Assembly (NCBI GenBank): GCA_051531975.1
Contig: JAOPTT010000009.1
Span: 1-64,000, forward strand
Reading direction: 5' to 3'
Length of the DNA stretch: 64,000 nucleotides
Origin: Spirochaetaceae bacterium
Lineage (GTDB): Bacteria; Spirochaetota; Spirochaetia; DSM-2461
The translations under genes were made by a program, and so were the position numbers. The notes beneath the pieces are model-generated. The model was not told the origin of the DNA and searched no databases. It worked only from the letters and a program-made list of their open reading frames with translations. Positions 1 through 64,000 of this stretch are shown here, in pieces (positions within the stretch are counted from its first letter, which is position 1; each line of letters starts with the position of its first letter).

Positions 1-347
1 CCTTTCCAATGGAGTTAGTAGAATCAGCCCAGATTGACGGAGCAACTTTTTTTGATGTATTTAGACGAATAATTCTTCCTAATTCGGCACCAGTTATTGT
101 TGTTTCTGTTATCTGGCAAACTACAAATATCTGGAATGATTTCCTGTTTGGGGTCTCTTTTGGTGATGCAACTTCTCAGCCGATGACTGTTGCTTTAAAT
201 AACCTAGTAAGTTCTTCCACAGGTGTTAAAGAGTATAATGTACACTTTGCAGCTGCCATGATAGCGGCATTACCTACATTAACAATCTATATCGTCTCCG
301 GAAGGTATTTTGTTCGTGGCCTTATGAGCGGATCTGTTAAAGGTTAA
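1..347 (+). CDS. Carbohydrate ABC transporter permease, C-terminal part (gene begins before the window)
   Basis: EAA-like loop ESAQIDGATFF, WNDFLFG and terminal FVRGLMSGSVKG typical of MalG-type permeases. Confidence 0.9.
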   Translation, partial: FPMELVESAQIDGATFFDVFRRIILPNSAPVIVVSVIWQTTNIWNDFLFGVSFGDATSQPMTVALNNLVSSSTGVKEYNVHFAAAMIAALPTLTIYIVSGRYFVRGLMSGSVKG

Positions 348-383
348 TAAAAGAGTAATTACATTACATAATTACAAATTAAC

Positions 384-411
384 AAGCCCTGGAATTATCT
401 GGGGCTTTTTT
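384..411 (+). terminator. Intrinsic terminator
   Basis: AAGCCCTGGA/TCTGGGGCTT stem (with G-U pairs) followed by a T run, just after the stop codon. Confidence 0.75.
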
Positions 412-604
412 CATTAATGATCAACTCATAAAAATATTTACTTAGTACAGCTTCAAAAGCTTCTGTTACAGCAAACCAATATAGGTCAAATCTTAAGATC
501 TCACTCTCTAAATAATCAATTTTATACATATAAAAGTATGCCAAAACCTAATATCAACTATGTATGTGATGAAATTTATAAAGCTCAAATTAATAAAAAA
601 AACA

Positions 605-649
605 TTTACAGCTTTCAAGTGCAGTGCTATACTGCTTTCATATGAAGCA
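605..649 (+). promoter_or_regulatory. Sigma70-type promoter with operator-like palindrome
   Basis: TTTACA(605-610)-17 bp-TATACT(628-633) with extended TG; TTCATATGAA palindrome at 637-646. Confidence 0.65.
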
Positions 650-799
650 TAATACTGTTAATTCAAAAGTAAATACTTTTCAAATGACTGTTTATGTTTT
701 TCAATATTATTCTTTTAAAGCTGAGAATATGGTTTTATCGGGTAGTCCGAAACTAATTATTAGCTATATAAAGAGCATATAGAATCAATGGAGGATACT

Positions 800-1759
800 A
801 TGAGAAGAAAATTTGTTGCACTTATTTGTGTGGGTTTATTAATGGGAACTATGGCTTTTGCCAACGGTCAGAAGGAAGCGGAAACAACAGAAGATGGAAT
901 GGTTAAAGTTGCATTTATTCCTGGAGACATGGCTAATGAGTCACAGTCTTTTTCTGCAAAAATGTTTCAGAAGCATGGTGCAGATTATGGTTTTGATGTA
1001 ATTATTCTTGATGGTAAAGGTGATGCTCAGGTTCAGGCTCAGGTTGTAACTAATGCCGTTGCCCAGGGTTTAAAAGCTATTTTTATCAATCCAAATGATA
1101 TAAATGCGGTTATTCCAAGTTTGATGCAGGCTAAAGACGCTGGTGTTATTGTCGGAATGTTTTCTTCTGATTTACCTTCAAGTAGTGATCATTTAAGAGA
1201 TTTCTTTGTAGGTGTTAATGATAATATGGCTGGAGAAGCTTCAGGTCAGGCTTTCCTTAATAATTTTCCTGAAGGTGCAAATATTGTTGAAATCGGTGGT
1301 CAATCAGGTCACGATGCTCAAATTAAACGTCATGATGGATTTAATGGTAAAATCGCAGGTTCAAAAATCAATGTTATTGATTACAAAGCAACACAGCAGT
1401 GGTCTACAGCTGAAGCGATGGCTATCATGGAAGATATGATTGTTAAGCATGGTGATGAAATTGATGGTGTTTTCTGTCATTGGGATAATGGTGCAACTGG
1501 TATATTAGGTGCTTTAAAAGCAGCAAGTATGGAAGATGTATTTATTGTTGGTGTAGATGGAAACAGAGCTGGATTTGATCAAGTAAGAAGTGGTGAGCAG
1601 AGTGTAACTATTATGCAGAACTTTGAAGCTTTTGCTAAACTTTCACTAAAATTGACAAAAGATATCCTTGCTGGTGGAACTATTGAACCTGTGAACTTTG
1701 TTAATTTAGATATTGTTGATCTAAAAAATATTGACAATTTTACAGCTCCTGAGTGGTAG
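800..1759 (+). CDS. Sugar ABC transporter substrate-binding protein (RbsB-like)
   Basis: Signal peptide ending MAFANGQKE; periplasmic-binding motifs RHDGF and VGVDG; GGAGGA RBS before ATG 800. Confidence 0.9.
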   Translation: MRRKFVALICVGLLMGTMAFANGQKEAETTEDGMVKVAFIPGDMANESQSFSAKMFQKHGADYGFDVIILDGKGDAQVQAQVVTNAVAQGLKAIFINPNDINAVIPSLMQAKDAGVIVGMFSSDLPSSSDHLRDFFVGVNDNMAGEASGQAFLNNFPEGANIVEIGGQSGHDAQIKRHDGFNGKIAGSKINVIDYKATQQWSTAEAMAIMEDMIVKHGDEIDGVFCHWDNGATGILGALKAASMEDVFIVGVDGNRAGFDQVRSGEQSVTIMQNFEAFAKLSLKLTKDILAGGTIEPVNFVNLDIVDLKNIDNFTAPEW

Positions 1760-1843
1760 AAACAGAGTTATATTAGTAAAGCTCTCGTTTGTGCTTATAG
1801 CAGAGACGGGGGTTTCTTGAAAATTATAAAGAGGTTATGGCGA

Positions 1844-3373
1844 ATGAATATAAACGAAACGGAAGTCATACTTTCGATTAAAGATGTAAGCAAGACATTT
1901 CCGGGAGTTAAAGCACTGGATAACGTTTCCATCGATGTACATTATGGAACAGTTCATGGAATTGTAGGTGAAAACGGAGCTGGTAAATCTACTCTAATGA
2001 AAATATTATCAGGAGTTTATAAAAGGGATTCCGGAACTATTATTTTTGATGGTGATAATATTAAAAGTACAACACCCCTTCAGTCTATGAAATTAGGTCT
2101 AAGTATAATTTACCAGGAATTAAATCTTGTAAATACTATGACTGTTGGAGAAAATATTTTTCTCGGTCGTTTTAAAGAGATGCACGGTATGAGTGGTACT
2201 CATACAAAAGCAAAAGAGCTTCTAGCAAGTATTGGCTGTACAATAGATACTCATACAATAGTTTCTGAACTAAGTGTTTCGGAAAAACAGATGGTAGAGA
2301 TTACTAAAGCTTTGTCATTTGATTCTAAGCTCATAATAATGGATGAGCCAAGTAGTAGCCTTACTGCTGATGAGATGAAGGAGTTAGTTGTAATAATTCG
2401 TCATCTTAAGAAAAAAGGTATTTCTGTTATATATATAAGTCATAAATTGAATGAGATATTTGAATTTTGTGACAAAGTAACTGTAATGCGTGATGGAAAT
2501 GTTATCGATACCAAACCAATTTCTGAGATCACAAGAAGTGAGATGATCACAAAAATGGTTGGTCGTTCAATTGAAAATGAATTCCCCGACCGTCCAAGAT
2601 GCGTAGGTGATACGCTGATGGAGGTTAGATCCATAAATACAAGTAAACTGAATAATATATCTTTTAAGCTAAAAAAAGGAGAAATCCTAGGACTTGTTGG
2701 ACTGGTAGGTGCCGGAAGAACTGAAATTGTCAGAGCTATATTTGGTGCAGACAAGGTAAAAGGTCATGAGATTTTAATAGATGGAAAAACAGTAAGTATA
2801 AAAAATCCAGCAGATGCAAAACAGGTTGGAATGTGCCTTGTACCAGAGGATAGAAAGCTGCAAGGATTAGTACTTCCTTTTTCTGTAGAATCCAATATTT
2901 CTATGGGTAGTCTAGACAAAATTACTAAGTATGGTTTTGTGAATAATGAAAAAGAAAAAGAAATAGCTGAGCGACAGGTTAAATCCCTGGGGGTTAAGAC
3001 TCCTTCTATTAAAACCAGAATTGGTAGTCTATCTGGAGGAAACCAGCAAAAATGTATTGTAGGAAGATGGATGGAGCTTGATCCTCGTATTCTTATTCTT
3101 GATGAACCTACAAGAGGTATTGATGTTGGTGCAAAATTTGAAATTTATCTATTGATGAAACAGATTGTGGAAAATGGCGGATCTGTAATATTGATCTCAT
3201 CTGAACTTCCTGAAGTATTGAATATGAGTAACCGTGTATTAACTGTTTGCGATGGACAAATAACAGGGGAATTTGATCCTGAAAAGGCTTCTGCAGATAC
3301 AATTATGGAGAAAGCATTGGAATTTAAGGATGAAAACTTTGAATTATCTAAACCTGAAGGAGCGGATTCATGA
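1844..3373 (+). CDS. Sugar ABC transporter ATP-binding protein (RbsA/MglA type)
   Basis: GENGAGKST, DEPSSSL, LSGGNQQK, DEPTRGIDVGAK; start moved to ATG 1844 (AGAGG RBS). Confidence 0.95.
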   Translation: MNINETEVILSIKDVSKTFPGVKALDNVSIDVHYGTVHGIVGENGAGKSTLMKILSGVYKRDSGTIIFDGDNIKSTTPLQSMKLGLSIIYQELNLVNTMTVGENIFLGRFKEMHGMSGTHTKAKELLASIGCTIDTHTIVSELSVSEKQMVEITKALSFDSKLIIMDEPSSSLTADEMKELVVIIRHLKKKGISVIYISHKLNEIFEFCDKVTVMRDGNVIDTKPISEITRSEMITKMVGRSIENEFPDRPRCVGDTLMEVRSINTSKLNNISFKLKKGEILGLVGLVGAGRTEIVRAIFGADKVKGHEILIDGKTVSIKNPADAKQVGMCLVPEDRKLQGLVLPFSVESNISMGSLDKITKYGFVNNEKEKEIAERQVKSLGVKTPSIKTRIGSLSGGNQQKCIVGRWMELDPRILILDEPTRGIDVGAKFEIYLLMKQIVENGGSVILISSELPEVLNMSNRVLTVCDGQITGEFDPEKASADTIMEKALEFKDENFELSKPEGADS

Positions 3374-4377
3374 GTGATCAAACAACTTTAAAATACAGAG
3401 CTTTTAACAGCATTAAAAATCATAAAGATACACTAAAAAATTTCGCTAGGGAATATCTGGTTCTTGTCGCGATAGGTTTGCTTGTTCTTGTAACAGCTAT
3501 CGTGGAACCTAAATTTTTATCTACTGCAAACATGACCAATATTATGCGTCAGTTTGGACCGCTAATAATGGTTGCATTAGGTATGACTTTTGTTATTATC
3601 GGTGGATTCATAGACTTATCAATAGCTGGTATTATGTCTTTTGTTGCAGTTGTGACCCTATCTTTAATTGAACCTTTAGGACAAATACCTGCTTTGTTTA
3701 TCGGTTTGTTATTAGGTGCTCTGTGTGGACTTTTTAATAGCGCATTAATTTTACTAAGTGGTGCGACTACGCAAGCAGAGGGACTGTTTATTACATTTGG
3801 TATGAGTGTTGTATATGGAGGATTAGCTCTGATTTATACAGGTGGTGTAACAGATCATATGAGTTATATTACAAGAGATTATTCTGTGTTTACATCGATA
3901 GGAACAGGAACAGTTGGAATTTTTTCAGTCTCTTTTCTTATATTTCTTGTTATTCTCATGATTCTGTATATTTTTCATAATAGAACATATATGGGACGTA
4001 CAATAAACCTTACTGGTGGAAATAAAACTGCCGCAAGATTGTCCGGTATATCTGTCAATAAAAGTATCATGACTATATATACTATTGCAGGATTAATGGC
4101 TGCCATGGGTGCAATCGTTCTATTTTCCCGAGTAACAACTGCTTCCCCTGTATTAGGAAAAAACTATGAGACTAATGCAATTCTTGCAGTAGTTGTTGGT
4201 GGTACATCCCTAAAAGGTGGTAAAGGAAGTGTCGTTCGTACAGTTCTAGGTACTATGCTGGTTATACTTCTAGCGAATTGTATGAACCTTCTAGGCGTTT
4301 CTGTATATATGCAGAATGTGCTTAAAGGTTTAATTCTTATAATGGCCATATGGCTTGATAGTCGAAAGCAATACTAG
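3370..4377 (+). CDS. Sugar ABC transporter permease (RbsC-like)
   Basis: GFIDLSI, GGNKTAARLSGI, VVVGGTSLKGG; ATGA overlap with the ATPase gene. Confidence 0.92.
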   Translation: MSDQTTLKYRAFNSIKNHKDTLKNFAREYLVLVAIGLLVLVTAIVEPKFLSTANMTNIMRQFGPLIMVALGMTFVIIGGFIDLSIAGIMSFVAVVTLSLIEPLGQIPALFIGLLLGALCGLFNSALILLSGATTQAEGLFITFGMSVVYGGLALIYTGGVTDHMSYITRDYSVFTSIGTGTVGIFSVSFLIFLVILMILYIFHNRTYMGRTINLTGGNKTAARLSGISVNKSIMTIYTIAGLMAAMGAIVLFSRVTTASPVLGKNYETNAILAVVVGGTSLKGGKGSVVRTVLGTMLVILLANCMNLLGVSVYMQNVLKGLILIMAIWLDSRKQY

Positions 4378-4389
4378 GAGGAAATTTAT

Positions 4390-5355
4390 ATGAATAATTT
4401 TTTAACCAGACATAAGTTCTTAAAAAAAGCTATAAATCAGAAAGCCACTGTAGCGGTTATTGTAATGCTAGTGACAATGCTTTTCTTTAAAACCAACTTC
4501 TTTACAAGGTTCAATTTATTTGATTTGGTGAATTCAGCATCAATATTAATGATTCTAGCATTTGGTATTACAATGGTTATTACTGCCGGAGGAATAGATC
4601 TATCCATTGGTGGTACTTTGGTCGTTGCCGGTATTGTTGCTATTAAGCTGATGGATTTTATGCCTATCCCGATTGCTATACTTGGTGCACTTCTAGTAGG
4701 TGCATTAATAGGGGCGATAAACGGTTATCTGGTTGTATATCAGAAAACAGAACCTTTCATAATTACATTGGGTATGGGAATGTTATTAACTGGATTGGCA
4801 ATGCAGTTGACAGATGCACACCCAATATCCGCTAGTAATTTTGATTTTATGATGATCGCAAATGGGAAAGTTTTTGGGGTAATTCCAAATCTAGTAATCA
4901 TTATGCTTCTTGTATTATTTGTTACCTACTGGATATTAAGGCATACGCAATTTGGAAGAAATTGTTATGCAATAGGTGGAGATTATGAAGTCGCTGAGTA
5001 TTCAGGTATTAATGTTCGACGGATAAAAGCCACAACATATGTAATATGTGGAGTTGCAGCAGCTTTAGGTGGTGTAATGCTCTCATCTAAACTGAATTCT
5101 GGGTCATCTGTATATGGTGAGACCACTGCCTTAACTGTTATAAGTGGTGTAGTTGTTGGAGGTACTTCTCTTGCTGGTGGAGTAGGAGGTATACCTCAGA
5201 CTGCAATGGGTCTGCTTGTTTTTGGTATTATGGAAAACTCTATGAATATGTTGGGAGTTAATCCATATATTCAGATGATATTAAGAGGTTTGCTTATAGT
5301 GACTATTCTGTGTCTTGATAGTTATGGTAGAAAACGTAAACGTGATCTTGTATAA
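4390..5355 (+). CDS. Sugar ABC transporter permease (RbsC-like)
   Basis: GGIDLSIG, PFIITLG, VVVGGTSLAGG. Confidence 0.92.
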   Translation: MNNFLTRHKFLKKAINQKATVAVIVMLVTMLFFKTNFFTRFNLFDLVNSASILMILAFGITMVITAGGIDLSIGGTLVVAGIVAIKLMDFMPIPIAILGALLVGALIGAINGYLVVYQKTEPFIITLGMGMLLTGLAMQLTDAHPISASNFDFMMIANGKVFGVIPNLVIIMLLVLFVTYWILRHTQFGRNCYAIGGDYEVAEYSGINVRRIKATTYVICGVAAALGGVMLSSKLNSGSSVYGETTALTVISGVVVGGTSLAGGVGGIPQTAMGLLVFGIMENSMNMLGVNPYIQMILRGLLIVTILCLDSYGRKRKRDLV

Positions 5356-5377
5356 TTTAGTTTTATAATATTATTAC

Positions 5378-5409
5378 AAAGAAGTGAGCTGTTTAATGCT
5401 CACTTCTTT
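5378..5409. terminator. Bidirectional terminator between convergent genes
   Basis: Perfect 12-bp stem AAAGAAGTGAGC/GCTCACTTCTTT. Confidence 0.8.
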
Positions 5410-5412
5410 TGT

Positions 5413-5886
5413 TTATAAGCAGTAGATATAATCTTTAATGGTGGAAACAACAAGATTATGATCCTCTTCATCGGGAAGTCCACTAACAGTAATTGTGCCT
5501 ATGACTCCTGAATCTTTTATTATAATAGGAAAAGATCCACCAAATGCAGAATATTCTTCCTGATTTAGATAAAACATCTGATCGATTGTTGTATTATTTT
5601 GCTCAAGAAGATTTTTTATATAAAAAGAACTTTTACTAAAATGATTTGTTACACTGTTTTTTCTTTTAATCCATTCATCATTATCCTTTGAAGTCCCTTC
5701 ACAGGCATAATGAAATAATTGCTGATTATGCCTAGTTATATCAATTGTTAAAACTAAATTTTTTTCTTCAGCTATCTCCAGAAGTCTGAGGCCAATTGTT
5801 AAAGCGGTTTTATTTGAAAAGCTCTGAAATTGTAAGTCATTATGCTCTTTATCCAGCTTTTTTAATATATTATCGTAGTTTTTCAT
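5413..5886 (-). CDS. UPF0303 / heme-degrading (GlcG/HbpS-like) domain protein
   Basis: DNDEWIKRKNSV, GGSFPI, GTITVSGLPDEEDH motifs. Confidence 0.8.
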   Translation of the reverse strand: MKNYDNILKKLDKEHNDLQFQSFSNKTALTIGLRLLEIAEEKNLVLTIDITRHNQQLFHYACEGTSKDNDEWIKRKNSVTNHFSKSSFYIKNLLEQNNTTIDQMFYLNQEEYSAFGGSFPIIIKDSGVIGTITVSGLPDEEDHNLVVSTIKDYIYCL

Positions 5887-5912
5887 TATATAATCCTTTT
5901 TCTTGAGTTTTT

Positions 5913-5972
5913 ATATGAAAGGGTGTATTCTTTCATATGGAGTATTATATTGCTGTTTATTACCTTTGTCAA
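5913..5972 (-). promoter_or_regulatory. Consensus sigma70 promoter plus operator ATATGAAAG-N8-CTTTCATAT
   Basis: Minus strand TTGACA(5972-5967)-17 bp-TATAAT(5949-5944); inverted repeat 5913-5938 immediately downstream. Confidence 0.8.
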
Positions 5973-6197
5973 TTTTTAAACGAATATGAATATCCATATT
6001 AAATACTTCTAAAACTGGTCAATATTTAAGTATATATATTCTAAAAGTGGTCTTGGGAGTGTTTAGAGTGTAGTTTTAGATCAATATTTGATAAGAAATA
6101 GTCATTTCCTGCCATTGTGGTATGGGAAAAACAGACTTATTATATTATATGATCTTATTTTCGATTAATTGATGAAAAAAATGTATGAGGTGAAGAG

Positions 6198-8576
6198 ATG
6201 AAAGCAGATAAAAACAATAGTAGAGAACTGGTTTTAACCGATAGAATTAAGAATCTGAAAGAGAATATGTTAAAAGAACCAAGGTTCATGTCTTTAGAAC
6301 AAGCAAAGATTATAACTAATTGTTATAAAGATAACGATGGGGACTCTATTGCTCTAAAAAGAGCTAAAAGTTTAACTGCTTCACTATCTCAGATAACTAT
6401 AAAAATTGATCCTCTAGAATTGATTGTAGGAAATAGAACTCCAGGAGTACGTGGAGGAGTTGTTTTCCCTGAGGCGGGTAGTTCCTGGATTAATGGGGAA
6501 ATAGATACTTTGGCAACCAGGCCCCAGGATAAGTTTAATGTAAGGCCTGAAGATATTATTGAATTTAAAGAGAATATATATCCTTATTGGGAAGGAAAAT
6601 GTCTAGAAGATATTATTAAAAATAAAATAGGTGATGAAATTAGTGAAATAGGTAAAGTTGCTAAAATAAATCAAAAAGATCATGCCCAGGGACACATCTG
6701 CCCAAATACAGAAAAATGGCTGAAAATTGGACCTGTTGGATTAAAAGAAGAATCTGAAATTAAACTTAAAACAGCAACTGCAAATCAGCTAGATTTTTAT
6801 AGAAGTGTAATAATTGTCCAAGAAGGGGCAATTCTATTTATGAAAAGATATGGCCAGTTAGCATCTAAGTTAGCTGAAAATCCTGAATATAGTGATAGCC
6901 GTATAGGATTGTTGGAAATTAGTAGAATCTGTCTGAAATTAGCAAAAAGCCCTGCAGAAACCTTTCATGAAGCTCTACAATCACTGTGGTTTTTATATGT
7001 AATACTTCAAATGGAATCAAATGCTTCATCATTTTCTCCAGGTAGGGCGGATCAGTATCTATATTCATATTATCAGAAAGACATTGAATCCGGAATTATC
7101 GAGAAACAGGATGCACTTGAGTTAATCGAAGCCTTATGGCTGAAGTTCAACCAGATTGTGTACCTGAGAAATTCCCAGGGTGCAAAATATTTTGCTGGAT
7201 TCCCAATAGGTTTTAATATAGCCTGCGGTGGTCAGACTGAAGATGGACAGGATGCTTCAAATGATCTGTCCTACCTATTTCTTAAAGCTCAAAGCCATAT
7301 ACTTATGCCTCAGCCAAACCTGTCCGCCCGTCTTTTTAAAGATTCGGATGAAAAATTTGTTGATGAGTGTAGTCGTGTTATAGGAATGGGTAGCGGTATG
7401 CCTCAGATATTTAACGATGAAGGGGTTATTCCTGCTCTTATGAATGTTGGTATAGGTGAAAAAGATGCAAGGGATTATGCCATTGTTGGTTGTGTAGAAT
7501 TAACAACTCAAGGTAATAATTTAGGTTGGAGTGACGCTGCTATGTTTAATCTGATGAAAGCTCTTGAATTGACTCTAACTAATGGTGTCTGCCTTCTTAC
7601 TAGTAAAGAGATGGGATTAAAAACCGGAACACTAAATGACTATGAAACCTTTAAAGATCTTGAAGATGCTCTTGAAAAGCAGCTGAAATACTATATAGAA
7701 CGTATGATTAAAAGTTGTGAAGTTGTTGATGTAACCCATGGAGAAATCCTTCCTTCGGCTTTCCTTTCCAGTGTAATCGATGATTGTATAGGTAACGGTA
7801 GGGATGTAACTGTAGGTGGAGCTTTTTACAATCTCTCAGGTATACAGGCAATACAGGTGGCTAATCTTGTAGATAGTTTGGCTGTTATTAAAAAAATGGT
7901 ATTTGAAGATAAATCTATTTCAAAAGATGAGTTTTTAAAGGCTTTAATTTGTAACTGGAAAGGGAAAGAGCCTCTAAGACAGTCTGTTCTTCATAAAGTA
8001 CCTAAATATGGAAACGATGTGAAATGGGTTGATGATTTAGGAAACCAGTGGGTTGAGTTTTTTGCTGGTCAGTTAAGCAGGTATACCAATGTCCGTGGTG
8101 GTATTTATCATACCGGTCTATATACTGTTTCTGCTCATGTTCCTATGGGACAAAATGTTGGTGCTTCAGCCGATGGAAGAATGGCCAAGGATCCACTTGC
8201 AGATGGAGGAGTTTCGGCTATGTACGGCCGTGATGTTAGTGGCCCAACAGCTCTGCTTAATTCTGTTTCCAGAATTAACTCAAAATTAGCTAGTAATGGA
8301 AGTTTATTAAATATGAAATTTTTACCGGAGTTTTTTAAGACATTTGAAGGGGTTAAGAAATTCTCTTCTCTTTTAAGAACTTTTGTAGATCTTAAAATTA
8401 ATCATGTACAGTTTAATGTTCTTAAAAAAGAGGATCTTGTTGCAGCTAAAAAAAATCCTGAGAAATATTCAAGCTTAACAGTTCGAGTTGCAGGATATAC
8501 TGCATATTTTACAGACTTAGCATCAGATCTGCAGGATGAAATTATTGCAAGAACCAGTTATGGAGAAGTTCAGTGA
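6198..8576 (+). CDS. pflD: Glycyl radical enzyme, PflD-like
   Basis: Single-Cys GCVE, VRVAGY glycyl motif; TRPQDKF, ESNASS, YFAGFP, YTVSAHVP segments recalled from E. coli PflD. Confidence 0.85.
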   Translation: MKADKNNSRELVLTDRIKNLKENMLKEPRFMSLEQAKIITNCYKDNDGDSIALKRAKSLTASLSQITIKIDPLELIVGNRTPGVRGGVVFPEAGSSWINGEIDTLATRPQDKFNVRPEDIIEFKENIYPYWEGKCLEDIIKNKIGDEISEIGKVAKINQKDHAQGHICPNTEKWLKIGPVGLKEESEIKLKTATANQLDFYRSVIIVQEGAILFMKRYGQLASKLAENPEYSDSRIGLLEISRICLKLAKSPAETFHEALQSLWFLYVILQMESNASSFSPGRADQYLYSYYQKDIESGIIEKQDALELIEALWLKFNQIVYLRNSQGAKYFAGFPIGFNIACGGQTEDGQDASNDLSYLFLKAQSHILMPQPNLSARLFKDSDEKFVDECSRVIGMGSGMPQIFNDEGVIPALMNVGIGEKDARDYAIVGCVELTTQGNNLGWSDAAMFNLMKALELTLTNGVCLLTSKEMGLKTGTLNDYETFKDLEDALEKQLKYYIERMIKSCEVVDVTHGEILPSAFLSSVIDDCIGNGRDVTVGGAFYNLSGIQAIQVANLVDSLAVIKKMVFEDKSISKDEFLKALICNWKGKEPLRQSVLHKVPKYGNDVKWVDDLGNQWVEFFAGQLSRYTNVRGGIYHTGLYTVSAHVPMGQNVGASADGRMAKDPLADGGVSAMYGRDVSGPTALLNSVSRINSKLASNGSLLNMKFLPEFFKTFEGVKKFSSLLRTFVDLKINHVQFNVLKKEDLVAAKKNPEKYSSLTVRVAGYTAYFTDLASDLQDEIIARTSYGEVQ

Positions 8577-9496
8577 AAGGAAATGTTTTTGACATTAAAA
8601 AGTTTGCCGTTCATGATGGACCGGGTATTAGATCAACCCTGTTTTTGAAGGGGTGTCACTTAAACTGTATCTGGTGTCAAAATCCAGAAGGAATAAAGAA
8701 CCAAATTAATTTGTGGTATTTTGAGCGTAAATGTATTCAGTGTAACTTATGTCTTAATGTCTGCCCTAATCAGGCGTTAACACTAGGAAAGGAAAATGAA
8801 TCATACATCTCTATAAATCATAATAAATGTGACAATAATGGTGCCTGTGTCAATGTTTGTCCTACAACAGCTTTAACCTTCGACGGTTATGAAATGGAAG
8901 TTGACGAAGCCGTAGAGAAATTACTACAGGATAAGGCTTTTTATGATAAATCTGGAGGTGGTATTACCATTTCTGGTGGGGATTCTCTTTATCAATATAA
9001 ATTCAGCAGAGCAGTTCTAGAAAAATGTAAAGAGCATGGTGTGCATACGGCAATTGAGACATGTATGTATGCAAAAAAAGAGATATTTGAGTCATTTATT
9101 GGACTAGTTGATCTTTTTATAGTTGATTTAAAACTGTTCGACGAAAATGAACATTTCAAATATGTAGGAACTGGAAATGAGTTAATTTTATCTAATTTTA
9201 AATCACTTGCTAATAACAAACAGAATATTCTAGTTCGGATTCCACTAATCCCCGGAATAACAGCAAAAGAGAAGAATATAAGATCCATTTGTAGGTTTGT
9301 TTTTCAGAACTCACCAGGAACTGAAATGGAGCTGATTAATTTTAATCCTCTTGCACAGAATAAATATAGGCTAATGGGAAAAGATTACGACTTTATGAAA
9401 AAAATGAAACCATATACAAGGGAAGAACTTGACTGTTTCTACTCAATTCTTAAAGAGGAAGGTATAGGAGCAAAACGGGAGACAGATGTTTCCTAA
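8573..9496 (+). CDS. Glycyl radical enzyme activase (radical SAM with ferredoxin insert)
   Basis: HDGPGIR, CHLNCIWC, ferredoxin-type Cys motifs; GTGA overlap with the GRE gene. Confidence 0.92.
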   Translation: MKGNVFDIKKFAVHDGPGIRSTLFLKGCHLNCIWCQNPEGIKNQINLWYFERKCIQCNLCLNVCPNQALTLGKENESYISINHNKCDNNGACVNVCPTTALTFDGYEMEVDEAVEKLLQDKAFYDKSGGGITISGGDSLYQYKFSRAVLEKCKEHGVHTAIETCMYAKKEIFESFIGLVDLFIVDLKLFDENEHFKYVGTGNELILSNFKSLANNKQNILVRIPLIPGITAKEKNIRSICRFVFQNSPGTEMELINFNPLAQNKYRLMGKDYDFMKKMKPYTREELDCFYSILKEEGIGAKRETDVS

Positions 9497-9528
9497 TATA
9501 ATATTGAATAATTTTGGGAGTAGATTTA

Positions 9529-11346
9529 ATGATTTCAGATTTTTTAACTAAAGCAGAAGCAGGGAATCCTGTTTATATCAGCAATGTATATAAATCTTTT
9601 CAGGGATTAGCTGATAAAGATAGCCAAACTCTTAACTGTATTTTAACTTTATTGGAAAAAGATGAATTGCGTTCCTTTCCTATTAAAATACCAAAGTTTC
9701 AGGGAATGACTAAACAGGATAATTTTATCAAAGAGTATGTATGGGCTGAAATTTACAATATATTATCCAGCCTTGGTGGAAAAAAAATGGATGTTTATGT
9801 TGATTTAGATAATAAACAACTTGTTCAGTTTGTCAGAAACTTAAACAATACCTTTGATATTGATAAAAAACGCAGTGATAGAAGAGGTTATGGCCGTGCT
9901 GTTAATGTTATTGATAGAATGCTTAATACATTGGCTCCTGATGTTAATGGTTTCAGTTTTAAAGTCGACTCTATAGAAAATATTCCAGAAATAAAAAAAA
10001 TAGAAGAGAAAAAACAACAGAATCTGGATGTATACCATAATGTTACACAAAATATGGATGGAAAGCTTTTATGTGGAATCGATGTTGGTGGTACAGATAT
10101 TAAAATAGCTCTGGTTAAGGATGGGGATATAGACTGTTATAAGGAGTATGATTGGTTTCCTGCCAGGTTCACAACATCACTTCAGTTAGTTGATCCTATT
10201 TGTCTAATTGTAAGACTTATGAGGGCAAAAGCTTCTCTTGATGTTGCACCGGATTCATCTACAAAAGAAATCTTAAATATAAAGATGGTTAAAGCTCTGG
10301 ATATAGCAGCGAAAGAAGATTTTATGATTGAATTTTGCGACGAGGTTGAAGAATTTCTGCAAGAAGACATGGTGGAAATTGACGGCGTAGGTATGTGTTT
10401 TCCAGATGTTGTTGTTCGTAATAAAGTTGTAGGAGGAGAAGTCTACAAAACACGAGGTATACGAAATAATAGTAATATCAATTATGAGGAAGATTTTTCT
10501 AAGCTTACGAATCTAAACGATAGAATTCAGGAACTGATAAAAAAAGATGGGAATGTTTTTATTATTAATGATGGGCCTATGGCCTCTTTTACAGCCGCCG
10601 TTGAAATAGCAGCATCAGATTCTCCTCATCTTATTAAAAATGGTGTTTTTGCCCATACTTTAGGTACAGAACTTGGAACAGGTTGGGTTGATGAAGAAGG
10701 AAATATTCCAGATATTCCTTTAGAAGTGTATAATTTTATTATTGATTTAGGTAGTTATGTTGAAAAATCTTATGTCCCTGATGATTTAAGAAGTATTAAT
10801 AACTTTAATACTGAACTGCCAGGAACTTTACAGAAATATACAAGTCAAAGTGGTGTCTTCCGGTTGGCTATGAAATATTTCCCTAAAGAAAAACCTGAAC
10901 TTTTCCAGGAATTGATAGAAAAAGAATTTGTTGTTAAAAAAACAGTTTATGGGATTACAGGATATTATGTGCCTACTGAACCAAAAGATCAGCGGAAACC
11001 ATTTCTTGAACATATGATGAGTCTGCCTGAAAGAGAAGCTGATGAACTTAATGATCGTATCTGGAAAGAGATAGGTGAATTCCTTGCAGTTACATGGATT
11101 GAAACAAAAAAAATCTTAAATCCTACTGCAGATCCAAGGGTCTTATTTGGAAGACTTGTTAAACGTAAAAGATGTTATGATCTTATGTGGGAAGGAGCAA
11201 AGTCTATTAAAAATGATATTCAGTTTGAGGTTGCAGACTCCACTTTAGCCAATACTCCACTTATGAAGCAGCTAGAAAATGATCCACATTTTACTGTTGC
11301 ACAGTTTGCTCAGGCCGTAGGGGCAGCATATTATGCTAATAAATAA
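9529..11346 (+). CDS. Large atypical ROK/ASKHA-fold putative sugar kinase
   Basis: GIDVGGTDIK phosphate-1 motif, INDG, TLGTELGTG, AQAVGAA; about 185-aa N-terminal extension; GGAG RBS before ATG 9529. Confidence 0.65.
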   Translation: MISDFLTKAEAGNPVYISNVYKSFQGLADKDSQTLNCILTLLEKDELRSFPIKIPKFQGMTKQDNFIKEYVWAEIYNILSSLGGKKMDVYVDLDNKQLVQFVRNLNNTFDIDKKRSDRRGYGRAVNVIDRMLNTLAPDVNGFSFKVDSIENIPEIKKIEEKKQQNLDVYHNVTQNMDGKLLCGIDVGGTDIKIALVKDGDIDCYKEYDWFPARFTTSLQLVDPICLIVRLMRAKASLDVAPDSSTKEILNIKMVKALDIAAKEDFMIEFCDEVEEFLQEDMVEIDGVGMCFPDVVVRNKVVGGEVYKTRGIRNNSNINYEEDFSKLTNLNDRIQELIKKDGNVFIINDGPMASFTAAVEIAASDSPHLIKNGVFAHTLGTELGTGWVDEEGNIPDIPLEVYNFIIDLGSYVEKSYVPDDLRSINNFNTELPGTLQKYTSQSGVFRLAMKYFPKEKPELFQELIEKEFVVKKTVYGITGYYVPTEPKDQRKPFLEHMMSLPEREADELNDRIWKEIGEFLAVTWIETKKILNPTADPRVLFGRLVKRKRCYDLMWEGAKSIKNDIQFEVADSTLANTPLMKQLENDPHFTVAQFAQAVGAAYYANK

Positions 11347-11365
11347 ATTTGTAATATAAATATAG

Positions 11366-11395
11366 GTCTATTCAGGATATAAGTCCTGAATAGAC
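11366..11395. terminator. Bidirectional terminator between the two GRE operons
   Basis: Perfect 12-bp stem GTCTATTCAGGA/TCCTGAATAGAC with a 6-nt loop. Confidence 0.8.
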
Positions 11396-11405
11396 TTTTA
11401 ATTTA

Positions 11406-12377
11406 CTAACAACATTTTACTAGAGATGCAGCTCCAATCAAGCCAGAATTACTTTTTAATTGCTCATAAACTACTTCTGTTTTATTTACCATCATCTTCC
11501 CTGCATATTTGTAGAAATTATCCCTTATTTGATTCATATAGGTATCCCCTAAGTTCATAAAACCTCCACCTAGAATTATAAGTTCAGGATTTAACGTTTG
11601 AAACATATTATAGATCAGTATTCCTACGTACCGTGCAGAGTGTTTCATAACATTTATAGCAGATATATCACCGGCTTCTACTTGCTGTCTTAAAAAAACT
11701 CCATCTATTTTTTTTCCTTCTGAAGGATCTAAAAGTTGATGTCCGGTTATCTGGTTTTGTCTTTCAAATTCCTTAGAATATTGATAAGGCAGACCCAGAC
11801 TAGAAGCTTCAGCCATTACGCATCCATAATTTCCACAATTACAGAGAGCTCCTGAATCTGGATTCATAATTGTATGTCCAATTTCTCCAGCTGTTCCAGT
11901 CTTTCCATGAACAAGTTTATTATCAATAAATATCCCTGCTCCAATCCCTGTACTGATAGTGATATAGAGGATATCAGAAATCCCTTTCCCGGCTCCAAAG
12001 GAGTGCTCTCCACAGGCCTGGGCATTAGCATCATTATCTATAACAATAGGTATATTAAAATATTTATCTAACTCATCCTTTAATGAAAAGCCATCAAAGC
12101 CCTCAATATTACTAGATGTTATACATTTTCCTGCAGGGTAACTAATATGCCCAGTAAAACCAACTCCAATACCTATTAAGTCTTCCTCTAAAAGATCATT
12201 TTTTTTAAGCAGACTCTTTATAGTTTCAGCTATTATCTTCATAGTCTCTTTTTCAGAAATACCTAAATGATCGTACCGGATAGTTTTATCTATTAAACGA
12301 CCTTCCTCAGGGGTTACCAATCCAACAGCAAGCTTTGTTCCCCCAAAATCTACTCCGCAAAGTAACTTTTTTTTCAA
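11406..12377 (-). CDS. ROK family sugar kinase
   Basis: GVDFGGTK, DNDANA, STGIGAG, AGEIGH, CNCGNYGC zinc motif; no HTH. Confidence 0.92.
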   Translation of the reverse strand: MKKKLLCGVDFGGTKLAVGLVTPEEGRLIDKTIRYDHLGISEKETMKIIAETIKSLLKKNDLLEEDLIGIGVGFTGHISYPAGKCITSSNIEGFDGFSLKDELDKYFNIPIVIDNDANAQACGEHSFGAGKGISDILYITISTGIGAGIFIDNKLVHGKTGTAGEIGHTIMNPDSGALCNCGNYGCVMAEASSLGLPYQYSKEFERQNQITGHQLLDPSEGKKIDGVFLRQQVEAGDISAINVMKHSARYVGILIYNMFQTLNPELIILGGGFMNLGDTYMNQIRDNFYKYAGKMMVNKTEVVYEQLKSNSGLIGAASLVKCC

Positions 12378-12389
12378 TGTAATCCCCTT

Positions 12390-14777
12390 CTAAATAGTCT
12401 GCTCTGTTCTTGCAATGATATCGTTCTGAGTTTCAGTCGAAAGATTTGTAAAGAAGGCCGAGTACCCAGCCACCCTAACCACTAGATCATGAAACTGCTC
12501 AGGATCTTTTTGGGCTGCTAACAAAGTTTCCCTATCAACTATATTAAACTGAATATGCCATCCTTTTAAATCATCAAAAAATCCATGGAGCATAGAAGCC
12601 AGTTTTTCTTTTTTCTCATTAGATTGCAAAATTGTTGGTGATAATTTTTGATTTAATAGAACCCCTCCTAGAATTTTATCTGTAGGCAATTTACTAATAC
12701 TTCGCATTACAGCTGTAGGCCCAAGCTTATCTGCACTGGCCGAAGGTGATGCACCTTCAGCAAGGGGCATCCAAGCTTTTCGCCCGTCTGGAGTAGCAGG
12801 GACTATTGATCCTGCAGGAACATTTCCGGAGATACTTGATGTCCCGGCAAAATACCTACAACCAATTGCTCCACTTCCTTCACGGATAGTATGATAATTT
12901 TCAATCTCATTAATGTAACAATTATAAGCTTCCACAAGTATATTATCGACATAGTCATCGTCATTACCGTATTTAGGGGAATAATTTAGTAAAATTTGTC
13001 TGAACTTCTCACCAGATGGACCTTCAAAGTTATTTTTTATAACATCCATCAACTCTTTTGCAGTAAAACGTTTTTCTTCAAATATAAGTTTCTTAATAAC
13101 CGCCAAGGAATCACCTAGGTTTGCAATCCCTACCTGAAGACCAGATACAAAGTCATATTTACTACCACCTTCGTGTATTGTCATTCCTCTTTCAAGGCAC
13201 TGATCAGTGAAAGCTGAACATAGAATATCAGGAGCTTCATCCCGTAGAACGACATCAATCGCTGAATCTATTGCTATTCCGGCTTTAGCATAATAACGGA
13301 CCTGTTTATCCCAGGAATCCATAACCTGTGAAAATTGTGTGAAATCTTCAAGGTTTCCTATTCCTTCACAGAATTGTTTCCCGCTGACTGGATCAGTTCC
13401 ATTATTAAGGGAAGCTAGAAATACACGCATAAAATTGAGAAAGTGTTTACCTGTACAACGGTATCCCCATTTCCCAGGTACAGCAACTTCAATACAACCA
13501 ATAGCTGAATAATCCCAAGCGTCTTCTTTTTCAACACCAATCTTGAGAAAAGAGGGGATAACAATAGCATCATTATTAAATGCTGGCATTCCAAATCCAA
13601 GTTGAATTACTTTAATACATTCCAACAGAAAATCTTTATTAAGGTTTTCATGAAACCGAACTGTCAAATTAGGTTGTGTAAGCTTTGTTTCCCCTACAGA
13701 TTTAAGAATCAAGTAAGATAGATCATTTACTGCATCGGTTCCATCCTGTAATTGTCCACCAATTGTTACATTCTGATAAAGAGGTCCTCCTGCTGAAAAC
13801 CGGGTGTGGGACCAAGAACGTATTTTTTTCATACTTACAAGTTTAAGCCATGTATTTTCTAGAAGTTCCATTACAAAAGAATCTTCTATTATGCCTTTCT
13901 CTTTATCATCTTTATAAAAGGGATAGAGGTATTGATCCATACGTCCAAGGGATAATGAATGACCGTTACTTTCAATTTGTAAAACCAACTGTACAAAGTA
14001 GTTTAGTTGTAGAGCCTGATAAAAGTTCTCCGGTTTTTCAGAAGATATAAACCGACAATTTATTTCAATCTTTTCTAGTTCGACCTTTCTAGTTTTATCT
14101 TGTTCTTTTTTAGCTAACTCTCCAGCTAAATTTGCATACCGAATGATAAAAAAATGAAAAGCCTTAAGGGACATCAGAGTCGATTTATAAAATAGATGTT
14201 TTTTTATTCCATCAGGTGAAATTAGATCAGGTTCAGCCATTCTTTTACTGACATCATTTTCAAACCATCCTAATCCTTTATCCATAATTTTCCTGAAATG
14301 AGCAGCAATATGGGCATCTCCAGATGTTAGGTTTCCTTCTGCACGGATTATTCCTGATTCATGAATTGCTAAAAGATCTTCCGTCAACAAGGCACGGCCT
14401 TTATCTAGCGTAGTTTTCTTTTCCCAATATTTACAAATATCCAATAACTTTTTTTTGGTATTTGTATCAGGGAAAAATGCATCTCCTTGACGCTTTTCAA
14501 AATCATCTATCTCTTTACTTATCCATTCAACTGCGTATTCCGGAAAAATAGGTGCTGCATATATAGCAGAAGAGTGATTACCTACAATTAGGTCTTCAGG
14601 CTCAATGCCAATTGTCATTGATTCTAGAGTATCTTTTAATGCATGAGCCCTTTTAATAATTACTGGTTTATCTTCGTGTTCCTTATAAGCCTGTGTATAA
14701 AAAAAAGCTCTTTCGGTACAGATTGTCGGCTTTGTCTTTAATATCCTATCTCTGTATAATTTCATTCGTTTTGTCAA
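12390..14777 (-). CDS. ybiW: Glycyl radical enzyme, YbiW(PflF)-like
   Basis: GCIE, VRVAGY; AEGNLTSGDAH, PLYQNVTIGG, GKWGYRCTG, AGTSSIS segments recalled from E. coli YbiW; TTG start after GGAGG. Confidence 0.87.
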   Translation of the reverse strand: MTKRMKLYRDRILKTKPTICTERAFFYTQAYKEHEDKPVIIKRAHALKDTLESMTIGIEPEDLIVGNHSSAIYAAPIFPEYAVEWISKEIDDFEKRQGDAFFPDTNTKKKLLDICKYWEKKTTLDKGRALLTEDLLAIHESGIIRAEGNLTSGDAHIAAHFRKIMDKGLGWFENDVSKRMAEPDLISPDGIKKHLFYKSTLMSLKAFHFFIIRYANLAGELAKKEQDKTRKVELEKIEINCRFISSEKPENFYQALQLNYFVQLVLQIESNGHSLSLGRMDQYLYPFYKDDKEKGIIEDSFVMELLENTWLKLVSMKKIRSWSHTRFSAGGPLYQNVTIGGQLQDGTDAVNDLSYLILKSVGETKLTQPNLTVRFHENLNKDFLLECIKVIQLGFGMPAFNNDAIVIPSFLKIGVEKEDAWDYSAIGCIEVAVPGKWGYRCTGKHFLNFMRVFLASLNNGTDPVSGKQFCEGIGNLEDFTQFSQVMDSWDKQVRYYAKAGIAIDSAIDVVLRDEAPDILCSAFTDQCLERGMTIHEGGSKYDFVSGLQVGIANLGDSLAVIKKLIFEEKRFTAKELMDVIKNNFEGPSGEKFRQILLNYSPKYGNDDDYVDNILVEAYNCYINEIENYHTIREGSGAIGCRYFAGTSSISGNVPAGSIVPATPDGRKAWMPLAEGASPSASADKLGPTAVMRSISKLPTDKILGGVLLNQKLSPTILQSNEKKEKLASMLHGFFDDLKGWHIQFNIVDRETLLAAQKDPEQFHDLVVRVAGYSAFFTNLSTETQNDIIARTEQTI

Positions 14778-14779
14778 AA

Positions 14780-15670
14780 CTATCCTCCTATTTTTACCGG
14801 TATTTTCCGGTATTCCGCATCTTCAATATATTTTAGTAATTCATCTTCTGGCATCATATGCTCTGGTAGGTCATAGGATCGTCCCAGTTTTTCATATTTC
14901 CCTGCACCAAAAGAGTGATAGGGTAGAAACTCTACCTTGTGATCTGTCTTAAGAGACTGGATTATATCTAGTATTCCTCCTATGGTTTTTCTATCGTGAT
15001 TAAATCCGTATATTATAGGTATACGAATACGAATAGATGTTCCACTTTCATCTAACTTTTTTAGATTGTTGGTTATTAGCTTTAGATTTCCTCCGGTATG
15101 TTCTTTAAACTTTATTGGATCGCTATGCTTTAAATCACATATAAATTCATCAGTATATGGTATTAGTGCTTTTATATTTTCCCAAGGAATATGAAGACAG
15201 GTCTCAATGGCTAGGGGGATGTCATCTTTTTTTAATATTTGGGCCACCTCCCGGCAAAGTTCTGCCTGCATAAGAGGTTCTCCACCTGATAGTGTGACAC
15301 CTCCACCAGATTGTTTATAAAAAACCAAATCACGTTTAATAATATTGCAAATCTCTTCAGCTGACTTTTTTTCACCTATAACCTGTAATGCTTTGCTTGG
15401 ACAAATATCTTTAAAATGTTGAGTCTCTCCCTGACGGTGGGGATGAAAGTTAATCTCTTTATTTTGGTAGTCCATCTCAGAATTTTTCGATACTCTAATA
15501 CAATCCTGGCAACCGATGCATTTTGAGGAATCAAACATTATCTCTGCTTCTTTTTTTTGGCTTTCCGGATTACTGCACCATGGACAATGTAGTGGGCATC
15601 CCTTTAGAAAAACAGTACTTCTGAGACCATCACCATCATGCAATGAATAGCGCTGAATATTAAAAATCAT
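14780..15670 (-). CDS. Glycyl radical enzyme activase (YbiY-like)
   Basis: MIFNIQRYSLHDG, CPLHCPWC, SGGEP; start placed at ATG 15670 (GGGG RBS). Confidence 0.9.
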   Translation of the reverse strand: MIFNIQRYSLHDGDGLRSTVFLKGCPLHCPWCSNPESQKKEAEIMFDSSKCIGCQDCIRVSKNSEMDYQNKEINFHPHRQGETQHFKDICPSKALQVIGEKKSAEEICNIIKRDLVFYKQSGGGVTLSGGEPLMQAELCREVAQILKKDDIPLAIETCLHIPWENIKALIPYTDEFICDLKHSDPIKFKEHTGGNLKLITNNLKKLDESGTSIRIRIPIIYGFNHDRKTIGGILDIIQSLKTDHKVEFLPYHSFGAGKYEKLGRSYDLPEHMMPEDELLKYIEDAEYRKIPVKIGG

Positions 15671-15703
15671 TTTCGTTTCCCCTTTTGATATTATTCTAAT
15701 TCC

Positions 15704-15738
15704 CTTTCGTTCGAAAGTCAATTACGAAAATACGAAAG
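15704..15738. promoter_or_regulatory. Candidate DeoR operator array
   Basis: Palindrome CTTTCG-TT-CGAAAG plus tandem TACGAAAA/TACGAAAG between the divergent activase and DeoR genes. Confidence 0.55.
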
Positions 15739-15823
15739 TGCAATAAATGTTAATACTATCTAAAAATTTATAATATTCCCTTGGGAGATATACAATTACT
15801 GATCCATAAAATATACTGGGTAT

Positions 15824-16567
15824 ATGAATAAACGTCATGAACAGATCCTGAACATAGTTAGTAAAGAGAAAGAGATCTCTGTTAACAGTCTTTCAGAAAT
15901 ACTTAATGTTTCACTGGTCACCATTAGAAGTGATCTAAGGCTTTTAGAAGAACAAAATCTTCTTATACGCACCCATGGAGGAGCCAGCCTTTCCCCTACG
16001 GATGATATATCCCATCGGTTAAGTATTAATTATTCACTGAAACAGAAAATAGCTTATGCAGCAGCAGAACAGGTGGAAGAGGGTGAAACCATACTTCTCG
16101 AAGCAGGTTCTTGTGTTGCATTGATGGCTCAGGCATTGGCAACACGGAAAAATATTAATGTCATAACCAATAACGCATTTGTCGCAAGGCAGATGAAAGA
16201 TTCAAAAAGTATAAATGTTATCCTTATTGGAGGGATATATCAGAAAGAGAGTGAATCTATGGTGGGGACAATGGTCCCTGAGTACCTTTCCTATTATAAT
16301 TTCACCAAGGTTTTTATAGGTATGGATGGATTTACCAAAGAACATGGGGCCATGTGCCGGGATCTCGACCGTTCGGAAGTTATGAGTGAATTTGTCAAAA
16401 GAGGTAAAAAGGTCTATATACTTTCAGACTCAGGTAAAATGGGGAAGACAGCAGTAAAGACTATATGCAAACCTGAAGATATAAACTGTATTATTACGGA
16501 TGCAGATGTGAGTGCTGAATACCAGGATTTTTTAAGAGAGAATAATGTTGAATTGATAATGACATAA
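15824..16567 (+). CDS. DeoR/GlpR family regulator, YciT-like
   Basis: HTH VSLVTIRSDL, RTHGGA, GGIYQKESESMVG. Confidence 0.9.
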   Translation: MNKRHEQILNIVSKEKEISVNSLSEILNVSLVTIRSDLRLLEEQNLLIRTHGGASLSPTDDISHRLSINYSLKQKIAYAAAEQVEEGETILLEAGSCVALMAQALATRKNINVITNNAFVARQMKDSKSINVILIGGIYQKESESMVGTMVPEYLSYYNFTKVFIGMDGFTKEHGAMCRDLDRSEVMSEFVKRGKKVYILSDSGKMGKTAVKTICKPEDINCIITDADVSAEYQDFLRENNVELIMT

Positions 16568-16569
16568 AA

Positions 16570-17439
16570 TCATTCCATTGATAGGTTATACTCTTTAATA
16601 CATTGCTTGATAGCATCTGATGATTTAGAAAAGTGAATACCCTTTGATTGAATTAATGATGTATCGAGTCTGACATCTCTAGTATAATTTTTATACTTTT
16701 CTTCATCTTTAATAATAAGCTTGGATATCCGGTCTTCCATTCCTAGTTCTTTAAATATTAAACAGACAATTTCATATCGACTTAATCTGTTTTGAGATCC
16801 TATGTGGTATGTCCCTGGAGGAATTTCCATAACCTTCTGAAAATTATCTATTAACTCATTTATGTAAGTCAGTCCTCGATACTCGTTGGTAGGAACCGAT
16901 ACAGTATTTCCTTTCATTAAAACTTTAAATGTATCCCAAAATATATTGTTTGCAACTGGTTGGAATCTTCCCGGCATACCAAACATCCAAGTTAAACGTA
17001 GGATTATGTGGTCATCAAGTATCTCTTTTATTTTGATTTCTGCTTCCAGTTTATTTTTTCCATAAACAGTGCTTGGAACAGGTATGGTTTCTTCATTATA
17101 GGGACCTCTTTCCAAGTTCCCATTAAAAACCTGTTCAGTACTTAGGAATATCATTCGGCTTTTTGACTCTAAGCAGGCCTTGGCTATATTTATGCTTCCA
17201 TCTACATTGATTGCCTGGCATTTTTCAGGATAACTATTGCAATAATCGGTTTTGGCAATTGCTGCAGTATGAATTACATAATCAGGTTTAAATGACTTAA
17301 ATGTAGAATCTATTTTTTCACGATCCATGATGTTTAGTTCTTTTGAGCTAGGTGAAAGGATTTCAAAATTATTTTTATAGGTCTCAACAAATCTGGTGCC
17401 AATAAATCCACTACCACCTGTAAAAAGTACTTTTTTCAA
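16570..17439 (-). CDS. Extended SDR oxidoreductase, RmlD-like
   Basis: TGGSGFIG, STEQVFNG, YGKNK catalytic motif; no rml genes nearby. Confidence 0.85.
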   Translation of the reverse strand: MKKVLFTGGSGFIGTRFVETYKNNFEILSPSSKELNIMDREKIDSTFKSFKPDYVIHTAAIAKTDYCNSYPEKCQAINVDGSINIAKACLESKSRMIFLSTEQVFNGNLERGPYNEETIPVPSTVYGKNKLEAEIKIKEILDDHIILRLTWMFGMPGRFQPVANNIFWDTFKVLMKGNTVSVPTNEYRGLTYINELIDNFQKVMEIPPGTYHIGSQNRLSRYEIVCLIFKELGMEDRISKLIIKDEEKYKNYTRDVRLDTSLIQSKGIHFSKSSDAIKQCIKEYNLSME

Positions 17440-17591
17440 TTTTAAACCCTTATTCCAATATTTAATTTTATTATATAAACCTCTGAAAAATTATTAAATA
17501 AAAAATATGTATTATATCTCTAACATTCCATCATTATACCGATGGAATGTTTGTCATCCGCTATTCTTTCAAAAAGTAGCGCTTAGAGATG

Positions 17592-18455
17592 TTAACCGAT
17601 AACATCCTGAAAAGCTTTGGCCATAACTTTTTTATCTGGATCCTTACCTGTCCACATATTAATATTAATAGCTGCTTGATTGATCAGCATACCCATTCCT
17701 GTATTCCACCTAGCACCTCTTTTTTTAGCTTCATCCAAAAATGGAGTAAAAGCAGGATTAGGTATTACATCCTGAACAAATAGATCAGGTCTGATTGTAG
17801 AATAATCAACATTTGGTTTGTCGTTTATGTTAGGGTATAAACCAATAGGTGTTGCATTAATAAAAATATTTGTATCGGCAGGAACCTTATAATCACCTAT
17901 CCAGGGTCTATATTCAGCTTTAGCATCTGTATTATTATTTAACACATCAATAAGAGAATTAGCCATTTTTTCATCCTGGGGAATATTGACGATAGTAATA
18001 TGCTGCGCACCAGCAAGAGCCAATTCCACACTAATTGCTCTTCCGGCACCACCAGCACCAAGAATAACTATATTTTTCCCTTTAGGTGATATACCTGCAT
18101 CTTTTAAAGATTCCATAAATCCTTTTCCGTCAGTATTATCGCCAAAGAGTTTACCATTATTATTAACAATAGTATTTACAGCGCCAATAAGTTTTGCACT
18201 TGGTGATATCTCATCGATATATTTTAAAACTTCAATTTTATGGGGTAGGGTACAATTAATACCTCTCATTTTCATTGCTTTTAAACCGGTGATAGCATCT
18301 TCTAGTTTATCAGGATCAACATCAACCGTTAAAAATCGCCACCTCTCCAGGCCTAAATCTTTAAAAGCCGCTTCCTGGATAACTACACCGGGATTTTCTG
18401 AAGCTGGATGGCCAAATACACCTACCAGATTATCTAGAAAATTTTGTTCTTTCAT
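17592..18455 (-). CDS. Shikimate-dehydrogenase-family oxidoreductase (atypical substrate pocket)
   Basis: TLPHK, GAVNT, NTDG, GAGGAG, NATPIG, MLINQA. Confidence 0.85.
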   Translation of the reverse strand: MKEQNFLDNLVGVFGHPASENPGVVIQEAAFKDLGLERWRFLTVDVDPDKLEDAITGLKAMKMRGINCTLPHKIEVLKYIDEISPSAKLIGAVNTIVNNNGKLFGDNTDGKGFMESLKDAGISPKGKNIVILGAGGAGRAISVELALAGAQHITIVNIPQDEKMANSLIDVLNNNTDAKAEYRPWIGDYKVPADTNIFINATPIGLYPNINDKPNVDYSTIRPDLFVQDVIPNPAFTPFLDEAKKRGARWNTGMGMLINQAAININMWTGKDPDKKVMAKAFQDVIG

Positions 18456-18500
18456 AATTTGTCTCCCTTCTCTTATTAGAACAAGACTAATAAGGAATAT

Positions 18501-18567
18501 TTATTCTTATATGAAAGTAAAATCTCTTTCATATAAGAATAATAGTCGATAAATTAGGATCTGTCAA
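18501..18567 (-). promoter_or_regulatory. Sigma70 promoter plus perfect 17-bp-arm operator
   Basis: TTATTCTTATATGAAAG-N8-CTTTCATATAAGAATAA (18501-18542); minus strand TTGACA(18567-18562)-17 bp-TATTAT(18544-18539). Confidence 0.8.
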
Positions 18568-18754
18568 TTCCAATGATTTTTTCTGAAATAACCTGGAAGA
18601 TAAAAGACAATATCTCCAGCATCTGCAACAAAGACTTCGTCTTTTATAGAAACTGTCATTTTCCCTTGATATAGTCAAAATAGATTATACTGTGTGAGTA
18701 TGTAGAGAAATATGGAGTTTTTCGGTATTCTTTATACAATAAATAGGAGTAAAT

Positions 18755-19195
18755 ATGATTCGTGAAGCAAAACTAGAAGATCTTGAAGATGTATTAAAAT
18801 TGTATCAGCAACTTTTCCCTGCTGAAGATTATAGCTCTGCCGAGACATTCTCTAATACTTGGTTGGAGATAATTAAGGACGATAAGATTACATGTTATTT
18901 AACATATGAAGGTAACATAGCTGTAGCTACTTGTATCATTACAATAATTCCTAATTTAACTAGAAACCAGAAGTCATATGCTGTTATTGAAAATGTAATT
19001 ACTCACTCAGATTATAGGTATAAAGGTTATGGTAAAGCCATAATGGAAAAAGCTACAAATTATGCTATTGAAAATAATTGTTATAAAGTAATGTTATTAA
19101 GTAGTTCTAAAAGAGTAGAAGCCCATAAGTTCTATGAAAAAATAGGATATGATGGGGATTCTAAAAAGGGTTTTCAGTTTAGGATCTGTTCATGA
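18755..19195 (+). CDS. GNAT family N-acetyltransferase
   Basis: IENVITHSDYRYKGYG, HKFYEKIGY. Confidence 0.9.
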   Translation: MIREAKLEDLEDVLKLYQQLFPAEDYSSAETFSNTWLEIIKDDKITCYLTYEGNIAVATCIITIIPNLTRNQKSYAVIENVITHSDYRYKGYGKAIMEKATNYAIENNCYKVMLLSSSKRVEAHKFYEKIGYDGDSKKGFQFRICS

Positions 19196-19602
19196 ATATA
19201 GAAATAGTTAATAAAAAACCAGCAGTTAATGATTTTAGAGTATTAAGGGTATCAGTAGGTTGGCCTATTCCATCTGAATCAGAAATTGAAACCGGCTTAA
19301 ATAATAGTACTTACATCGTAATTGCCATAGATAACAATAAAACAGTTGGGATGTGTCGTCTCGTTGGAGATTCTAGTTTTATGTTTCTAATTGCCGACCT
19401 GATTGTATTACCAAGTTACCAGGGTAAGGGTATTGGTAAAAAGTTGATGGAGGATGTTATATCTCACTTAAAAGTTAATTATTCTTCAGTATCTGCAATT
19501 TCATTGATGTCTGCAAAAGGTAAAGAGGGCTTTTATGAAAAGCTAGGTTTCATCTCCAGACCAACTGATATATATGGATGTGGGATGATGTTAGAAATAT
19601 AG
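19192..19602 (+). CDS. GNAT family N-acetyltransferase
   Basis: VLPSYQGKGIG, GFYEKLGF. Confidence 0.9.
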   Translation: MNIEIVNKKPAVNDFRVLRVSVGWPIPSESEIETGLNNSTYIVIAIDNNKTVGMCRLVGDSSFMFLIADLIVLPSYQGKGIGKKLMEDVISHLKVNYSSVSAISLMSAKGKEGFYEKLGFISRPTDIYGCGMMLEI

Positions 19603-19632
19603 TTAAACTCTTACACAGTTAGAAGCTACTCA

Positions 19633-19713
19633 TAAATATAGTCAACACTTTGAACGAGCATTCAAAGTATTGACTATATTTAATTATAATATTAACTTGA
19701 ACGTACATTCAAG
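19633..19713. promoter_or_regulatory. Long inverted repeat and two TTGAA-N6-TTCAA boxes (candidate TetR operators)
   Basis: 22-bp arms with one mismatch (19633-19682); boxes at 19650-19665 and 19697-19712. Confidence 0.7.
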
Positions 19714-19731
19714 AATTAAAAAGGAAATTAA

Positions 19732-20382
19732 ATGTTACTACAAGAACAGATCAATGAAAAAAAACTAGAGAACCTATCAAAGATTTCTGAAGAAGATAAA
19801 ATCGTTCTATTTTCTGATGCAGAGAGATTAGCAAAATCAGATATATTAGATTCGGCACCAAAAATTGGGGATAAGTTAGAAGATTTTTATATGCTAAATC
19901 ATATAGGTGAATATAAAGATCTAGATTCGATATTAGAAGATGGACCTGCAGTTATAACTTTCTATAGAGGAGGTTGGTGCCCATATTGTAATTTAGAGCT
20001 ACATGCATACCAAGAGATGTTACCAGAAATAAAAGCTTTAGGAGCAACACTAATTGCTATTACACCTGAAGTCCCAGATGCATCTTTAACAACTACAGAA
20101 TAACTAGACCTAGAGTTTGAAATCTTATCTGATATAAATTCAGATTATATAAACAAAATAGGGCTTAGTTTTACATTGTCTCCTGAGATGGTCGAAGTAT
20201 ATAAAGGATTTGGTATTGAACTTGATGAATATAATGGTGAAGGACAACTTGATTTACCATTTGCAGCAACACTAATTGTTGATACAGAAGGTACTGTTGC
20301 ATACTCTTATGTAGATACAGATTATACTGTGAGAGCAGAACCAACTGAAGTATTAAGAGAATTAAAAGCACTAGTAGAATAA
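19732..20382 (+). pseudogene. Peroxiredoxin-like (AhpC/TSA) gene interrupted by an in-frame TAA
   Basis: FYRGGWCPYC; stop at 20101-20103 is followed in frame by LDLEFEILSD...DYTVRAEP. Confidence 0.8.
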
Positions 20383-20404
20383 ATATATATTTAGGAGAAA
20401 TAAA

Positions 20405-21031
20405 ATGAAAATTGAGATATGGTCAGATTATGTATGCCCCTTTTGTTACATCGGGGAGAGAAAACTTATACAGGCTTTAACAAAAACAGGTAAAACTGAT
20501 GAAGTTGAAATAATTTTTAACTCATTTGAATTAAACCCAAATGCTGAGAAAAGTTATGATGTTGGTATTAATCAGCTACTGGCAGATAAATATGGTATGA
20601 GTATTGAAAGAGCAGAAGAGAGTAATAGACATATAATTCAGGCGGCAAAAAATCTTGGATTAGAGTTTAACTTTGAAAACCTTAAACCAACTAATACGTT
20701 TGATGCCCACAGGGTCTCTTTTTATGCTAAGTCTGTCGGGAAATTAAAAGAATATACTGAAGTTGTAATGAGAAGTTATTTTACCGATTCATTAAATATT
20801 TCAGACTTTAACGTTATTACAACTATTGCAAAAGAAGTTGGACTCGATGTTAACAAAGTTCTAGAAATCCTGAACTCTGAAGAGTTTACAGATCAAGTTA
20901 GAGCAGATGAAAAAAGTGCATATGAAAAGAATATTTCTGGTGTTCCTTATTTCCTGTTTAATGGTAAGGATGCTATTTCTGGGGCACAAGATGTTAGTGT
21001 CTTTGTAGATTTAATTAATAAAATTGGCTAA
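20405..21031 (+). CDS. DsbA/FrnE family oxidoreductase
   Basis: WSDYVCPFCYIG, NTFDAHR, GVPYF, SGAQ. Confidence 0.92.
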   Translation: MKIEIWSDYVCPFCYIGERKLIQALTKTGKTDEVEIIFNSFELNPNAEKSYDVGINQLLADKYGMSIERAEESNRHIIQAAKNLGLEFNFENLKPTNTFDAHRVSFYAKSVGKLKEYTEVVMRSYFTDSLNISDFNVITTIAKEVGLDVNKVLEILNSEEFTDQVRADEKSAYEKNISGVPYFLFNGKDAISGAQDVSVFVDLINKIG

Positions 21032-21035
21032 TAAC

Positions 21036-21051
21036 TTGAATGACTACTCAA
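21036..21051. promoter_or_regulatory. Third TTGAA-N6-(T/C)TCAA box, upstream of TetR
   Basis: TTGAATGACTACTCAA resembles the boxes at 19650 and 19697. Confidence 0.55.
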
Positions 21052-21089
21052 TTAGAACCGTATATAATAGAAATTATAAGGAATAATTT

Positions 21090-21650
21090 ATGACTAAAGC
21101 ACAATTTAATAGAGAAGATGTAATTCAAAAAACCATAGAACTCTTTTGGTTATATGGATACAGTGGTGCTTCTATGCAACAAGTAGTTAAAGCAACAGGG
21201 TTAAAACCTGGTTCAATATATTTAGCATTTGGTAGTAAAGAAGGTCTTTTTCGTGAAGCATTAGAGAGCTATTCTAAAAAGTCTTTATTAGAAATGGTTG
21301 TTGTTATGGATGGTGAAAAAACCGTTGGTGAGGGTATTTGTAAAATACTTAGGCAGCTAATAGATAACTCATCAAAAGAGGAATATAGTAGTTGCTTTTT
21401 ACTCAAAACCCAACTGGAACTTGGATATAACGGTACAGATCTAGACGATTTAGCAGGTTACCTTTTAAATGAGAGAGAAGTTATATTTCAGTATTATTTG
21501 GGGAAAGAATACGATGTCGATTTAAGTAAAAGTAGAGCAATTAGTATTATGCTTCATGTTTATGGTCTACTGGCATATGGTTATCAAAAGAAGTCCCCTG
21601 AGAGTATGTTATCTGGTTTAAAAGAAGGCCTACCATGGTTACCTTGGTAA
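21090..21650 (+). CDS. TetR/AcrR family regulator
   Basis: LFWLYGYSGASM...GSIYLAFGSKEGLF HTH. Confidence 0.92.
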   Translation: MTKAQFNREDVIQKTIELFWLYGYSGASMQQVVKATGLKPGSIYLAFGSKEGLFREALESYSKKSLLEMVVVMDGEKTVGEGICKILRQLIDNSSKEEYSSCFLLKTQLELGYNGTDLDDLAGYLLNEREVIFQYYLGKEYDVDLSKSRAISIMLHVYGLLAYGYQKKSPESMLSGLKEGLPWLPW

Positions 21651-21691
21651 TAATAAAATTTTCAGATAAAAAAGTTATTTAAAGAGGTTCT

Positions 21692-22387
21692 ATGAAAACA
21701 ATTGGTCTATTAGGTGGTATGAGCTGGGAAAGCACAGTCGGGTATTACACAGCTATAAACATGGGGATTAAAAACTCTTTAGGAGGTCTACATTCTGCTG
21801 AAATTGCTATGTATAGTGTCGATTTTGATCCTATTGAAAAGTTACAACACAATGGAGACTGGGACGGTACAGCAAAGATCTTAGGAGAAGCTGCAAAGAA
21901 TATAGAATCAGCAGGTGCTGACTTTTTACTTATATGTACAAATACGATGCACAAAGTTGCCCCTGAAATTGAGAGATCAATAAATATTCCAATACTTCAT
22001 ATAGCTGATGCAACTGCTGAAGTTCTGATTAAAAAAGGTATAAGAACTGTTGGTCTGTTAGGGACATCTTTTACTATGGAGCAGGACTTTTATAAAGGAA
22101 GATTAACTAAAAACTTTGGTTTAGATGTTTTGATTCCTAATAAGGAGGATCGAAGTATAATACATAATGTAATTTACAATGAACTCTGTTTAGGTAAGGC
22201 ACTTACTAGTTCTAAATCTGAATTTCTAAGAATAATAACTTTATTAAGAAACCAAGGAGCAGAGGCTGTCATACTTGGTTGTACTGAAATTGGAATGTTA
22301 GTAAGTCAGGCAGATACAGATGTCACACTATTAGATACAACATATATTCATGCAGAAAAAGCAGTTGAATATGCTTTGTCAGATTGA
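21692..22387 (+). CDS. Aspartate/glutamate racemase family (YgeA/RacX-like)
   Basis: GGMSWEST, CTNTMH, LGCTEI. Confidence 0.92.
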   Translation: MKTIGLLGGMSWESTVGYYTAINMGIKNSLGGLHSAEIAMYSVDFDPIEKLQHNGDWDGTAKILGEAAKNIESAGADFLLICTNTMHKVAPEIERSINIPILHIADATAEVLIKKGIRTVGLLGTSFTMEQDFYKGRLTKNFGLDVLIPNKEDRSIIHNVIYNELCLGKALTSSKSEFLRIITLLRNQGAEAVILGCTEIGMLVSQADTDVTLLDTTYIHAEKAVEYALSD

Positions 22388-22405
22388 TGTAAAAAGAGGC
22401 CTATA

Positions 22406-22825
22406 TTGGTAATTATTAAAAACGCAGAATTAAATACAACTGATTATGAACAATTTAAAAAGATGGTTTTAGACAAATGGGGCACAGTTGAGCAGTTAGC
22501 TGACAATGAGGATCTATATCAACTCCCGATGCCACTATTAGCTTATTATAATATTCGATTAGCAGGTGGATTATCTTTTAGTCATTATAAAAGTCCTGAA
22601 AAAGATGTTGATTCTATATGGATAAATACGGTTTATATTGACCAAAAATATCGAAGAAAAGGCATTGCTAGTTTATTAATAATTAAGGCAGAAGAGGTTT
22701 TGAAATCAACTGAATCAGAGATATTTGTTTTTACTGATAAACCAAACCTATACAAAAAATTAGGATGGGAAATTGTTAGTCAAAAGGAAAAAGACTTTGT
22801 ATTAAAAAGGTCTTTACTTCCATGA
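22406..22825 (+). CDS. GNAT family N-acetyltransferase
   Basis: YRRKGIA, LYKKLGW. Confidence 0.85.
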   Translation: MVIIKNAELNTTDYEQFKKMVLDKWGTVEQLADNEDLYQLPMPLLAYYNIRLAGGLSFSHYKSPEKDVDSIWINTVYIDQKYRRKGIASLLIIKAEEVLKSTESEIFVFTDKPNLYKKLGWEIVSQKEKDFVLKRSLLP

Positions 22826-22990
22826 GTTCCAATTAGAACAAACTAAAATTTAAACATTATTGGCTATAATTGAATATAATTTTTTGGCATAAATAGTCTT
22901 TTTAGTTTGATTTATACCCTGAAACACTCCTAAAGTGGACTTTTAATGAAAACTGGAAATCTAATAACTGAATAATTAAAATTGACTAAT

Positions 22991-23024
22991 TTGACAGATT
23001 AATACCTACCATTTACTATAAATC
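22991..23024 (+). promoter_or_regulatory. Sigma70 promoter abutting the start codon (leaderless-type)
   Basis: TTGACA(22991)-17 bp-TACTAT(23014-23019)-5 nt-ATG, no SD. Confidence 0.65.
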
Positions 23025-23972
23025 ATGAATAAAAAAATACTAACAGTTACATTAAATCCAGCTATCGATTTTACTATTGAAGTACCAAATTTTTCTATAG
23101 ATTCTGTTAACAGAGCAGTACGAAGTAGAAGAGATCCTGGAGGGAAAGGCATAAATGTTGCTACAGCACTATCTGCAGGTGGAATAGAGACTTTTGTTAC
23201 AGGTTTTCTTGGAAACGATAACAAAGATATATTTTTAAATCATTTTAAAGAAAATTCAATTTTAGATAACTTTTTATATGTAGAGGGTTCCACCCGTGAG
23301 GGAATTAAAGTTGCCGATACAGAAAATGAAATTACTACAGATATTAATTTTAATGGTATCGAATTAAATCAGAAAGATATCAATCAGTTTATTTGTAATT
23401 TTCAGGAATTAATTAAAGGGTATGACTATGTGGTTTTATCTGGAAGTTTGCCTAAAAACGTACCCACATCTATTTATGGTATGTTGGCTGGAATAGCACA
23501 AAAAGAGGATATCTTTGTTGCGATAGATACCAGTAGAGAAAGTCTATTGTCTAGTATAAATTCAGGTAAAATAAATTTAATTAAACCAAATATTGATGAG
23601 CTATCTGAAATCTATCCAGAAATAGAACATGCAGATGATAAAGAGGCTGCAGTAGATAAGTTAGCAATTAGATTATTGAATAAAGTTGAAATGATTGCTC
23701 TATCGTTAGGAGAAAAAGGAAGTAAACTTTATACGAGAGATGGTATATATAAAGCAAATGCTCCAAAAATAAGTATTAAAAGTACTGTAGGTGCAGGCGA
23801 TACATTTTTAGCCGGTTTTATTTCAGGATTAATGCATGAGAAACCAATTGAAGACGTATTAAAAACTGCCGTAAGTTGGGCCGCCTCTAAACTTACTATG
23901 TATGGACCAGGATTGTCTAAAGAACAGCCTCCACAGCAGTTTTTTGAGGATATATCAGTAGAAAGAATGTAA
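23025..23972 (+). CDS. pfkB: 1-phosphofructokinase family hexose kinase
   Basis: TLNPAID, GGKGINVA, SGSLP, KPN, STVGAGDTF. Confidence 0.9.
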   Translation: MNKKILTVTLNPAIDFTIEVPNFSIDSVNRAVRSRRDPGGKGINVATALSAGGIETFVTGFLGNDNKDIFLNHFKENSILDNFLYVEGSTREGIKVADTENEITTDINFNGIELNQKDINQFICNFQELIKGYDYVVLSGSLPKNVPTSIYGMLAGIAQKEDIFVAIDTSRESLLSSINSGKINLIKPNIDELSEIYPEIEHADDKEAAVDKLAIRLLNKVEMIALSLGEKGSKLYTRDGIYKANAPKISIKSTVGAGDTFLAGFISGLMHEKPIEDVLKTAVSWAASKLTMYGPGLSKEQPPQQFFEDISVERM

Positions 23973-23979
23973 GACTGAA

Positions 23980-26022
23980 TCAGATCAGATCTTTGTAGAT
24001 ATCCATTAAGTTCTTTCTGATCTGGTTCATTTCTTGACCAATTACAGACTGTCTAAAAAGTTTGTTTTCTAAAAATGAGATGGTTATAGTAGAAAGCAGT
24101 TTTCTATAAACATCAGGACATGGATCTGGTGCGACCATATATATCATTCTTGGAGTTTTACTATCATTAAACTTTAGAATTCCAGCCTTTGGAATTTCAG
24201 TAGATGTTGATTTACAGTGTAAAACACGTATTCCATACTCTTCAAAAAATAGAGGCCCAATATCTTCTCTCTTTTTAAATGAATTAGAAAGTTCTTCATA
24301 ATCTTCGTTAGTTTGAGTAATCCTATTCGATAATTCCTTAATAATATCGTTATGATCATCCATCATTTCAAATGTAAACATATTAAAAGATTGGATAAAA
24401 TTAATAACTAGATCGAAGGACATTGTCTCTTTTATGTTTATACTTTTGGTTTCTATTATTTCCCTAAATGGAGGGTTTTGATCTTTTAGATTATTAATAG
24501 AGTTATTAATTTCATCTAATAAAATCTCTTTATTTAGAGGTAATTTAATTGGGATAACAGGCACTGACATATTTAATGGATATGTTGATATTATTAATTC
24601 AATTCCATTTTTATCAATATATTCTTGATCAATTTTATTAACTGCAGTAGCTTCAACTATTTTTATGTTCTTTAAATCTCTTTGTAATACTGTTTGCAAA
24701 TAAGATGCTAGACCAATACCTTCAAAACAACAAACAACTGTTCTTAGTTTATGTTCTGGAATATCATTTTTGTTCAGAATAAGAGAGTGAAAATGCAATA
24801 AAATATTTTCAAGATCACGCTTTTCTACATCTAAACCAAAATGCTTTTTAATTAGAATTATTAATGCGACTTCTTTTTTCTCATTGTTCCACTCTTCATT
24901 TGCTGAGTGTCCCCACTCACCATGCCAGTAAGGAACTTTATAATTTAACCTTAAAATTAAAGTTGCTAAAGCCATATTTATAACAGCTTCTATATGTTCA
25001 TTTAGATAATACATTCGATTATCTATAGTACTAAATTCTTTTATCATGTTTTGGGTTAATTTTTTAATTGGTTTCGAAATTATATCTTTAAAGTCTTCGG
25101 TTCTTACAGAACCTAAATCGCCAATTTCAAGGATCTGTAAAAAGATCCCAAGGATCTTCACTTCCTCTTCAGGAATTATTCCGATATAAACATTACCAAC
25201 TAATTTATTAAGAGTTTTTTCACTAATTTTATGGAATTTCTTTATACAGTTATTGTTTACTTCCTCGCTAATTATTGCTCCAGATTTAATTCTATGTAGA
25301 GTTAGCTGAAAATAAAAATACAATAAAGCCTCACCGGACATTGTAAAATGATAACCAAGGTTTAGATTCAGATCTTTAATCAGATCTGTCATTCTACTGT
25401 TACTTTCTGGTATATTCATTCTCTTCATTAATAGACGGAACTGATTAACTTCAAGGGATGAATTAGAACTCTCTTTTACCTGGTAAAGATATGGGATTAT
25501 TGTATTTGAGGTGAAAGCTTCTGTTAAAGTTGTTAAAAAATAGAGACGGATAGCTATCTCACTACCTGTTAATCTAATCCCTACACCTTTTAGCCTCACT
25601 ATTTTAAAATCTAGGTGCTGTATGTTTTTTTCAATCTGGTTAAGATCGTTCCATACCGATGTATCACTAATAAAAAATGTTCCAGCAAGCTCAGTTATTT
25701 TAATCTCTCTATTATGATAGAGCATATAAATTAAAATATGTTTTTGTCTCTGTGCCGGAGAAATTGTTTCTAGATGTGTAGTAGGTTTATTTAATAGATC
25801 TAGAAGATTTTCTAGACTATTACTAAAACCTAATACTCGAATCCCATGATTTTGTTTTCTTTCTAACCTTGATCCCCTTATAGAGAGCCATTTATCAAGA
25901 ATATCTAAATCACGGGAGACTGTTCTTCTGCCAATAGAAAATGTTTCTGCTAAGTGATCAATTAAAATTAGATCCCTATTAATGAGCATATATCTTAACA
26001 TTTGTCTTTGGCGTTCTTTCAT
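23980..26022 (-). CDS. PRD/PTS-regulated transcriptional regulator (MtlR/BglG-like)
   Basis: Two N-terminal HTHs, EIIB-like CFEGIGLAS, C-terminal EIIA-like KRED...VLHC. Confidence 0.8.
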   Translation of the reverse strand: MKERQRQMLRYMLINRDLILIDHLAETFSIGRRTVSRDLDILDKWLSIRGSRLERKQNHGIRVLGFSNSLENLLDLLNKPTTHLETISPAQRQKHILIYMLYHNREIKITELAGTFFISDTSVWNDLNQIEKNIQHLDFKIVRLKGVGIRLTGSEIAIRLYFLTTLTEAFTSNTIIPYLYQVKESSNSSLEVNQFRLLMKRMNIPESNSRMTDLIKDLNLNLGYHFTMSGEALLYFYFQLTLHRIKSGAIISEEVNNNCIKKFHKISEKTLNKLVGNVYIGIIPEEEVKILGIFLQILEIGDLGSVRTEDFKDIISKPIKKLTQNMIKEFSTIDNRMYYLNEHIEAVINMALATLILRLNYKVPYWHGEWGHSANEEWNNEKKEVALIILIKKHFGLDVEKRDLENILLHFHSLILNKNDIPEHKLRTVVCCFEGIGLASYLQTVLQRDLKNIKIVEATAVNKIDQEYIDKNGIELIISTYPLNMSVPVIPIKLPLNKEILLDEINNSINNLKDQNPPFREIIETKSINIKETMSFDLVINFIQSFNMFTFEMMDDHNDIIKELSNRITQTNEDYEELSNSFKKREDIGPLFFEEYGIRVLHCKSTSTEIPKAGILKFNDSKTPRMIYMVAPDPCPDVYRKLLSTITISFLENKLFRQSVIGQEMNQIRKNLMDIYKDLI

Positions 26023-27734
26023 TTAAGTAGATCCCTCTCACTTAAAAATCTAGATAACCTGGCTTTAATTCCTTCTGTTGTTGGGATCCTTAAAATCTCT
26101 TTTACAAGTTCTCTCGCTTCTGAAGCATTAATCTTTCTAATGATTTTTTTCATCTTCAAAAGAGAAGCTGCATTAGTACTTAACTCTTCTACTCCAAGAC
26201 CTACAAAAAATGGAAGAGCTAATGTATTACCTGCAAATTCTCCACAAATCCCGTTTAGTTTGCCTTTTTTATTAGCCTTTTTTATTACATGGGCTATGGA
26301 TCTTAAAACAGCAGGATGAAATTCGTCATAATATTCGCTCATTAACGGATTCCCTCTGTCAGCAGCCAATGTATATTGGGTTAAGTCATTTGTCCCAATA
26401 CTAACAAAGTCTACAGCATCTAATATCTCTTCTATAAGCTGTACTGCAGCAGGAGTTTCTACCATTACACCAAGGGATAAATTATCTGGACCCTTCCAAT
26501 CTAATGCTTTTTTCTCTTCTTCAATTAAAACTCTTACCCTCTCTATAGGTTTTAAAGAGCCAATCATAGGAATCATCATTCCAACAGGGCCATCTACACT
26601 TGCATTTAGAAGTGCTTGAATTTGAGTTCGTAAAATATCCTCTTTCTGGAAAAGTAGTCTAATTCCTCTAATCCCTAGAAATGGATTATCCTCTTTGGGA
26701 AGTGGCCAGTAGGGTAGGGGTTTGTCCGCACCTGTATCTAATAATCTGATAATTACCATATTACCATTCATAGCTTTTACTGCTGTTTTGTAAACTTCAG
26801 TTTGTCTAGCTAAGGAAGGGCTACTCATTGTTTCCATAAAAAGAAATTCAGATCTAAAGAGTCCAATACCATCGGCTTTATACTTAACGGCATTCTTAAT
26901 ATCTCCAGTACCACCAACATTTGCATATAGACCCATTTTTTGATTATCAAGTGTAACTGCAGGGAGATCTAATAACTCTAAAAGTTCAGCTCTCTCTTTT
27001 TTATTCTTTTTATCTCTTTTATCAAGTTCCTTAATTATAATATCTTCAGGATTTATCCACATCTCTCCACTATCACCGTCTATAAAAATAGTATCAGTAT
27101 CATTTAGAGTTTCTGATAAATCTTGATCCCCAAGTATTATTGCTGGTATTTCTAAGGATCTTGCAATAATTGCTGCATGGGAATTTTTACCTCCGGTTTG
27201 AACAATAAAACCTTTAACCTTAGTCATATCAAGTGATGCAGTTTGTGATGGAGTTAATTCATGAGCTACTATAATTGCATTAGAAGGAAGAGGTTTTTCA
27301 GCACCAGAAGAACCTTGGATTCCTTTGATTAGTTGCCTACCTATATCTCTAATATCATGGGCTCTCTCTCTCATGTACTCGTCATCAAGTTCTTCCATAT
27401 CTTTTGCATTTAGTTCTGCAAATATATCAGAGGCTTTGTCTGCATGCACTAGTTGTTCTGTTATAATTCCAATTACTTCATCTTCAACATCTTCGGAGCT
27501 AAGAATTTCTAAATGCCCTTCAAATATTTCAGCTTTATCCTCTCCAAGTTCAACTCGGACTTTTTTTATCAGACTTGCAAGTTCTTTTTCAGCTCTGACT
27601 CGACCATCCTTAAATCTTTGAATCTCGTGTTTTACTTCATCTTGAGTTATTTTTTTATCTGAAACACTCTGTTTTGCATCTAACATGTAGACATTTCCAG
27701 AAGATATTCCACTGGATACTGGTATACCTAACAT
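26019..27734 (-). CDS. ptsI: PTS enzyme I
   Basis: GGKNSHAAI, GIGLFRSEFLF, EDNPFLGIRGIR, SIGTNDLTQY, GICGE. Confidence 0.96.
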   Translation of the reverse strand: MLGIPVSSGISSGNVYMLDAKQSVSDKKITQDEVKHEIQRFKDGRVRAEKELASLIKKVRVELGEDKAEIFEGHLEILSSEDVEDEVIGIITEQLVHADKASDIFAELNAKDMEELDDEYMRERAHDIRDIGRQLIKGIQGSSGAEKPLPSNAIIVAHELTPSQTASLDMTKVKGFIVQTGGKNSHAAIIARSLEIPAIILGDQDLSETLNDTDTIFIDGDSGEMWINPEDIIIKELDKRDKKNKKERAELLELLDLPAVTLDNQKMGLYANVGGTGDIKNAVKYKADGIGLFRSEFLFMETMSSPSLARQTEVYKTAVKAMNGNMVIIRLLDTGADKPLPYWPLPKEDNPFLGIRGIRLLFQKEDILRTQIQALLNASVDGPVGMMIPMIGSLKPIERVRVLIEEEKKALDWKGPDNLSLGVMVETPAAVQLIEEILDAVDFVSIGTNDLTQYTLAADRGNPLMSEYYDEFHPAVLRSIAHVIKKANKKGKLNGICGEFAGNTLALPFFVGLGVEELSTNAASLLKMKKIIRKINASEARELVKEILRIPTTEGIKARLSRFLSERDLLK

Positions 27735-27735
27735 A

Positions 27736-27996
27736 TTAATCCTCCAGGTTTAAAAGAAATTCTTTTACATGAGATAAAGCTTCGACTTCATCAGATCCTT
27801 CGCATATTAATTCTAACTTACTGTTTTGACTAATTCCTAGTTTCATAAGTTTTAAAAGGCTTTTAGCATTTGCTTCTTTTTCACTAAAAACTATTTTTAT
27901 ATCTGATTCAAACTTTTTTGCTTCTGTGGCTAATCTTTTAGCAGGTCTTGTATGAAGTCCTGTTGGATTATTCATAGTTATTATCTCTTTGATCAT
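27736..27996 (-). CDS. ptsH: HPr phosphocarrier
   Basis: GLHTRPA, ANAKSL; TAATG overlap places the start at 27996. Confidence 0.92.
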   Translation of the reverse strand: MIKEIITMNNPTGLHTRPAKRLATEAKKFESDIKIVFSEKEANAKSLLKLMKLGISQNSKLELICEGSDEVEALSHVKEFLLNLED

Positions 27997-29255
27997 TAGA
28001 TTTTTTCTCCATTTGCTAAGATATAGTTTTCTGCTTCGACACTCCACATCCCATTATTATTATTAACCATTATCGCTAGCTCTTTAAAAAACTTTGATTC
28101 TGATTTTTTACTTTCTAAATCATCAAGTGCAACTAAAGGAAGTGATATACCTGTGTAAATTAATTTTTTACCACCTGGTATTTTAGGTAAATTGAGTGTT
28201 GCATCAGCTACAGCATTTAACCCACCAATATGAGTAACTAGAACTTCAGGAGATAGAAGACCATGTTCCATTAAAGTTAAAGCTTCCTTCATATCATCTA
28301 CATTTCCACCTGTAGTTCCCATTATATGTTTTTCCATGTAATGCACATCAAAATAATTTATTTTAGCAGAAAACTTTTCATCAGTTGGACCTGCAAAGAA
28401 GTTAAGACAACCATTAAATCCTAAAAGACTTTCACCAAACTCTAATGCTTCTGCAAACGGAATCATAACAAGCATATCATCAAAACCACTGTTGTCAGTT
28501 AATTTCATTATAGAACTATAAGCATTATCTAACTCTCCAGTATTTATAAACAGTAGAGAAATTCCGCGTTCTTCAGCGACTTTACCAAAAATAGATTGTG
28601 CTCTGTTTAATCGATCATTATTAAGGTCTGTTACTACTAATTGTTTAGGTCTAAACTCTCCAGAAAGAGCATAATCAATAGCTGCTAATCCCATAGGACC
28701 ACATCCACCAATAATCGCCATTCGGCCACCTTCTTTAATTCCAAGGTAGTGGTTATGTTTACTTCTATCAGTTCTGTATAAAGATCTACAAGCACCTATA
28801 ACACATGAATATGGTTCTGAAAGAGCTGCGTTGAAATAACCTTCTCCTTTAAATGGTAAAAGACAATCCATTATCATTACTTCTGGAGGTATAATCATGT
28901 ATGTTGCATCTCCACCACAATATTTATAGGAATAACCTGGGGAATCCATAGATCCTTTATAATTTATTGCTGGTTGCATTGAGAATTTTTGACCAACACT
29001 GTATTTTTTAGACCATTTTTCTCCAATTTCTAATATTTCACCTGATAACTCATGACCAATTATAATTGGATTATCTGCAACATCGTCTGGGACTCTTTTA
29101 TGATCTTCCCCTAAAAATGCAGCTTTATATGAACTCATACATAGGCTATCTGCAAATACTTTTACTAATATTTCATCTTCTTTTATATTTGGAAGTTCAA
29201 ACTCTTCCATTCTTAAATCCATTTTTCCGTATAATCTTACAGCTGTTGTTTTCAT
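27996..29255 (-). CDS. Zn-dependent polyol-phosphate dehydrogenase, SorE/YggP-like
   Basis: DSLCMSSYKA, IIIGHE, EPYSCVIG, GGCGPMG, IPGGKKLIY. Confidence 0.85.
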   Translation of the reverse strand: MKTTAVRLYGKMDLRMEEFELPNIKEDEILVKVFADSLCMSSYKAAFLGEDHKRVPDDVADNPIIIGHELSGEILEIGEKWSKKYSVGQKFSMQPAINYKGSMDSPGYSYKYCGGDATYMIIPPEVMIMDCLLPFKGEGYFNAALSEPYSCVIGACRSLYRTDRSKHNHYLGIKEGGRMAIIGGCGPMGLAAIDYALSGEFRPKQLVVTDLNNDRLNRAQSIFGKVAEERGISLLFINTGELDNAYSSIMKLTDNSGFDDMLVMIPFAEALEFGESLLGFNGCLNFFAGPTDEKFSAKINYFDVHYMEKHIMGTTGGNVDDMKEALTLMEHGLLSPEVLVTHIGGLNAVADATLNLPKIPGGKKLIYTGISLPLVALDDLESKKSESKFFKELAIMVNNNNGMWSVEAENYILANGEKI

Positions 29256-29259
29256 ATCT

Positions 29260-29715
29260 TTATTCCTGATTTCCCAAAATTTCTATAATTTGATCTACAG
29301 TAGTAGCCTCTACTATTTTTTTTACTAAGTCTTCGTCATCACATAGATCTGCTATTTGACATATAGCTGTTTCGTTATGCGCTTTTACATCCGGTGCTGC
29401 CATAAATATTAAAAAGTTTATTGGATCATTGTCCGGATCTTTAAAAACTACTGGTGTTTTTAAGGTAACTATTCCATAACCTAGAGCTAATGCTCCCTCT
29501 TCTGGTCGTGCGTGGGGCATAGCGATTCCAGGTGCAATAACAATATATGGCCCATTTACTTTACATTTCTTAATAATAATTTCTAGATATTCCTGTGTTG
29601 CTGCACCCCTATTAACAAGGACTTGACCACCTTGTAAGATGGCCTCTTCCCAGCTGTTAACTTCAAGGGCACAGATTATAGCTTTCTCTTTTATTATATA
29701 ATCTGTGAATCCCAT
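29260..29715 (-). CDS. PTS EIIA component (fructose/mannitol family)
   Basis: GPYIVIAPGIAMPHARPE. Confidence 0.9.
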   Translation of the reverse strand: MGFTDYIIKEKAIICALEVNSWEEAILQGGQVLVNRGAATQEYLEIIIKKCKVNGPYIVIAPGIAMPHARPEEGALALGYGIVTLKTPVVFKDPDNDPINFLIFMAAPDVKAHNETAICQIADLCDDEDLVKKIVEATTVDQIIEILGNQE

Positions 29716-29724
29716 TTTTATCTC

Positions 29725-31110
29725 CTATTTTTGGCTTTTTATTACCAGTTCTACTACATCTTTATATTCTGGAGCATTAACAAGGTTAGATACACTTACA
29801 CAGTGTGCCTTTGTACCTGAAAGTTTTACTCTCTCCATTAAATCTCTGTGGCAAATAATTACCTGTGCACTTAAAGGTATGTCATCTACTGAACAGTGTT
29901 CAACTTTTATATCAATTCCTTCAGCCTTTAATAACTTTGTAAGTTTGTTTGCACCCATTGCACTTGAACCCATTCCTGCATCACAAGCAAATAGTACTTC
30001 AGTAATTTTACTAGTTACTTTCATTGATTTTACAGACTGTTTTGCTTCGTCTAAAGCATCTTCTGCCATATCTTCTTTAGCAAACTTTTTAACAAATGGC
30101 ATAGCAATTAAGAATGAAACAACTGTCGCTACAATTACTCCTGCTAATACTGGTAATAATCCACCTTTTGGTGCTACTGCCATTAAAGCAAAAATACTTC
30201 CTGGAGATGGAGCCGCCACCTCTCCTGCACCTGTAATCATGAACGTTAATACTCCTGCTGCACCACCACCAATTGCTGATAAAATTAGAACTGGTTTCAT
30301 TAATATGTATGGAAAGTAGATCTCGTGGATTCCACCAAAGAAGTGAATAATTATTGCACCTGGAGCAGAGTTTTTAATACTACCCTTAGAAAACATCCAG
30401 TATGCTAATAAGATACCTAAACCAGGACCTGGGTTAGTTTCTAATAAAAATAGTATAGATTTCCCAGACTCTTGAACCTGCTGTATTCCAAGTGGACTCA
30501 GAATACCGTGGTTTATTGCATTGTTAAGGAACATAACTTTACCTGGTTCAATAAATATTGAAGCAAATGGTAATAATTTTGCGCTAATAATAAACTCAAC
30601 ACCTGTTTGTAAGAAGAATATAACTCCAGTTATTACTGGTTGAACTAAGTAAAAACCAAAAAGTGCTACTAGCATTCCAAGAATACCGGCTGTAAAGTTA
30701 TCTATTAACATCTCAAAACCAACAGGAACTTTACCTTCGATAAGTTTATCAGACTTTTTAATTACCCATCCACCAAATGGACCCATAATCATTGCTCCAA
30801 TAAACATTGGAACGTCTGAACCTACAATAACACCCATTGCAGCTACTGCTCCAACAACTCCACCTCTTGTTCCCCATACCATCTTTCCACCGGTATAAGC
30901 GATTAATAGTGGTAATAAGTAGGTGATCATTGGACCTACTAAAGTTACTAGTTTTTCATTTGGTAACCATCCAGTTGGAATAAATAGAGCTGTAATAAGC
31001 CCCCATGCAATAAACGCTCCTATGTTTGGCATAACCATACCACTTAGGAATCTTCCGAACTTTTGGATACTAGCTCTAAATGATACTGATTCTTTTTTTG
31101 CTGTACTCAT
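29725..31110 (-). CDS. mtlA: PTS mannitol-family EIICB (MtlA/CmtA)
   Basis: MVMPNIGAFIAWG, FLNNAINHG, GGIHEIYFPY, ACDAGMGSSAMGA. Confidence 0.9.
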   Translation of the reverse strand: MSTAKKESVSFRASIQKFGRFLSGMVMPNIGAFIAWGLITALFIPTGWLPNEKLVTLVGPMITYLLPLLIAYTGGKMVWGTRGGVVGAVAAMGVIVGSDVPMFIGAMIMGPFGGWVIKKSDKLIEGKVPVGFEMLIDNFTAGILGMLVALFGFYLVQPVITGVIFFLQTGVEFIISAKLLPFASIFIEPGKVMFLNNAINHGILSPLGIQQVQESGKSILFLLETNPGPGLGILLAYWMFSKGSIKNSAPGAIIIHFFGGIHEIYFPYILMKPVLILSAIGGGAAGVLTFMITGAGEVAAPSPGSIFALMAVAPKGGLLPVLAGVIVATVVSFLIAMPFVKKFAKEDMAEDALDEAKQSVKSMKVTSKITEVLFACDAGMGSSAMGANKLTKLLKAEGIDIKVEHCSVDDIPLSAQVIICHRDLMERVKLSGTKAHCVSVSNLVNAPEYKDVVELVIKSQK

Positions 31111-31252
31111 TTTTTAATACCTCTCCTTGATTGATAATTAATAATAAGTCTGGTTTTAAAATTCACATAGTTTTAGTACTTTGTTTTTGGCACCATTTGG
31201 ATTATAGATTTTTGGCATGAATTATTTTTATATTATAGTATATAATTATATT

Positions 31253-31543
31253 ATGGGAAAAATTGAATTACAGGGATACATAAATATTCCTAAAACTAAA
31301 ATTATAGAAGTCAAAAAAGCTCTTAAAATTCATATAGAAAACACATTAGCTGAAGATGGATGTTTAAAATTTGAGGTTTTACAAGATAAACAAGATGTTA
31401 CTAAATTTAATGTCTATGAAGAATTTATTAATAATAATGCTTTTGAGAAACATCAAGTTAGAGTAAAAGAGTCAGATTGGGGTAAGTTAACAAAGAATTT
31501 TACAAGAAGTTACGAGGTTAATGAGAACAATGGAAATAAATAG
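31253..31543 (+). CDS. Antibiotic biosynthesis monooxygenase (ABM) family protein
   Basis: AEDGCLKFEV, FNVYEEF, FEKHQ; start at ATG 31253 inferred. Confidence 0.8.
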   Translation: MGKIELQGYINIPKTKIIEVKKALKIHIENTLAEDGCLKFEVLQDKQDVTKFNVYEEFINNNAFEKHQVRVKESDWGKLTKNFTRSYEVNENNGNK

Positions 31544-31563
31544 AATTATATTGAGGTCAAATA

Positions 31564-31974
31564 TTGAAAGTAGAATTTTATAATCTAAACTATTCAGCTA
31601 ATTTAAAATATTCTGTTATTGTTGCAAAAGACGATAAGGGTTTTGTCTTTGTAAGACATAACTCTAGGAACACATGGGAAATCCCTGGTGGACATATAGA
31701 AGATGGAGAAACTGCATTAGAAGCCGCTAGAAGGGAACTAATTGAAGAAACTGGAGCAATAGACTTTGATATAAAAGAGGTTTGTATATACTCTGTTCAA
31801 AGAGATTCTACTAAAAGTTATGGAAGCCTATTTTATGCTGATATTAAAAAATACTCAAATAAACTAGAACATGAAATTATAGAAGTTCAATCTTCAAAGA
31901 AACTAATGGAGAAGTTAACATACCCTTTTATCCAGCCACAACTATTTGAAAAAGTCTTAAAAACGCTAACATAA
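31564..31974 (+). CDS. NUDIX hydrolase
   Basis: Nudix box GGHIEDGETALEAARRELIEETG. Confidence 0.93.
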   Translation: MKVEFYNLNYSANLKYSVIVAKDDKGFVFVRHNSRNTWEIPGGHIEDGETALEAARRELIEETGAIDFDIKEVCIYSVQRDSTKSYGSLFYADIKKYSNKLEHEIIEVQSSKKLMEKLTYPFIQPQLFEKVLKTLT

Positions 31975-32020
31975 TTGTATTTTCTATCATTGTAAACAAT
32001 AATTAATAATGAGGTATCTT

Positions 32021-34351
32021 ATGGGGATTGATTCAAGATTACGGATTGCATTTTTTACAGCTTTTATGGAGGGTGAAGATTGGAATTCACCTTTATGGAA
32101 AAGTGTAGATGCAGAATGTAAAAAACTTGATATTGATCTTATAATATTTCCAGGACGAAATATAATAAATGCATATGATCAAGAGGCTGTTTTTGATGAA
32201 ATGTTTGAATTTTTTAGCCCTGAAGAGTTTGATGGTTTAATATTTGCATCAACATCTCTAATGTATTCTTTTCCAAAAGAGAAGTTAATCTCAATAATAG
32301 ATAGATATAAACATATTCCCACTGTTAGCCTTGGTATTGAGTATCCAGGAATATCATCTGTAGTTTTTGATAATTACAAAGGCATGTCAGAATTAGTTGA
32401 GCATTTAGTACTGAGCCACAGTTGTAATAAATTTGGTATGTTAAATGGGCCTCTAAATCATGATGATAGTTTACGAAAAAAAAGAGGAGTTGAAAAAGCT
32501 TTAAAAAAATATGAGTTAAAACTTAAAACTGAACATATTATACATATTGATATAGCAAGAGTTGAATTAAGAAATGCTTTAAATCCACTATTCCAATATA
32601 AAGAACTGGAAATAGATGTTTTAATATGTGCAAACGATACAATGGCATCTGAAGCAATTGATATATTTAAAGAGCATGGATATACGATACCTGAGGATAT
32701 AATAATTACAGGTTGTGACCATAGTATTTATTCATTAAACCAATTCCCATCTATTACCACTGTTGATCAATCAGTTTCTGAAATGGCTACTAAATCTGTT
32801 GAAATTCTATATTCGTCAATAATAAACAAGACAACAAATATAAATCATGTAGTAGATACTCACTTAATTCTTAATGAATCATGTGGATGTAAAATGAGCA
32901 CTACAAATCAAACTATGGATATTAAATTCTTAGAAAATGTACTTCTTTCTTCAATATCTAAAAGAGATGACTACTTCTATAATCAGGTAAAAAATACTTT
33001 ATATATGAACCTAATAGGTCAGAATTTAGAAAAGTATAAAAATAGTCTATTTACTAGTTTCGATATTCAGCTCGAAGAACAAATGGACAAAGATGAATTA
33101 AAATTTGCTAATAAATTGTATAGAGATATAATTCTTCTTTTTGAAAATTTTGAATCAAGAGAAGCTCAGAAGAATATCCAGTTATCAAATTTAAAAAAGA
33201 CTATTACTAGGGGACGTTATGAGAACCTTATAACTTCTGGAAACTTGAAAATTCTACTAGATAATATATATTCAGCATTTAATGATAATGAAATTGGTAC
33301 TTCTTATATTCTATTATACTCAAAGAATAGTTCAGAAAAGGAGCTCGAATTTGTATACGCAGTTAAAGAGGGCAATTTAATAGATACAAAAAGTCATAAA
33401 AGTAAATTCTCAAAAAATCAACTAATGACTACATCATTTTTTGATTTTAATAATAGGGTAACCTTAGTTGTATTACCTCTGTTTTCATCCACAAAATATT
33501 TTGGTTTTTTGGTTGTTGAAGCCAGTGAGCAAGATAGTAGTTTGTATGAGGATATACAGATGATTTTAAGTAGTGCTTTAACAAATGTTTTATCAACAAA
33601 AGAGCTTAAAGAGACACAAAGCCTACTAATTGAGTCAGAAAAGATGGCATTTCTTGGAAATCTTGTTGCAGGGCTTGCCCATGAGATTAATACACCTGTA
33701 GGTGTAACTGTAACTGCAGCTTCCTACTTAGATGATTTAATATTAGACATATATAATGACTATCACAGTAATAAGTTAACAAAAACTAAAATTGAAAATT
33801 TCTTAGAGTTTGCGAAAGATTCATCTGATCTAATAAAAAGTAATATTAAAAATACTGTTTCGCTTATCAATAAATTTAAAAAAATATCTTCAAATACTGA
33901 TTTTGAACTGAAGAAAGTCTTTGATCTATCTGAAGAAACTAACAATATATTTAGAAGACTTAATAAGAATTTGACAGATGTTATTACAAACATAGATGTT
34001 CCAGAAATACTTCTAATCGATAGTTATAAAGAGACTTTTTATGAAATATTCAAAGGACTTTTTATAAACTCTATAGATCATGGTTTTAAAGATGGAATTG
34101 GAGAAATTTCAGTAAAAATATCAAAAACATATAATTTAGTTAAAATTACGTATTCAGATAATGGAATAGCATGTGTTGAATCATTACTTGAAAAAATGTT
34201 TGATCCTTTTTTTACTACAAAAAGAATTCAAGGTTTTACAGGGCTTGGATTAACTATAATATACAATCTAATCAAAAATAGGTTAGGTGGCGAAATTGAT
34301 GTTGCAATAATAAATGGTCAGCTTACTTTTACTATTATTGTTCCAGTTTAA
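32021..34351 (+). CDS. LacI-type ligand-binding domain fused to a histidine kinase
   Basis: N-terminal DNYKGM, CANDTMA, PSITTVDQ, ESCGC; C-terminal AHEINTP, NSIDHG, FDPFFTTK, GLGL. Confidence 0.85.
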   Translation: MGIDSRLRIAFFTAFMEGEDWNSPLWKSVDAECKKLDIDLIIFPGRNIINAYDQEAVFDEMFEFFSPEEFDGLIFASTSLMYSFPKEKLISIIDRYKHIPTVSLGIEYPGISSVVFDNYKGMSELVEHLVLSHSCNKFGMLNGPLNHDDSLRKKRGVEKALKKYELKLKTEHIIHIDIARVELRNALNPLFQYKELEIDVLICANDTMASEAIDIFKEHGYTIPEDIIITGCDHSIYSLNQFPSITTVDQSVSEMATKSVEILYSSIINKTTNINHVVDTHLILNESCGCKMSTTNQTMDIKFLENVLLSSISKRDDYFYNQVKNTLYMNLIGQNLEKYKNSLFTSFDIQLEEQMDKDELKFANKLYRDIILLFENFESREAQKNIQLSNLKKTITRGRYENLITSGNLKILLDNIYSAFNDNEIGTSYILLYSKNSSEKELEFVYAVKEGNLIDTKSHKSKFSKNQLMTTSFFDFNNRVTLVVLPLFSSTKYFGFLVVEASEQDSSLYEDIQMILSSALTNVLSTKELKETQSLLIESEKMAFLGNLVAGLAHEINTPVGVTVTAASYLDDLILDIYNDYHSNKLTKTKIENFLEFAKDSSDLIKSNIKNTVSLINKFKKISSNTDFELKKVFDLSEETNNIFRRLNKNLTDVITNIDVPEILLIDSYKETFYEIFKGLFINSIDHGFKDGIGEISVKISKTYNLVKITYSDNGIACVESLLEKMFDPFFTTKRIQGFTGLGLTIIYNLIKNRLGGEIDVAIINGQLTFTIIVPV

Positions 34352-34414
34352 AGTAATTAATTTTATTATAGCAAAACCTGGCTTCTTTATTGTAAGGTAG
34401 GACAGGAGCAATCG

Positions 34415-35158
34415 ATGAAAAATGGTGTACTAATTATAAAAAATATAACTAGAGAAGAACCAGGGATCTTATCTGAACTTTTAATGCAAAAGGAAATACC
34501 CTATACCATTGTAGATCTTGATAAGAATGAGACATTTCCTGATATAGACGATTATGACGCCTTAGTAGTTCTTGGTGGACCAGATAGCGCAAACGATGAA
34601 AACTCAAAAATATCAGATGAATTAAATTATATAAAATCCGCAATTAATAAAAACATACCATATTTAGGAATATGTTTAGGACTACAGCTTCTAGTTAAAA
34701 GTTTGGGAGGGCAAGTCGTTAATACTACAAAAAGTGAAATTGGTTTTGTTAGCCCTAACAATGATAATTACGATATCACTTTAACTAAAGATGGAGAAAA
34801 AGATCACCTGTTTTCTGGGTTAGGTCATTGTTTTAATGTCTTTCAACTACATGGAGAGAGCGTTGAACTCACAGATAACATGACTCTGTTAGGATATGGT
34901 AAAGATTGTAAAAACCAGATAGTGAAAATTGATGGGTTAAATGCATATGGAATACAGTGTCACTTTGAATTAACAGAAGATCTATTTATTAAAATAGTTA
35001 AAGAGGATCCTGAATTATTGGAACTAGATTATAATCTCTTAGTAGGTAACTTTAAAAGTATATATCAAGATTATTTACAAACAGGGACTAAATTATTTAC
35101 TAATTTCTTAGATATCTCCGGTGTGTTAAATAGTAATAGGACAACTAATGGAAATTAA
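34415..35158 (+). CDS. Type 1 glutamine amidotransferase
   Basis: LGGPDSA, LGICLGLQ, QLHGE, QCHFE. Confidence 0.9.
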   Translation: MKNGVLIIKNITREEPGILSELLMQKEIPYTIVDLDKNETFPDIDDYDALVVLGGPDSANDENSKISDELNYIKSAINKNIPYLGICLGLQLLVKSLGGQVVNTTKSEIGFVSPNNDNYDITLTKDGEKDHLFSGLGHCFNVFQLHGESVELTDNMTLLGYGKDCKNQIVKIDGLNAYGIQCHFELTEDLFIKIVKEDPELLELDYNLLVGNFKSIYQDYLQTGTKLFTNFLDISGVLNSNRTTNGN

Positions 35159-35492
35159 TAAAGGAGATATCTTTTTTGCCCCAGTTTATGATGAAAATGG
35201 AAATAAGAGGGATATTGATCATCCTCAAGTTGTAATTCAAGAGACTGTTATCAATCAAAGTCGGATAGATACAGTAGTTGCGTGTGGATTATCAACAAAT
35301 ATGAAACGAGCATACATACAAGGAAATATATTATTAGACTTAAATGAGGGCAATTTACCTAAGAGAAGTATAATAATTGTTTCTCAAATATCTGTTGTCA
35401 AAAAAAGTGATATCAAAGAATATATTGGCAGTTTATCGGATAATAGGGTTCAGCAGATCTTTGCTGGAATGAATCTTATACAAAATGTTTAG
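35148..35492 (+). CDS. PemK/MazF family protein
   Basis: KGDIF, PQVVIQ...N.SRIDTVV, GNILL...NLPKRS...SQISVV, IGSLS. Confidence 0.8.
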   Translation: MEINKGDIFFAPVYDENGNKRDIDHPQVVIQETVINQSRIDTVVACGLSTNMKRAYIQGNILLDLNEGNLPKRSIIIVSQISVVKKSDIKEYIGSLSDNRVQQIFAGMNLIQNV

Positions 35493-35501
35493 GAAGGTAA
35501 A

Positions 35502-36428
35502 ATGAATAAATACTTAGATATAAATAGAGTTGAATTCCTAATTACTGGTAACTGTACATCAAACTGTAAACACTGCTCCAACAGTAATGTAGGTGGTAAA
35601 AGCCAATACCTTACATTAGAAAAAGGCAAAAAAATCTTAGACTCTGTAAAGAAAGAATACCAGTTAAATTCAGTGATGGTATTTGGTGGAGAACCACTGC
35701 TTTATCCAGAAACCACTATCCAACTATTAAAGTATGCAAAAAAGCTGAACATACCAAATAGGCAAATAATAACGAATGCTTTCTGGACAAAAGACAGATC
35801 AAAAATTGATAAAATATGTCAAATGTTAAAAGACGCAGATGTTAATGATATATTAATCTCTATAGATAGTTTCCATGATGAGCATTTAGATTATGATCTT
35901 GTTGAATATGCTGTGTCTAAGTTGAGTAAGTTGAATTTTCCTAATATTAAGTTGCACCCATGTTGGTATATTTCAAAAGATGATAATAATAAATATGATA
36001 CACATACAAATAATTTATTAGAAAATCTAGCAAAGTATGGAATCCCAAGAAGTGATGGGAATACTCTCTTTGCTGCTGGTAATGCGGTTAAAAACTTTCC
36101 TAATAGGTTTAAACCATTAGACAACATTAAACATATAGACTGTGGGAAACTACCTTATACCGAGAGCCCAAAACTATTAGAATCTATTGGTATCGATCCT
36201 GATGGTAAAGTCAGTAGTTTATGTTTTGGGCAGAGTATTGAAATTGAAGATTTCCTAGAAAATTATGATCCATATTCAGATGAAGTTATGAGTCTCTTTC
36301 TAGAACAAGGAGTCACCGGTTTAACAAAACTAGCTGATCAAAAAGGTATAACCTTTAGTATTTCTGATTACTACTCTATATGTGATGCTTGCACAGAATT
36401 AAGAAACAAACTAAGTGATATCTCATGA
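35502..36428 (+). CDS. Radical SAM protein of unknown function
   Basis: CTSNCKHC, FGGEP, ITNAFW, SIDSFH, terminal CDAC. Confidence 0.88.
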   Translation: MNKYLDINRVEFLITGNCTSNCKHCSNSNVGGKSQYLTLEKGKKILDSVKKEYQLNSVMVFGGEPLLYPETTIQLLKYAKKLNIPNRQIITNAFWTKDRSKIDKICQMLKDADVNDILISIDSFHDEHLDYDLVEYAVSKLSKLNFPNIKLHPCWYISKDDNNKYDTHTNNLLENLAKYGIPRSDGNTLFAAGNAVKNFPNRFKPLDNIKHIDCGKLPYTESPKLLESIGIDPDGKVSSLCFGQSIEIEDFLENYDPYSDEVMSLFLEQGVTGLTKLADQKGITFSISDYYSICDACTELRNKLSDIS

Positions 36429-36539
36429 CTTAGATTATAGAAGATCGTATATAAATAAATCCAGGAACTAATACCTTCGCAGAAATAGAAAATATTTGAG
36501 TTTATAGGTTTAGTTCCTAAATTTAAATGTTCATTGTAT

Positions 36540-37346
36540 CTAACTTACTGCTCTGTATTTAGTTTTTTCATATTGTTCTAATAAAGATTCAATAACAGGT
36601 ATATTTTTAAAATAACTTTTTAACAAATTGTAGCTTACTAAAGAGTCCTGTTTTTTCTTTTCACTTAAAGGTGTAGACATCGCCCTTAACATAATATTCT
36701 TCCCACTATTTTTAACTGAAGTAAAAGCAAAGATATCAGTTTTAAATCCATACTTTATTAAAAATTCTGTTCTCAAAGAGTCTGCTAAAATTGCTGTAAG
36801 CTGTTCTTTATAGACACTGTGCCTAGTTGCTGAACTTAAAGTTTTTGGCTTAAGCCTGTTTTGGGCAGTAAATTGACAACAAGATACAGATAAAATATAT
36901 CTAGCATTAGTTTTTATACCTAAAGCAATAGTATAGTCTGTTGCCATATCACATGCATGCAAAGAAAAAACTACACTCACACTGTTTTTGAAATCAACTT
37001 TATTAACATCCGAAGTTATAAAACTCATATTATCTAATCCAAGTTTCATTGCTGTTTCTTTGGCTTCGGACATAAGTCTCTCATTTTGTTCAATACATGT
37101 GAATTTAATAATTCCTGGGAACTCATCTTGGTAGAACCATGCAAGATAGAATGAGACAAAGCAGTTCCCTGCACAGCTCTCAACTAAATGTATGGTACTC
37201 TTTTTTGTTATTTTTTTAAGAATTGAATCCATCTGTTTTTTATAATCCTGAAGCTGTTTCAACTTTAAAGATCTTCCTGCATATAATTTATTACCGGAGT
37301 GGCCTAGTTTTATTGCTTTATAAAGACTTTCAATATTTTTAATCAT
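36540..37346 (-). CDS. SAM-dependent methyltransferase
   Basis: ESCAGN, SLHACDMATD, SCCQ, KNIML. Confidence 0.82.
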   Translation of the reverse strand: MIKNIESLYKAIKLGHSGNKLYAGRSLKLKQLQDYKKQMDSILKKITKKSTIHLVESCAGNCFVSFYLAWFYQDEFPGIIKFTCIEQNERLMSEAKETAMKLGLDNMSFITSDVNKVDFKNSVSVVFSLHACDMATDYTIALGIKTNARYILSVSCCQFTAQNRLKPKTLSSATRHSVYKEQLTAILADSLRTEFLIKYGFKTDIFAFTSVKNSGKNIMLRAMSTPLSEKKKQDSLVSYNLLKSYFKNIPVIESLLEQYEKTKYRAVS

Positions 37347-37787
37347 AATAATCCTACTAATTAATTCTGAAATACAGAATGTATTTGGGAGAGTTAGGAA
37401 AGTCTTTGTTTAATGATTTTTATTTAAATGGCAGTGTTTCTTAACGATATAATCATAAACAAAAACTCATAAAATTCAATTAATTAGCAACATTATGTTT
37501 TAATTAAAAGAGAATCTAGGTCAATTTAAATTGTCCTAACATTTTGAGTTAATTTAGTTTTGATTATTATCGTTTCCAAATTATAGAAAAGCTTTAAAAC
37601 TCAGCTAATAGATGGACAGGCCACTCCTTGTAGAATATATAAAATGAATACTATATGTCCTTTATATTAGGCATATAATAAACTATCTATAGATAAAAAT
37701 AAATATGCCAGGAGAGAAAACATATTTATTCAATTTTATTTTGTAGAAAAAACTCTACAATTGTTGATATAATTATTAATGAAAGTA

Positions 37788-38267
37788 TTAAATCCCACTA
37801 CCTTCTTGGAATACACAATCAATACATTCATCTTCAGAAATTAAACCTATTTTCATTAATAATCCAAAAATTTTACATCCAGCACAGAATTTAAAAATAG
37901 CTTCAAGAAAGGAAAAAAGTGATAATATTCCCAAAGTTATTATTCCTAGCGTTGCATAACCAAAACTTATGAAAACCAAAGAAACTAGTGACATAAAAAG
38001 TCCAATTCCTGCAGCAAATCTTTTAGGTTTAAATATAACAATTCTATTTCGGAATTTTAATAATTTTCCGACTACTTTTCTAGACGTCAGTGCTAATAAG
38101 CTATACTTTGGAGATAAAAAAGCACGTATAAAAAAATCTACGATTAGAAATATCACTGGTATAACTGATAACGTATATATTGATAATACAGAGAGTATAA
38201 ATACCTGTATCGCAACCCCTCTTACATCTTGTTCTTTTACTCTAAATGGTCTATTTATTTTCATCAT
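37788..38267 (-). CDS. DUF4395-like membrane protein
   Basis: PKRFAAGIG, LEAIFKFCAGCKIF, C-terminal CIDC. Confidence 0.75.
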   Translation of the reverse strand: MMKINRPFRVKEQDVRGVAIQVFILSVLSIYTLSVIPVIFLIVDFFIRAFLSPKYSLLALTSRKVVGKLLKFRNRIVIFKPKRFAAGIGLFMSLVSLVFISFGYATLGIITLGILSLFSFLEAIFKFCAGCKIFGLLMKIGLISEDECIDCVFQEGSGI

Positions 38268-38363
38268 ACTTAATAATAGTAACAGTTACCAATAAAAGGC
38301 AATAGTAAATACCAGCAATTCCCCATAATTCCCACCTGATTAGGGTGTTTTTGAGTAAAAAAG

Positions 38364-39134
38364 CTATTTTGAGGGTTCTAGGACAGGTATATTAAGGATT
38401 CCAAGTTCATTGTAATAGCGTATTAGGATATCTTGGATCTCACCACTATTAATCATTTCATTGTATGAGTTTTGTATAATATTAAAGGTTTTAATCGAAA
38501 TATTTTTATTAAATGCCATGTATGAAAGTTCCCCTTCCCTAAAAAGCATAACTTCTTCTACATCTAACTTAGAGTATCCAAAACTTTTTAATGCGGGTAT
38601 TAAAGTTATTGAATCTGCAATTATTAGATCTATTCTATTTGAATAGAGCATTTTAATCTCCTGCTCCATTGAATTTACAGCCACAATATTATGGTCTGAC
38701 ATACCTAATTCAATTAAGTACGAATGGTTTTTTACACCTCGAATTACTCCAACAGAATATTCTCTTATATCTTCAATAGTATTAATTTTTATTTCATTTT
38801 TCTTCAATTTAAAAAGATACATATTGGATGGAGGAATTATTGGACCAATCCATCTAAAGAGGTTTTCTCTATCCTCTGTTTTATATGTTGTATACAGCAT
38901 TGTATCGTTATTAGTTAAAACTGAATTATATGCCCTGGTCCATGGGAAAGTCTTAATATAATACTTTACTTTAGAATGTCTCAATATAAGATTTACAATA
39001 TCAGTTGCCATTCCAGTCTTAATACCATCTTTTTTATACATAAATGGATAGTAGTTATCTAGTGTTATAACATTTAGGTTTTGTGAGTAGATATTAACAG
39101 TTAAAATAAAAAACAGAATTAATATTTTTTTCAT
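38364..39134 (-). CDS. Family 3 solute-binding-type periplasmic protein
   Basis: Signal peptide; YPF, PWTRA, RENLFRW, RIDL. Confidence 0.8.
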   Translation of the reverse strand: MKKILILFFILTVNIYSQNLNVITLDNYYPFMYKKDGIKTGMATDIVNLILRHSKVKYYIKTFPWTRAYNSVLTNNDTMLYTTYKTEDRENLFRWIGPIIPPSNMYLFKLKKNEIKINTIEDIREYSVGVIRGVKNHSYLIELGMSDHNIVAVNSMEQEIKMLYSNRIDLIIADSITLIPALKSFGYSKLDVEEVMLFREGELSYMAFNKNISIKTFNIIQNSYNEMINSGEIQDILIRYYNELGILNIPVLEPSK

Positions 39135-39321
39135 AATTTCACCAAGCTTACTATTAATATTAATGTAATTTTACTCAGCTTGCTATAATTATTAAATATA
39201 TTTTATCTGACTTTCTCAATATATACTGAAGATCTTCATACAGAAAGTTTAGTTTGGTTTTAGATAGTAAATGTTCCTAATAAGTCTGGCGATATATGAA
39301 TACATAGGTTATAATAAATTT

Positions 39322-39597
39322 ATGGAAAATGAAAAAATAGTAGAAACAAATGTTATTGGTATATGCACAGGAAAAACTTGTAGCTCAAAGAACTCTGAAG
39401 ATATAGTACAAATGGTTACAACAATTTTGAATGTAGGTGTAGGAGAAACAACTCCCGACGGTAAATTTCGAGTCGAAGCTGTTGCATGTATGGGTAAATG
39501 TGAAAGTGCTCCTAAGGTTGTAGTTAACGGAGAAGTTTTAATACAGCAAACAGTAGAAGACTTAGAGGTAATATTAGCTGATCTATTAGTTGAATAG
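39322..39597 (+). CDS. Thioredoxin-like [2Fe-2S] ferredoxin (NuoE-like domain)
   Basis: CTGKTC...CMGKC..AP, GETTPDGKF; start at ATG 39322 inferred. Confidence 0.82.
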   Translation: MENEKIVETNVIGICTGKTCSSKNSEDIVQMVTTILNVGVGETTPDGKFRVEAVACMGKCESAPKVVVNGEVLIQQTVEDLEVILADLLVE

Positions 39598-39601
39598 TTC
39601 T

Positions 39602-40933
39602 CTAATGATTCTTAAGAGTTTTTATCGCCCAAAACAGTGTCATTAAAGCTGCTGACCAATTTATAAATATTAACCCAGTCCACACACCTTTTTCTGCCAT
39701 AGAAAAGTTGAAACAAAGTATATAAAAAATTATCGCCGGAGCTATTATCTGCCTATATAGTCCCATCCACATAATAAGTTTTGGCTTTTTTAATCCTTGT
39801 AATAGTGCGTTGCTCTGAAATAAGATTATGTAACTATAAAATGTAAAACCTTGTAGGAGCAGATAATCATAACCCATTCTAATAACATCTTCTGTATCAG
39901 TAAAAAGGCTTATTATTTGCTTTCCAAATATTAGTACTGGTGGAAGAATTATTAACATGACTACAAATCCCCCAAGTAAGGAGAGTTTGTAAGACTTAAT
40001 TACTCTATCTATTTTATTTGCTCCATTATTTTGCCCTACCATCGCTCCTAGTGCAACATTTAATCCGGCAGCAGGAACTAAAGCTATCTGCTCAACCCTA
40101 ATTGCAGCTCCATATGCAGCAACAGCATTACTTCCAAATGCTGCTATAAACCAAGTAATAACAAATGTTCCTATACTCATTGTTAAAAAGTTCGCAGTAG
40201 CTGGAACTGCCTGTTCTATAATTTCTTTAATATAGATCTTATCTAATTTATAGTCGCTTTTATTTAAATCTTTTAATCCCTCAGCTTTTAATACCTTATA
40301 TAACAAATATATTAAGCTTAGAAATTGAATTAGTACTGTTGCTAATGCAACTCCAGATTCATTCATTTTTAATGTATACATAAAGAGGGGATCTAAACCT
40401 ATATTTAATAGACAACCAATAATAAGAATATTTCTATAACTAACAGTATCGCCTCTAGATGCTAAAGCAGAAGAGAATACAGGAGCTAGATTTATTATAG
40501 GCATTCCGATAATTATAACTCTTCCATAATCCATGGCACCTCTAAGAACATCCCCCTCAGCTTTTAATAATCTAAAGACTGGTTCTAAAAGTAACAGTAG
40601 AATTATTGTGCTTATTAAAGAGAAAATAGTAGAAATGACAATCGATTGACTTAGATATTTTCTAGATTCATATATCTTTTTAGCACCAATCGAATTAGCA
40701 ATTAATGCTCCAGATGCTGCTGAAAAACCAATACCAAGAGACATAACTAATAAGTACAAAGGGAAGTTTAGTGCTAAAGCAGCTAGAGAATCGGTGGAAA
40801 GTTGACCTGCCCAGAAACTGTCTACAATATTGTAAAGTGTATTAAATAAAAGACCTACACTTATTGGTATTGCAAGTCTTTTCATATGTGGCAAAAGTGG
40901 CCCTTGTGTCATGTCTAATGAATTTTGTACCAT
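39602..40933 (-). CDS. MATE family efflux transporter
   Basis: YNIVDSFW, NIGLDPLF, GVALAT, AVAAYG, GQNNGA; AAGGAG RBS before 40933. Confidence 0.92.
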   Translation of the reverse strand: MVQNSLDMTQGPLLPHMKRLAIPISVGLLFNTLYNIVDSFWAGQLSTDSLAALALNFPLYLLVMSLGIGFSAASGALIANSIGAKKIYESRKYLSQSIVISTIFSLISTIILLLLLEPVFRLLKAEGDVLRGAMDYGRVIIIGMPIINLAPVFSSALASRGDTVSYRNILIIGCLLNIGLDPLFMYTLKMNESGVALATVLIQFLSLIYLLYKVLKAEGLKDLNKSDYKLDKIYIKEIIEQAVPATANFLTMSIGTFVITWFIAAFGSNAVAAYGAAIRVEQIALVPAAGLNVALGAMVGQNNGANKIDRVIKSYKLSLLGGFVVMLIILPPVLIFGKQIISLFTDTEDVIRMGYDYLLLQGFTFYSYIILFQSNALLQGLKKPKLIMWMGLYRQIIAPAIIFYILCFNFSMAEKGVWTGLIFINWSAALMTLFWAIKTLKNH

Positions 40934-41132
40934 TTGATGCTCCTTTTTCAATGTTAGCTTATATATAGAAGAAGCAAAACACATTAATAACTAAAGGTGT
41001 TAATAATAGATCAACGACGACATAGCAATTTAAATAGCACTAAATATTAGTTTAAAAAAAATAAGTACTATCCTATACTTAATCTAATGAAATATTTTCA
41101 TTTAATCTAAAAATGAATATTAAGGAGAAAAT

Positions 41133-41621
41133 ATGAAAGTAGCATTTATGGTTATAGACATGCAAAAAGAGTATTTTAAGGGCAGTTCAAAAGAATCTAT
41201 GGAATCTGCAGCCGAGTATATTAATGAGGTTTTGGAGTATTTTAGAGAGAAAAAGCTACCTATAGTGTGGGTTCAGGATATTGCTAAAGAGTCTGGAGTT
41301 GTTCCTGGTACTAAAGGTTTTGAGGTCATAGATATCCTAAATAAAAGTGATGATGAATTATCAATATATAAAGAATATGGCAATACTTTTAATAAAACAG
41401 AGTGTGGAGGTATCCTAAAAAAAGAGGGTGTTGATGTGATTGTTTTAGCTGGTTATTGTGCTGAAAATTGTGTTTTATCTACATACCGAGGAGCATTGGA
41501 TCTAGATTTTACTCCTATCCTCTTAAAAGATGGCATAGCCAGTGGAGACGCTAAAAACTTGGAATTTGTCGAAAAAATAAGTGATACAGTGCCATATAAC
41601 ATCGTCAAAAAATTGCTTTAG
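41133..41621 (+). CDS. Isochorismatase/cysteine hydrolase family
   Basis: VIDMQ, K...NTF, GYCAENCV. Confidence 0.9.
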   Translation: MKVAFMVIDMQKEYFKGSSKESMESAAEYINEVLEYFREKKLPIVWVQDIAKESGVVPGTKGFEVIDILNKSDDELSIYKEYGNTFNKTECGGILKKEGVDVIVLAGYCAENCVLSTYRGALDLDFTPILLKDGIASGDAKNLEFVEKISDTVPYNIVKKLL

Positions 41622-41629
41622 GAGAAGTT

Positions 41630-42082
41630 ATGCTGACCTTTGAACCTGCAGAGTTTATGGATGCAGAAGAGTTAACTAGAATACAGATTTGTTCATTTGC
41701 AAAAGATGTTGAGGCTTGTGGAGATGGCCCTCCTGGTTATGATTCTGTAGAAAGTCAAAATGAGAAGATTCTCAAATATAATTTCTATAAAATATTAGAG
41801 GATAAAGTTATCGTAGGTGGGTTTTATTATACCTTATTGGATCCTGATACTTTAGAGCTTATAAGACTGTTTATTGAACCTAAACATCAGGGGAAAGGGT
41901 TAGGTTGCAAGGCGTTAGAGTTCTTAGAAACACTAAGTGAAATAAAAGTTATAACTCTAGAAGCTTCAGATTTTAATATTCAAAACCAGAAGTATTATGA
42001 AAATAGAGGTTATAATAATGTAGGGAAAAAATATTATACCGAGAATGACTATTCTGTTGTATATAAAAAAGTTATAAAATGA
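41630..42082 (+). CDS. GNAT family N-acetyltransferase
   Basis: GPPGYD, HQGKGLG, YYENRGY. Confidence 0.88.
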   Translation: MLTFEPAEFMDAEELTRIQICSFAKDVEACGDGPPGYDSVESQNEKILKYNFYKILEDKVIVGGFYYTLLDPDTLELIRLFIEPKHQGKGLGCKALEFLETLSEIKVITLEASDFNIQNQKYYENRGYNNVGKKYYTENDYSVVYKKVIK

Positions 42083-42173
42083 TTTCATAATCTTAAATTC
42101 TAAGCATATTTACCTTGTAAAAATTAAATTAAATAAAGTTTATTTATATATAATAATAGTGTAATCTACAACC

Positions 42174-43688
42174 ATGAATAAGAAAGTACAAGAGTTATTA
42201 CAATTACCAGTTTTATCTATATTTTTATTATTAACAGTAGGAACTTCATTTTCAAGCCATATGTTTTTAGACGGCGTTACAATGGCTGCAATATCCCGTA
42301 ACCTTTCAGTAGGTCTTGGATCATATTGGGACATGTTTTATACAACAGACATTAATCATTTTATTTCACATCCCCCTTTTGGTTTGTGGTTAGAATCAAT
42401 TTTATTTAGAATTATTGGAGATAAACCATGGGTTGAGTCTCTGTTTGGATGGTCACTAGGTATTTTCTCGATATATTTAATATCAAAGCTATGGAAAAAG
42501 GTTACAGGTAAGACCAGTGGTTCATGGTGGGTTATATTAATTACTCTTTTTAGCCCAATATTAACATGGTGTTTTAATAATAATATGCTTGAAAATAGTG
42601 TTGTTGTATTACTTTTAATTTATACATTATTGGTGATTGAAGCCTTTAATTCCAATAATATTCTAAAGCTTTCATTATTTTCACTATCATCTGGTATTAT
42701 AATGTTTTTAGCTTTATCTACTAAAGGACCACCAACACTGTTTCCCATAATACTACCACTGGTTATTCCTCTTTTTCTGAAAAAGTTCAGTATAAAAAAA
42801 GGTTTAACTATTTTAAGCTTAATCTTATTAACAATTATGTTATCAGTTGGTATTACATATTTAATTAGTGGAGATGAATTTATGAGATTCATTAGTAGAT
42901 ATATTCGCCACCAGTTATTACCTAGTATAAACGGTGATGTTGAAGTTTCCCCTAATAGGTTACTAATATTACAAATCCTACTTAAACAACTGCTTTTAGG
43001 ACTAATATTGATAGTTATATCGATAACTACTATTACCAAGAAAAAAAATATTTTAAAGGAAAATAGCTGGATTATTGTTCTTATTGTCTTGGGACTTGCC
43101 GGAAGTTTACCTTTCTTGATTTTTAAAAAACAGATGGCTTGGTATTTAATGCCAAGTATTCCATTCTTTACTATAGCAATAAGTATTTTAACAGCTCCCA
43201 TTGCAGAAAAAATAGAGGTGTTTATATATAAAAAAATAGGAGTTTTCAATAATATTATTACAATTTTCACGGCCTGTTTAGTATTGATTTCTCTATTTTC
43301 AACCACTATATATAAAGGTAAATCATATTTAGCTCCTGAAATTGTAATAAGAGATATTTTTTCTTCAGGTAAAGATGGATCAAATAAAGATAAAGCAAGA
43401 TTTTATAGTGAATATACATGGCAAAATTTCAACCTAGATATTGTAAATCAGAAAGTTGAAATCCCAGTAGGAAGTAGTATCGCTACTCAAGAAACACTAC
43501 ACGATTTTTGGCGAATGAATGCTTATTTTCAGAGAGTTTATAGTGCTAATCTTAGTCTTAGAATAAAAAGTGATGGTGACTTCTTTATAGCTGGGGAAGT
43601 ATCAAAAGATAATTTTTCTCCATTTGGTTTTAGACCTATTAGTAATAAAAAGGCTGTTTATAACTTTTTTGAAAAAACAAACAAATGA
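42174..43688 (+). CDS. GT-C membrane glycosyltransferase (ArnT/PMT-like)
   Basis: Multi-TM; DG near the N-terminus, SHPPF, NMLE, TKGP. Confidence 0.8.
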   Translation: MNKKVQELLQLPVLSIFLLLTVGTSFSSHMFLDGVTMAAISRNLSVGLGSYWDMFYTTDINHFISHPPFGLWLESILFRIIGDKPWVESLFGWSLGIFSIYLISKLWKKVTGKTSGSWWVILITLFSPILTWCFNNNMLENSVVVLLLIYTLLVIEAFNSNNILKLSLFSLSSGIIMFLALSTKGPPTLFPIILPLVIPLFLKKFSIKKGLTILSLILLTIMLSVGITYLISGDEFMRFISRYIRHQLLPSINGDVEVSPNRLLILQILLKQLLLGLILIVISITTITKKKNILKENSWIIVLIVLGLAGSLPFLIFKKQMAWYLMPSIPFFTIAISILTAPIAEKIEVFIYKKIGVFNNIITIFTACLVLISLFSTTIYKGKSYLAPEIVIRDIFSSGKDGSNKDKARFYSEYTWQNFNLDIVNQKVEIPVGSSIATQETLHDFWRMNAYFQRVYSANLSLRIKSDGDFFIAGEVSKDNFSPFGFRPISNKKAVYNFFEKTNK

Positions 43689-44047
43689 GAAGCTGTAAAG
43701 TTTATTAGGAAAGCAGTTAATATTCCTATTCCTTGTGGAATCGTTTTATAAGGTATATTGGGAAAAACTGTAAGCAGAAGATTTAGAACTATTAAATTGA
43801 TTAGTAGTCCTACTAATGAAACCGATACAAACTTTACATATCGAACAAATGTTAATGAAGCACCTTTATACGTCCACAGGGTATTTATTATATAGTTCTG
43901 AGATACCGCAATAATAAAACATATAATAGCTGCTATATTTTTATCTAACATATATCTATCTGCGATTATATAAAAAATGATTAAGTTTGTTATTAACCCT
44001 AAGGAGCCAACTAGACCAAAACTTATTAGACGCTTAAATATATTCAT
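43658..44047 (-). CDS. GtrA family flippase-like protein
   Basis: FGLVG...N, QNYIIN..WTY, KFVSVS..GL.IN, NFTAS..FVF. Confidence 0.85.
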   Translation of the reverse strand: MNIFKRLISFGLVGSLGLITNLIIFYIIADRYMLDKNIAAIICFIIAVSQNYIINTLWTYKGASLTFVRYVKFVSVSLVGLLINLIVLNLLLTVFPNIPYKTIPQGIGILTAFLINFTASHLFVFSKKL

Positions 44048-44748
44048 TTGATAAATCTTAAAAGCCAAACTTTAAATAATGCTTCAAAATATATTTTTAA
44101 ACTCATTTTAGATTTACCAGCACTACGTTCAATAAAAACGATAGGAAATTCTAAAAAACTAAAACCATTTTTAATTGCCCTAGTTTTTAGTTCAATCTGA
44201 AACATATAACCCTTTGATATTATAGAATCAAAATTGATAGATTCTAATACTTCTTTTTTCCAAAAATTGAAGCCACCAGTCATATCTTTTATTCCACTTT
44301 GTAGAATTATTCTAGAATATAATGACCCATATGAGGATATAATACTTCTAAACCGACTCCACCCTTCAATACCTCCGCCATTAATATATCTAGAGCCAAT
44401 TACAAAATCACACTTCTCATCAAATTTAGACATCATGGATTTTAAATACTTGGGTTGGTGGGAAAAGTCAGCATCAAATTGACATATATAATCATAATTG
44501 CTATTTAAAGCCCATTTAAATCCTTGAATATATGCGTAAGCTAACCCTTCTTTAATTTTACTTTCCACTAGATAAAGGTTTTTAGTTCGAATCATAAGGT
44601 CTTTTACACATAAGTTAGTACCATCGTTTGAATTACCGTCAACTACTAAAATATCTACATGGGGACAGTTACTAAAAACTTTAGTAATAATATGGCTAAT
44701 ATTTTCAATTTCGTTATATGTTGGTATTATAATCAAGTTTTTTGACAT
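44044..44748 (-). CDS. Polyprenol monophosphomannose synthase-like GT2
   Basis: IIPTYNE, DADFSHQP, IGSRY..GG, DMTGGF, GYMFQIE, ER..GKSKM. Confidence 0.9.
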   Translation of the reverse strand: MSKNLIIIPTYNEIENISHIITKVFSNCPHVDILVVDGNSNDGTNLCVKDLMIRTKNLYLVESKIKEGLAYAYIQGFKWALNSNYDYICQFDADFSHQPKYLKSMMSKFDEKCDFVIGSRYINGGGIEGWSRFRSIISSYGSLYSRIILQSGIKDMTGGFNFWKKEVLESINFDSIISKGYMFQIELKTRAIKNGFSFLEFPIVFIERSAGKSKMSLKIYFEALFKVWLLRFIK

Positions 44749-44827
44749 AATGCCATAATAAAGCTTCATATTATAGCTGTCAATAATAAAGCTTGTCAGA
44801 GATTATCATATATATTATTATCAAATA
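44749..44827. promoter_or_regulatory. Back-to-back sigma70 promoters, both abutting start codons
   Basis: Minus: TTGACA(44783-44778)-17-TATTAT-6-ATG 44748; plus: TTGTCA(44793-44798)-17-TATTAT-6-ATG 44828. Confidence 0.7.
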
Positions 44828-45472
44828 ATGAAAAAGCTCATCATACTTTTTATATCAATCCAATCAATATATTCAAATAATTTTGACCAGTTAAACCAAG
44901 CAATTAAAAAATTAGATTATGACAAAACATTATTGAGTTTTGAAGCTGAAACAACAATATCTAATTATAATAAGATTACAGCTAAAACTTTAGTTAAATA
45001 TGATCCAAAGAATAAAGACCCTTATAGTTTGTTATTAAAAGATGATAAACCTCCTACTGAAATAGACATTAAAAAATATAAAAAACAGAGAAGTAAAAAC
45101 AAAAGTTTTAGTGCTGTAGATTATTTAGGAAAAACATTTACCTTTGTCTCTCAAGAAGATGATATTGCATATTATACCTTCACTTCGAAAAAAAATATTA
45201 TCCCAGGTTTTCCTTCAAAAATGCCAGGAAGATTATGGCTAGATGTGACAAATAAAATGATTACAAAAGTTGAAATATTAAACAAAGAAAAAAAAGTCAT
45301 ATTCCCAGGTGTTTCTCTGAATATGTTTATAATGGAACTTAAATTTTTACCATTTAATAAAGATATTACAGTTTTAGATTCAATGGATACATTTATAGAT
45401 GCCAAAATCTTTACTAAAAAGCTTAAACAAAAAATTAAAACAAGAACAAAGAACTATCTATCTGTCCCTTAG
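44828..45472 (+). CDS. Exported hypothetical protein
   Basis: 214-aa ORF with short signal peptide MKKLIILFISIQSIYS; beta-rich GRLWLD segment. Confidence 0.7.
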   Translation: MKKLIILFISIQSIYSNNFDQLNQAIKKLDYDKTLLSFEAETTISNYNKITAKTLVKYDPKNKDPYSLLLKDDKPPTEIDIKKYKKQRSKNKSFSAVDYLGKTFTFVSQEDDIAYYTFTSKKNIIPGFPSKMPGRLWLDVTNKMITKVEILNKEKKVIFPGVSLNMFIMELKFLPFNKDITVLDSMDTFIDAKIFTKKLKQKIKTRTKNYLSVP

Positions 45473-45487
45473 TGACGATGCAAGAAT

Positions 45488-45528
45488 TAAATAATTATAT
45501 TGTCATAATTATTTATAGCATATATAAT
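45488..45528 (+). promoter_or_regulatory. Promoter of the radical SAM/Tat cluster with an inverted repeat over the -35
   Basis: TTGTCA(45500)-17 bp-TATAAT(45523); TAAATAATTAT-N6-ATAATTATTTA at 45488-45515. Confidence 0.6.
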
Positions 45529-45562
45529 TTGGTATAATTTTAAAAAAAATGGATGGTATAAA

Positions 45563-46573
45563 ATGGCTAATATTCTCCTTACCGAACAGTGCGTAAGATC
45601 ATGCCCATATTGTTTTGCTAAGAAACATATGGAGAATTCTGAAAATAAAAACTTGCAATGGGAAGATTTTATTTATATTGTTGATCTTTTTGAAAAGAGA
45701 AACCCTAGATATATGTCTCTTTTAGGTGGAGAACCTACTCTACATAAACATTTTGTAGACTTTGTTTTATACTTAATAAATAGAGATTTTGGTGTAACAG
45801 TTTTTACAAGTGGTATTATGAGTCCTTCTAAATTAGAGGCTTTAAAAAAGGCTTTAGCAGAGTTTCCAAAAGCAAAGGTAAGTTTTGTTGTAAATCTAAA
45901 TCATCCATCAATGTCTGATGAGAAAGAACTAGAGAGAATTGATGCATTTCTAGATGAGTTTGGAGAGAGTTGTACTTTAAGTTTTAACTTTTATACGTTA
46001 GATATGGAGATGGAATATCTTTTTGATTATATTGAAAGATTTAACTTAAATAGACATATTCGAATCGGTTTAGCTCATCCAATTCCAGGAGAAAAAAACC
46101 TTTGTATTCCTACTGACCAATTTGACGAAATGGTCGAAAAATTAGCAACATATATACCTATGTTTATTAAATATAGAGTTAGCCCTGGGTTTGATTGTGG
46201 ATTCCCACTTTGTAAATTTACCGATGATCAATTAGGTAAATTTAAGAAATTAGAAAAAGGTAATGGCTCAGGTTCTGTTAAATTTGGTTGTAATGCTGCA
46301 ATTGATATTGGTCCAGATATGACTGTATGGTCTTGTTTCCCTTTATCTAAGTATCATAGAAAAAGTCTATATGACTTTGATTCAGTTGATGCTGTTTATG
46401 AGTATTATCAAACAATGCATTATAATGTGAGAGATAAAAAAGCTGGAGTTTTTGAAGAGTGTGAAGGATGCCGATATCAAGAAAGTGAGTTATGTAAAGG
46501 TGGTTGTCTTGCGCATATAGTTAATACTGATGAAAGCATTATTAAGGAGGCTAGTGGTGTTAAACGTAACTAA
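45563..46573 (+). CDS. Radical SAM/SPASM protein
   Basis: CVRSCPYC, LGGEP, C...IGPD.TVWSC, CEGC...CKGGC. Confidence 0.92.
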   Translation: MANILLTEQCVRSCPYCFAKKHMENSENKNLQWEDFIYIVDLFEKRNPRYMSLLGGEPTLHKHFVDFVLYLINRDFGVTVFTSGIMSPSKLEALKKALAEFPKAKVSFVVNLNHPSMSDEKELERIDAFLDEFGESCTLSFNFYTLDMEMEYLFDYIERFNLNRHIRIGLAHPIPGEKNLCIPTDQFDEMVEKLATYIPMFIKYRVSPGFDCGFPLCKFTDDQLGKFKKLEKGNGSGSVKFGCNAAIDIGPDMTVWSCFPLSKYHRKSLYDFDSVDAVYEYYQTMHYNVRDKKAGVFEECEGCRYQESELCKGGCLAHIVNTDESIIKEASGVKRN

Positions 46574-47429
46574 AAAAATAATTGTTGCTGCTTATGAGCC
46601 AAAGTTTGCAAATGATATTGGTAAACAGAAAATAGTATATTACACAGATAAATTAGAAGACGTTCTTACAATTTATGGTGATGCCATAGATAAAAACGAA
46701 CTTATGTGTATAAAAGTTGATACTGATAAAAATCTATCTGAACTTGAATTTAAAGATGAATGGCAAAGTATTCCAATTGCCCTTTATACTCCATCTGTTG
46801 GTGATCTATCAGAGATGTTAATACAGGGTAAGAAACTAAAAAAGTTTAATATCCAGATTTTCTTACCAATAGAAAATAAAGATACAATTAGAGATCTTAG
46901 AATACTTTCTTCTGTCGGTATCAATTGTGGTTTTTATATTAAAGATGAAAATTCAGATGTAGACTGGGAACAAGTTGATGATCTTTTTTATTACTATGCT
47001 TATACAAATACTGAAAAAGGAAATATAGAACCTTTTAGATATATAATTGAAAAAGACTATAGAGAAAAATCATTTGATTTTAGAGCTGTAATATTTGATG
47101 ATCCAAATAAATTTGTTTATGTAGACAAGGATTTTAACTATTCAGTAAATCTTGATGAACTTACTAAAGGTTCTTTTCTTGGTAATGGAATTGATGAGTT
47201 AAAATCATATATAAATGAAGAAATAGATTATGTTTCAAAAAAATCAGATATGTTTTCTAAAAATGAAATCTGTTCATACTGTAGTAGTTGGAGGTTTTGT
47301 AGATCTAATTATTTTTCTCAATGTCAAAAGAATGAAACATATAAAATGTTGTTTGATAGTGTTTCTGATTATCTTGAAGTTCGAGTAAAACAACCATCTC
47401 AGAATGTGGAAAAAAAATGGCAGTTATAA
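46557..47429 (+). CDS. Hypothetical protein with a C-terminal SPASM-like Cys cluster and no CxxxCxxC
   Basis: CSYCSSWRFC...C; AAGGAGG RBS before GTG 46557; overlaps both neighbours. Confidence 0.7.
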   Translation: MLNVTKKIIVAAYEPKFANDIGKQKIVYYTDKLEDVLTIYGDAIDKNELMCIKVDTDKNLSELEFKDEWQSIPIALYTPSVGDLSEMLIQGKKLKKFNIQIFLPIENKDTIRDLRILSSVGINCGFYIKDENSDVDWEQVDDLFYYYAYTNTEKGNIEPFRYIIEKDYREKSFDFRAVIFDDPNKFVYVDKDFNYSVNLDELTKGSFLGNGIDELKSYINEEIDYVSKKSDMFSKNEICSYCSSWRFCRSNYFSQCQKNETYKMLFDSVSDYLEVRVKQPSQNVEKKWQL

Positions 47430-48523
47430 TTTTTAAGGCTATTGAATATTGTAATTCAAATTGTATTTATTGCAGCGTTATAGAGAAAGATGAAGGCCAT
47501 ACTATGAGTTATGAAAGGCTTGAAACTGTTTTTATACGTATGAACCAATATTTGGAAGAACTTCCAGACGAGATAATCGATTTTACTTGGCATGGAGGGG
47601 AAGCAACCTTATTAGGTCCTGAATATTTTAGAAAAGCTTTAGAGTTTCAGAATGTTCACTGCAAAAAGACTAAGAATAGGATTAAGCATATAATACAATC
47701 TAATTTAACATGTATTACCCAAGAAATTATTGATGTTCTTAAAGACCTAGGTATAAACTCAATAGGATCAAGTTATGATCCTATTGAGGGAATTAGAGGG
47801 ATTGGTAAAAATAGAGACTCTAAATTATATAAAGAATTGTTTTTTAAAGGTGTTGATTTAGTTGAGAAAAATGGAATGACTTGGGGGATTATTTATGTTG
47901 TTCATAGAAGATCTTTAGAAGACCCCGTAGGAATTTTTAACCATTTGTCAAACTTAAATTTAGGCACATCTCCTGTTTTTAACTGTATATATTTGTACGA
48001 GGATGATAAACATCATTTAAGTATTACCCCCGAAGAGTTTGCGGACTTTTTAGGAGCTCTTGTCCCTTTATATATGGAAAATCCTGAAAAATATAAATCT
48101 ATACGACCACTAAGCATGTTTATTGACTCTATAAAAGAAAAAACACCATTAGGTTGTGATTATGCAGGAAATTGTGCAAATTATTGGCTATATATTGGAC
48201 CTACTGGTGAACTATCCCACTGTGGTAGAGCAGGTGATCAAAGAATAATAAGTTATGGAAATATCGACGATACTAGCCTAAAGGAAGCACTAAATCATCC
48301 TTACCGGAAAAAAATACTTGCTAGACAGACGTATTTGGTTGATAATGATTGTAAAGGCTGTAAATATTGGGGCATATGCCATGGTGGATGTCCAGTGGAT
48401 GCATTGTCTATGACTGGTGACATTATGAATAAAGCTATGTCATGCGAAATGGTAAAAAGATTAATGTCAAAATATATTGAACCCTTAGTTGATAAAGAAG
48501 TGCAATTTTATCCTAATAATTAA
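47417..48523 (+). CDS. Radical SAM/SPASM peptide maturase-type enzyme (anSME-like)
   Basis: CNSNCIYC, WHGGE, QSN, SYD; full SPASM C..C..G..C...CKGCKYWGICHGGCP...C. Confidence 0.92.
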   Translation: MAVIIFKAIEYCNSNCIYCSVIEKDEGHTMSYERLETVFIRMNQYLEELPDEIIDFTWHGGEATLLGPEYFRKALEFQNVHCKKTKNRIKHIIQSNLTCITQEIIDVLKDLGINSIGSSYDPIEGIRGIGKNRDSKLYKELFFKGVDLVEKNGMTWGIIYVVHRRSLEDPVGIFNHLSNLNLGTSPVFNCIYLYEDDKHHLSITPEEFADFLGALVPLYMENPEKYKSIRPLSMFIDSIKEKTPLGCDYAGNCANYWLYIGPTGELSHCGRAGDQRIISYGNIDDTSLKEALNHPYRKKILARQTYLVDNDCKGCKYWGICHGGCPVDALSMTGDIMNKAMSCEMVKRLMSKYIEPLVDKEVQFYPNN

Positions 48524-48553
48524 AGTTAGGTTTTATATAAAGAGGTGTGAATT

Positions 48554-48760
48554 ATGAATGAGAAAGAAATCATGGAAACTGGATCAGAGAGCAAAGTAAT
48601 TTCTAGAAAGGAAGCTTTAAAAAGAATTTCTAAGATCGGTTTAGGTATTGGTGCTGCAGTTGTTGCTACAAGTTGTGATCTTTATTATTACGACTATACT
48701 TATAGTGACTATAGTGATTATTATTACAGCTACTATGTTTATACAAACTACTACTGGTAA
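48554..48760 (+). CDS. Putative RiPP precursor: Tat-type lipoprotein signal plus Tyr-rich core
   Basis: GAGGTG RBS; SRKEALK, h-region IGLGIGAAVV, ATS-C, core CDLYYYDYTYSDYSDYYYSYYVYTNYYW. Confidence 0.8.
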   Translation: MNEKEIMETGSESKVISRKEALKRISKIGLGIGAAVVATSCDLYYYDYTYSDYSDYYYSYYVYTNYYW

Positions 48761-48763
48761 TCT

Positions 48764-48970
48764 ATGCTGAGTTTTGTAGAGATTGCAATAGTAGGTGGAG
48801 CGATTCTTTTAATTTTTGGATCAACGAAACTTCCAAAATTGGGCCGAACAATGGGTCAAAGTTTGACAGAGTTTAAAAAAGGACTTAAAGAGGGTATGAC
48901 AGATACTAATGTTACTGATGAAAAGAAAGATGAAGAAGTAGCTGATAAGTCTGATATTGTGAATGAGTAA
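48764..48970 (+). CDS. tatA: Twin-arginine translocase TatA/TatE
   Basis: EI...LLIFGSTKLPKLGRTMGQSLTEFKKG. Confidence 0.93.
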   Translation: MLSFVEIAIVGGAILLIFGSTKLPKLGRTMGQSLTEFKKGLKEGMTDTNVTDEKKDEEVADKSDIVNE

Positions 48971-49673
48971 TACATTAACATTTTTTGAACACGTCAAAGA
49001 ACTTAGAAATAAATTAGGAATCTCTTCCATTGTATTTGTAGTGGCATCTGTGTTTGGTTACATAATTTTTCCATCTGTAATTAGTTATTTTAATAACTTT
49101 TTAGATGTAGGACTTCATGTAACCAAATTATATGAGGGCTTTTTTATGCGAGTGCAGGTTTCTCTTTATATTGGTCTTATATTTTTTATACCAGTTTTTT
49201 TATTAAATCTTTTGTTATTTATAGTCCCAGGTTTTGAGAAAGGTGATAAAGCAGTATTTGTTTCATTATTTCTTCTCAGTATCATTTTGTATGTAGTTGC
49301 TATACTTTCAGTTAGTATCTTTTTACCTATCACTATAAATTTTCTTCAATCAAAATCTTTTATTCCTGATACTCTTAATAAGATATTTTCATATGGTGAA
49401 TTTATAGATTTCTTTTTTACTTTTTTGTTAGCATTTTGTGTATCATTACAGTTTCCAGTTGTATTATTGGTTTTGCTGTATTTCAAAATATTAAAAACTG
49501 CTTGGTTAACTAAGTTTATTCCATACTTTGTTCCTGTTGCATTATTGTTGTCAGCAATAATGACTCAAGATATACTTTCTCAATTTTTGGTTGCAGTACC
49601 ACTGTTTGTTTTATATTTATTGTGTATCTTAGCTGCAAAGAAGTTAAAATGGGGTGTTGATGATATTTCTTGA
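48963..49673 (+). CDS. tatC: Twin-arginine translocase TatC (divergent)
   Basis: EHVKELRNKL, FIVPG, QFPV, TQD..SQ...AVP...LY; about 6 TM segments. Confidence 0.88.
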   Translation: MSNTLTFFEHVKELRNKLGISSIVFVVASVFGYIIFPSVISYFNNFLDVGLHVTKLYEGFFMRVQVSLYIGLIFFIPVFLLNLLLFIVPGFEKGDKAVFVSLFLLSIILYVVAILSVSIFLPITINFLQSKSFIPDTLNKIFSYGEFIDFFFTFLLAFCVSLQFPVVLLVLLYFKILKTAWLTKFIPYFVPVALLLSAIMTQDILSQFLVAVPLFVLYLLCILAAKKLKWGVDDIS

Positions 49674-51288
49674 AATAATTGCAATTCTTTTTATTATTTT
49701 TATTATTAATCCACAAAACTCTGTTTCTATGTTACGGAAAGCTGGTGTTTTAGTTGGAAAATTAAGAAAAGTAATAAATCAATTAAAATCTTATTCTAAA
49801 GACTTTAATATAACTAATCTTGATAATGAAGTTGCAGGTAATAAAAATAGTGGGGTAAATGTTAATAATGGAAAAGCTGACCATTCAACCACAGTAACAA
49901 AGATGGTTCTTTTAGATGTTATTGAAGCTAGTTATAGTATTAACATGACAAAAAATATAATTCCTTTTCTATTTGATAACAATCCAGATATTGTAAGTAA
50001 AACTATTACTATCTTAAAAAAGGATCCTCTGTTTTCATTTGAAAAGAGAGATTCATTTAGTAACTGGAATGTTGAAAAATTAGTAAGGAATCCCAATTCA
50101 GAATATTTTAATAAGGTTTTTGATCCTAATAGAGTTGCTGAAGTATCAGGAGCTATCTTTAGTATTCCTAAGGAATCTTTTGAGAAACATTATAAAAATC
50201 TCGCTGACTTTAACGGTATAGATAATTTAAACATGAAAACAATATTTTCTAAAGATAAAAGCTCATTTTTTGGTGAGTTTAAAAACTTAAGAAAAAAATA
50301 TATCGCTAAGTGCTATCCTCCACAGGGATTTGTATCACCTAGTTATAGATGTAATCTAGATTGTTCCTATTGTTTTTCTAAAGACTTATTGCAAAAATTT
50401 AATAACGATATGACAGTTGAACAATTTACATTGTATTTAAAAAAGCTTAAGGCTGACTATAATATTAAGGAAATTGGATTTTTTGGTGGTGAACCAACTT
50501 ATTTCAAAAAATTAAATGAGTTTATAGATGTAGTTGAAAATGAAAAACTATTTTGTAATATTGCCTCAAATGGTATTGTTGAAAATCAAATCTGGGAAAA
50601 AATTGTTTCTAGAGGTAGTCTAGCAATGATTACATTTCATATTGAGGATAATGATTTTTATACTAACGATACCCACTTACCTAATATTATATCTAATATT
50701 AAAAGTGCTAACCAATTTAAAAAACAGATAACTTTTAGATATAATATCGTAGATAGTGAGAGAACTGATTGGAGTTTTCTAAATAAATATATTGATTTAG
50801 TTTCACAGTTTAGGTTTAGTTTTGCTATTCCATTTCCTTCTGGTAATGGTGAAAACGAATATGTATCATTAGATGAGTTAAATAAATTTGGAAAAACAAT
50901 TGTTTCTATGATCGATCATATAGATTTTTATAGTAGAAATAGACCATATGAAATTGTATTAGCTAAACCTATACCTCTATGTGTTTTCTCTGAAAAAGAA
51001 TATTTGAGAATTTTAGAAAAAGTCAGATACAAAAATGTATGTGAAATTGATAAAAATAATAATACAAATAATCTTATAATTAATCCTGATGGTTCATACC
51101 AGTCATGTGTAGGTTTAAATAAAGACAAGTACATATTCAATGACTTTTTAGGTCAAGAGTCTCTTCCTAGCAGTTATCATATGAATATTGATAGAGTTAT
51201 AAATAAACCAATGATGGATGACTGTAAAAAGTGTTATCTATTTAATATCGGAGTCTGCCAAGGGGCTTGTTATGCCTACACCCAGTAA
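49660..51288 (+). CDS. TatB-like N-terminus fused to a radical SAM/SPASM domain
   Basis: LEIIAILFIIFIINPQN TM plus amphipathic helix; CNLDCSYC (50350-50373), FGGEP, INPDG.YQSC, CKKC...CQGAC. Confidence 0.8.
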   Translation: MIFLEIIAILFIIFIINPQNSVSMLRKAGVLVGKLRKVINQLKSYSKDFNITNLDNEVAGNKNSGVNVNNGKADHSTTVTKMVLLDVIEASYSINMTKNIIPFLFDNNPDIVSKTITILKKDPLFSFEKRDSFSNWNVEKLVRNPNSEYFNKVFDPNRVAEVSGAIFSIPKESFEKHYKNLADFNGIDNLNMKTIFSKDKSSFFGEFKNLRKKYIAKCYPPQGFVSPSYRCNLDCSYCFSKDLLQKFNNDMTVEQFTLYLKKLKADYNIKEIGFFGGEPTYFKKLNEFIDVVENEKLFCNIASNGIVENQIWEKIVSRGSLAMITFHIEDNDFYTNDTHLPNIISNIKSANQFKKQITFRYNIVDSERTDWSFLNKYIDLVSQFRFSFAIPFPSGNGENEYVSLDELNKFGKTIVSMIDHIDFYSRNRPYEIVLAKPIPLCVFSEKEYLRILEKVRYKNVCEIDKNNNTNNLIINPDGSYQSCVGLNKDKYIFNDFLGQESLPSSYHMNIDRVINKPMMDDCKKCYLFNIGVCQGACYAYTQ

Positions 51289-52195
51289 GGTTGGAGTCAA
51301 TTACATAATATTCAATGAACTCTGGGACGATGTTTTAGAAAATGAAAGTAATCAACCTATTAAGACAATTGAGCTAAATAAGTTAAAAACTATATATTTT
51401 GACTATTTATCAAATGCTTTAAAAAACCTACAACAATCACATACAAATATCGCAGTAACTGTTTGGCTAATTGAGATTTCTGAATCAGGTATAAAAGAAG
51501 TCGATCTTAGAGAGCAATTATTTAATACATTACCATACGTAAGAATTTATACAATTCCATTCATGAAAATAAGAAATTATATTTCAGCTGCAAAGAGACT
51601 AGCAAAAGGATTATATAGATCTCCTAATGAATTACACGAATTTTTAATTCTACATATAATAAAACTATCAACAACTCCTTATATTGCTATTTTAGACACT
51701 GATAATCTATTTCTAAGGCAAGATGCTTTGAATATTATTTTCCAATCATTAGAAGAAGATAAAGATAAATGGATAGGTTGTATCATGGAAAAAGGTATTA
51801 AGAGACCTTATAACGATGGATTCACTCAAATGAGAGAGAGAATGCATAGTGTAGCCCTTTTTATTATTAAAGATCGATTTAATAAAGGATTTACTGAGAC
51901 AACAAATTGGCGGATAGATACTTTTGATAAAGTTAAATTAATACAAAATGATGAATGCAGAGATTATTATCATAAGTATAAATTCTTCGATACTTTGGCG
52001 TTGTTAACCGATCTATTTAAATATAACTTTGGTGTAAATAGAATAAAAGAGTTAAACAAAGAATTAAACTCCCAAGAGTTTGAAAAATTAACCATAGTTA
52101 ACGATCTTTTTGTTCATAGTAAATATTTGCATGGAATAGATTATATTTTTGAAAACTTAAAAGATAATAAATTCATTTCTTCAATTCAAAGGTAA
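51272..52195 (+). CDS. Glycosyltransferase-like (GT-A, DxD) hypothetical protein
   Basis: H...L...TTPYIAILDTDNLF, late FVH; AAGGGG RBS before ATG 51272; overlaps the upstream gene. Confidence 0.55.
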   Translation: MPTPSKVGVNYIIFNELWDDVLENESNQPIKTIELNKLKTIYFDYLSNALKNLQQSHTNIAVTVWLIEISESGIKEVDLREQLFNTLPYVRIYTIPFMKIRNYISAAKRLAKGLYRSPNELHEFLILHIIKLSTTPYIAILDTDNLFLRQDALNIIFQSLEEDKDKWIGCIMEKGIKRPYNDGFTQMRERMHSVALFIIKDRFNKGFTETTNWRIDTFDKVKLIQNDECRDYYHKYKFFDTLALLTDLFKYNFGVNRIKELNKELNSQEFEKLTIVNDLFVHSKYLHGIDYIFENLKDNKFISSIQR

Positions 52196-52202
52196 AAAAA
52201 GT

Positions 52203-52255
52203 CTTTTACGACTAAAGTATGATGTTATTAATCACTTTTACACCTATAGTCTGAT
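52203..52255 (+). promoter_or_regulatory. 21-bp direct repeat pair with 32-bp period (candidate LuxR-type sites)
   Basis: CTTTTACGACTAAAGTATGAT / CTTTTACACCTATAGTCTGAT, 17/21 identical. Confidence 0.55.
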
Positions 52256-52303
52256 ATCGTTTTAATATATTAAATACTAATCTTATCTTATATGGAGGTC
52301 GCA

Positions 52304-53536
52304 ATGTCAATGTATAAAATAGTATTAGTAATAATTAGTATTTCACTTCTATTTTCATGTACAGAGCAAGAGTATTTAGAATTAACGGGTGATTATTCTA
52401 TTGGAACATCAGTTTTTGAATTAGAAGACAAATCAAGGTTAGAATATTATTCTGAGGAAGTATCTGAAAATAGAACAATTGTAATCAGAGCATGGTATCC
52501 AATTGAAGCCAAATCGGGTAAAACACTTCCACAATATAATGGTAAGGGAGTAGCAAAAGAATTTCAAAAACTTTTTGGTATACCTTCCTTTTTAATGAAA
52601 GATAATATTGGAAGAGCCTATACTGATGGAAGCCCTTTAAAAGGTAAATATCCTGTAGTCATTTTTAATCATGGTTTTAGTTCATGGGAATCTCAAAATG
52701 CTACAACAATGGAAGAAATAAGTTCCAACGGTTATGTTGTGCTAAGTATAAATCATCCATACGAAAGCCTTTTTACTCAATTTAATAATATGGATAGTGT
52801 TAAATTCTCTATACCTGGTTATAAAGATAAGCTTAAAGCTATGAATAAAGATATTGATGATATAACTAACGAGTTAATACAAATGGTTAAAACTATTAAA
52901 GAAGCAACTACTGAGAAGTTATATAAAGAAGCTGTTATTAAAATTACTCAATCAAAGGCTTACAAACCTGTTTTCCCATCTTTAAAATTGTGGATTGAAG
53001 ATACAGCTTTTTTAATCTCATCTCTAAATGATATTAATTTAAGTAATATAATCGACAGTGATAATATTGCAGTTATAGGTCACTCTTTTGGAGGACTTGT
53101 ATCTAGTGAACTTTCAATGTTAGGAATTAGTGGTATTAAGTGTGGCATAAGTTATGATGGACCTGTTCTATTTGATAATATGAATAAAGATATTTCTCTG
53201 AAAACCCCATTTCTATTTTTAGCAAGTACCAATGCTAAGTATGGAAAAACTGTTGTTGATCTGTCAGGTCAAAATGATTTTTTAACAACAAAAACTGATA
53301 AAAAAGTTATTTCAGGCTCAATAAATGGTAGTGGGCATTATAATTTTTCAGATATGGGTTATGTCTCTTTTCTTAAAAGAACATCGATGTTAGGTCCTAT
53401 TGATGGAGTTAAGTCGTTACAAATTATGAATGGTATAACACTGTCTTATTTAGACCATCATTTAAAAGGTGAAGTTGATCCAACCAATTCTTGGTTAAAA
53501 ATTTACCCTGAATGGAATGTAAGCAGATCTAACTAA
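52304..53536 (+). CDS. Alpha/beta hydrolase lipoprotein (PAF-acetylhydrolase-like)
   Basis: Lipobox LFSC, PVVIFNHG, NHPYE, GHSFGG, HYNFSD. Confidence 0.87.
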   Translation: MSMYKIVLVIISISLLFSCTEQEYLELTGDYSIGTSVFELEDKSRLEYYSEEVSENRTIVIRAWYPIEAKSGKTLPQYNGKGVAKEFQKLFGIPSFLMKDNIGRAYTDGSPLKGKYPVVIFNHGFSSWESQNATTMEEISSNGYVVLSINHPYESLFTQFNNMDSVKFSIPGYKDKLKAMNKDIDDITNELIQMVKTIKEATTEKLYKEAVIKITQSKAYKPVFPSLKLWIEDTAFLISSLNDINLSNIIDSDNIAVIGHSFGGLVSSELSMLGISGIKCGISYDGPVLFDNMNKDISLKTPFLFLASTNAKYGKTVVDLSGQNDFLTTKTDKKVISGSINGSGHYNFSDMGYVSFLKRTSMLGPIDGVKSLQIMNGITLSYLDHHLKGEVDPTNSWLKIYPEWNVSRSN

Positions 53537-54326
53537 GACCAACTAGTTCAAATCTACTATTAACACCAGTTTTTTTAAAAATGTTTGTTATATGTGTTTT
53601 GACTGTGGGTATTGATATAAATAGTTCTTCGCTAATTTGTCTGTTTGATTTTCCTTTTAAAATATAATGTACAACCTCTTCCTCTCTGGGGGAGAGGCCT
53701 TCAATTTTTTTTGTGTTAATGTTATGTGTAATACTCGTATAATAAAGAATACAGTATAAAAGATATATGAATGGATATAGACGAATAGGTAAGGTATCTT
53801 GAGATATTATATCAAAAGCTATTAATGGAAGAAGAATCATATCATATTTTGAACTCTGTTTTTCAAACTTGGTTTTGTTCTTTTTAATTACACTACCAAA
53901 CATCGTAAATGCAAATAGAATAACAATAAATATCCGTATATAATTTACATGTGGAGATAATATTGTAATAAAATTATTTTCAATTTTCATAACAAATAAG
54001 ATAGATATTAAAATTATCAAACCACTAAAAATGTAAAATGCCAAAATTGGTTTTAAATATTTATGGTGCTTATATTGTAATTTAACAAGGCTTAACATAA
54101 ATAATATGACCATAATAGAAGTTGAATAATTTAGAATATAAATTATTGAAGGGTGAATTGAACTTATATTAATATTTAGATAAAAAATTATTAGTGTTAA
54201 TAATTGAAGTATTGTAAAAGTACAAAAGACCCAGAAATATTCTGAGTTAAGATTTTTTAATTTTTTTAGTATAAGTACACCTGCAACAATTATCGATGCA
54301 AGGTATAGGATGTAAATATGAATCAT
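53529..54326 (-). CDS. Membrane-bound LuxR family regulator
   Basis: Multi-TM N-terminus; LSPREEEV...GKSNRQISEELFISIPTVKTH. Confidence 0.9.
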   Translation of the reverse strand: MIHIYILYLASIIVAGVLILKKLKNLNSEYFWVFCTFTILQLLTLIIFYLNINISSIHPSIIYILNYSTSIMVILFMLSLVKLQYKHHKYLKPILAFYIFSGLIILISILFVMKIENNFITILSPHVNYIRIFIVILFAFTMFGSVIKKNKTKFEKQSSKYDMILLPLIAFDIISQDTLPIRLYPFIYLLYCILYYTSITHNINTKKIEGLSPREEEVVHYILKGKSNRQISEELFISIPTVKTHITNIFKKTGVNSRFELVGLS

Positions 54327-54426
54327 AATACTTAGTTTAGATAAATTATATAATTAAATCCATGTCGTTTCTGATATTTTTCTTATATAATATATTTAGA
54401 AGTTATGTAATTAAAGGGAATCTTAT

Positions 54427-55050
54427 ATGAAACACGAATGGAGAAAAAAAGAAAAAGCAATTTATATACCTAAAACTGAACCTGTGGTTATTGATGTCCC
54501 AGAGTATCAATTTGTTACAATTAAAGGAGATGGTAGTCCCGCTAGTGATCTATTTCAAGAATGTATTGGTGCATTATATGCAATTTCGTATGCTATAAAA
54601 ATGAACTTAAAAAAAGAGTCTGAAGTTAAAGGTTACACTGACTATACAGTTTACCCATTAGAAGGAGTTTGGGATATTAATGATAAAGCAAAAAAGACTT
54701 TTAATGGAACATTAAATAAAGATGATTTAGTATTTAAACTTATGATTAGACAACCAGATTTTGTTACACCTGAGTTTTATAATAAAATGTTGGAAACTTC
54801 TAAAATTAAAAAGCCTAATCTTATGTTAGATAAAGTAAAGTTTGAAAAAATATCTGATGGAAAATGTATTCAGATGTTGCACATAGGTAGTTATGATGAT
54901 GAACCCAAAAGTTTTTCAATAATGGAAGAATTTGCAGAGACTGAAGGATTAACTAGAGAATCAAAAGTTCATAGAGAGATATACCTTTCTGACTTTAGAA
55001 AAGTAGCTACTGAGAAACTAAAAACCGTACTTAGGTTTAAGGTTATATAA
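54427..55050 (+). CDS. GyrI-like small-molecule-binding protein
   Basis: YPLEGVW, MIRQP, HIGSYDDE, HREIYLSD. Confidence 0.85.
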   Translation: MKHEWRKKEKAIYIPKTEPVVIDVPEYQFVTIKGDGSPASDLFQECIGALYAISYAIKMNLKKESEVKGYTDYTVYPLEGVWDINDKAKKTFNGTLNKDDLVFKLMIRQPDFVTPEFYNKMLETSKIKKPNLMLDKVKFEKISDGKCIQMLHIGSYDDEPKSFSIMEEFAETEGLTRESKVHREIYLSDFRKVATEKLKTVLRFKVI

Positions 55051-55051
55051 T

Positions 55052-55588
55052 TTAGTCCATATTATTAATTTTATTAAGTGTATTTAAGTTTCTTGTTGTT
55101 GAAATAACTTTTAGTCTGTTTTCTAAGAATTTATTTGAAAGCTTAGATTTACCATAACCACCAGGACAATACAGATATACTATATTATCTAAAACTTCTA
55201 ATTTATCTGGTGCTTTTACATATTCCATAACCTTAGTAATGTTTTCTAATAAAGGTGGTTCTGATAAAAAAGAGATTAATATTTTATTCCCAATATTTTC
55301 TAGATCTAAACCTTTAAATGGAAAATTGTCTAAAACCTCAGTTATATGATATTTAGTAATAACAAATACACTAACTTCAAATTTATATTTTTTAAAAATT
55401 AACTCTTCTATATTTTTTCCAATAATTTCTGTCTTATTATCTGACTCAAGTAATATATTACCTGTCTGTAAATATGTAATAATATTGCTGTAACCATTTA
55501 ACAGTAGTAGCTCTTTTAGTTCGGTCATTTTAATTTTTTTTTGACCACTTACATTGATTCCTTTTAATAATATTAAGTATCTAGTCAT
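55052..55588 (-). CDS. DUF1697 family protein
   Basis: LKGINVSG..KIKM, TYLQTGN, TTRNLNT. Confidence 0.85.
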   Translation of the reverse strand: MTRYLILLKGINVSGQKKIKMTELKELLLLNGYSNIITYLQTGNILLESDNKTEIIGKNIEELIFKKYKFEVSVFVITKYHITEVLDNFPFKGLDLENIGNKILISFLSEPPLLENITKVMEYVKAPDKLEVLDNIVYLYCPGGYGKSKLSNKFLENRLKVISTTRNLNTLNKINNMD

Positions 55589-55599
55589 ATCCGGGATCC

Positions 55600-55908
55600 T
55601 TATGCTGTTGGGTCAAAATCTTCAGATATAAAAATAGTCATATTAGGAAATGCTTTATCCCGATCTTCTATTAACGTTTGATATTCAGGGCTATTAAAAA
55701 CATCTTTAATAATCTGGGAATTAGGAAAGCTTATTACAGCTAATATTTGAGGAGCATTCCCTAATATAACATCTATAATTTTGGATCTAAAAACTATTTC
55801 TCCCTGGTTTTTAATAAACAGAGGCATGGCTTTTGATATGTAACTTGTCATGGCTGTTTGTTCCCCAGGGTTTATATCATTTAATATATTTAAATAGGTT
55901 TTTTTCAT
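55600..55908 (-). CDS. DUF1330 family protein
   Basis: VISFP...FNSPEYQ.L...R..A. Confidence 0.75.
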   Translation of the reverse strand: MKKTYLNILNDINPGEQTAMTSYISKAMPLFIKNQGEIVFRSKIIDVILGNAPQILAVISFPNSQIIKDVFNSPEYQTLIEDRDKAFPNMTIFISEDFDPTA

Positions 55909-55998
55909 ATTACATCCTTTAACAACATAATTTTCTTATTTAAGTATATATTAAAAAAAGGATGACTGCATTAGATTATCTGTTTATGACCTTTTTGA

Positions 55999-57867
55999 TT
56001 AAGTTATCTTTTCCCAATCTTTGTATAGTTTCTCTAGCCGTACTTCAAGTTTTTCTAACTTAGTTGCAACTTTTCTACCTTTTTGGTGATCATTACTATT
56101 TAAAAGAGATTTAAGTTCCTGCTCCAATTGCATTTTCTCTTCTTCAGCATTTTCAATCCTTTTCTCAATATCAATAGAATTTACTGTTTTAACTTTAATG
56201 CTGCGTTCTGTACCTCTAGTTTTAATTTCACCATTGAGTCTAGGAAGTACTGGATACCTAAACTTAAAATACTCTGAGAAATTACCATCAAAGGAAGTAA
56301 ACTTTTTATCTGATATTTCAATTACCCTATCTACTAACTGATCTAGAAAAAATCTATCATGAGATATAACCAACACAGTCCCACTAAAATTATTAATAGC
56401 TTGTTCTATCATCTCTCTGCTATTTATATCCATATGATTTGTTGGCTCATCTAATATTAAAAAGTTTGTATTCTGGTACATTAATCTTGCAAGTTGTAAC
56501 CTGTTTACTTCTCCACCAGAAAGAACAGATAGGTGTTTATCCATATCTTGAAACTCAAATGAAAACTTTTTGGCAATATTGAATGCTTCATCCGCTGTTA
56601 AAGGACCCCAGCATCTTATCTCATCTGTTATTGTAATTGCACTGGAATCAAATGATGGAACTTGTGATAGATAACCAACCTTCTGACTAGGTCCAATTCT
56701 AAGCCCTTTATTGTTCCAATCACCATGATTTAGTACAACATTTATAAAAGTAGTTTTTCCAACACCATTTGGTCCAACTAGGGCAACTTTCTCCCGACAT
56801 TGAATATCTAAAGCTGCATTTTTAAAGAGTACTTTGTCATCATAACTGAAACTAAAATCTTTAACTTCCATTGCTATGTGTGACTTAGAGTTTTCCTCAC
56901 CAAAATTTAGTTTTATGTTATCGTTTTCAATTTGTGGTCTTTCTAAGTTTTTATCAAGTTCAAACTGTAACTTTTTTTTATTTGCACTAAGTTGATCCAT
57001 GATTTTAGCAGGTGGATTATTCTGAGACATTGCGATTGATTGTAACTCTTTAAGTTTACGTTTAATTCGTACTATTTCTTTTTTTGAAGACTCATATGCA
57101 CTTTTTTCAATAATTGCATGCCTATATTTTTCTAATCTTAGGGAGGAATATTTACCATTAAAAGTTGTAAGTTTACCATTAAACATATCAAAAAGAGTTT
57201 CACATGTTTTATCTAATAGATAACGGTTATGAGATACAATTAATACAGCGGATTTATACCCTTGGATAAAAGATTCTAGCCATGCTAATCCTAAATAATC
57301 TAAATGATTCCCAGGTTCATCCAATATTAAAAGTTCAGGTTCTGAAATTAATGCTTTAGCAAAAAAAACTAGAGACCTCTCCCCTCCAGATAGGGAACCC
57401 ATAGACTGATCTAAGGAGTTATCAAGACCGAGCTTTTTAAGTAATGCCTCACCTTTATCAAGTGCAGAATATCCTCCAAGAGTTTCAAACTGTTCAGAAA
57501 CCTTTTGGTAATCTGTAAGTAATGCTTCCATTGTCTCTGGATTTGTATCTACCATTGATGATTCTAGTTTATGAAGTTTATCCATAATAGGGGTCAATTC
57601 TGTTATTAAAAAGTCCTGAAGGGGCATTTCAGAGTCAAATTTTGGTTGCTGGGGAAGGTATCCAACATTTAGATCTTTTTTTAGAAAGAGAGATCCATTA
57701 TCCTGTTCGGTTTCACCTAGTAATAGACGAATTAGTGTAGTTTTTCCTACGCCATTAGGGCCTATCAAACCAATTTTTTGGCCTTCCAAGATTCTAAAAT
57801 CTGTATCAATTAATATATCTTTTGATCCATTGTTAAGGTTTAGTTTTGTAGCTTTTACCAGTTCCAT
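55999..57867 (-). CDS. ABC-F family ATPase
   Basis: Two GPNGVGKTT, LSGGE, DEP.NH, SH.R motifs; no TM segment. Confidence 0.93.
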   Translation of the reverse strand: MELVKATKLNLNNGSKDILIDTDFRILEGQKIGLIGPNGVGKTTLIRLLLGETEQDNGSLFLKKDLNVGYLPQQPKFDSEMPLQDFLITELTPIMDKLHKLESSMVDTNPETMEALLTDYQKVSEQFETLGGYSALDKGEALLKKLGLDNSLDQSMGSLSGGERSLVFFAKALISEPELLILDEPGNHLDYLGLAWLESFIQGYKSAVLIVSHNRYLLDKTCETLFDMFNGKLTTFNGKYSSLRLEKYRHAIIEKSAYESSKKEIVRIKRKLKELQSIAMSQNNPPAKIMDQLSANKKKLQFELDKNLERPQIENDNIKLNFGEENSKSHIAMEVKDFSFSYDDKVLFKNAALDIQCREKVALVGPNGVGKTTFINVVLNHGDWNNKGLRIGPSQKVGYLSQVPSFDSSAITITDEIRCWGPLTADEAFNIAKKFSFEFQDMDKHLSVLSGGEVNRLQLARLMYQNTNFLILDEPTNHMDINSREMIEQAINNFSGTVLVISHDRFFLDQLVDRVIEISDKKFTSFDGNFSEYFKFRYPVLPRLNGEIKTRGTERSIKVKTVNSIDIEKRIENAEEEKMQLEQELKSLLNSNDHQKGRKVATKLEKLEVRLEKLYKDWEKIT

Positions 57868-57912
57868 AATAATACAATTTTAAAACAATACAATAGAATA
57901 GTCTCTACTACT

Positions 57913-58479
57913 TTAGTTTAATTTTTTAGCAATAACAAATAGGGAGTCATTAGGTTCTAATTCTTCATACTCACTATATTCTATAACTTCATAATTTTTA
58001 CTAATAAGATCTATAAGTTTTTGCGTCGGGAAGTATACACAGTGCATGTCATCAAAATCTTCTGTTTTATCTCCAATCCAAAAGCTATGTATTATTAACC
58101 CGTCAGGTTTTAGAACTTCATGTTGTCTAATTAATGATTTTTTTAACTGGTCTAACTCAAAATGATGCAATACTTTACAAGAATAGATAGCACTAAACTT
58201 TTTTTGACACTTTATAGTTATTGCATCAATTTCTAAAAAATCACCCTGAGGAAATCTAATCTTTGCTCTCTTTATAAATTCTTCAGAGTAGTCGGTTCCA
58301 GTGACATTATAGTTTTCTGATAACCAGATATAATCATTTCCTGGCCCCATACCTAGTTCTAGAATGTTGCTACCTCGACCTAAGTTTTTAATAATGCTAC
58401 TCTTAAAGCTTGAATTATCGTAGCCTTGGCACATTTTAATGTACTGATCTACACCTTTAGGTGTGTTATATGTATCCAT
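57913..58479 (-). CDS. Class I SAM-dependent methyltransferase
   Basis: ILELGMGPG, VLHH, LKPDG; start at ATG 58479 inferred. Confidence 0.87.
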   Translation of the reverse strand: MDTYNTPKGVDQYIKMCQGYDNSSFKSSIIKNLGRGSNILELGMGPGNDYIWLSENYNVTGTDYSEEFIKRAKIRFPQGDFLEIDAITIKCQKKFSAIYSCKVLHHFELDQLKKSLIRQHEVLKPDGLIIHSFWIGDKTEDFDDMHCVYFPTQKLIDLISKNYEVIEYSEYEELEPNDSLFVIAKKLN

Positions 58480-58511
58480 ATCTATAACTATATAACACAC
58501 AGGAGAGAGTT

Positions 58512-59183
58512 GTGTACAAAAAATATAAATATGAAACCCATTGTCATACTTCTGAAAGTAGTGAATGTAGTCGTATCACAGGTGCAGAATTAATTCGAGG
58601 ATATAACAATGCTGGTTATTCAGGTGTTGTAATTACTGATCACTTCTATAATGGCAACTGTACTGTTTCTACAGATCTATCATGGGATTTATGGGTTTCT
58701 GAGTTCTGTAAAGGATATGAAAATGCTCTTGAGGAAGCAAGAAAGTTAGATATGGATCTTTTTTTCGGATTTGAATTTTCATACTTATGTGCAGATTTTT
58801 TAATTTATGGACTTAGCCCAAATTATTTATTAAATAACCCAGATATTAAAAATTGGACGATAGAGGATTATTATAAACATTCAAGGGATGAAGGAGGGTT
58901 TATAATCCATGCTCATCCTTTTAGAGAAGCCCCATATATAGATGAAAATAGATTATTCCCTAATAGTATTGATGCTGTAGAAGTATTTAATGGTAGGAAC
59001 ATAGATGACCAAAATGACAAAGCTAAAATATATTCAGATAAATACAATTTAATTAAAACCTCAGGCAGTGATTCCCATAAGTGTGATGAAATTAAAGGTC
59101 ACGGTATAGTTCTAAAAAAACGTGTTAGAACTATTTCTGAGTTTATTCAAATATTAAAGAGTGGAGAGTATCAAAATGTCTAA
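58512..59183 (+). CDS. PHP domain metallo-phosphoesterase
   Basis: HCHT, ITDH, HAHP, EVFN, GSDSH. Confidence 0.9.
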   Translation: MYKKYKYETHCHTSESSECSRITGAELIRGYNNAGYSGVVITDHFYNGNCTVSTDLSWDLWVSEFCKGYENALEEARKLDMDLFFGFEFSYLCADFLIYGLSPNYLLNNPDIKNWTIEDYYKHSRDEGGFIIHAHPFREAPYIDENRLFPNSIDAVEVFNGRNIDDQNDKAKIYSDKYNLIKTSGSDSHKCDEIKGHGIVLKKRVRTISEFIQILKSGEYQNV

Positions 59184-59670
59184 TGAAAGTCATATATTAA
59201 GATTCGCTACAGCAGAGGATATAGATAATGTTTCTAATGTTATTAGAGATGCAAATAAGCCTGTTGCACTTATTCTTCACTTAACACCAGAAAATTGCCC
59301 AAAACACCCTTCTAACTGTAATTCTGGTTGGATCGCCGATGCTATGGGTAAAGGTGAAGTTTTTTTTATATTAGAAATAAAAGGAAAAGTTATTGGATGT
59401 ATTGCATATCAGGATGCACAAGCGGATGTATGTTATTTAAGCCGTTTAGCAGTATTACCTGAATTCCAGAAGCAAGGATATGGTGAAAAATTAACTTCTT
59501 ATTTCCAACAATATGCTAAAGATCAAGGTAAAAAAACTGCAGGTATTGGGGTTATTAATCAGAATACTAATCTTAAAGATTGGTATAAAAAAATAGGATA
59601 TATCGAGACAAAAATTAAGAACTTTAAACATTTGCCTTTTGATGTATGTTTTATGGAGAAGAAAATATGA
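59176..59670 (+). CDS. GNAT family N-acetyltransferase
   Basis: RLAVLPEFQKQGYG, WYKKIGY. Confidence 0.88.
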   Translation: MSNESHILRFATAEDIDNVSNVIRDANKPVALILHLTPENCPKHPSNCNSGWIADAMGKGEVFFILEIKGKVIGCIAYQDAQADVCYLSRLAVLPEFQKQGYGEKLTSYFQQYAKDQGKKTAGIGVINQNTNLKDWYKKIGYIETKIKNFKHLPFDVCFMEKKI

Positions 59671-60854
59671 GCCGTGATATGTTTAAGTTAAAATCAAATA
59701 TTAAGAAATTCTATATATATAAAGTTTTTACTGGTATGTTCTTCTTTGTTCCAATTATGGTTCTTTTTTGGCAGGATAATGGTTTAAGTTTAACTCAGAT
59801 AATGTTATTACAATCTATTTTCTCTATATGCACTGTTATTTTAGAAATTCCATCTGGTTATTTTGCAGATGTTTTTGGTAGAAAGAAAACTCTGTTTATT
59901 GCAAGTGTAACAGGATTTTTAGCTATGTTATCATATAGTTTAGGTCATAATTTTAATCAGTTTATCATTGCAGAAGTATTTTTTGCCTTAAGTGTTTCGT
60001 TTACATCTGGGACACTCTCTGCTTTTGTATACGACACTCTAAAAAATATTGGTGGAGAGAACGACTATAAAAAGGTTTGGGGTAATATACTTTTTTATGG
60101 AATGATCGCATTAGCAATATCTAATGTATTAGGTGGTCTTATTGCAAAAATTGATTATAGATATACCTTTTATATTGCATTACCATTTTTTGCTTTAATG
60201 ATACCTTTTGTTTTTACTTTTGAAGAACCTGAGAGACATAAAATGATTATGGAAAAAGGATATACTAAAGAGTTATTTAAAATTATCAAAATGACTATCT
60301 TCCATGATAAAAAACTACGGTGGATAATTATATATTCTGGAATAGTTTACGCATTTAACCAGTCTGCGTTATGGTTATACCAGCCTTACTTTCAGTTATC
60401 TGGCCTTGATTTAGGTTTTTTTGGTGTGGTTTTTGCATGTTTTCAGGTAGTTTCAGCTTTTTCTGCTAAATATGCCCATAAATTGGAAGTTAAGTTAGGA
60501 CAAAAATACTCTCTAATGATGCTTATATTCTTAGTTGCAATTAGCTTTTTATTGATGAGTAGCTTTGTATTTCTATTTAGTTTTAGTTTTTGTTTCATTC
60601 AACAATTTGTTAGAGGATTTAAAAGCACTGTTGTTACAGACTATATAAATAGGTTAACAACATCTAGTATGAGGGCAACAGTATTGTCTGCAGAAAGTTT
60701 TGCAAGTAGACTTTTTTATGCAACAATAATCCCTTTGTTTGGTTTAGCCGCTGACCTATTTAGTCTACGATTAGCACTGTTACTTATTGGTTTAACATCT
60801 TTGGCTGCTGGAAGTGTCATTTTACTCATCCTGAAAAGAGACGAAGTTATATAA
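59667..60854 (+). CDS. MFS transporter
   Basis: EIPSGYFADVFGRKK motif A, RATVLS; about 12 TM segments. Confidence 0.92.
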   Translation: MSRDMFKLKSNIKKFYIYKVFTGMFFFVPIMVLFWQDNGLSLTQIMLLQSIFSICTVILEIPSGYFADVFGRKKTLFIASVTGFLAMLSYSLGHNFNQFIIAEVFFALSVSFTSGTLSAFVYDTLKNIGGENDYKKVWGNILFYGMIALAISNVLGGLIAKIDYRYTFYIALPFFALMIPFVFTFEEPERHKMIMEKGYTKELFKIIKMTIFHDKKLRWIIIYSGIVYAFNQSALWLYQPYFQLSGLDLGFFGVVFACFQVVSAFSAKYAHKLEVKLGQKYSLMMLIFLVAISFLLMSSFVFLFSFSFCFIQQFVRGFKSTVVTDYINRLTTSSMRATVLSAESFASRLFYATIIPLFGLAADLFSLRLALLLIGLTSLAAGSVILLILKRDEVI

Positions 60855-60907
60855 ATATCTAATGTTAATGTTGTATAAATTATAGTAACATTAGATTGAG
60901 GATTATT

Positions 60908-61186
60908 ATGGAAATTCAAGATTTAAAAAGTATAATTCATAGTTCAGAGCAGAAACTATCTGCTGAACTAATTAAAACCTGGGATGATATTAAAATTAGT
61001 CCCGCCCTGTGGGTTGAAGCTTCAAATGGTAAGTTCTGGGCTGTTGCAATAATGGCAGATGAAGTTATTTGGTATAACCATATAGAAGGTGGTTTTAATG
61101 TTTCGACTTTTAAGACTTACGGAGAGATCTCTGAATATTGGAATGAAAATACATATTTACATGACCTATTATGGCACCTCTTTTGA
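60908..61186 (+). CDS. Hypothetical protein
   Basis: GAGGA RBS; FWAVA...VIWYNHIEGGFN. Confidence 0.65.
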   Translation: MEIQDLKSIIHSSEQKLSAELIKTWDDIKISPALWVEASNGKFWAVAIMADEVIWYNHIEGGFNVSTFKTYGEISEYWNENTYLHDLLWHLF

Positions 61187-61629
61187 TCTTAAATTACAAA
61201 GAGATTGAAGAAGATATTTTTGAAGAACTTTTAGAGCTTAGAGTCAAAGTTATGAAAGAAAGCCTTACCAAATTAGGACGATTTGATGAAAAACGAGCAA
61301 GATTAAGGTTAAGAGACAGTTTTAATCCAAAAAATTGTTATGTTATTACTGATAATAATGATATTCAGGGTTTCTTCCAGTACTCCTTAGATTCAGATTA
61401 TATAAAATTAGACCACCTATACATAGATTTAGAATTTCAAGGTTTGGGTTTAGGTAAACTAGCCATGGATTTTATAAAAAATATAGCTAGTTCTAAAAAT
61501 ATGGCTATAAGATTATACGCCTTAAAACAGAGCCCGGCTAATGACTTCTATATTAAAAATGGTTTTGTTGAAATTGAACAAGAAGAGTTTGATAATGTAT
61601 ATGTTTTTAACTCTTCTAGTCACCTATAA
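61171..61629 (+). CDS. GNAT family N-acetyltransferase
   Basis: LYI..EFQGLGLG, SPANDFY.KNGF; exact start uncertain. Confidence 0.85.
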   Translation: MAPLLILNYKEIEEDIFEELLELRVKVMKESLTKLGRFDEKRARLRLRDSFNPKNCYVITDNNDIQGFFQYSLDSDYIKLDHLYIDLEFQGLGLGKLAMDFIKNIASSKNMAIRLYALKQSPANDFYIKNGFVEIEQEEFDNVYVFNSSSHL

Positions 61630-61650
61630 CTACGTATAGTTATAAATATG

Positions 61651-62760
61651 TTATTGTTCACTCCATGTTGCTATCTCTTTTAGTCTATCTATAATTGGAA
61701 GATGTTGTGTACACTCTTTTTCGCATAATCCACAAGCTGTACATGTTTCTGCAGTTCCTTTTTTCCCTGCAAGAATACCCCACTCATAAGCTCCGTCCAT
61801 TGAGTCTTTTAACTGCTGATCTGTTTTTTTGAATACGTGTTTTTCGTTATAGAACTGTAAAAAACTTGGAATCTTTATATCTTGAGGGCAGATGTCGCAA
61901 TAACCACAACCAGTACATGCCTCGTTCATTGAAGCCCCAATTTTGCTTTTTACATCCTCAATTTCCTGGTCTGTAAATGGCTCTGATTCATCAGCAATTC
62001 TACAAGCTGTATCTATATGTTCTTTGGTTGTAAAACCATTAAGAGCCACTGTAATTTGAGGGCACGATATGATAAACCTAAGAGCAGCTTCTGTTGCAGA
62101 TTCATTACCATTTGTAATAAATTCTAGCTCTTTTTCATGGGTTGGAATTGCTCCTCCAGCTAAGGGATTCATTGCCACTACACCATAATCCATATCGTAT
62201 GCAGCTTTTACTCCATCCCATCTGTATGGAAAGTTTAAAATGTTCATACCAAGTAATATTCCATCAATTTTGCCATCTTCTAATATAGCCTTAACATCAT
62301 TTCCTGGTTGGTGAGAGGACAGTACTATATGGTCAATTAAACCCTCTTTTTGACACTGTAATAGACCGTCGTATTGGCCTCCAGGTTTCATAGCCAGTTC
62401 ATAATGTTCAGTTTTTCTAATACACCAGATATGATAAAAATCTATTTTTTTAACATTAAGTCTTTTTATAGAGGTTTTAACAGCTTCAATAGCTTTTTCT
62501 GCAGTATCAAATTTTGTAGGCATACCTTTTGTTGCTACATAAAATTGCCCAGGCATATTTTTAAAAGCTTCACCAAATATTAATTCACTTGTATCGCTAC
62601 AATAACCAGGGGCAGTATCAAAATAGTTAATACCTTTTTCATTTGCATATTTAACAATCTCAGCATTCTCTTCTAAAGATTTTTTTTCATCAAATCTCAT
62701 TCCACCAAAACCAACTGCTGATACTTTTTTACCTGTTTTACCATATGTATTATAAATCAC
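61651..62760 (-). CDS. Aldo/keto reductase with C-terminal Fe-S domain
   Basis: GFGGMRF, YFDTAPGY, CTGCGYC..CP, CTACGLCEKECTQ. Confidence 0.92.
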   Translation of the reverse strand: MIYNTYGKTGKKVSAVGFGGMRFDEKKSLEENAEIVKYANEKGINYFDTAPGYCSDTSELIFGEAFKNMPGQFYVATKGMPTKFDTAEKAIEAVKTSIKRLNVKKIDFYHIWCIRKTEHYELAMKPGGQYDGLLQCQKEGLIDHIVLSSHQPGNDVKAILEDGKIDGILLGMNILNFPYRWDGVKAAYDMDYGVVAMNPLAGGAIPTHEKELEFITNGNESATEAALRFIISCPQITVALNGFTTKEHIDTACRIADESEPFTDQEIEDVKSKIGASMNEACTGCGYCDICPQDIKIPSFLQFYNEKHVFKKTDQQLKDSMDGAYEWGILAGKKGTAETCTACGLCEKECTQHLPIIDRLKEIATWSEQ

Positions 62761-62911
62761 GAAATGTTACCTCTTTTTAAATATTATATACTATATATAG
62801 GGAAAGTTAAAAGTATCATATTAACTTACATCCATGTATCAATTATGTCGAAACAACACATCTTTGTAGGTTTTTACCTCTTAAAAGTTAACTTTTTAGT
62901 CGTTTAAAATA

Positions 62912-62927
62912 TGGCATCAGAATTGCA
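62912..62927 (+). promoter_or_regulatory. Sigma54 (-24/-12) promoter
   Basis: TGGCAT-CAGAA-TTGCA with exact GG-N10-GC spacing, just upstream of the GGAGGA RBS. Confidence 0.75.
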
Positions 62928-62950
62928 GGTAGAAGACATAGGAGGAATCT

Positions 62951-63316
62951 ATGAAGCTATTAATAGTAGATGATTCAAATATTATGCGAAGAGCTATAGC
63001 AAAATATCTAAGAGATTTTGATATTACAATTGTTGGAAGTGCTGGTAATGGAGAGATTGCTTTATCTATGTGTAAAGCTACTAAACCCGACTTGGTAACA
63101 CTGGATATAACAATGCCAAAAATGGATGGCTTAACATGTTTAGTTGAGATCCTGAAATTTGCACCAGAAACAAAGGTTTTGATTATCAGTGCATTAAAAG
63201 ATAGTGCTACAGGATTAAAAGCTCTTAAAAAAGGAGCTAAGGGTTTTTTACCTAAACCATTTACAGAAGAACAGCTTCAGGACGAAATTAAATTAATTTG
63301 TCAGGAGTCTATATGA
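62951..63316 (+). CDS. Single-domain response regulator (CheY-like)
   Basis: VDDS, LDITMPKMDG, ISA, KPF. Confidence 0.92.
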   Translation: MKLLIVDDSNIMRRAIAKYLRDFDITIVGSAGNGEIALSMCKATKPDLVTLDITMPKMDGLTCLVEILKFAPETKVLIISALKDSATGLKALKKGAKGFLPKPFTEEQLQDEIKLICQESI

Positions 63317-63759
63317 ACGAATCTGAACTAAAGGCATTTGTAGATATTGTAACCAGTTATTTTGAAAGTATAACAGGATTAAAAACTACTATGGGTCTTC
63401 CATTTATAAAAGATGATGATACAGATGTATTTGATTATACAGGAATCATCGGGATTTCAGGTACCAGAAAAGGTGCCATATATTTTACAACTTCAAAAGA
63501 GTTATTAACACAGTTTGCCTCATATATCTTAGAAGGTGAAGAGTTAAACGGTGAAGAGTTATATGATTTGGTTGGTGAAATGACAAATACCATAAGTGGG
63601 AATATGAGGGAGTTTTTTGGAACTACATTCCATATTTCTGTACCTATAATCTTAAAAGGTCGAATAGAGAATATACAGATGAGATTAAATCCTCCAGTTT
63701 TTATAATACCAATTGAGTGGCAAGGATACTGTTCTCATTTAGCCATAGGTTTGGAGTAA
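63313..63759 (+). CDS. cheX: CheX-type phosphatase
   Basis: TGIIGISG..KG, GEMTNTISGN (ExxN), ISVP. Confidence 0.88.
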   Translation: MNESELKAFVDIVTSYFESITGLKTTMGLPFIKDDDTDVFDYTGIIGISGTRKGAIYFTTSKELLTQFASYILEGEELNGEELYDLVGEMTNTISGNMREFFGTTFHISVPIILKGRIENIQMRLNPPVFIIPIEWQGYCSHLAIGLE

Positions 63760-63761
63760 TC

Positions 63762-64000
63762 ATGGATTCAAACTTATTAGATATACTTTGGATAATTGTT
63801 GCTTCATGTCTTGTTTTTATAATGCAAGCTGGGTTTGCTATGGTAGAAACAGGTTTAACACGGTCAAAAAATAGTATAAATGTTGCTATTAAAAACTTAA
63901 CAGACTTAGGTGTTTCAACATTAATATTTTGGCTTGTTGGTTTTGGTTTCATGTTTGGTAAAAGTTATTTAGGGTATATAGGCACAAATAACTTTATTTT
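63762..64000 (+). CDS. amt: Ammonium transporter domain, N-terminal part (runs off the window; absent from the ORF track)
   Basis: Manual translation MDSNLLDILWIIVASCLVFIMQAGFAMVETGLTRSKNSINVAIKNLTD; GGAG RBS. Confidence 0.9.
   Translation, partial: MDSNLLDILWIIVASCLVFIMQAGFAMVETGLTRSKNSINVAIKNLTDLGVSTLIFWLVGFGFMFGKSYLGYIGTNNFI

Follow-up and report, generated by a model that had tools for sequence, protein, structure and literature searches.

The gene cluster at positions 45,563-52,195 of the 64,000-nt window, the whole stretch of Spirochaetaceae bacterium DNA analysed here (GCA_051531975.1, JAOPTT010000009.1:1-64000), belongs to a widespread, previously undescribed family. The conserved unit of this family is a gene triad (rSAM1-orf2-rSAM3) together with a small precursor, and it is widespread well beyond the spirochaetes. 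We favour, with reasonable though far from full confidence, the reading that the cluster is a maturation and export system for a small Tyr-rich pre-protein, in which the Tat signal doubles as a leader and the translocase is a dedicated one. The family product is probably a chemically cross-linked envelope peptide. Searches of curated family models and of the literature found no model or paper describing the cluster.

All eight ORFs listed in the earlier note were found where it had placed them, co-oriented on the plus strand and overlapping (rSAM1/orf2, 44 nt; orf2/rSAM3, 13 nt; tatA/tatC, 8 nt; tatC/rSAM7, 20 nt; rSAM7/orf8, 71 nt) or closely spaced (rSAM3 to precursor, 30 nt; precursor to tatA, 3 nt). 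The gene labels given there proved correct for seven of the eight, the exception being "GT-like" for orf8 (51,218-52,195; 325 aa), which has no family assigned: it had no Pfam, NCBIfam or PADLOC match, and its atlas matches were hypothetical clusters only, one of them with GT2 in 20% of members. No orf8 counterpart was detected by tblastn in the three orthologous clusters (loci L014, L015 and L016) or in any of the 80 loci described below. Its membership in the system is doubtful, and the suggestion of a glycosylated product finds no support. As the earlier note had stated, neither a peptidase, an ABC exporter nor a PqqD/RRE gene was present among the cluster genes and the nine flanking ORFs scanned, and no defence genes were seen among these neighbours. 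The lone ABC protein, encoded on the minus strand at 55,999-57,867, is a soluble ATPase with two domains. The absence of RRE/PqqD leaves leader binding without a domain to explain it.

The first gene of the triad, rSAM1 (45,563-46,573; 336 aa), is a radical SAM/SPASM-type maturase as labelled, given its Radical_SAM match (Pfam, 56.3 bits) and the cysteines invariant in a 71-sequence alignment (C10, C14 and C17, followed towards the C-terminus by C212, C217, C243, C258, C300, C303 and C311). Its AF2 model (pLDDT 90.7) lies nearest to the folds of SuiB (E = 8.8e-11, TM 0.66), SkfB, anSME and CteB; no NCBIfam model came near its cut-off and no close characterised relative was found, and 428 representatives at E ≤ 1e-30 were recovered among 1.84 billion proteins. 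The second gene, orf2 (46,530-47,429), returned zero Pfam or NCBIfam matches and lacks the SAM-binding CxxxCxxC, keeping one C-terminal CxxCx5C(...C) with C248, C251 and C257 as the sole invariant cysteines (64 sequences). Its AF2 model (pLDDT 89.9, pTM 0.87) resembles anSMEcpe (VIA-align Z = 12.2), CteB (Z = 12.0; Foldseek E = 3.7e-4), TigE (Z = 10.2) and SuiB (Z = 10.1), which upholds the description of orf2 as a SPASM-like partner. We propose that orf2 is a catalytically dead radical-SAM-fold paralogue that retains one Fe-S motif; a complete orf2 could be recovered from the interval between rSAM1 and rSAM3 at 73 of 80 loci. The rSAM/SPASM label was also confirmed for rSAM3 (47,417-48,523; 368 aa), with Radical_SAM (37.4 bits) and SPASM (24.9 bits) both above their Pfam cut-offs, TIGR04085 at 46.5 against a cut-off of 27, and C12, C16, C19, C247, C253, C269, C312, C315, C321 and C325 invariant among 46 sequences. 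The sequence of known structure nearest to rSAM3 is anSMEcpe (E = 1.5e-16), and its best equivalogs were DynA (137.7, cut-off 450), DarE (131.9, cut-off 650) and anSME (TIGR03942; 128.1, cut-off 349). Because the NCBIfam equivalog cut-offs were all missed widely, the chemistry is not transferable from a known enzyme. Taken together, the modelled folds of rSAM1 and orf2 and the best-scoring families of rSAM3 support a peptide-maturase character for the triad.

The 68-aa precursor (48,554-48,760), whose ATG is preceded 7 nt upstream by GAGGTG, has a Lys/Glu-rich N-terminus, a Tat-type motif (S17-R-K-E-A-L-K-R-I-S-K27; 48,602-48,634), a hydrophobic stretch, a lipobox (A38-T-S-C41; 48,665-48,676) and a Tyr-rich core (D42-W68; 48,677-48,757) with 14 Tyr among 27 residues. 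Genome contigs yielded 99 rSAM1 relatives, of which 80 loci were kept. The complete triad occurred in the order rSAM1-orf2-rSAM3 in 68 of the 80 loci, spanning about ten phyla, and ORFs combining RR/RK with a Tyr-rich stretch adjoined the cassette in 50 of the 80; tat genes were usually not adjacent. In all, 60 precursor ORFs were distributed across 51 of 81 loci, with up to five tandem copies at one locus, and 54 of the 56 that could be placed shared the strand of the triad and lay immediately before rSAM1 or after rSAM3. Among triad loci flanked by 4 kb or more on each side, 28 of 37 had a precursor, and six of the remaining nine have a leader-like ORF below the detection threshold. The same criterion selected a single ORF, the window precursor itself, in the 5,457,215-base own genome versus 59 in 1,017,784 bases of related loci, and none in eight paralogous rSAM loci. 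These patterns go beyond a chance association and support the precursor as a genuine conserved partner of the radical-SAM genes. The longer order rSAM1-orf2-rSAM3-peptide-tatA-tatC-rSAM7 was kept in three other spirochaete genomes from three families (21-76% identity) and in a fifth MAG.

The leader follows the consensus [ST]RR[ED]A[LIM]KR[IM]AK, of which the window version is SRKEALKRISK, and the assignment of a Tat-type signal is sustained by RR in 57 of the 60 precursors, including the orthologues in the three syntenic clusters, with RK in the window. R18, A21 and R24 were invariant in a 19-sequence alignment, and among the 60 precursors A was found at +3 (60/60), K at +5 (56/60), R at +6 (56/60) and A at +8 (52/60), the search expression having constrained positions 0, 1, 3, 4 and 5 and left positions 6-9 free. 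TIGR01409 gave 15-16 bits in three of nine precursors tested (cut-off 16.7) and no match at E ≤ 0.01 in the window precursor. The cores are rich in Tyr/Ser/Asn across the family, and 55% of their Tyr residues have N, S or D at +2.

On this basis, the precursor would be synthesised in the cytoplasm with an N-terminal signal serving both as a twin-arginine export signal and, since its conservation far exceeds that of a generic Tat signal, probably as the recognition sequence for the maturases. With orf2 assisting, rSAM1 and rSAM3 would modify the Tyr/Ser/Asn-rich core, family resemblance pointing to several cross-links between Tyr side chains (cyclophane or ether type) as the likeliest chemistry. 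The matured product, now rigid and thus not suited to Sec, would leave by Tat. For its role, our leading guesses are a barrier or an adhesive layer in the envelope, or HXS-like defence.

The fate of the exported peptide is the part of this scheme for which another reading has most weight. In this lineage the signal ends at a lipobox (ATSC|D), and Lgt and LspA would attach lipid at Cys41 and remove the signal, so that a 28-residue lipopeptide remains at the inner membrane's outer face or farther out. Alternatively, the conserved Cys may be a modification site (a thioether or a Cys-Tyr link), or signal peptidase I may cut, yielding a soluble periplasmic or secreted peptide, which we consider the less probable course, though one to be taken seriously. 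Judged by what we take to be the lipobox pattern, only about 15 of the 60 precursors are lipobox-like, in spirochaetes and some Bacteroidales; 21 have a Cys immediately ahead of the Tyr-rich region in a non-lipobox context (e.g., QDEC[ST]GGY), 22 have no Cys and end in AxA-like sites, and CteB- and SkfB-like folds make thioethers. Since the lipobox is not shared across the family, the Cys could serve another purpose, and the claim of a lipid-anchored peptide fits the window but only about a quarter of the family. Lipidation in the window is nevertheless favoured by the placement of its Cys, and that of the spirochaete orthologues, as in lipoproteins, 23-24 residues past RR/RK in A/V/L-[AST]-S-C and closing the hydrophobic stretch (in the L027 precursor, 26 residues past with Q at that position), and by the Lgt (one match) and LspA (two matches) encoded in the own genome. 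Because the Tyr-rich core begins directly past the xxSC lipobox Cys or AxA site and these enzymes are encoded, it is plausible that a signal peptidase stands in for the leader peptidase.

We next considered the export genes, tatA (48,764-48,970; PF02416, 51.5 bits, cut-off 21) and tatC (48,963-49,673; PF00902, 116.2 bits, cut-off 25.1), both correctly labelled, and rSAM7 (49,654-51,288). In the cluster, this trio was found in spirochaetes only. In rSAM7, a TatB-like anchor (about residues 1-60) is followed by a conserved middle domain of about 150 aa and a third radical SAM/SPASM domain (Pfam Radical_SAM, 47.5 bits) with CxxxCxxC at about 233-240. The TatB-like::rSAM/SPASM label is retained, as the tatB model TIGR01410 matched the N-termini of five of five orthologues, all under its curated cut-off (best E = 4.5e-7; window, 0.019), alongside an hhalign match to the cluster TatAs (E = 5e-4, probability 31%) and one relative with precomputed PF02416 and PF04055. 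Relatives of rSAM7 are rare (10 at E ≤ 2.6e-83 in 5.8 billion proteins). Of 14 members of its family, 7 carry the TatB-like part and 2 have lost CxxxCxxC, which makes catalysis dispensable at least in those two. Of the three rSAM enzymes originally counted, rSAM1 and rSAM3 are family-wide, whereas the TatB fusion is lineage-specific. In spirochaetes, mostly Tat-less, the cassette would bring its own TatA, TatC and TatB-like anchor, and we speculate that the fused domain faces the cytoplasm at the translocon, where it may carry out a final modification or check, or retain the substrate.

It seems improbable to us that these genes are merely adjacent and form the organism's general Tat translocase, serving other substrates. 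Such a reading draws on the generality of the Tat pathway and on 11 of 37 related spirochaete genomes that have TatC but no cluster. In G040, no cluster adjoins a TatC that groups as sister to the cluster clade, and G041, a fifth genome with the cluster, yields two TatC matches. The cluster genes are, on the other side, the single PF02416 and TatC matches of their own genome (98.5% complete), and the cluster tatC, in the same gene order, is the sole TatC match in four cluster genomes among the relatives (G000, G022, G037 and G039). The five cluster TatCs form one group (support 89/90, 90% of bootstrap trees), neither TatC nor the cluster was found in three same-genus genomes, and the fusion partner of the TatB-like protein is paralogous to the maturases of the cluster itself. 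In the own genome, a TIGR01409 search and a regular expression read by eye revealed no other convincing Tat substrate and no canonical [ST]RRxFLK protein; these screens are crude, and the TIGR01409 negative is weak because that search also misses the cluster's own peptide. Given the sole TatC in four cluster genomes and the grouping of the cluster TatCs, tatAC looks dedicated to the peptide here, in line with the proposed cluster-encoded translocase, but the family usually lacks adjacent tat genes. TatC was present in 39 of 45 other triad-bearing genomes and not found in six (MAGs of unknown completeness), three of which still have an RR precursor (L041, L056 and L083).

That the triad acts instead on a cofactor or small molecule, the Tyr-rich Tat protein being an unmodified co-regulated partner or scaffold, would suit the missing RRE/PqqD, the lack of a close characterised relative for rSAM1, and cores reaching 209 residues, long for a RiPP; we regard it as quite unlikely, as the folds of rSAM1, orf2 and rSAM3 all resemble those of peptide-modifying rSAM/SPASM enzymes, the best families of rSAM3 are peptide maturases, tandem precursors with a hyper-conserved leader and variable core follow the RiPP pattern, and modification ahead of export gives the simplest reason why a disordered Tyr/Ser/Asn-rich stretch should need Tat instead of Sec. 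Anti-phage defence at the envelope, as in HXS, in which a radical-SAM-matured repeat effector blocks infection beyond the cytoplasmic membrane, has in its favour a layout parallel to that of HXS (two rSAM, an accessory and a signal-peptide repeat effector; PMC13128918), weak NCBIfam echoes (rSAM3 to HxsB, 60.7 bits, cut-off 370; rSAM1 to HxsC, 29.6 bits, cut-off 267.9) and the patchiness of the cluster (3 of 40 relatives), but is quite unlikely given generic viperin-level rSAM matches only in PADLOC, no HxsD match, HxS repeats or peptidoglycan-binding domain, a core that is acidic/neutral and aromatic rather than basic, and neighbours that are not defence genes.

Returning to the favoured reading of a matured and Tat-exported Tyr-rich peptide, several known systems offer comparisons. 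The anSME enzymes modify a protein before export; one of them is the solved sequence closest to rSAM3, and anSME ranks among the best structural matches of orf2 and rSAM1. The cluster has no sulfatase, and its precursor no C/S-x-P-x-R motif. The best NCBIfam families of rSAM3 are cyclophane/ether RiPP maturases, comprising, besides DarE and DynA, the triceptide enzymes GrrM/OscB, AmcB, YhhB, XyeB and FxsB (81.3/310, 73.5/425, 60.6/445, 49.1/450 and 31.6/370, score/cut-off), all far below their cut-offs. These maturases join aromatic side chains within short recurring motifs, and the N/S/D at +2 from Tyr resembles the aromatic-X-X triceptide motif. Such systems use a cytoplasmic leader and a protease or ABC exporter where the present one has a Tat signal, and we know of no description of one with counterparts of rSAM1 and orf2. 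QhpD, likewise an rSAM/SPASM enzyme, cross-links a small polypeptide (the quinohemoprotein amine dehydrogenase gamma-subunit) while this is still cytoplasmic, and the polypeptide then reaches the periplasm by an export route unlike that proposed here. QhpD differs further in score (TIGR03906, 45.5 against a cut-off of 453) and in the dehydrogenase subunits, which are absent from the cluster.

In Tat proofreading by chaperones of the TorD/DmsD/NapD type, a cytoplasmic protein holds the Tat signal until maturation ends (10.1101/789909, PMC4159696). The holding role tentatively given to the TatB-fused domain would be analogous in concept, the candidate here being covalently fused to a TatB-like anchor and a member of the radical SAM superfamily. 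The nearest characterised analogue is the HXS (HxsA/B/C/D) anti-phage system (Li et al., Nat Commun 2026, PMC13128918), a different family. In HXS, two radical SAM enzymes and a non-catalytic accessory, required for processing, mature a signal-peptide repeat protein in the cytoplasm; the matured protein acts outside the membrane, in the periplasm, and its authors propose a specialised export route. The view that no described RiPP class has this architecture agrees with our searches, but HXS is a described precedent for an exported rSAM-matured repeat protein, sharing the use of two rSAM enzymes and an accessory to mature a signal-peptide-bearing exported protein. The two differ in that the HxsB and HxsC cut-offs are missed and HxsD is unmatched, in the repeats (Tyr/Ser/Asn-rich here, His-x-Ser in HXS) and the peptidoglycan-binding domain, which is absent here, and in the accessory, here a putative dead rSAM-fold paralogue, and the present cluster carries a Tat-type signal with a lipobox and its own tatA, tatC and TatB::rSAM fusion.

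The eight co-oriented genes at 45563–52195 form a real cluster on the forward strand, with overlaps or gaps of 3–30 nt, and their gene content supports, in outline, the earlier note's proposal of a new Tat-linked, Tyr-rich peptide that would be matured by radical SAM (rSAM) enzymes. Three of the products were assigned as radical SAM proteins by Pfam and NCBIfam, namely rSAM1 (45563–46573), the radical SAM/SPASM protein rSAM3 (47417–48523), and the 544-aa rSAM7 (49654–51288), which carries this domain in its second half. No Pfam or NCBIfam family was found for orf2 (46530–47429), the 68-aa precursor peptide (48554–48760), or orf8 (51218–52195). Neither the cluster genes nor the nine flanking ORFs scanned gave a match to a peptidase, a membrane ABC exporter, or a PqqD/RRE domain, in agreement with the absence of peptidase, ABC/PCAT exporter, and PqqD/RRE genes claimed before. 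A promoter-type match (11/12) precedes rSAM1 (45500–45528), counts in the promoter search equaled chance (59 vs 59.6), and the terminator search found none. A small metatranscriptome obtained from the same sample contributed one 161-nt contig identical to the start of rSAM3 (47437–47597), which is too little for an expression claim.

We then focused on the triad rSAM1-orf2-rSAM3. In an alignment of 71 sequences, rSAM1 has invariant C10, C14, and C17 together with seven invariant C-terminal Cys, and scores 21 against TIGR04085 (cut-off 27). The invariant Cys of rSAM3 are C12, C16, C19, and seven others, and its SPASM matches exceed the cut-offs (PF13186, 24.9 vs 21.5; TIGR04085, 46.5 vs 27). 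By the presence of CxxxCxxC plus a C-terminal Cys set, both rSAM3 and rSAM1 are predicted radical SAM/SPASM enzymes. The rSAM1 model built from the 71 sequences (pLDDT 90.7) was closest to SuiB (E = 8.8e-11, TM 0.66), followed by SkfB, anSME, CteB, and TigE, all of which are peptide or protein modifiers; there was no PDB sequence match, and its NCBIfam models all scored ≤37 bits. The rSAM1 family comprises 428 representatives (50% clustering) at E ≤ 1e-30 among 1.84 billion proteins. For rSAM3, the nearest solved sequence is anSMEcpe, and the top NCBIfam families are DynA, DarE, and anSME, together with a number of maturases that form cyclophanes, none of them anywhere near its cut-off. The orf2 model, derived from 64 homologues (pLDDT 89.9, pTM 0.87), gave VIA-align Z-scores of 12.2 for anSMEcpe (263 residues, rmsd 4.1), 12.0 and 11.6 for CteB, 10.2 for TigE, 10.1 for SuiB, and ≤6.8 for generic TIM barrels, with CteB also the best Foldseek match (E = 3.7e-4). 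Orf2 lacks CxxxCxxC, and its invariant Cys are limited to C248, C251, and C257, which form CxxCx5C. The model has the radical-SAM/SPASM fold, and we read orf2 as a catalytically dead paralogue that retains one auxiliary Fe-S site. Complex prediction of rSAM3, orf2, and the precursor, run without controls, scored 0.01 and speaks neither for nor against binding.

Scanning the rSAM1 alignment against one genome per species yielded 99 relatives, and 80 loci were kept. These were distributed across Spirochaetota, Bacteroidota (most), Nitrospirota, Thermodesulfobacteriota and other 'delta' lineages, Elusimicrobiota, Acidobacteriota, Planctomycetota, Verrucomicrobiota, Armatimonadota, and Veillonellaceae, with one locus from a bin labelled Thorarchaeota. 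The complete triad in the order rSAM1-orf2-rSAM3 was present in 68 of the 80, and clustering of ORFs over 81 loci (window included) revealed no other widely conserved neighbor gene. The unit conserved over many phyla is the triad plus the precursor. To this unit, spirochaetes have added a putative dedicated translocase and the third rSAM; rSAM7 orthologues occur within spirochaete loci only. Close orthologues of rSAM3 (54–62% identity) were found in only 3 of 40 related genomes, one of the same family and two of other families of the class, and synteny (rSAM1-orf2-rSAM3-peptide-(tatA)-tatC-rSAM7) is kept in all three; a fifth spirochaete MAG has an identical gene order. One cluster (genome G039) lacks tatA, and the single PF02416 match of that genome lies at the edge of another contig.

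Several further genes accompany individual spirochaete loci. A YcaO-domain protein (PF02624, E = 1.1e-17 for locus L015) and a TPR protein lie 3' of rSAM7 in two clusters, a third has the TPR protein only, and the window has neither there (YcaO/TPR coordinates: L015, 5865–8010; L016, 2733–5031; L019, 13879–14997). In the G022 cluster, a PNP_UDP_1 phosphorylase (MTA/SAH-nucleosidase-like; L014, 11723–12397) is divergent from rSAM1, and our guess is that it could clear 5'-deoxyadenosine. Locus L024 (5550–8593) encodes a short rSAM7 relative without the TatB-like part, lacks tatAC, has a precursor of RK type (..FVDC), and carries two radical SAM proteins on the opposite strand, one of them B12-binding.

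The window precursor, with GAGGTG 7 nt upstream of its ATG, reads M..KVI-SRKEALKRISK-IGLGIGAAVV-ATSC-DLYYYDYTYSDYSDYYYSYYVYTNYYW. The Tat consensus is (S/T)-R-R-x-F-L-K followed by a moderately hydrophobic stretch, as given in the available text of PMC3383694; in the window motif S-R-K-E-A-L-K, RK replaces RR and A replaces F. Across the precursor family, RR is present in 57 of 60 members and Ala is invariant at the consensus F position. Leader conservation anchored on RR follows [KE]K[IL][ST]-R-R-[ED]-A-[LIM]-K-R-[IM]-A-K (Ala +3, 60/60; Lys +5, 56/60; Arg +6, 56/60; Ala +8, 52/60), where leader positions 6–9 were free in the search pattern. The Tat signal model TIGR01409 gave no match for the window peptide at E ≤ 0.01 and 15–16 bits in 3 of 9 related precursors tested (cut-off 16.7), and no dedicated NCBIfam family was found among nine precursors scanned.

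Precursors were defined as ORFs in which R[RK]x[hydrophobic]2[KRQE] precedes a stretch of 25 residues with at least 8 Tyr. Such an ORF was found in 50 of the 80 loci (60 ORFs in 51 of 81 loci with the window included), bearing out the claimed partnership of a Tyr-rich peptide with the rSAM genes; a tatC was seen within only 7 of 81 loci. The same test gave 59 matches in 1,017,784 bases of related loci, one in the 5,457,215-base own genome (the cluster's own peptide), and none in eight paralogous rSAM loci. Of the 37 triad loci flanked by 4 kb or more on each side, 28 had a precursor ORF, and six of the remaining nine had a related leader below the thresholds (fewer Tyr, or a KR/KK variant). 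Among 56 placed ORFs, 27 lie just 3' of rSAM3 and 27 just 5' of rSAM1, on the same strand. Tandem precursors upstream of rSAM1 number five in L066 (4797–7862) and three in L062 (6268–7874), with near-identical leaders and differing cores.

The cores, that is, the Tyr-rich parts after the leader, are 22–209 residues long (median 74) and rich in Tyr (37.5%), Ser (16%), and Asn (12%). Two positions after a Tyr (Tyr+2), Y accounts for 31%, N for 25%, S for 22%, and D for 8%, a composition compatible with aromatic-X-X cross-link motifs and silent on actual bonds. The window ORF is not a simple DNA repeat, because TRF detected just a single 9-nt, 2.3-copy unit in its core. When searched alone against 5.8 billion proteins, the window peptide matched itself and one 84-aa relative, and a precursor profile recovered 133 proteins or clusters, all named 'hypothetical protein' or unnamed. 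Cores ending in or near Trp were seen in the window (48755–48757), L033, L062, L066, L022, L026, and L028 (e.g., ..TNYYW, ..VVSW, ..YYNW, and ..SAYWD), and a C-terminal Trp may be a conserved feature of precursors. Elsewhere in the own genome (contig C8, ~residue offset 45656), an ORF with ~28 consecutive Tyr codons and no RR leader is probably a simple repeat.

Lipoproteins carry the pattern [LVI][ASTVI][GAS]-C at the end of a hydrophobic stretch. In the window, A38-T39-S40-C41 directly follows IGLGIGAAVV and reads as a lipobox, and the four orthologous spirochaete peptides combine true twin arginines with lipobox-like ends (TISRRQALERIGK...VSSC-D, ITRRDALKRIAK...ATSC-D, ISRREALKRIAK...LASC-D, and ISRRDALKRMAK...AASC-D) and have longer cores of YYSDYYSNYY type. 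In this group, window included, the Cys stands 23–24 residues after RR/RK (26 in L027), followed by an acidic residue, in the context [AVL][AST]SC (LQSC in L027). Several Bacteroidales precursors are similar (xxSC[ED]P). Across the 60 precursors, ~15 are lipobox-like, 21 have another Cys context, and 22 lack Cys, the last often ending in AxA (e.g., ADA-QYYY). A non-lipobox Cys of 'delta' lineages lies in Q-[DG]-[EQ]-C-[ST]-G-G-Y (e.g., QDEC[ST]GGY; L060, L062, L066, L075, L076, and L093), which hints at a role other than lipidation. The own genome has one Lgt match and two LspA matches over the cut-offs. Since lipobox-like ends occur in just a quarter or so of the family (~15/60), the lipid anchoring proposed earlier is a reasonable reading for the window lineage and not for the whole family, and the Cys after the signal may have another role.

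Downstream of the peptide gene stand tatA (48764–48970; PF02416, 51.5 vs cut-off 21) and tatC (48963–49673; PF00902, 116.2 vs cut-off 25.1), the latter below the TIGR00945 equivalog cut-off (107.9 vs 132.7). Several observations favor a translocase dedicated to this peptide. TatC and TatA/B/E each have a single match in the own genome (98.5% complete), and both lie inside the cluster. TatC was found in 15 of 41 genomes of the class; in all four of these that carry the cluster, the sole TatC match is that of the cluster, and in the three genomes of the same genus TatC and the cluster are both missing. The five cluster-linked TatCs group together in a 20-row TatC tree (89/90 support, 90% of bootstrap trees), separate from 11 other spirochaete TatCs. 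TIGR01409 gave no other match in the own genome, a crude screen, as it also missed the RK peptide of the cluster, and a permissive regex search of this genome judged by eye, likewise crude, gave no canonical [ST]RRxFLK protein. Speaking against dedication, the TatC nearest to this group, from G040, has no cluster genes within 9 kb, and a further cluster genome (G041) has two TatC matches. Outside spirochaetes, TatC was found in 39 of the 45 other triad-bearing genomes, and the six without a match are MAGs of unknown completeness, three of them Elusimicrobia. Two Elusimicrobia loci without a TatC match (L065 and L067) also lack an RR/Tyr ORF, and three loci (L041, L056, and L083) have an RR precursor, yet no TatC match in the genome.

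The window rSAM7 has CxxxCxxC and scores 24.1 against TIGR04085 (cut-off 27). TatB consists of an N-terminal TM helix, a hinge, and an amphipathic helix. When the first 64 residues of rSAM7 from the window and four orthologues were compared with TIGR01410 (tatB), every one matched (5/5), with a best E of 4.5e-7 and, for the window, E = 0.019 and 15.5 bits, all below the cut-off of 56.5. Pfam was less sensitive than NCBIfam here, with PF02416 giving one weak match among four TatB-like N-termini (E = 0.086); hhalign against the cluster TatAs gave E = 5e-4 and a probability of 31%, and one database relative has a precomputed PF02416 (TatA_B_E) domain. The family is small: a search of 5.8 billion proteins yielded only 10 relatives (E ≤ 2.6e-83). 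Of 14 aligned members, the TatB-like anchor is present in seven and absent in five, one has a partial N-terminus, and one is cut short; CxxxCxxC is lost in two (G022 and G037).

Orf8 had been described as glycosyltransferase-like, a label that found no support: no GT match was found in Pfam, NCBIfam, or PADLOC, and the sole lead comes from an atlas cluster, 20% of whose members carry GT2. Orf8 is absent from all three orthologous clusters. Just upstream of the cluster (42174–44769) lie a PMT_2-type GT-C glycosyltransferase (+), a GtrA-like flippase (-), and a GT2 (-), which look like a polyprenyl-phosphate-sugar periplasmic glycosylation module. We rejected these genes and orf8 as parts of the system because they are missing beside the orthologous clusters. 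Directly after orf8 (52292–53536) is an alpha/beta hydrolase resembling PAF-acetylhydrolase (PF03403, E = 2.2e-25), whose N-terminus is of lipoprotein type and ends in ..SLLFSC. At 53529–54326 (-) lies a possible local regulator, a multi-pass membrane protein whose C-terminus carries a LuxR/GerE helix-turn-helix domain.

Together, these features suggest a route in which the leader would be Tat signal and maturase recognition site at once. In the cytoplasm, rSAM1 and rSAM3 would cross-link the Tyr-rich core while orf2 serves them as a scaffold or electron partner, and the rigid product would require Tat. Removal of the leader would pass from a dedicated protease to signal peptidase II here and signal peptidase I elsewhere, which would explain why the cluster has no protease and exporter. 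More speculatively, the rSAM-like cytoplasmic domain on a TatB-like anchor might carry out a final step or gate export, and loss of the SAM motif in two rSAM7 orthologues favors a binding or gating role there. In its fullest form, which we consider rather unlikely, the Tat signal would serve as the RiPP leader, and TatB::rSAM within the TatBC receptor would perform or verify the last radical cross-link, such that only the finished, rigid, poly-cross-linked Tyr peptide is released through a single-substrate translocase; the lipid-anchored product would then form an aromatic barrier layer of the envelope, for example against phage or antimicrobial entry.

If true, this would be the first Tat quality-control step by an enzyme belonging to the translocon, and about ten phyla would share a new class of RiPP or protein modification. 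The triad represents an undescribed candidate maturase cassette in anaerobes, from Bacteroidales to Thermodesulfobacteriota and Spirochaetota, and mining tools that look for RRE domains, proteases, and ABC exporters may generally overlook RiPPs with signal-peptide leaders. In its spirochaete version, the system would provide a naturally occurring Tat machinery that apparently serves one substrate and whose TatB is fused to an Fe-S enzyme, a clean model for how Tat senses a finished substrate. Heavily cross-linked Tyr-rich lipopeptides would also be new material for antibiotic or adhesive research.

We further compared the cluster with known systems. Equivalog cut-offs were not reached for DynA (137.7 vs 450), DarE (131.9 vs 650), or anSME (128.1 vs 349), nor for the triceptide maturases GrrM/OscB (81.3 vs 310), AmcB (73.5 vs 425), YhhB (60.6 vs 445), XyeB (49.1 vs 450), and FxsB (31.6 vs 370). 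The cluster may thus resemble these families in outline and is not a member, in line with the earlier view that it matches no characterized family. PADLOC gave just generic viperin-level rSAM matches. The families and literature searched held no curated model or paper for the triad cassette, and the same literature described no Tat-signal or Tyr-rich rSAM substrate and no TatB-rSAM fusion; the main texts of PMC10352776 and PMC10288494 mention no Tyr-rich, Tat, signal-peptide, or lipoprotein feature. The sole relevant paper in that literature, PMC13128918, concerns HXS, the nearest characterized system. In HXS, as that paper describes it, a repeat effector with a signal peptide is processed by two rSAM enzymes together with a small accessory protein and then counters the entry of phage DNA from within the periplasm. 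The cluster is not an HXS member, because the models failed by wide margins (HxsB, TIGR03978, 60.7 vs 370; HxsC, TIGR03977, 29.6 vs 267.9; HxsD, TIGR03976, no match, with orf2 in no family) and the repeats differ: HXS has His-x-Ser repeats, whereas the window core lacks His. By analogy, the cluster may nevertheless work like HXS in outline.

Follow-up and report, generated by a model that had tools for sequence, protein, structure and literature searches.

A tyrosine-rich peptide encoded among radical-SAM and Tat genes of a marine spirochaete as a candidate RiPP-like precursor with a Tat-type leader

Introduction

DarE, a daropeptide maturase, introduces one ether and one C-C cross-link on aromatic residues (PMC9055067). 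The daropeptide motif is described as omega1-X2-omega3 and the triceptide motif as omega1-X2-X3, and the same source reports a common origin of three-residue cyclophane enzymes and daropeptide maturases (PMC12912966). Triceptide cores with several motifs are known, such as MicA with three, and characterised triceptides are reported to be released by proteolysis ahead of the first motif (PMC12912966). Other RiPPs are synthesized with a signal peptide. Approximately 16% of Buf2 precursors carry lipoprotein signals, and for signal-peptide RiPPs the question has been raised of how premature export before modification is prevented (PMC12452194); the terms "Tat" and "twin-arginine" are absent from the main text of that report. 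Lipoproteins are compatible with Tat export, and examples of twin-arginine lipoprotein signals have been described (bioRxiv 10.1101/2023.11.02.564894).

Here we describe a cassette at positions 45563-51288 (+ strand) of the window, i.e. the whole stretch of 64,000 nucleotides that was analysed. By its sequence, this cassette encodes a Tyr-rich peptide, the Tat components TatA and TatC, one pseudo-enzyme of radical-SAM fold and three radical-SAM enzymes, the third of which carries a TatB-like module. A literature search, confined to papers outside subscription and without supplements, found neither a Tyr-rich radical-SAM peptide with a Tat signal nor a fusion of TatB with a radical-SAM enzyme. 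The host assembly is a metagenome-assembled genome of a marine spirochaete (98.5% complete).

The peptide gene and its encoded sequence

The Tyr-rich precursor gene (48554..48760, +) is a stop-free open reading frame of 68 aa, MNEKEIMETGSESKVISRKEALKRISKIGLGIGAAVVATSCDLYYYDYTYSDYSDYYYSYYVYTNYYW. A Shine-Dalgarno-like AAGAGGTG can be read from the sequence 6 nt 5' of its ATG (48540..48547, +). Residues 1-40 (48554..48673, +) constitute the signal or leader, composed of an n-region with acidic residues and Lys, the motif S-R-K-E-A-L-K-R (S-R-K-E-A-L-K being residues 17-23), the Gly/Ala-rich h-region ISKIGLGIGAAVVA, and a lipobox-like V-A-T-S before Cys41. The core (48674..48760, +) starts with the codon of Cys41, a putative lipidation site, and continues with DLYYYDYTYSDYSDYYYSYYVYTNYYW and the stop codon. 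Its 28 residues from Cys41 onward comprise 14 Tyr and a C-terminal Trp. The triplets YYD, YSD, YSD and YTN are each seen in this core and agree with the aromatic-x-x (omega1-X2-X3) pattern. Tyr is found at i-2 of all four core Asp/Asn residues beyond the N-terminal Cys-Asp (4/5 if that Asp is counted). A first-pass annotation of this DNA had pointed out the S-R-K-E-A-L-K motif, the Gly/Ala h-region, Cys41, the 14 Tyr, the YxD/N triplets and the terminal Trp, and translation recovers every one of them.

The peptide ORF is a real, conserved gene. It stands beyond chance by virtue of its rare Tyr density, its non-repeat DNA, orthologues in the same gene order, and a recurring leader motif followed by a Tyr-rich tail. 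This genome (31.5% GC) has 33,683 stop-to-stop frames with 40 aa or more, of which only 2 contain at least 12 Tyr per 20 residues, namely the peptide ORF and one (TAT)n microsatellite frame. The peptide DNA contains only a 9-nt unit in 2.3 copies, and a simple-repeat or chance ORF was ruled out. Orthologous peptides occur in the same order in other genomes, some of them visibly richer in G+C. Pfam and NCBIfam assign no family to the peptide. Homology search with the single peptide, a short low-complexity query of the kind that performs poorly, yielded 1 further match (P0013, E 4e-5); the relatives discussed below were reached via rSAM2 instead of the peptide. In the one metatranscriptome of the same sample, a single 161-nt contig maps to 47437-47597 at the start of rSAM2; the data set consists of contigs and may include DNA carry-over. 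No contig in this metatranscriptome covers the peptide gene, which is uninformative on its expression.

Cassette layout and radical-SAM genes

A promoter-like site TTGTCA-17-TATAAT (11/12; 45500..45528, +) precedes the first cassette gene by 35 nt. This site does no more than match the consensus and represents weak evidence, given that 50 such sites are observed in the region and 50.3 are expected from shuffles. A scan of 44700-52400 revealed no terminator-like site, in keeping with a single operon, and the gene overlaps and spacers of 3-30 nt likewise indicate one operon. The GC content of the cassette (26-33%, compared with 31.5% in the genome) is uninformative on recent transfer.

rSAM1 (336 aa; 45563..46573, +) has a CxxxCxxC motif at residues 10-17 and a SPASM-like, Cys-rich C-terminus. 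It matches Pfam Radical_SAM with 56.3 bits and SPASM model TIGR04085 with 21 bits, short of the 27 required. Its highest-scoring NCBIfam matches, viperin-like (37 bits) and HxsC (29.6 bits), cover its N-terminus only, and no relative of solved structure was found by sequence.

B299 (299 aa; 46530..47429, +) is predicted to have a radical-SAM/SPASM fold, lacks CxxxCxxC, and contains one CxxCx5C...C motif. It has no Pfam or NCBIfam match; no curated model for B299 or for the cassette was found, and the relatives looked up are named "hypothetical protein" or are unnamed. The AF2 model of B299 (pLDDT 84.7, pTM 0.84) was compared with solved structures by VIA-align, on which the fold assignment is based: anSMEcpe 4k39_B (Z 13.1, rmsd 3.9, 257 residues aligned), CteB (Z 11.6) and SuiB (Z 9.3). 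Foldseek returned nothing at E<=0.001 for this model, the best row being CteB 5wgg at approximately 1e-3. Only C248, C251 and C257 are invariant Cys residues, and C271 is kept in at least 90% of sequences. At E<=1e-3, the B299 profile matches 431 of 1.84 billion cluster representatives. A non-catalytic role as a partner or scaffold is probable for B299.

rSAM2 (368 aa; 47417..48523, +) is a radical SAM/SPASM protein with CNSNCIYC at residues 12-19. It exceeds the cut-offs of Pfam Radical_SAM (37.4 bits), Pfam SPASM (24.9 bits) and TIGR04085 (46.5 bits, cut-off 27). The top three NCBIfam matches are DynA (137.7 bits, cut-off 450), DarE (131.9, cut-off 650) and anSME (128.1, cut-off 349); at such scores rSAM2 is not a member of DynA or DarE. 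The models of three-residue cyclophane enzymes (3-CyFE) give lower values: GrrM/OscB 81.3 (cut-off 310), AmcB 73.5 (425), YhhB 60.6 (445), XyeB 49.1 (450) and FxsB 31.6 (370). As it falls beneath every curated cut-off, rSAM2 stands outside the characterised triceptide maturase families. The nearest solved structure, and the sole solved relative by sequence, is anSME 4k37 (E 1.5e-16). Among the cassette enzymes, rSAM2 is the most likely candidate for a cross-linker of the peptide.

rSAM3 (544 aa; 49654..51288, +) is composed of a TatB-like module, a disordered linker, a helical domain (approximately residues 74-220) and a radical SAM/SPASM-like domain with CNLDCSYC. It matches Pfam Radical_SAM with 47.5 bits, and its AF2 model has a pLDDT of 77.1. 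The helical middle (residues 61-225) has no Pfam match. The start codon, a GTG at 49654, is assigned provisionally, since the database copy P0002 (542 aa) begins two residues later.

Several flanking genes were considered as cassette members and rejected, with counterparts in 0 of 69 related loci: PMT_2, GtrA, GT2, the ORF 44828-45472, E325 (51218-52195), a PAF-AH-like hydrolase and a LuxR-type protein. Neither E325 nor the ORF 44828-45472 belongs to a Pfam or NCBIfam family.

Tat genes and the TatB-like fusion

The tatA gene (68 aa; 48764..48970, +) begins 3 nt past the peptide stop codon. Its product matches Pfam TatA_B_E with 51.5 bits (cut-off 21) and is the sole PF02416 match in the host genome. 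The tatC gene (236 aa; 48963..49673, +) overlaps tatA by 8 nt; the product matches Pfam TatC with 116.2 bits and is the only TatC encoded in the 98.5%-complete genome. In the TatC tree it is sister to the cassette TatC of genome G022 (support 100/100), and the TatCs encoded in spirochaete cassettes group together in a clade (96/83) that excludes the housekeeping TatCs of their own family. Genome G040 (81% complete) has a TatAC pair within this cassette clade, yet no cassette within 9 kb.

The N-terminus of rSAM3 (49654..49818, +) combines a TM helix and an amphipathic helix with a hinge Pro between them. This Pro and an early Glu in the TM helix are invariant in 5 orthologues; E. coli TatB has E8 and a Gly-Pro hinge. 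A profile of the N-termini of these 5 orthologues, compared with PDB sequences, has the TatB homologue 9e02_F as top match (E 8e-5), and TatB accounts for 4 of the top 5. Comparison with cassette TatA by hhalign gives E 8.7e-5 at a probability of 60%. Taken singly, 1 of 4 rSAM3 N-termini matches Pfam PF02416, with 12.4 bits (cut-off 21), and the rSAM3 homologue P0006 has a precomputed PF02416 annotation. AF2 predicts helices at 2-18 and 20-46 with low pLDDT (48-63). The rSAM3 N-terminus may be called TatB-like on the basis of profile matches of E ~1e-4.

No match to the Tat-signal model TIGR01409 was found in the host genome (as a control, 12 of 14 genomes have matches), and a regex scan of the host genome revealed no further canonical Tat signal. 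In G022, G037 and G039, too, the cassette TatC is the only TatC of the genome; these have 0, 0 and 1 TIGR01409 matches (the one in G039 being weak), whereas two relatives that possess a housekeeping Tat have 4 and 2. In the remaining 3 genomes of the host genus both TatC and the cassette are absent. In the wider family tatC lies inside 8 of the 41 related loci, and all 10 checked cassette genomes without adjacent tatC encode it elsewhere. The Tat translocase of the cassette appears to have a single client.

Conservation of leader, lipobox and core

The 41 related loci are distributed over Spirochaetes, Bacteroidales, Ignavibacteria, Elusimicrobia, Deltaproteobacteria/Syntrophaceae, Nitrospirae and Thermodesulfobacteriota. 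The genes of rSAM1, B299 and rSAM2 are adjacent in 39 of them, and a Tyr-rich ORF with the leader motif is present in all but 3; peptide orthologues were detected in 4 of 41 related genomes searched. rSAM3 orthologues occur in the 6 spirochaete-type loci, and its homologues elsewhere (approximately 490 aa) are without the N-terminal module. Accessory genes differ between loci, as in RiPP clusters (GT9, YcaO, B12-rSAM). The cassette contains no protease or ABC exporter of RiPP type.

Across the 41 related peptides the leader motif RR(D/E)A(L/I)KR and a Tyr-rich tail recur, with (S/T)RR(D/E)ALKR(I/M)A in the leaders of the orthologues. R-R is found in 38 of 41, one peptide has C-R and one R-G; the window peptide is an exception, since its S-R-K-E-A-L-K contains no consecutive Arg pair. 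RK and KR variants, both natural and engineered, can still use Tat. None of 13 family peptides passes the TIGR01409 cut-off of 16.7 bits (best 16.1). Six of the 13 have sub-threshold scores of 11.8-16.1 bits, and other Tat-signal N-termini are matched below threshold as well; all of these weak matches are to the N-termini of known Tat substrates. The window peptide is unmatched by TIGR01409.

The window peptide has V-A-T-S-C41 at the lipobox position, with small residues at -3 to -1 and the Cys at +1 straight after the h-region. The spirochaete-type peptides share (A/V/L)(T/S/A)SC at this place, with Cys in 7 of 7. In the wider family 17 of 35 peptides have a Cys after the h-region and 18 do not, in a pattern that follows clades; hence, lipidation would be a clade feature and not a rule of the family. 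Of the 17 with this Cys, 14 have Asp or Glu at +2. The host genome encodes the enzymes of lipoprotein maturation, with 1 PF01790 match for Lgt (195.6 bits) and 2 PF01252 matches for LspA (99.7 and 62.9 bits).

The first-pass annotation had proposed a Tat lipoprotein signal and suggested examining orthologues for the R-R or R-K pair, the Cys and the YxD periodicity. The Arg pair in 38 of 41 relatives and the adjoining tatA-tatC genes speak for the Tat signal; the scores under the TIGR01409 cut-off and the half of the family without Cys weaken it. The pair is thus conserved, and the Cys only in part (7/7 in the spirochaete type, 17/35 overall). The periodicity was borne out, in the sense that the spacing of Tyr and Asp/Asn is kept. 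The residue x of Tyr-x-Asp/Asn changes between lineages, while Tyr and Asp/Asn are constant. On balance the proposed signal is well supported. Residues 1-40 appear to double as a lipoprotein signal of twin-arginine type and a leader.

The Tyr-rich tails of the related peptides are all based on Y-x-(D/N)-Y. They are of low complexity, rich in Tyr, Asn and Ser, and range from 27 to more than 200 residues, the longest being those of Bacteroidales relatives. Tyr, Trp or Phe stands at i-2 of 378 of 457 Asp/Asn residues (83%) in 35 cores, whereas shuffled cores (n=500) give 205 +/- 8 (45%) with a maximum of 233; as the Y-x-(D/N)-Y periodicity is partly due to internal repeat expansion, the counted motifs are non-independent. 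These data are consistent with three-residue cyclophanes on the core. The first-pass annotation had put forward such cyclophanes and a resulting rigid rod as a possible reason for the use of Tat; its text on the peptide mentions neither the radical-SAM genes of the cassette nor the TatB-like fusion or the distribution over phyla. The Y-x-(D/N)-Y period could instead be a structural repeat.

Alternative explanations

The similar scores of rSAM2 against anSME, DynA and DarE (see above), together with anSME as the only solved relative, mean that the chemistry may be a different one, for instance hydroxylation, epimerisation or the oxidation of Ser. The peptide may accordingly be exported by Tat as a substrate of the neighbouring radical-SAM enzymes that receives no three-residue links, but anSME-like oxidation at the beta-carbon of Ser, Thr or Asp, epimerisation, beta-hydroxylation, methylation, or Tyr-Tyr and longer links. 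Such a reading gains from the consideration that three different radical-SAM enzymes are unlikely to perform the same reaction, and from the Ser-rich cores with YSSYSS runs that are common in the family. The target motif of anSME is Cys/Ser-x-Pro/Ala-x-Arg, however, and it is missing from the core; moreover, Ser is unconserved across lineages, whereas Tyr and Asp/Asn are conserved at fixed spacing. We regard this possibility as unlikely. Still less probable, in our estimate, is an unmodified low-complexity protein, secreted or anchored, that acts as an adhesive or amyloid-like Tyr/Asn/Ser zipper next to radical-SAM enzymes acting elsewhere. The variation in tail length is typical for structural repeat proteins, two family members are fused to Peptidase_S74, an intramolecular chaperone of trimeric fibres, and the missing protease and ABC exporter would be expected of a RiPP. 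On the other hand, the trio of rSAM1, B299 and rSAM2 accompanies the peptide in nearly all loci of many phyla, overlaps and short spacers join the genes into what looks like one operon, and the B299 family with its 431 representatives is known only at this kind of protein length.

The leader motif itself allows a further interpretation, in which RR(D/E)ALKR is chiefly recognised by the maturase, export proceeds via Sec or Lol, and the spirochaete tatAC genes serve another client. The motif is indeed longer than the generic Tat consensus and varies less, the TIGR01409 cut-off is reached by none of the 13 family peptides, the window copy reads R-K, and for RiPPs with Sec signals the signal peptide has been suggested to be part of the maturase recognition sequence (PMC12452194). 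Against this, the host (G000), G022 and G037 have no other Tat-signal match although their tatAC genes are found only in the cassette, tatA follows the peptide gene almost immediately, and the weak model matches all concern N-termini of known Tat substrates. Maturase recognition and a Tat signal can coexist in one leader. We give this interpretation only a small chance of being correct.

Proposed mechanism and significance

Having weighed these alternatives, we consider it rather probable that the peptide is a RiPP-like precursor which would receive cross-links on Tyr-x-Asp/Asn in the cytoplasm, be exported in folded form by the Tat translocase of the cassette, and be lipidated at Cys41. In the cytoplasm, rSAM2, together with rSAM1 and B299 as a scaffold, would remove a side-chain hydrogen and place i-to-i+2 cross-links on the repeated Tyr-x-Asp/Asn motifs, possibly also on Tyr-x-Tyr. 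Like those of triceptides and daropeptides, the links may be ethers or C-C cyclophanes, and the tail would become stiff and polycyclic. A product of this kind would be unfit for unfolded threading through Sec and would be passed to the cassette Tat translocase. The TatB-like anchor may set rSAM3 at the TatC receptor, where a final modification or a check could take place at the site of export. After export, Lgt and LspA would lipidate Cys41 and remove the signal. The predicted product is an acylated peptide of 28 residues that begins with Cys-Asp-Leu, is Tyr-rich thereafter and is anchored to a membrane on the periplasmic side. Its role, the weakest step of the model, might be that of a cross-linked polyaromatic envelope material of structural, adhesive or redox/metal-binding function that is formed without oxygen. 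Such a material could be an anaerobe's counterpart to dityrosine-type cross-linking.

If this reading holds, the cassette would represent a large new RiPP-like family that spans phyla and uses a Tat signal as leader. Tat exports only finished, folded cargo. This restriction would offer a natural answer to the problem of premature export raised for signal-peptide RiPPs (see Introduction). The cassette would also constitute a minimal Tat system, with the Tat machine of a genome seemingly serving one client of 68 residues. The TatB-like domain on an enzyme would render the hand-over of substrate at the TatBC receptor directly testable, and the tandem Tyr-x-Asp/Asn motifs would present targets for aryl cross-linking at unusual density, from which new peptide materials may become possible.

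More tentatively, and with some doubt on our side, we hypothesize a modify-then-export machine: a horizontally mobile cassette with its own Tat, in which the TatB-rSAM fusion would carry out the last radical modification, or a proof-reading step, on the precursor docked at TatBC, and the sole client would be a lipid-anchored Tyr peptide with multiple cyclophanes. Anaerobes would thereby obtain a cross-linked polyaromatic envelope material by a route free of oxygen. If true, the system would be without precedent in three respects: as a Tat-dependent RiPP, as a RiPP that the general Lgt/Lsp pathway lipidates after cross-linking by radical-SAM enzymes, and as an enzyme-translocon fusion within Tat.

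Comparison with known systems

Daropeptides and dynobactin resemble the present system in that DynA and DarE are the two best NCBIfam matches of rSAM2, and in that the window core has omega1-X2-omega3 triads (YYY, YDY, YTY, YSY, YVY, YYW). Unlike in daropeptides, the core is based on Tyr and not on Trp and has many tandem motifs, the cassette adds two further radical-SAM enzymes and a pseudo-enzyme, and the precursor has a Tat/lipoprotein signal instead of a plain leader, with no dedicated ABC exporter. Triceptides share the repeated aromatic-x-x motif with Asp, Asn or Ser in third place and a SPASM radical-SAM enzyme encoded beside the precursor. They differ in that the only obvious cleavage site in the window peptide would be one for signal peptidase II, located three residues ahead of the first Tyr, so that the product would remain lipid-anchored, and in that rSAM2 fails all models of three-residue cyclophane enzymes (XyeB, GrrM/OscB, YhhB, AmcB and FxsB, cut-offs 310-450).

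In bufferins and oxazolins, as proposed here, a signal peptide is also the leader, and the product is a periplasmic RiPP, sometimes of lipoprotein type; they use an MNIO enzyme, a Cys target and Sec export, compared with radical SAM, Tyr and Tat. The His-Xaa-Ser system likewise has a peptide of three-residue repeats (HxsA) beside two distinct radical-SAM enzymes (HxsB and HxsC). There are weak matches of rSAM2 to HxsB and of rSAM1 to HxsC, and the family peptide L019 matches HxsA4 at E 0.005. With 60.7 bits for HxsB (cut-off 370) and 29.6 bits for HxsC (cut-off 267.9), rSAM2 and rSAM1 are not members of these families, and B299 matches no HxsD model. To our knowledge, Hxs peptides carry no Tat signals.

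With Tat lipoproteins the window peptide shares a basic pair in the n-region, a mild h-region and a lipobox Cys, and TatA and TatC of the cassette are canonical by Pfam. It departs from described Tat systems in its cargo, which is 28 residues and not a folded domain bearing a cofactor, as well as in the TatB-like module that is fused to a radical-SAM enzyme and in the apparently single client.

A tyrosine-rich peptide gene in a compact cassette

The open reading frame at 48554-48760 (forward strand) comprises 68 codons, is preceded by AAGAGGTG at a distance of 6 nt from its ATG, and encodes MNEKEIMETGSESKVISRKEALKRISKIGLGIGAAVVATSC-DLYYYDYTYSDYSDYYYSYYVYTNYYW. The first-pass annotation had read it as a Tat lipoprotein leader followed by a short tyrosine-rich core, and translation bears out the underlying observations: S-R-K-E-A-L-K occupies residues 17-23, a Gly/Ala-rich hydrophobic stretch and V-A-T-S-C are present (Cys41 at 48674), and the last 28 residues hold 14 Tyr, including YYD, YSD, YSD and YTN triads, and end in Trp. 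The AT-richness of the genome (31.5% GC) does not explain this tyrosine density: of the 33,683 frames that span 40 aa or more, two contain 12 or more Tyr within 20 residues, the peptide and a (TAT)n microsatellite. The latter (contig C8, around 136970, forward strand), the only other frame this Tyr-dense in the genome, encodes about 24 consecutive Tyr, lacks a signal and resembles simple-repeat DNA. In the peptide DNA, Tandem Repeats Finder reports one 9-nt unit in 2.3 copies and nothing else.

Upstream of the peptide lie rSAM1 (45563-46573) and rSAM2 (47417-48523), both radical-SAM enzymes by Pfam and NCBIfam, the latter with a SPASM domain above cut-off; between them is B299 (46530-47429), a 299-aa protein. 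Downstream follow tatA (48764-48970), starting 3 nt past the peptide end, and tatC (48963-49673), both canonical by Pfam, and a third radical-SAM enzyme by Pfam and NCBIfam, rSAM3 (49654-51288). All are encoded on the forward strand, and neighbours overlap or are spaced 3-30 nt apart. No terminator-like site was found inside 44700-52400. Since the flanking genes on both sides do not recur in related loci, we set the cassette bounds at 45563-51288. The upstream flank consists of a PMT_2-type GT-C glycosyltransferase (42174-43688, forward), a GtrA-family protein (43658-44068, reverse) and a GT2 (44044-44769, reverse), which look like a module for periplasmic glycosylation from polyprenyl-phosphate sugars. 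The downstream flank holds the frame E325 (51218-52195), then a PAF-acetylhydrolase-like alpha/beta hydrolase (52292-53536), whose N-terminus (LLFSCTEQ) resembles that of a lipoprotein, and a multi-pass membrane protein (53529-54326) that is encoded on the strand opposite to the hydrolase and has a C-terminal LuxR/GerE helix-turn-helix.

Distribution and variation of the cassette

A search of 41 related genomes found orthologues of the peptide in four (the window's own genome G000, and G022, G037 and G039), with identical cassette gene order. A wider search with an rSAM2 alignment against one genome per species returned 69 loci, 41 of which (L010-L050) carry close relatives of rSAM2. Identity is 40-62% across the whole enzyme in 40 of these; in the remaining one (L050), the end of a contig leaves a fragment of 77 residues. 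Record titles name Spirochaetes, Bacteroidales, Ignavibacteria, Elusimicrobia, Deltaproteobacteria/Syntrophaceae, Nitrospirae and Thermodesulfobacteriota. rSAM1, B299 and rSAM2 occur together in all but two of the 41 loci, namely L046 and one locus that begins within B299. Adjoining this trio is a Tyr-rich frame with the leader motif, and 41 such peptides were collected; none was found in L036, L046 and L050, of which L036 and L050 are shorter than 3 kb. Orthologous peptides, rSAM2 and GT9 are unnamed or named 'hypothetical protein' in their source records.

The tail ranges from 27 residues after the Cys, in the window peptide (the shortest of 35 cores measured), to more than 200, and Trp stands at or near the end in 8 of the 35. 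In two Bacteroidales loci, L015 (8028-8804) and L025 (8052-8807), the peptide carries the Tat signal, Cys and Tyr-rich region in front of an intramolecular chaperone domain of the Peptidase_S74 type (E 2e-16 and 4e-16). Peptidase_S74 is known from trimeric phage fibres, where it self-cleaves at a conserved Ser. Ahead of the SD(R/S)RLKKNI motif, the last residues are ...NW or ...DWY; if the domain cuts itself at its conserved Ser here too, the mature ends would be ...YYYNW and ...TDWY, resembling ...NYYW of the window peptide.

Accessory genes vary by lineage: the cassettes of Bacteroidales and Ignavibacteria have a gene for a GT9 glycosyltransferase instead of the PMT_2, GtrA and GT2 genes that flank the window cassette. 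A YcaO-domain protein follows rSAM3 in L016 (4682-5812), and a B12-binding radical-SAM protein follows the peptide in L019 (8377-9846). Two tandem precursor genes, then tatA-tatC, are found in each of the Bacteroidales loci L037 (6901-7631) and L039 (7086-7721), both copies with an RR(D/N/E)ALKR leader and (N/D)Y-x repeats.

Core motif

In the 35 cores, Tyr, Trp or Phe stands two residues before 378 of 457 Asp/Asn (83%), as compared with 205 +/- 8 (maximum 233) in 500 composition-preserving shuffles. An aromatic residue also follows 77% of Asp/Asn, and the unit is therefore Y-x-(D/N)-Y. The counts are inflated because repeats have expanded within the cores; more telling is that lineages agree although their units differ, as the middle residue of Y-x-(D/N) varies by lineage (S, A, T, Y, G, K, R) and the spacing of Tyr and Asp/Asn is constant. 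The unit follows the omega1-X2-X3 pattern of triceptides, and Tyr-x-Tyr triads of the daropeptide kind also occur in the core. Both motifs are defined in PMC12912966, which likewise assigns a common origin to three-residue cyclophane enzymes and daropeptide maturases.

Radical-SAM proteins and a TatB-like fusion

The highest NCBIfam scores of rSAM2 are for the daropeptide-type maturases DynA (137.7 bits) and DarE (131.9) and for anaerobic sulfatase maturase (anSME, 128.1), followed by the cyclophane-forming families GrrM/OscB (81.3), AmcB (73.5), YhhB (60.6) and XyeB (49.1), all far under the respective cut-offs; anSME is its only solved relative by sequence (E 1.5e-16). The cassette belongs to none of the curated families tested. 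B299 matches no Pfam or NCBIfam family and lacks CxxxCxxC. Its AF2 model (pLDDT 84.7) superposes on anSMEcpe (Z 13.1, 257 residues), CteB (Z 11.6) and SuiB (Z 9.3), and its invariant cysteines are those of a C-terminal CxxCx5C only, one further Cys being conserved at 90% or above. B299 has a radical-SAM/SPASM fold but lacks the SAM cluster. Out of 1.84 billion cluster representatives, its profile retrieves 431 at E<=1e-3, and for 268 of these E is 1e-30 or lower.

The first ~45 residues of rSAM3 and its spirochaete orthologues follow MFKLxFxEILL...(S/A/N/D)Pxx(I/V)P...R..G, with invariant Glu and Pro. TatB accounts for 4 of the top 5 PDB sequences retrieved with this profile (best 9e02_F, E 8e-5, positions 1-48), and hhalign relates it to the cassette TatAs (E 8.7e-5, probability 60%). 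One rSAM3 homologue carries a precomputed TatA_B_E match (PF02416) alongside Radical_SAM (PF04055); among isolated N-termini, one of four matches in Pfam, under the cut-off. The AF2 model has a helix (2-18), a kink, a second helix (20-46, low confidence) and a disordered linker, then a confident helical domain (~74-220) and the radical-SAM barrel. Homologues of ~490 aa elsewhere are without the module. We read the N-terminus as a TatB-derived membrane anchor, which may still dock on TatC.

Proposed Tat translocation and lipidation

Evidence on the proposed Tat signal points both ways. In its favour, tatA follows the peptide at 3 nt, and R-R is present in 38 of 41 peptides, within (S/T/M/K)RR(D/E/N/Q)A(L/I/M)(K/R/E)R; against it, the window has R-K (L041 has C-R, L013 R-G). 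Weak family matches are to Tat-signal N-termini (TIGR01409, formate dehydrogenase TAT target, iron oxidase, MelC1, MsrP, Rieske TAT signal), but none of 13 peptides reaches the TIGR01409 cut-off (best 16.1 versus 16.7 bits), and the window peptide does not match. Also in favour, TatC is encoded inside 8 of the 41 loci, and elsewhere in the genome in all 10 checked cassette genomes without an adjacent tatC.

The window's genome (98.5% complete) has one TatC and one TatA. TIGR01409 finds no match in it, the same search being positive in 12 of 14 control genomes. A heuristic motif scan of its N-termini gave 61 candidates, mostly very hydrophobic Sec-type or membrane segments, none with S/T-R-R-x-F-L-K. 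The cassette TatC is also the only one in G022, G037 and G039, which have 0, 0 and 1 (17.1 bits) TIGR01409 matches; for two relatives whose Tat system is of the housekeeping kind, the numbers are 4 and 2. Both TatC and cassette are absent from the three other genomes of the window's genus. In the TatC tree, spirochaete cassette TatCs form one clade (support 96/83), with G000 and G022 as sisters (100/100), apart from housekeeping TatCs of the same family (97/94). A counter-example is G040, with tatAC of the cassette clade (contig C4, 17000-18300; L085, L093) but no cassette within 9 kb, neither a radical-SAM gene nor a Tyr-rich peptide; this 81%-complete genome yielded no rSAM2 homologue. In G006 and G011, the two relatives with housekeeping Tat, 4 of 6 TIGR01409 matches lie within ~5 kb of tatC (e.g. 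220846 and tatC at 224889 in G011; 4480626 and 4481992 in G006), which suggests that genes for Tat clients often neighbour those for the translocase in this spirochaete family.

The putative lipidation Cys directly follows the hydrophobic region in all 7 spirochaete-type peptides and in 17 of 35 overall. As the other 18 lack it, lipidation would be limited to some clades. Asp or Glu follows the Cys in 14 of the 17, and the window's genome encodes Lgt and two LspA proteins.

Proposed pathway and relation to known systems

From gene content and sequence features we infer three steps. The radical-SAM set would cross-link Tyr triads in the cytoplasm; the cassette Tat system would export the stiffened product, with rSAM3 anchored at the translocon; and Cys41 would be lipidated and the signal removed. 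We consider it likely that the neighbouring enzymes act on the peptide, and export via Tat appears equally likely. Lipidation in the window organism is reasonably probable, and the whole chain, with the chemistry left generic, is favoured on balance. Three-residue aryl cross-links in the core are a tentative proposal, given slightly less than an even chance. Least certain of all, the product may serve as envelope material more than as a diffusible antibiotic, which we favour because some relatives have long Tyr-rich tails, two are fused to a fibre chaperone, and the record titles name anaerobic lineages.

Searches of openly available main texts found neither a Tyr-rich radical-SAM peptide with a Tat signal nor a fusion of TatB to an enzyme. 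Three traits of the cassette were not found in these texts: the use of a Tat signal as the leader, a Tat system that the cassette itself carries and that apparently serves one client, and the fusion of a TatB-like module to an enzyme. The cassette would work similarly to radical-SAM RiPP pathways of the darobactin and triceptide kind. Sec signals are rare among RiPPs, and ~16% lipoprotein signals are given for Buf2, according to PMC12452194; like the cassette peptide, bufferins employ a general signal peptide as leader.

Follow-up and report, generated by a model that had tools for sequence, protein, structure and literature searches.

Is a radical SAM enzyme built into the Tat receptor of a spirochaete and, if so, is its peptide substrate modified at the export gate? 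The question is raised by a gene next to tatC in the window, that is, the whole stretch of 64,000 nucleotides analysed here (positions 1 to 64,000, forward strand, contig JAOPTT010000009.1, Spirochaetaceae bacterium assembly GCA_051531975.1). A preliminary description of this DNA had read the gene as an in-frame fusion of a TatB-like membrane anchor with a radical SAM/SPASM maturase. Tat exports folded or matured substrates, and the control of maturation before export has long been debated, the main answer being soluble chaperones that bind the signal peptide. A natural fusion between a receptor subunit and a maturation enzyme would, if the two functions are coupled, offer a compact and genetically tractable model of maturation and export, with six to eight genes, one small substrate, and roles accessible through a 50-residue module.

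A conserved fusion gene overlaps tatC

The frame following tatC is open from GTG 49654 or ATG 49660 to the stop at 51286-51288, encoding 544 or 542 amino acids, with no stop or frameshift inside. ATG 49660 is the favoured start, because homologues begin MI.LEI or MVLIEI. From this start the gene shares 14 nt with the end of tatC (stop 49671-49673), and the uninterrupted ORF first reported directly after tatC, at 49660-51288, was recovered as such. The protein comprises, in this order, a transmembrane (TM) helix, an N-P hinge, a basic amphipathic helix, a polar linker, a HEAT-like helical domain and a radical SAM/SPASM core.

Homologues with the same N-terminus are 33-59% identical to the window's protein over 84-100% of its length. 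Whether homologues are fused or split had been asked at the outset, and both states were found: in a family set of 15 proteins (33-100% identity) the N-terminal module is complete in 9 and partial in 2, and unfused relatives exist too. When 169 family proteins were fetched and searched with a profile of the 9 modules, 19 proved to carry this N-terminus, and they come from many independent assemblies; 10 of these 19 had not entered the profile and were matched at E values of 6.7e-20 to 9.5e-8.

Could a small tatB gene have been joined to a radical SAM gene by an assembly error or a frameshift? The contig of a second assembler shows 0 differences over 48500-51400, although it probably derives from the same sample. 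The same architecture recurs in 8 loci and in the 19 proteins, which belong to many assemblies. We consider this artefact, whose probability is next to nil, as refuted, because the fusion architecture is conserved. The one RNA run of the same sample gave no match to the stretch. We conclude that the fusion of a TatB-like module with a radical SAM enzyme is natural and conserved.

Relationship of the N-terminal module to TatB

The module covers residues 1-48 (49660..49803, + strand) and reads MIFLEIIAILFIIFII-NP-QNSVSMLRKAGVLVGKLRKVINQLK. In an AF2 model, residues 2-16 and 18-48 are helical, the two helices being interrupted at N17-P18. The TM stretch has a mean Eisenberg hydrophobicity of 1.11, and the helix SMLRKAGVLVGKLRKVINQLKS carries a net charge of +6 and a hydrophobic moment of 0.47, compared to 0.24 +/- 0.12 in shuffles, 84 out of 2000 of which reach 0.47. 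The protein would most likely have this single N-terminal TM segment, with the remainder in the cytoplasm. The 9 modules are 23-47% identical to each other and share invariant E5, P18, R26 and G29. E5 and P18 align with the Glu and Pro of TatB chains in the PDB; the Glu near the N-terminal end of the TatB TM helix has a functional role.

Results of profile searches in both directions were as follows. When the profile of 9 modules was run against the PDB (177,635 sequences), the top four matches were TatB (7e-5, 2.6e-4, 0.02 and 0.069), all aligned from residue 1 to residue 1, the fifth being TatAd. The tatB model TIGR01410 matched 8 of the 9 modules (best 2e-7) and TatB_Rickett 7 of 9; the tatAE model matched a single one, at 0.46, and the best PF02416 value among the 9 was 0.003. 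An hhalign comparison of the modules with the TatAs of the clusters gave 90.5% probability (E 1.4e-6). Seven modules of other genomes, combined into a profile, matched a short ORF beside an ordinary tatC in 10 out of 10 loci of relatives (1.9e-10 to 7.4e-7). These short ORFs are stand-alone TatBs, and they score above any TatA with that profile. Conversely, when all 14,315 frames of the genome were ranked with a profile of these 10 TatBs of related spirochaetes, the fusion N-terminus headed the list (E 6.7e-4), followed by TatA (0.0079) and by a third frame at 0.79; 18 family proteins were matched as well, at 3.4e-13 to 6.9e-5. A profile of 10 ordinary TatAs found the TatA of the genome, not the module. 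The noise level is shown by an unrelated TM protein (535 aa) encoded in the genome, which scored 0.0023 to 0.053 with module profiles.

The window's own module is the most eroded of the set. The usual start MF.(I/L)G, kept by other members, is missing its first three residues here, and the stand-alone TatB profile gives this module 19.7 bits, compared to 25-43 for 15 other members. Scanned with Pfam, neither the whole protein nor its first 67 residues matched PF02416 at E<=1. None of the 15 homologues did so as whole proteins at E<=0.1, and the protein database's precomputed table lists 2 of 28. On TIGR01410 the window's protein reaches 15.1-15.6 bits, below the curated cut-off of 56.5. The profile check suggested by the preliminary description gave no PF02416 match for the window's protein, and TIGR01410 matched 8 of 9 modules, with the window's protein below the curated cut-off.

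These failures leave some room for a chance or convergent likeness, in which a generic TM segment and amphipathic helix would have no common origin with TatB. Curated cut-offs are not reached, and a profile restricted to the hinge and amphipathic helix matched 7 PDB entries of which none was a Tat protein, so that the TatB signal needs the TM part; the Pfam TatA/B model is known for TM-driven false positives, according to a passage of PMC2912341. The specificity of the reciprocal profiles, which put the module and then TatA at the head of 14,315 frames and find stand-alone TatBs at 10 of 10 loci, speaks against it, as do the four TatBs in register at the head of the PDB ranking. Moreover, other members start MF.IGF.EL, as the E. 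coli TatB chain does. Chance likeness is, in our judgement, very improbable, and the sequence comparisons indicate that the module is a divergent TatB, homologous and not merely TatB-shaped. The TatB/TatA-type N-terminus announced in the preliminary description, with its Glu, NP and basic amphipathic helix, is thereby upheld by the reciprocal profiles and the PDB ranking. Its view of NP as a non-canonical hinge does not hold among related spirochaetes: their stand-alone TatBs carry NP, RP, KP or GP, and also the RK.G motif present in the module.

The linker, the helical domain and the enzyme

The linker following the module (residues 45-75, 31 aa; 49792..49884, + strand) is polar and poorly conserved, with pLDDT <50 for residues 41-73. 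Across 11 fused alignment rows its length varies between 28 and 78 aa and no position is conserved.

Next comes an all-helical domain (residues 76-226; 49885..50337, + strand), HEAT-like at its start and common to unfused relatives. Modelled alone with AF2, it is all-helical (pLDDT 87.2). With VIA-align, the matches were alphaREP (Z 7.1, rmsd 1.3 Å over 48 residues) and YibA (Z 6.6), below the informative level of the tool, and a profile of the domain run against the PDB retrieved a synthetic fusion protein (3.2e-4) and iE5 ALPHAREP (0.07). HEAT families of Pfam matched 0 of 15 members at E<=0.1. Of the HEAT-like segment described earlier, the helical nature holds, with alphaRep/HEAT proteins as best matches, whereas the HEAT assignment itself is left with weak Z values and no Pfam match. 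The domain is also found in loci L003 and L011, whose ORFs have no module-profile match, L003 being cut by a contig end.

The radical SAM core and SPASM-type tail (50338..51288, + strand, stop included at 51286-51288), called rSAM3 below, match PF04055 at 2.9e-12 (47.5 bits, cut-off 29.5). The CNLDCSYC motif pointed out in the preliminary description is confirmed at residues 231-238 (CX3CX2C), with PF04055 above its cut-off, and is followed by GGE at 276-278; C231, C235, C238 and G276-G277-E278 are invariant in the 15 homologues. So are seven C-terminal Cys (441, 461, 483, 522, 525, 533 and 537). As for the SPASM-type tail, these Cys and the fold matches argue for it; on the other side stand TIGR04085, which stops at 24.1 bits, just below its cut-off of 27, PF13186, which matches 5 of 15 members (E<=0.1), and the spacing of the last four Cys, CX2CX7CX3C. 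With Foldseek, the rSAM3 model retrieved SuiB (1.2e-10), SkfB (1.8e-8), anSME (4.1e-8) and CteB (5why, 1.8e-7). No NCBIfam equivalog was reached, the best score being 48.7 bits for a cut-off of 380. By its motifs and modelled fold, rSAM3 matches radical SAM/SPASM enzymes of the RiPP maturase type.

The operon and its candidate precursor

The conserved gene order is rSAM1, an unknown gene, a DynA/DarE-like rSAM2, the precursor, tatA, tatC and the fusion, TatB::rSAM3. Between cluster genes there is either an overlap or a gap of 3-30 nt, and terminator-like sites within 44700-52400 were looked for and none was seen. The best promoter-like site on the + strand is at 45500-45528, such sites being no commoner in the region than in shuffles.

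The first gene, rSAM1 (45563..46573, + strand), encodes a radical SAM/SPASM-like protein of 336 aa (PF04055 5.7e-15), kept at the same position in L005-L010 and L035 with 46-65% identity. The second encodes a conserved protein of 299 aa (46530..47429, + strand) with no Pfam or NCBIfam match; it is kept in 8 loci, with four invariant C-terminal Cys (C248, C251, C257 and C265). A profile search of the PDB gave no relative for it, and ESM Atlas a weak SPASM lead (17% of one cluster). The third, rSAM2 (47417..48523, + strand), is a SPASM maturase related to DynA/DarE and anSME. It scores 4.5e-40 and 137.7 bits with DynA (NF041298, cut-off 450), and 2.6e-38 and 131.9 bits with DarE (cut-off 650); because these scores are below the equivalog cut-offs, rSAM2 is related to DarE/DynA but no member of either. 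On TIGR04085 it reaches 46.5 bits, above the cut-off of 27. The last gene of the cluster in the window (51218..52195, + strand, likelier start ATG 51272) encodes a conserved protein of 325 aa that belongs to no Pfam or NCBIfam family. Homologues placed after rSAM3 were found only in L003 (50% identity) and L011 (30%), and ESM Atlas gave a weak Glycos_transf_2 lead (20% of one cluster).

The putative precursor (68 aa; 48554..48760, + strand) consists of a Tat-type signal with SRKEALKR, a G/A-rich h-region, a lipobox-like VATSC and a 28-aa core containing 14 Tyr. A gene of this type is single among 44,724 frames of the genome. In 10 of 10 homologous precursors, R[RK]xAL[KE]R is present (RR in 8, RK in 2), a Cys lies 23-28 residues past the Arg pair, and the core is 36-59% Tyr. 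Tat signals typically combine a motif of the S/T-R-R-x-F-L-K type with a moderately hydrophobic h-region behind it. The window's precursor has RK instead of RR, and no Tat-signal profile (TIGR01409 or PF10518) matches it. The precursor of L008 obtains 16.3 bits on TIGR01409, whose cut-off is 16.7, and its residues 14-39 match the model of the Iro iron oxidase (NF041615) at 1.8e-4.

The lipobox consensus at the end of a signal peptide is [LVI][ASTVI][GAS]C. The Cys of the precursors is found in the contexts ATSC, ASSC, AASC, AAAC, VSSC, TTSC, and also LSRC and FVDC, and the genome encodes the lipidation enzymes LspA and Lgt. Judging from these sequences the invariant Cys may be a lipobox; it could instead be a cross-link site. 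The finding points to an uncharacterised group of Tyr-rich peptides that are products of radical SAM enzymes. In Bacteroidota these peptides carry an ordinary leader; in spirochaetes and one myxobacterial genome they carry a Tat signal and perhaps a lipid anchor.

The Tat system of the genome and its link to the fusion

Both other Tat components of the cluster are readily identified. The product of tatA (48764..48970, + strand) matches PF02416 at 5.7e-14 (51.5 bits, cut-off 21), and that of tatC (48963..49673, + strand, 236 aa) matches PF00902 at 2.4e-33 (116 bits). In this genome, which is 98% complete, they are the only matches to PF02416 (at E<=1) and PF00902, respectively. No Tat signal was found in the genome with TIGR01409 or PF10518 at E<=10, while controls were positive in 12 of 14 genomes. 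Genome G009 offers the same picture. In relatives, 6 of 8 Tat-signal matches lie within about 4 kb of a tatC. A crude scan of all ORFs for RR motifs picked out 33 ORFs, judged by eye to have ordinary membrane or Sec-type N-termini.

A profile of the cluster-linked TatCs matches Aquifex TatC along its entire length (9.5e-41). A branch with SH-aLRT 97 separates all 7 cluster-linked TatCs from 10 ordinary ones of the same order. Every locus with the module also has a tatC no more than 2.3 kb away (8 of 8: the window, L004, L006, L007, L008, L009, L010 and L035); the unfused relatives L005 and L011-L021 have neither module nor nearby tatC (0 of 12). L003, cut by a contig end, was left out of this count. 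The fusion gene sits beside tatC, the position of the stand-alone tatB in relatives, and where a genome has 2-3 TatCs, the fused form is still found with the TatC of its own lineage. We conclude that the fusion is co-inherited with this lineage.

The fused proteins do not form one clean clade. Explaining their distribution on the tree takes 3 changes; the single-clade hypothesis fails the AU test (p 0.024), and with it a single fusion origin as a strict clade. One gain followed by losses, or truncated gene calls, could possibly account for the scatter.

One may ask whether the protein is just the general TatB in an organism that has one Tat system, the precursor being modified in the cytoplasm before targeting and the fusion serving co-expression and stoichiometry alone. 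The genome does hold a single Tat system and no second TatB-like gene, and the disordered linker of 28-78 aa would permit the two parts to act independently. Such a general TatB would have little to serve, as the Tat-signal searches of the genome yielded nothing else, and it does not fit the pairing of fused form and own TatC lineage where 2-3 TatCs are present. We regard it as improbable.

Proposed working at the export gate

Our preferred reading, which may equally prove right or wrong, is that a TatB paralogue had its short cytoplasmic tail replaced by the linker, the helical domain and the maturase, and that modification takes place at the export gate. The fusion, with the adjacent tatA and tatC, would constitute a substrate-dedicated Tat translocase within a RiPP-like operon that encodes three radical SAM enzymes, whose substrate would be the 68-aa precursor encoded just upstream. 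The TatB module would lie in the membrane, N-terminus outside, on the TatB site of TatC, and would hold the Fe-S enzyme at the cytoplasmic face of the receptor. As the signal peptide of the precursor docks on TatBC, the Tyr-rich core, still cytoplasmic, would be within reach of the tethered enzyme and could be modified there, most likely by cross-links between aromatic residues, as with SuiB- and DarE/DynA-type enzymes. TatA would then move the rigidified peptide across the membrane, and the Cys might be lipidated. Homology, topology and gene linkage suggest both the docking of the module on TatC and the modification of the receptor-bound precursor; the order of events, the chemistry and the lipidation are what such a scheme would predict. 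A complex prediction of TatC with the module alignments (score 0.00, mark 0.32) speaks neither for nor against binding.

A stricter form of this scheme, which we put forward tentatively, would be catalytic proofreading within the translocase. Modification and export would be mechanically linked, TatB::rSAM taking the place of TatB in TatBC, so that every receptor would be equipped with Fe-S enzymes of its own. The core would be cross-linked while docked, and the finished peptide alone would be released to TatA and then lipidated.

TatA and TatC suffice for Tat transport in many bacteria, and the module need not be a working TatB, because many bacteria run Tat in this way. The TatB-derived segment might then be an anchor and nothing else, keeping the Fe-S enzyme membrane-bound in the vicinity of the export site, without specific contact to TatC and with a minimal TatA-TatC transport. 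Besides the existence of TatAC-only systems, the erosion of the window's module, both in its start and in its score, and the lack of a detectable TatB signal in the amphipathic helix taken alone would agree with this. A bare anchor, however, has no need for the TM Glu, hinge Pro and helix Arg and Gly that stay invariant at 23-47% identity; nor does it explain that the module occurs solely where tatC is nearby (8 of 8 loci against 0 of 12), or that the gene retains the place of a stand-alone tatB. On balance we hold the bare anchor to be rather unlikely.

The preliminary description had further raised the possibility that TatBC stands in for an RRE. This was not borne out: unfused relatives (L005, L011 and the Bacteroidota loci) keep the helical domain beside Tyr-rich precursors, without Tat genes nearby. 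Since they serve such precursors without Tat genes, substrate recognition in the enzyme family is not TatBC-dependent in general. The recognition element is more likely the helical domain or the conserved 299-aa partner. No RRE or PqqD-like domain matched in any cluster protein with Pfam or NCBIfam; a divergent RRE inside the 299-aa partner is possible.

If the coupling of modification to export is real, the peptide would represent a previously unknown class of Tat-exported, membrane-anchored poly-tyrosine RiPPs.

Comparison with known systems

Stand-alone TatBs (TIGR01410; E. coli 2mi2 and 9dzz; spirochaete L025-L034) share with the fusion the TM helix with its Glu, the Pro hinge, the basic amphipathic helix, the tatC-adjacent gene and the reciprocal profile matches. 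They differ in being 71-122 aa long with a short acidic or polar tail, where the fusion runs on for about 490 aa, misses the curated cut-offs and, in the window's member, begins without the first three residues of MF.(I/L)G. A large cargo can thus replace the TatB tail, which is useful for placing engineered enzymes at the Tat gate.

As regards dedication to one substrate, the closest case is TatAd-TatCd of Bacillus subtilis, reportedly a translocase dedicated to PhoD. There too a TatA/TatC pair is encoded beside the single substrate it serves, but no enzyme is known to be fused to a translocase subunit in systems of that type, and their substrates are folded enzymes, not a short modified peptide. 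Peptide-modifying enzymes placed at an exporter are found in the lanthipeptide field, where NisB and NisC act with the transporter NisT in a membrane-associated modification-export complex. That assembly is non-covalent, relies on an ABC transporter, contains no Tat component and performs a different chemistry.

With known RiPP maturases (SuiB, SkfB, CteB, DarE/DynA, anSME), the enzyme has in common CX3CX2C, GGE, the seven-Cys SPASM-type tail, the fold and the small precursor gene. It departs from them by a helical HEAT-like domain where an RRE/PqqD-like domain would be, by a leader that appears to be a Tat signal instead of a cytoplasmic leader, and by a membrane tether via TatB.

Finally, the REMPs (TorD, DmsD and the NarJ family; PMC4464133) are cytoplasmic factors linking maturation of a Tat substrate to its export, as proposed here; they are soluble, separate, signal-peptide-binding and non-catalytic, whereas the present candidate, an enzyme, forms one polypeptide with a translocase subunit. 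REMP families were not detected with Pfam among the cluster proteins.

Searches of PMC (8.1 M papers) and bioRxiv (0.36 M preprints), which leave subscription journals uncovered, returned no TatB-enzyme fusion, no Tat-signal RiPP and no tyrosine-rich radical SAM peptide, and within that scope the earlier impression that such a fusion had not been described is upheld. A search of longer proteins with the module profile for other TatB-enzyme fusions, rated as weak evidence by the tool, returned 11 proteins. Nine were known family members, and the other two were P0170, automatically named TatA/radical SAM by one source, and P0171, a protein of 143 aa with PF03938.

A tat-containing gene cluster with three radical SAM enzymes

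Between 45563 and 52195 every gene lies on the + strand, separated by gaps of 3-30 nt or overlapping. The first is rSAM1 (45563-46573), a radical SAM enzyme of 336 aa. It is followed by a 299-aa protein (46530-47429) that matched no known family, by the second radical SAM/SPASM enzyme, rSAM2 (47417-48523), and by a small ORF (48554-48760) encoding a putative 68-aa precursor. Then come tatA (48764-48970, Pfam TatA, 5.7e-14), tatC (48963-49673, Pfam TatC, 2.4e-33), the fusion ORF of 542 aa, which runs from ATG 49660 (GTG 49654) to 51288 and whose enzyme part is rSAM3, and an unknown protein of 325 aa (51218-52195, likelier start ATG 51272). No terminator-like site was found from 44700 to 52400. 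On the + strand, the best candidate for a promoter-like site was at 45500-45528, in a region where the frequency of such sites was no higher than in shuffled sequences. All three enzymes were matched by the Radical_SAM model of Pfam. For rSAM2 a relationship to DynA/DarE and anSME was detected (4.5e-40), at scores far under those equivalog cut-offs.

The fusion is conserved

An uninterrupted ORF after tatC had been reported in the preliminary description, and it was borne out, the frame being free of internal stops from ATG 49660 to 51288. In a search of 5.8 billion proteins, the fusion protein had 14 homologues, with 33-59% identity and 84-100% length coverage. Whether these were fused or split was then read from their alignment with the window protein: the N-terminal module (transmembrane helix, N-P hinge and basic amphipathic helix) was complete in 9 of the 15 rows, partial in 2 and absent from 3, the last row (P0003) being cut by a contig end. 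Among 1.84 billion cluster representatives, 188 family proteins were found at E<=1e-30. A profile built from nine modules detected the module in 19 of the 169 that were fetched, including 10 that were not in its training set (E 6.7e-20 to 9.5e-8). The start MF.IGF.EL of several modules is also that of TatB from E. coli. Conservation of the fused architecture excludes that two genes were joined by an error of assembly or a frameshift. The contig of a second assembler, with zero differences over 48500-51400, adds weak support, since it probably derives from the same sample. We conclude that the fusion is almost certainly real. Both of its halves had already been noticed by automatic annotation: the source name of one homologue joins TatA and a radical SAM enzyme, and PF02416 was precomputed for 2 of 28 homologues.

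Relationship of the N-terminal module to TatB

The TatB-like character attributed to the N-terminus was upheld by reciprocal profile searches, but not by curated thresholds. The window protein gave no match to PF02416 (MttA_Hcf106) at E<=1, and on TIGR01410 it reached 15-16 bits, under the cut-off of 56.5. PF02416 itself gathers false positives driven by transmembrane segments, 283 of 2085 matches being deemed problematic in a published analysis (PMC2912341). A TatA profile did not find the module in a search of the genome, and a profile of the hinge and amphipathic helix alone matched none of the Tat proteins in the PDB. With the module profiles, an unrelated membrane protein of the genome reached E 0.0023-0.053, which sets the noise level. 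This protein (C6_-_285775_535, a 535-aa stop-to-stop frame on the - strand of contig C6) starts with MLEIILFIFIVVLIS..., lacks the hinge proline, and illustrates the transmembrane-driven noise of TatA/B-type profiles.

Searched against 177,635 PDB sequences, the nine-module profile placed TatB chains in the first four ranks (E 7e-5, 2.6e-4, 0.02 and 0.069). The four alignments all start at residue 1 and take in the amphipathic helix; TatAd came fifth. TIGR01410 was matched by 8 of the 9 modules (best 2e-7) and tatAE by one, at 0.46. Aligned with the cluster TatAs, the module gave an hhalign probability of 90.5%. In what we regard as the clearest comparison, we scanned ten ordinary tat loci of relatives in the same order (L025-L034) with a profile of seven modules, all from genomes other than that of the window. 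An ORF of 71-122 aa beside tatC was matched in 10 of 10 (1.9e-10 to 7.4e-7), and these short ORFs outscored every TatA. They are evidently stand-alone tatB genes. Their products share an RK.G motif with the module and have NP, RP, KP or GP at the hinge, a departure from the textbook GP; each ordinary tatC is adjoined by a stand-alone tatB and a tatA.

For the reverse search, a profile was made from these ten stand-alone TatBs only, with no sequence of the enzyme family in it. The N-terminus of the fusion ORF ranked first among 14,315 stop-to-stop frames of the genome (E 6.7e-4), TatA was second (0.0079), and no further frame fell below 0.79. The same profile matched 18 family proteins (3.4e-13 to 6.9e-5); among 2,276 ORFs of loci L003-L021, which carry the enzyme family in relatives, its matches were the six fused ORFs and, beyond these, just TatAs. 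On these profile comparisons the module is very probably a divergent TatB homologue. The window's copy is among the most eroded and, by curated thresholds, is not a member.

Linker, helical domain and enzyme core

The AF2 model of the whole fusion protein (pLDDT 76.9) has helices at residues 2-16 and 18-48 with a break at N17-P18, disorder at residues 41-73 (pLDDT below 50), then a confident helical domain, a radical SAM barrel and a Cys-rich tail. Across fused homologues the linker between module and helical domain is polar, unconserved and 28-78 aa long. Top Foldseek matches were RiPP maturases and anSME (SuiB at 1.2e-10, SkfB, anSME, CteB, TigE, ChlB). Modelled by itself, the helical domain had a pLDDT of 87. 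This segment had been called HEAT-like. It is indeed helical, and its first 50 residues matched repeats of the alphaRep/YibA type, but at Z 6.6-7.1, under the informative level of the tool; a search with its sequence profile gave 0.04-0.07 for alphaRep-type designs and 3.2e-4 for a synthetic fusion protein. The label is therefore plausible but weak.

Co-occurrence of the module with tatC

Module and tatC were found together, within 2.3 kb, in 8 of 8 loci (the window, L004, L006-L010 and L035), the tatC of L007 being of a different type, downstream and on the opposite strand. Both were absent from 12 of 12 others (L005, L011, and the ten Bacteroidota and other loci L012-L021); L003, cut by a contig end, was left out of the count.

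The enzyme family is rare and patchy, being present in 3 of 38 genomes of the order and in 3 of 401 sampled from the phylum, one of the latter matching the core alone. On the enzyme-core tree the fused proteins cluster: the fused state needs 3 changes, versus 14.0 in shuffles, none of the 500 shuffles being that low. A single clade of fused proteins was rejected (AU p 0.024). In a quick tree, one group of 16 rows takes in 15 of the 18 fused proteins.

A putatively dedicated Tat system

The window's genome (98.5% complete) encodes a single TatA and a single TatC, both in the cluster, and the stand-alone-TatB profile found no further TatB-like frame in it. Two Tat-signal models gave zero matches there at E<=10, controls being positive in 12 of 14 genomes. 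A crude RR-motif scan returned 33 ORFs, judged by eye to have ordinary membrane or Sec-type N-termini. Genome G009, of the same order, has the same operon, whose tatC is its sole TatC, and likewise no Tat-signal match. Relatives with ordinary TatCs have 2-4 such matches, 6 of 8 lying within ~4 kb of a tatC; Tat loci of this family therefore seem substrate-linked in general. In G016, G012 and G002, also of this order, the matches lie a few kb from tatC. In other carrier genomes, which hold 2-3 TatCs, the Tat system of the cluster is thus an additional one. Identity to the window TatC is 35-63% for cluster-linked TatCs and 25-31% for ordinary ones; the seven cluster-linked sequences fall together to one side of a branch with SH-aLRT 97.

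The precursor and a wider family of tyrosine-rich peptides

The 68-aa precursor consists, in order, of a signal SRKEALKR, an h-region ISKIGLGIGAAVVATS, a Cys and a 27-residue tail with 14 Tyr. Precursors of all ten loci share R[RK]xAL[KE]R (RR in 8, RK in 2), with the Cys 23-28 residues past the R[RK] motif and a core of 21-49 residues, 36-59% Tyr. One homologous precursor scored 16.3 bits on a Tat-signal model (cut-off 16.7), and its residues 14-39 matched the Iro iron oxidase model NF041615 at 1.8e-4. The Cys may be lipidated: in 8 of 10 precursors its context fits a relaxed form of the lipobox, and LspA and Lgt are present in the genome. Alternatively, the Cys could take part in a cross-link. 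For signal peptidase II (Peptidase_A8) the genome has two matches, at C6:457702-458130 and C9:507000-507410.

TatBC had been proposed to stand in for an RRE, and Pfam and NCBIfam detected no RRE-like family in any cluster protein. The proposal is argued against by seven Bacteroidota loci carrying unfused relatives of rSAM1 and rSAM3. In these (7 of the 10 loci L012-L021), an ORF of 38-57 aa lies between the enzyme genes; its ordinary leader, common to the seven, ends in VQGS and is followed by a core rich in Tyr, for example LYYTTLYYTSLYYYH (L012:6486-6605, L013:6486-6605, L015:6407-6571, L016:2061-2177, L017:6535-6708, L019:6411-6584 and L020:6455-6586). These ORFs lack a Tat signal, match no NCBIfam model, and look like an undescribed family of tyrosine-rich radical SAM peptides. 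The enzymes are therefore part of a system for tyrosine-rich peptides that is uncharacterised, and to which some lineages later added the Tat signal and TatB fusion. Unfused relatives beside non-Tat peptides argue for the fusion adding proximity or coupling.

In the TatB topology, all sequence past the transmembrane helix lies in the cytoplasm, the compartment in which an enzyme that depends on Fe-S clusters and SAM has to act. The simplest account, to which we give about an even chance, is a TatA/TatC/TatB::enzyme machine that would modify its one substrate at the receptor, the same machine then exporting the product. We consider it fairly probable that the module docks on TatC; that the precursor is modified while docked is a more tentative proposition. 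The main rival to this account, in which the module serves today just as a membrane anchor, we regard as less likely. The earlier statement that its author knew of no described TatB-enzyme fusion of this kind agreed with a full-text literature search covering few subscription journals, which returned no such fusion, no Tat-signal RiPP and no tyrosine-rich radical SAM peptide. All parts are of known kinds; their combination appears new.

Variation among the clusters

The 299-aa protein is kept in all spirochaete clusters, and in its C-terminal part four Cys, spaced CxxC-x5-C-x7-C, are invariant. Its role may be that of an Fe-S or SPASM-like partner, or else of the peptide-recognition subunit. 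In the Myxococcales locus L011, whose precursor lies upstream of rSAM1 and whose flanks are without tat genes, the rSAM2 homologue (5912-7798) has 628 aa and is extended at its N-terminus by 237 residues, which BLAST did not match to the 299-aa protein. The 325-aa protein, whose likelier start overlaps the end of the fusion gene, is conserved in L003 and L011 only; it has a DTD motif, and the Atlas points weakly to glycosyltransferase family 2. In two further loci (L009:5459-7164 and L010:3225-4930), tatA and tatC are separated by two extra genes, one of 192 aa with a lipoprotein-like N-terminus and the other of 376-398 aa.
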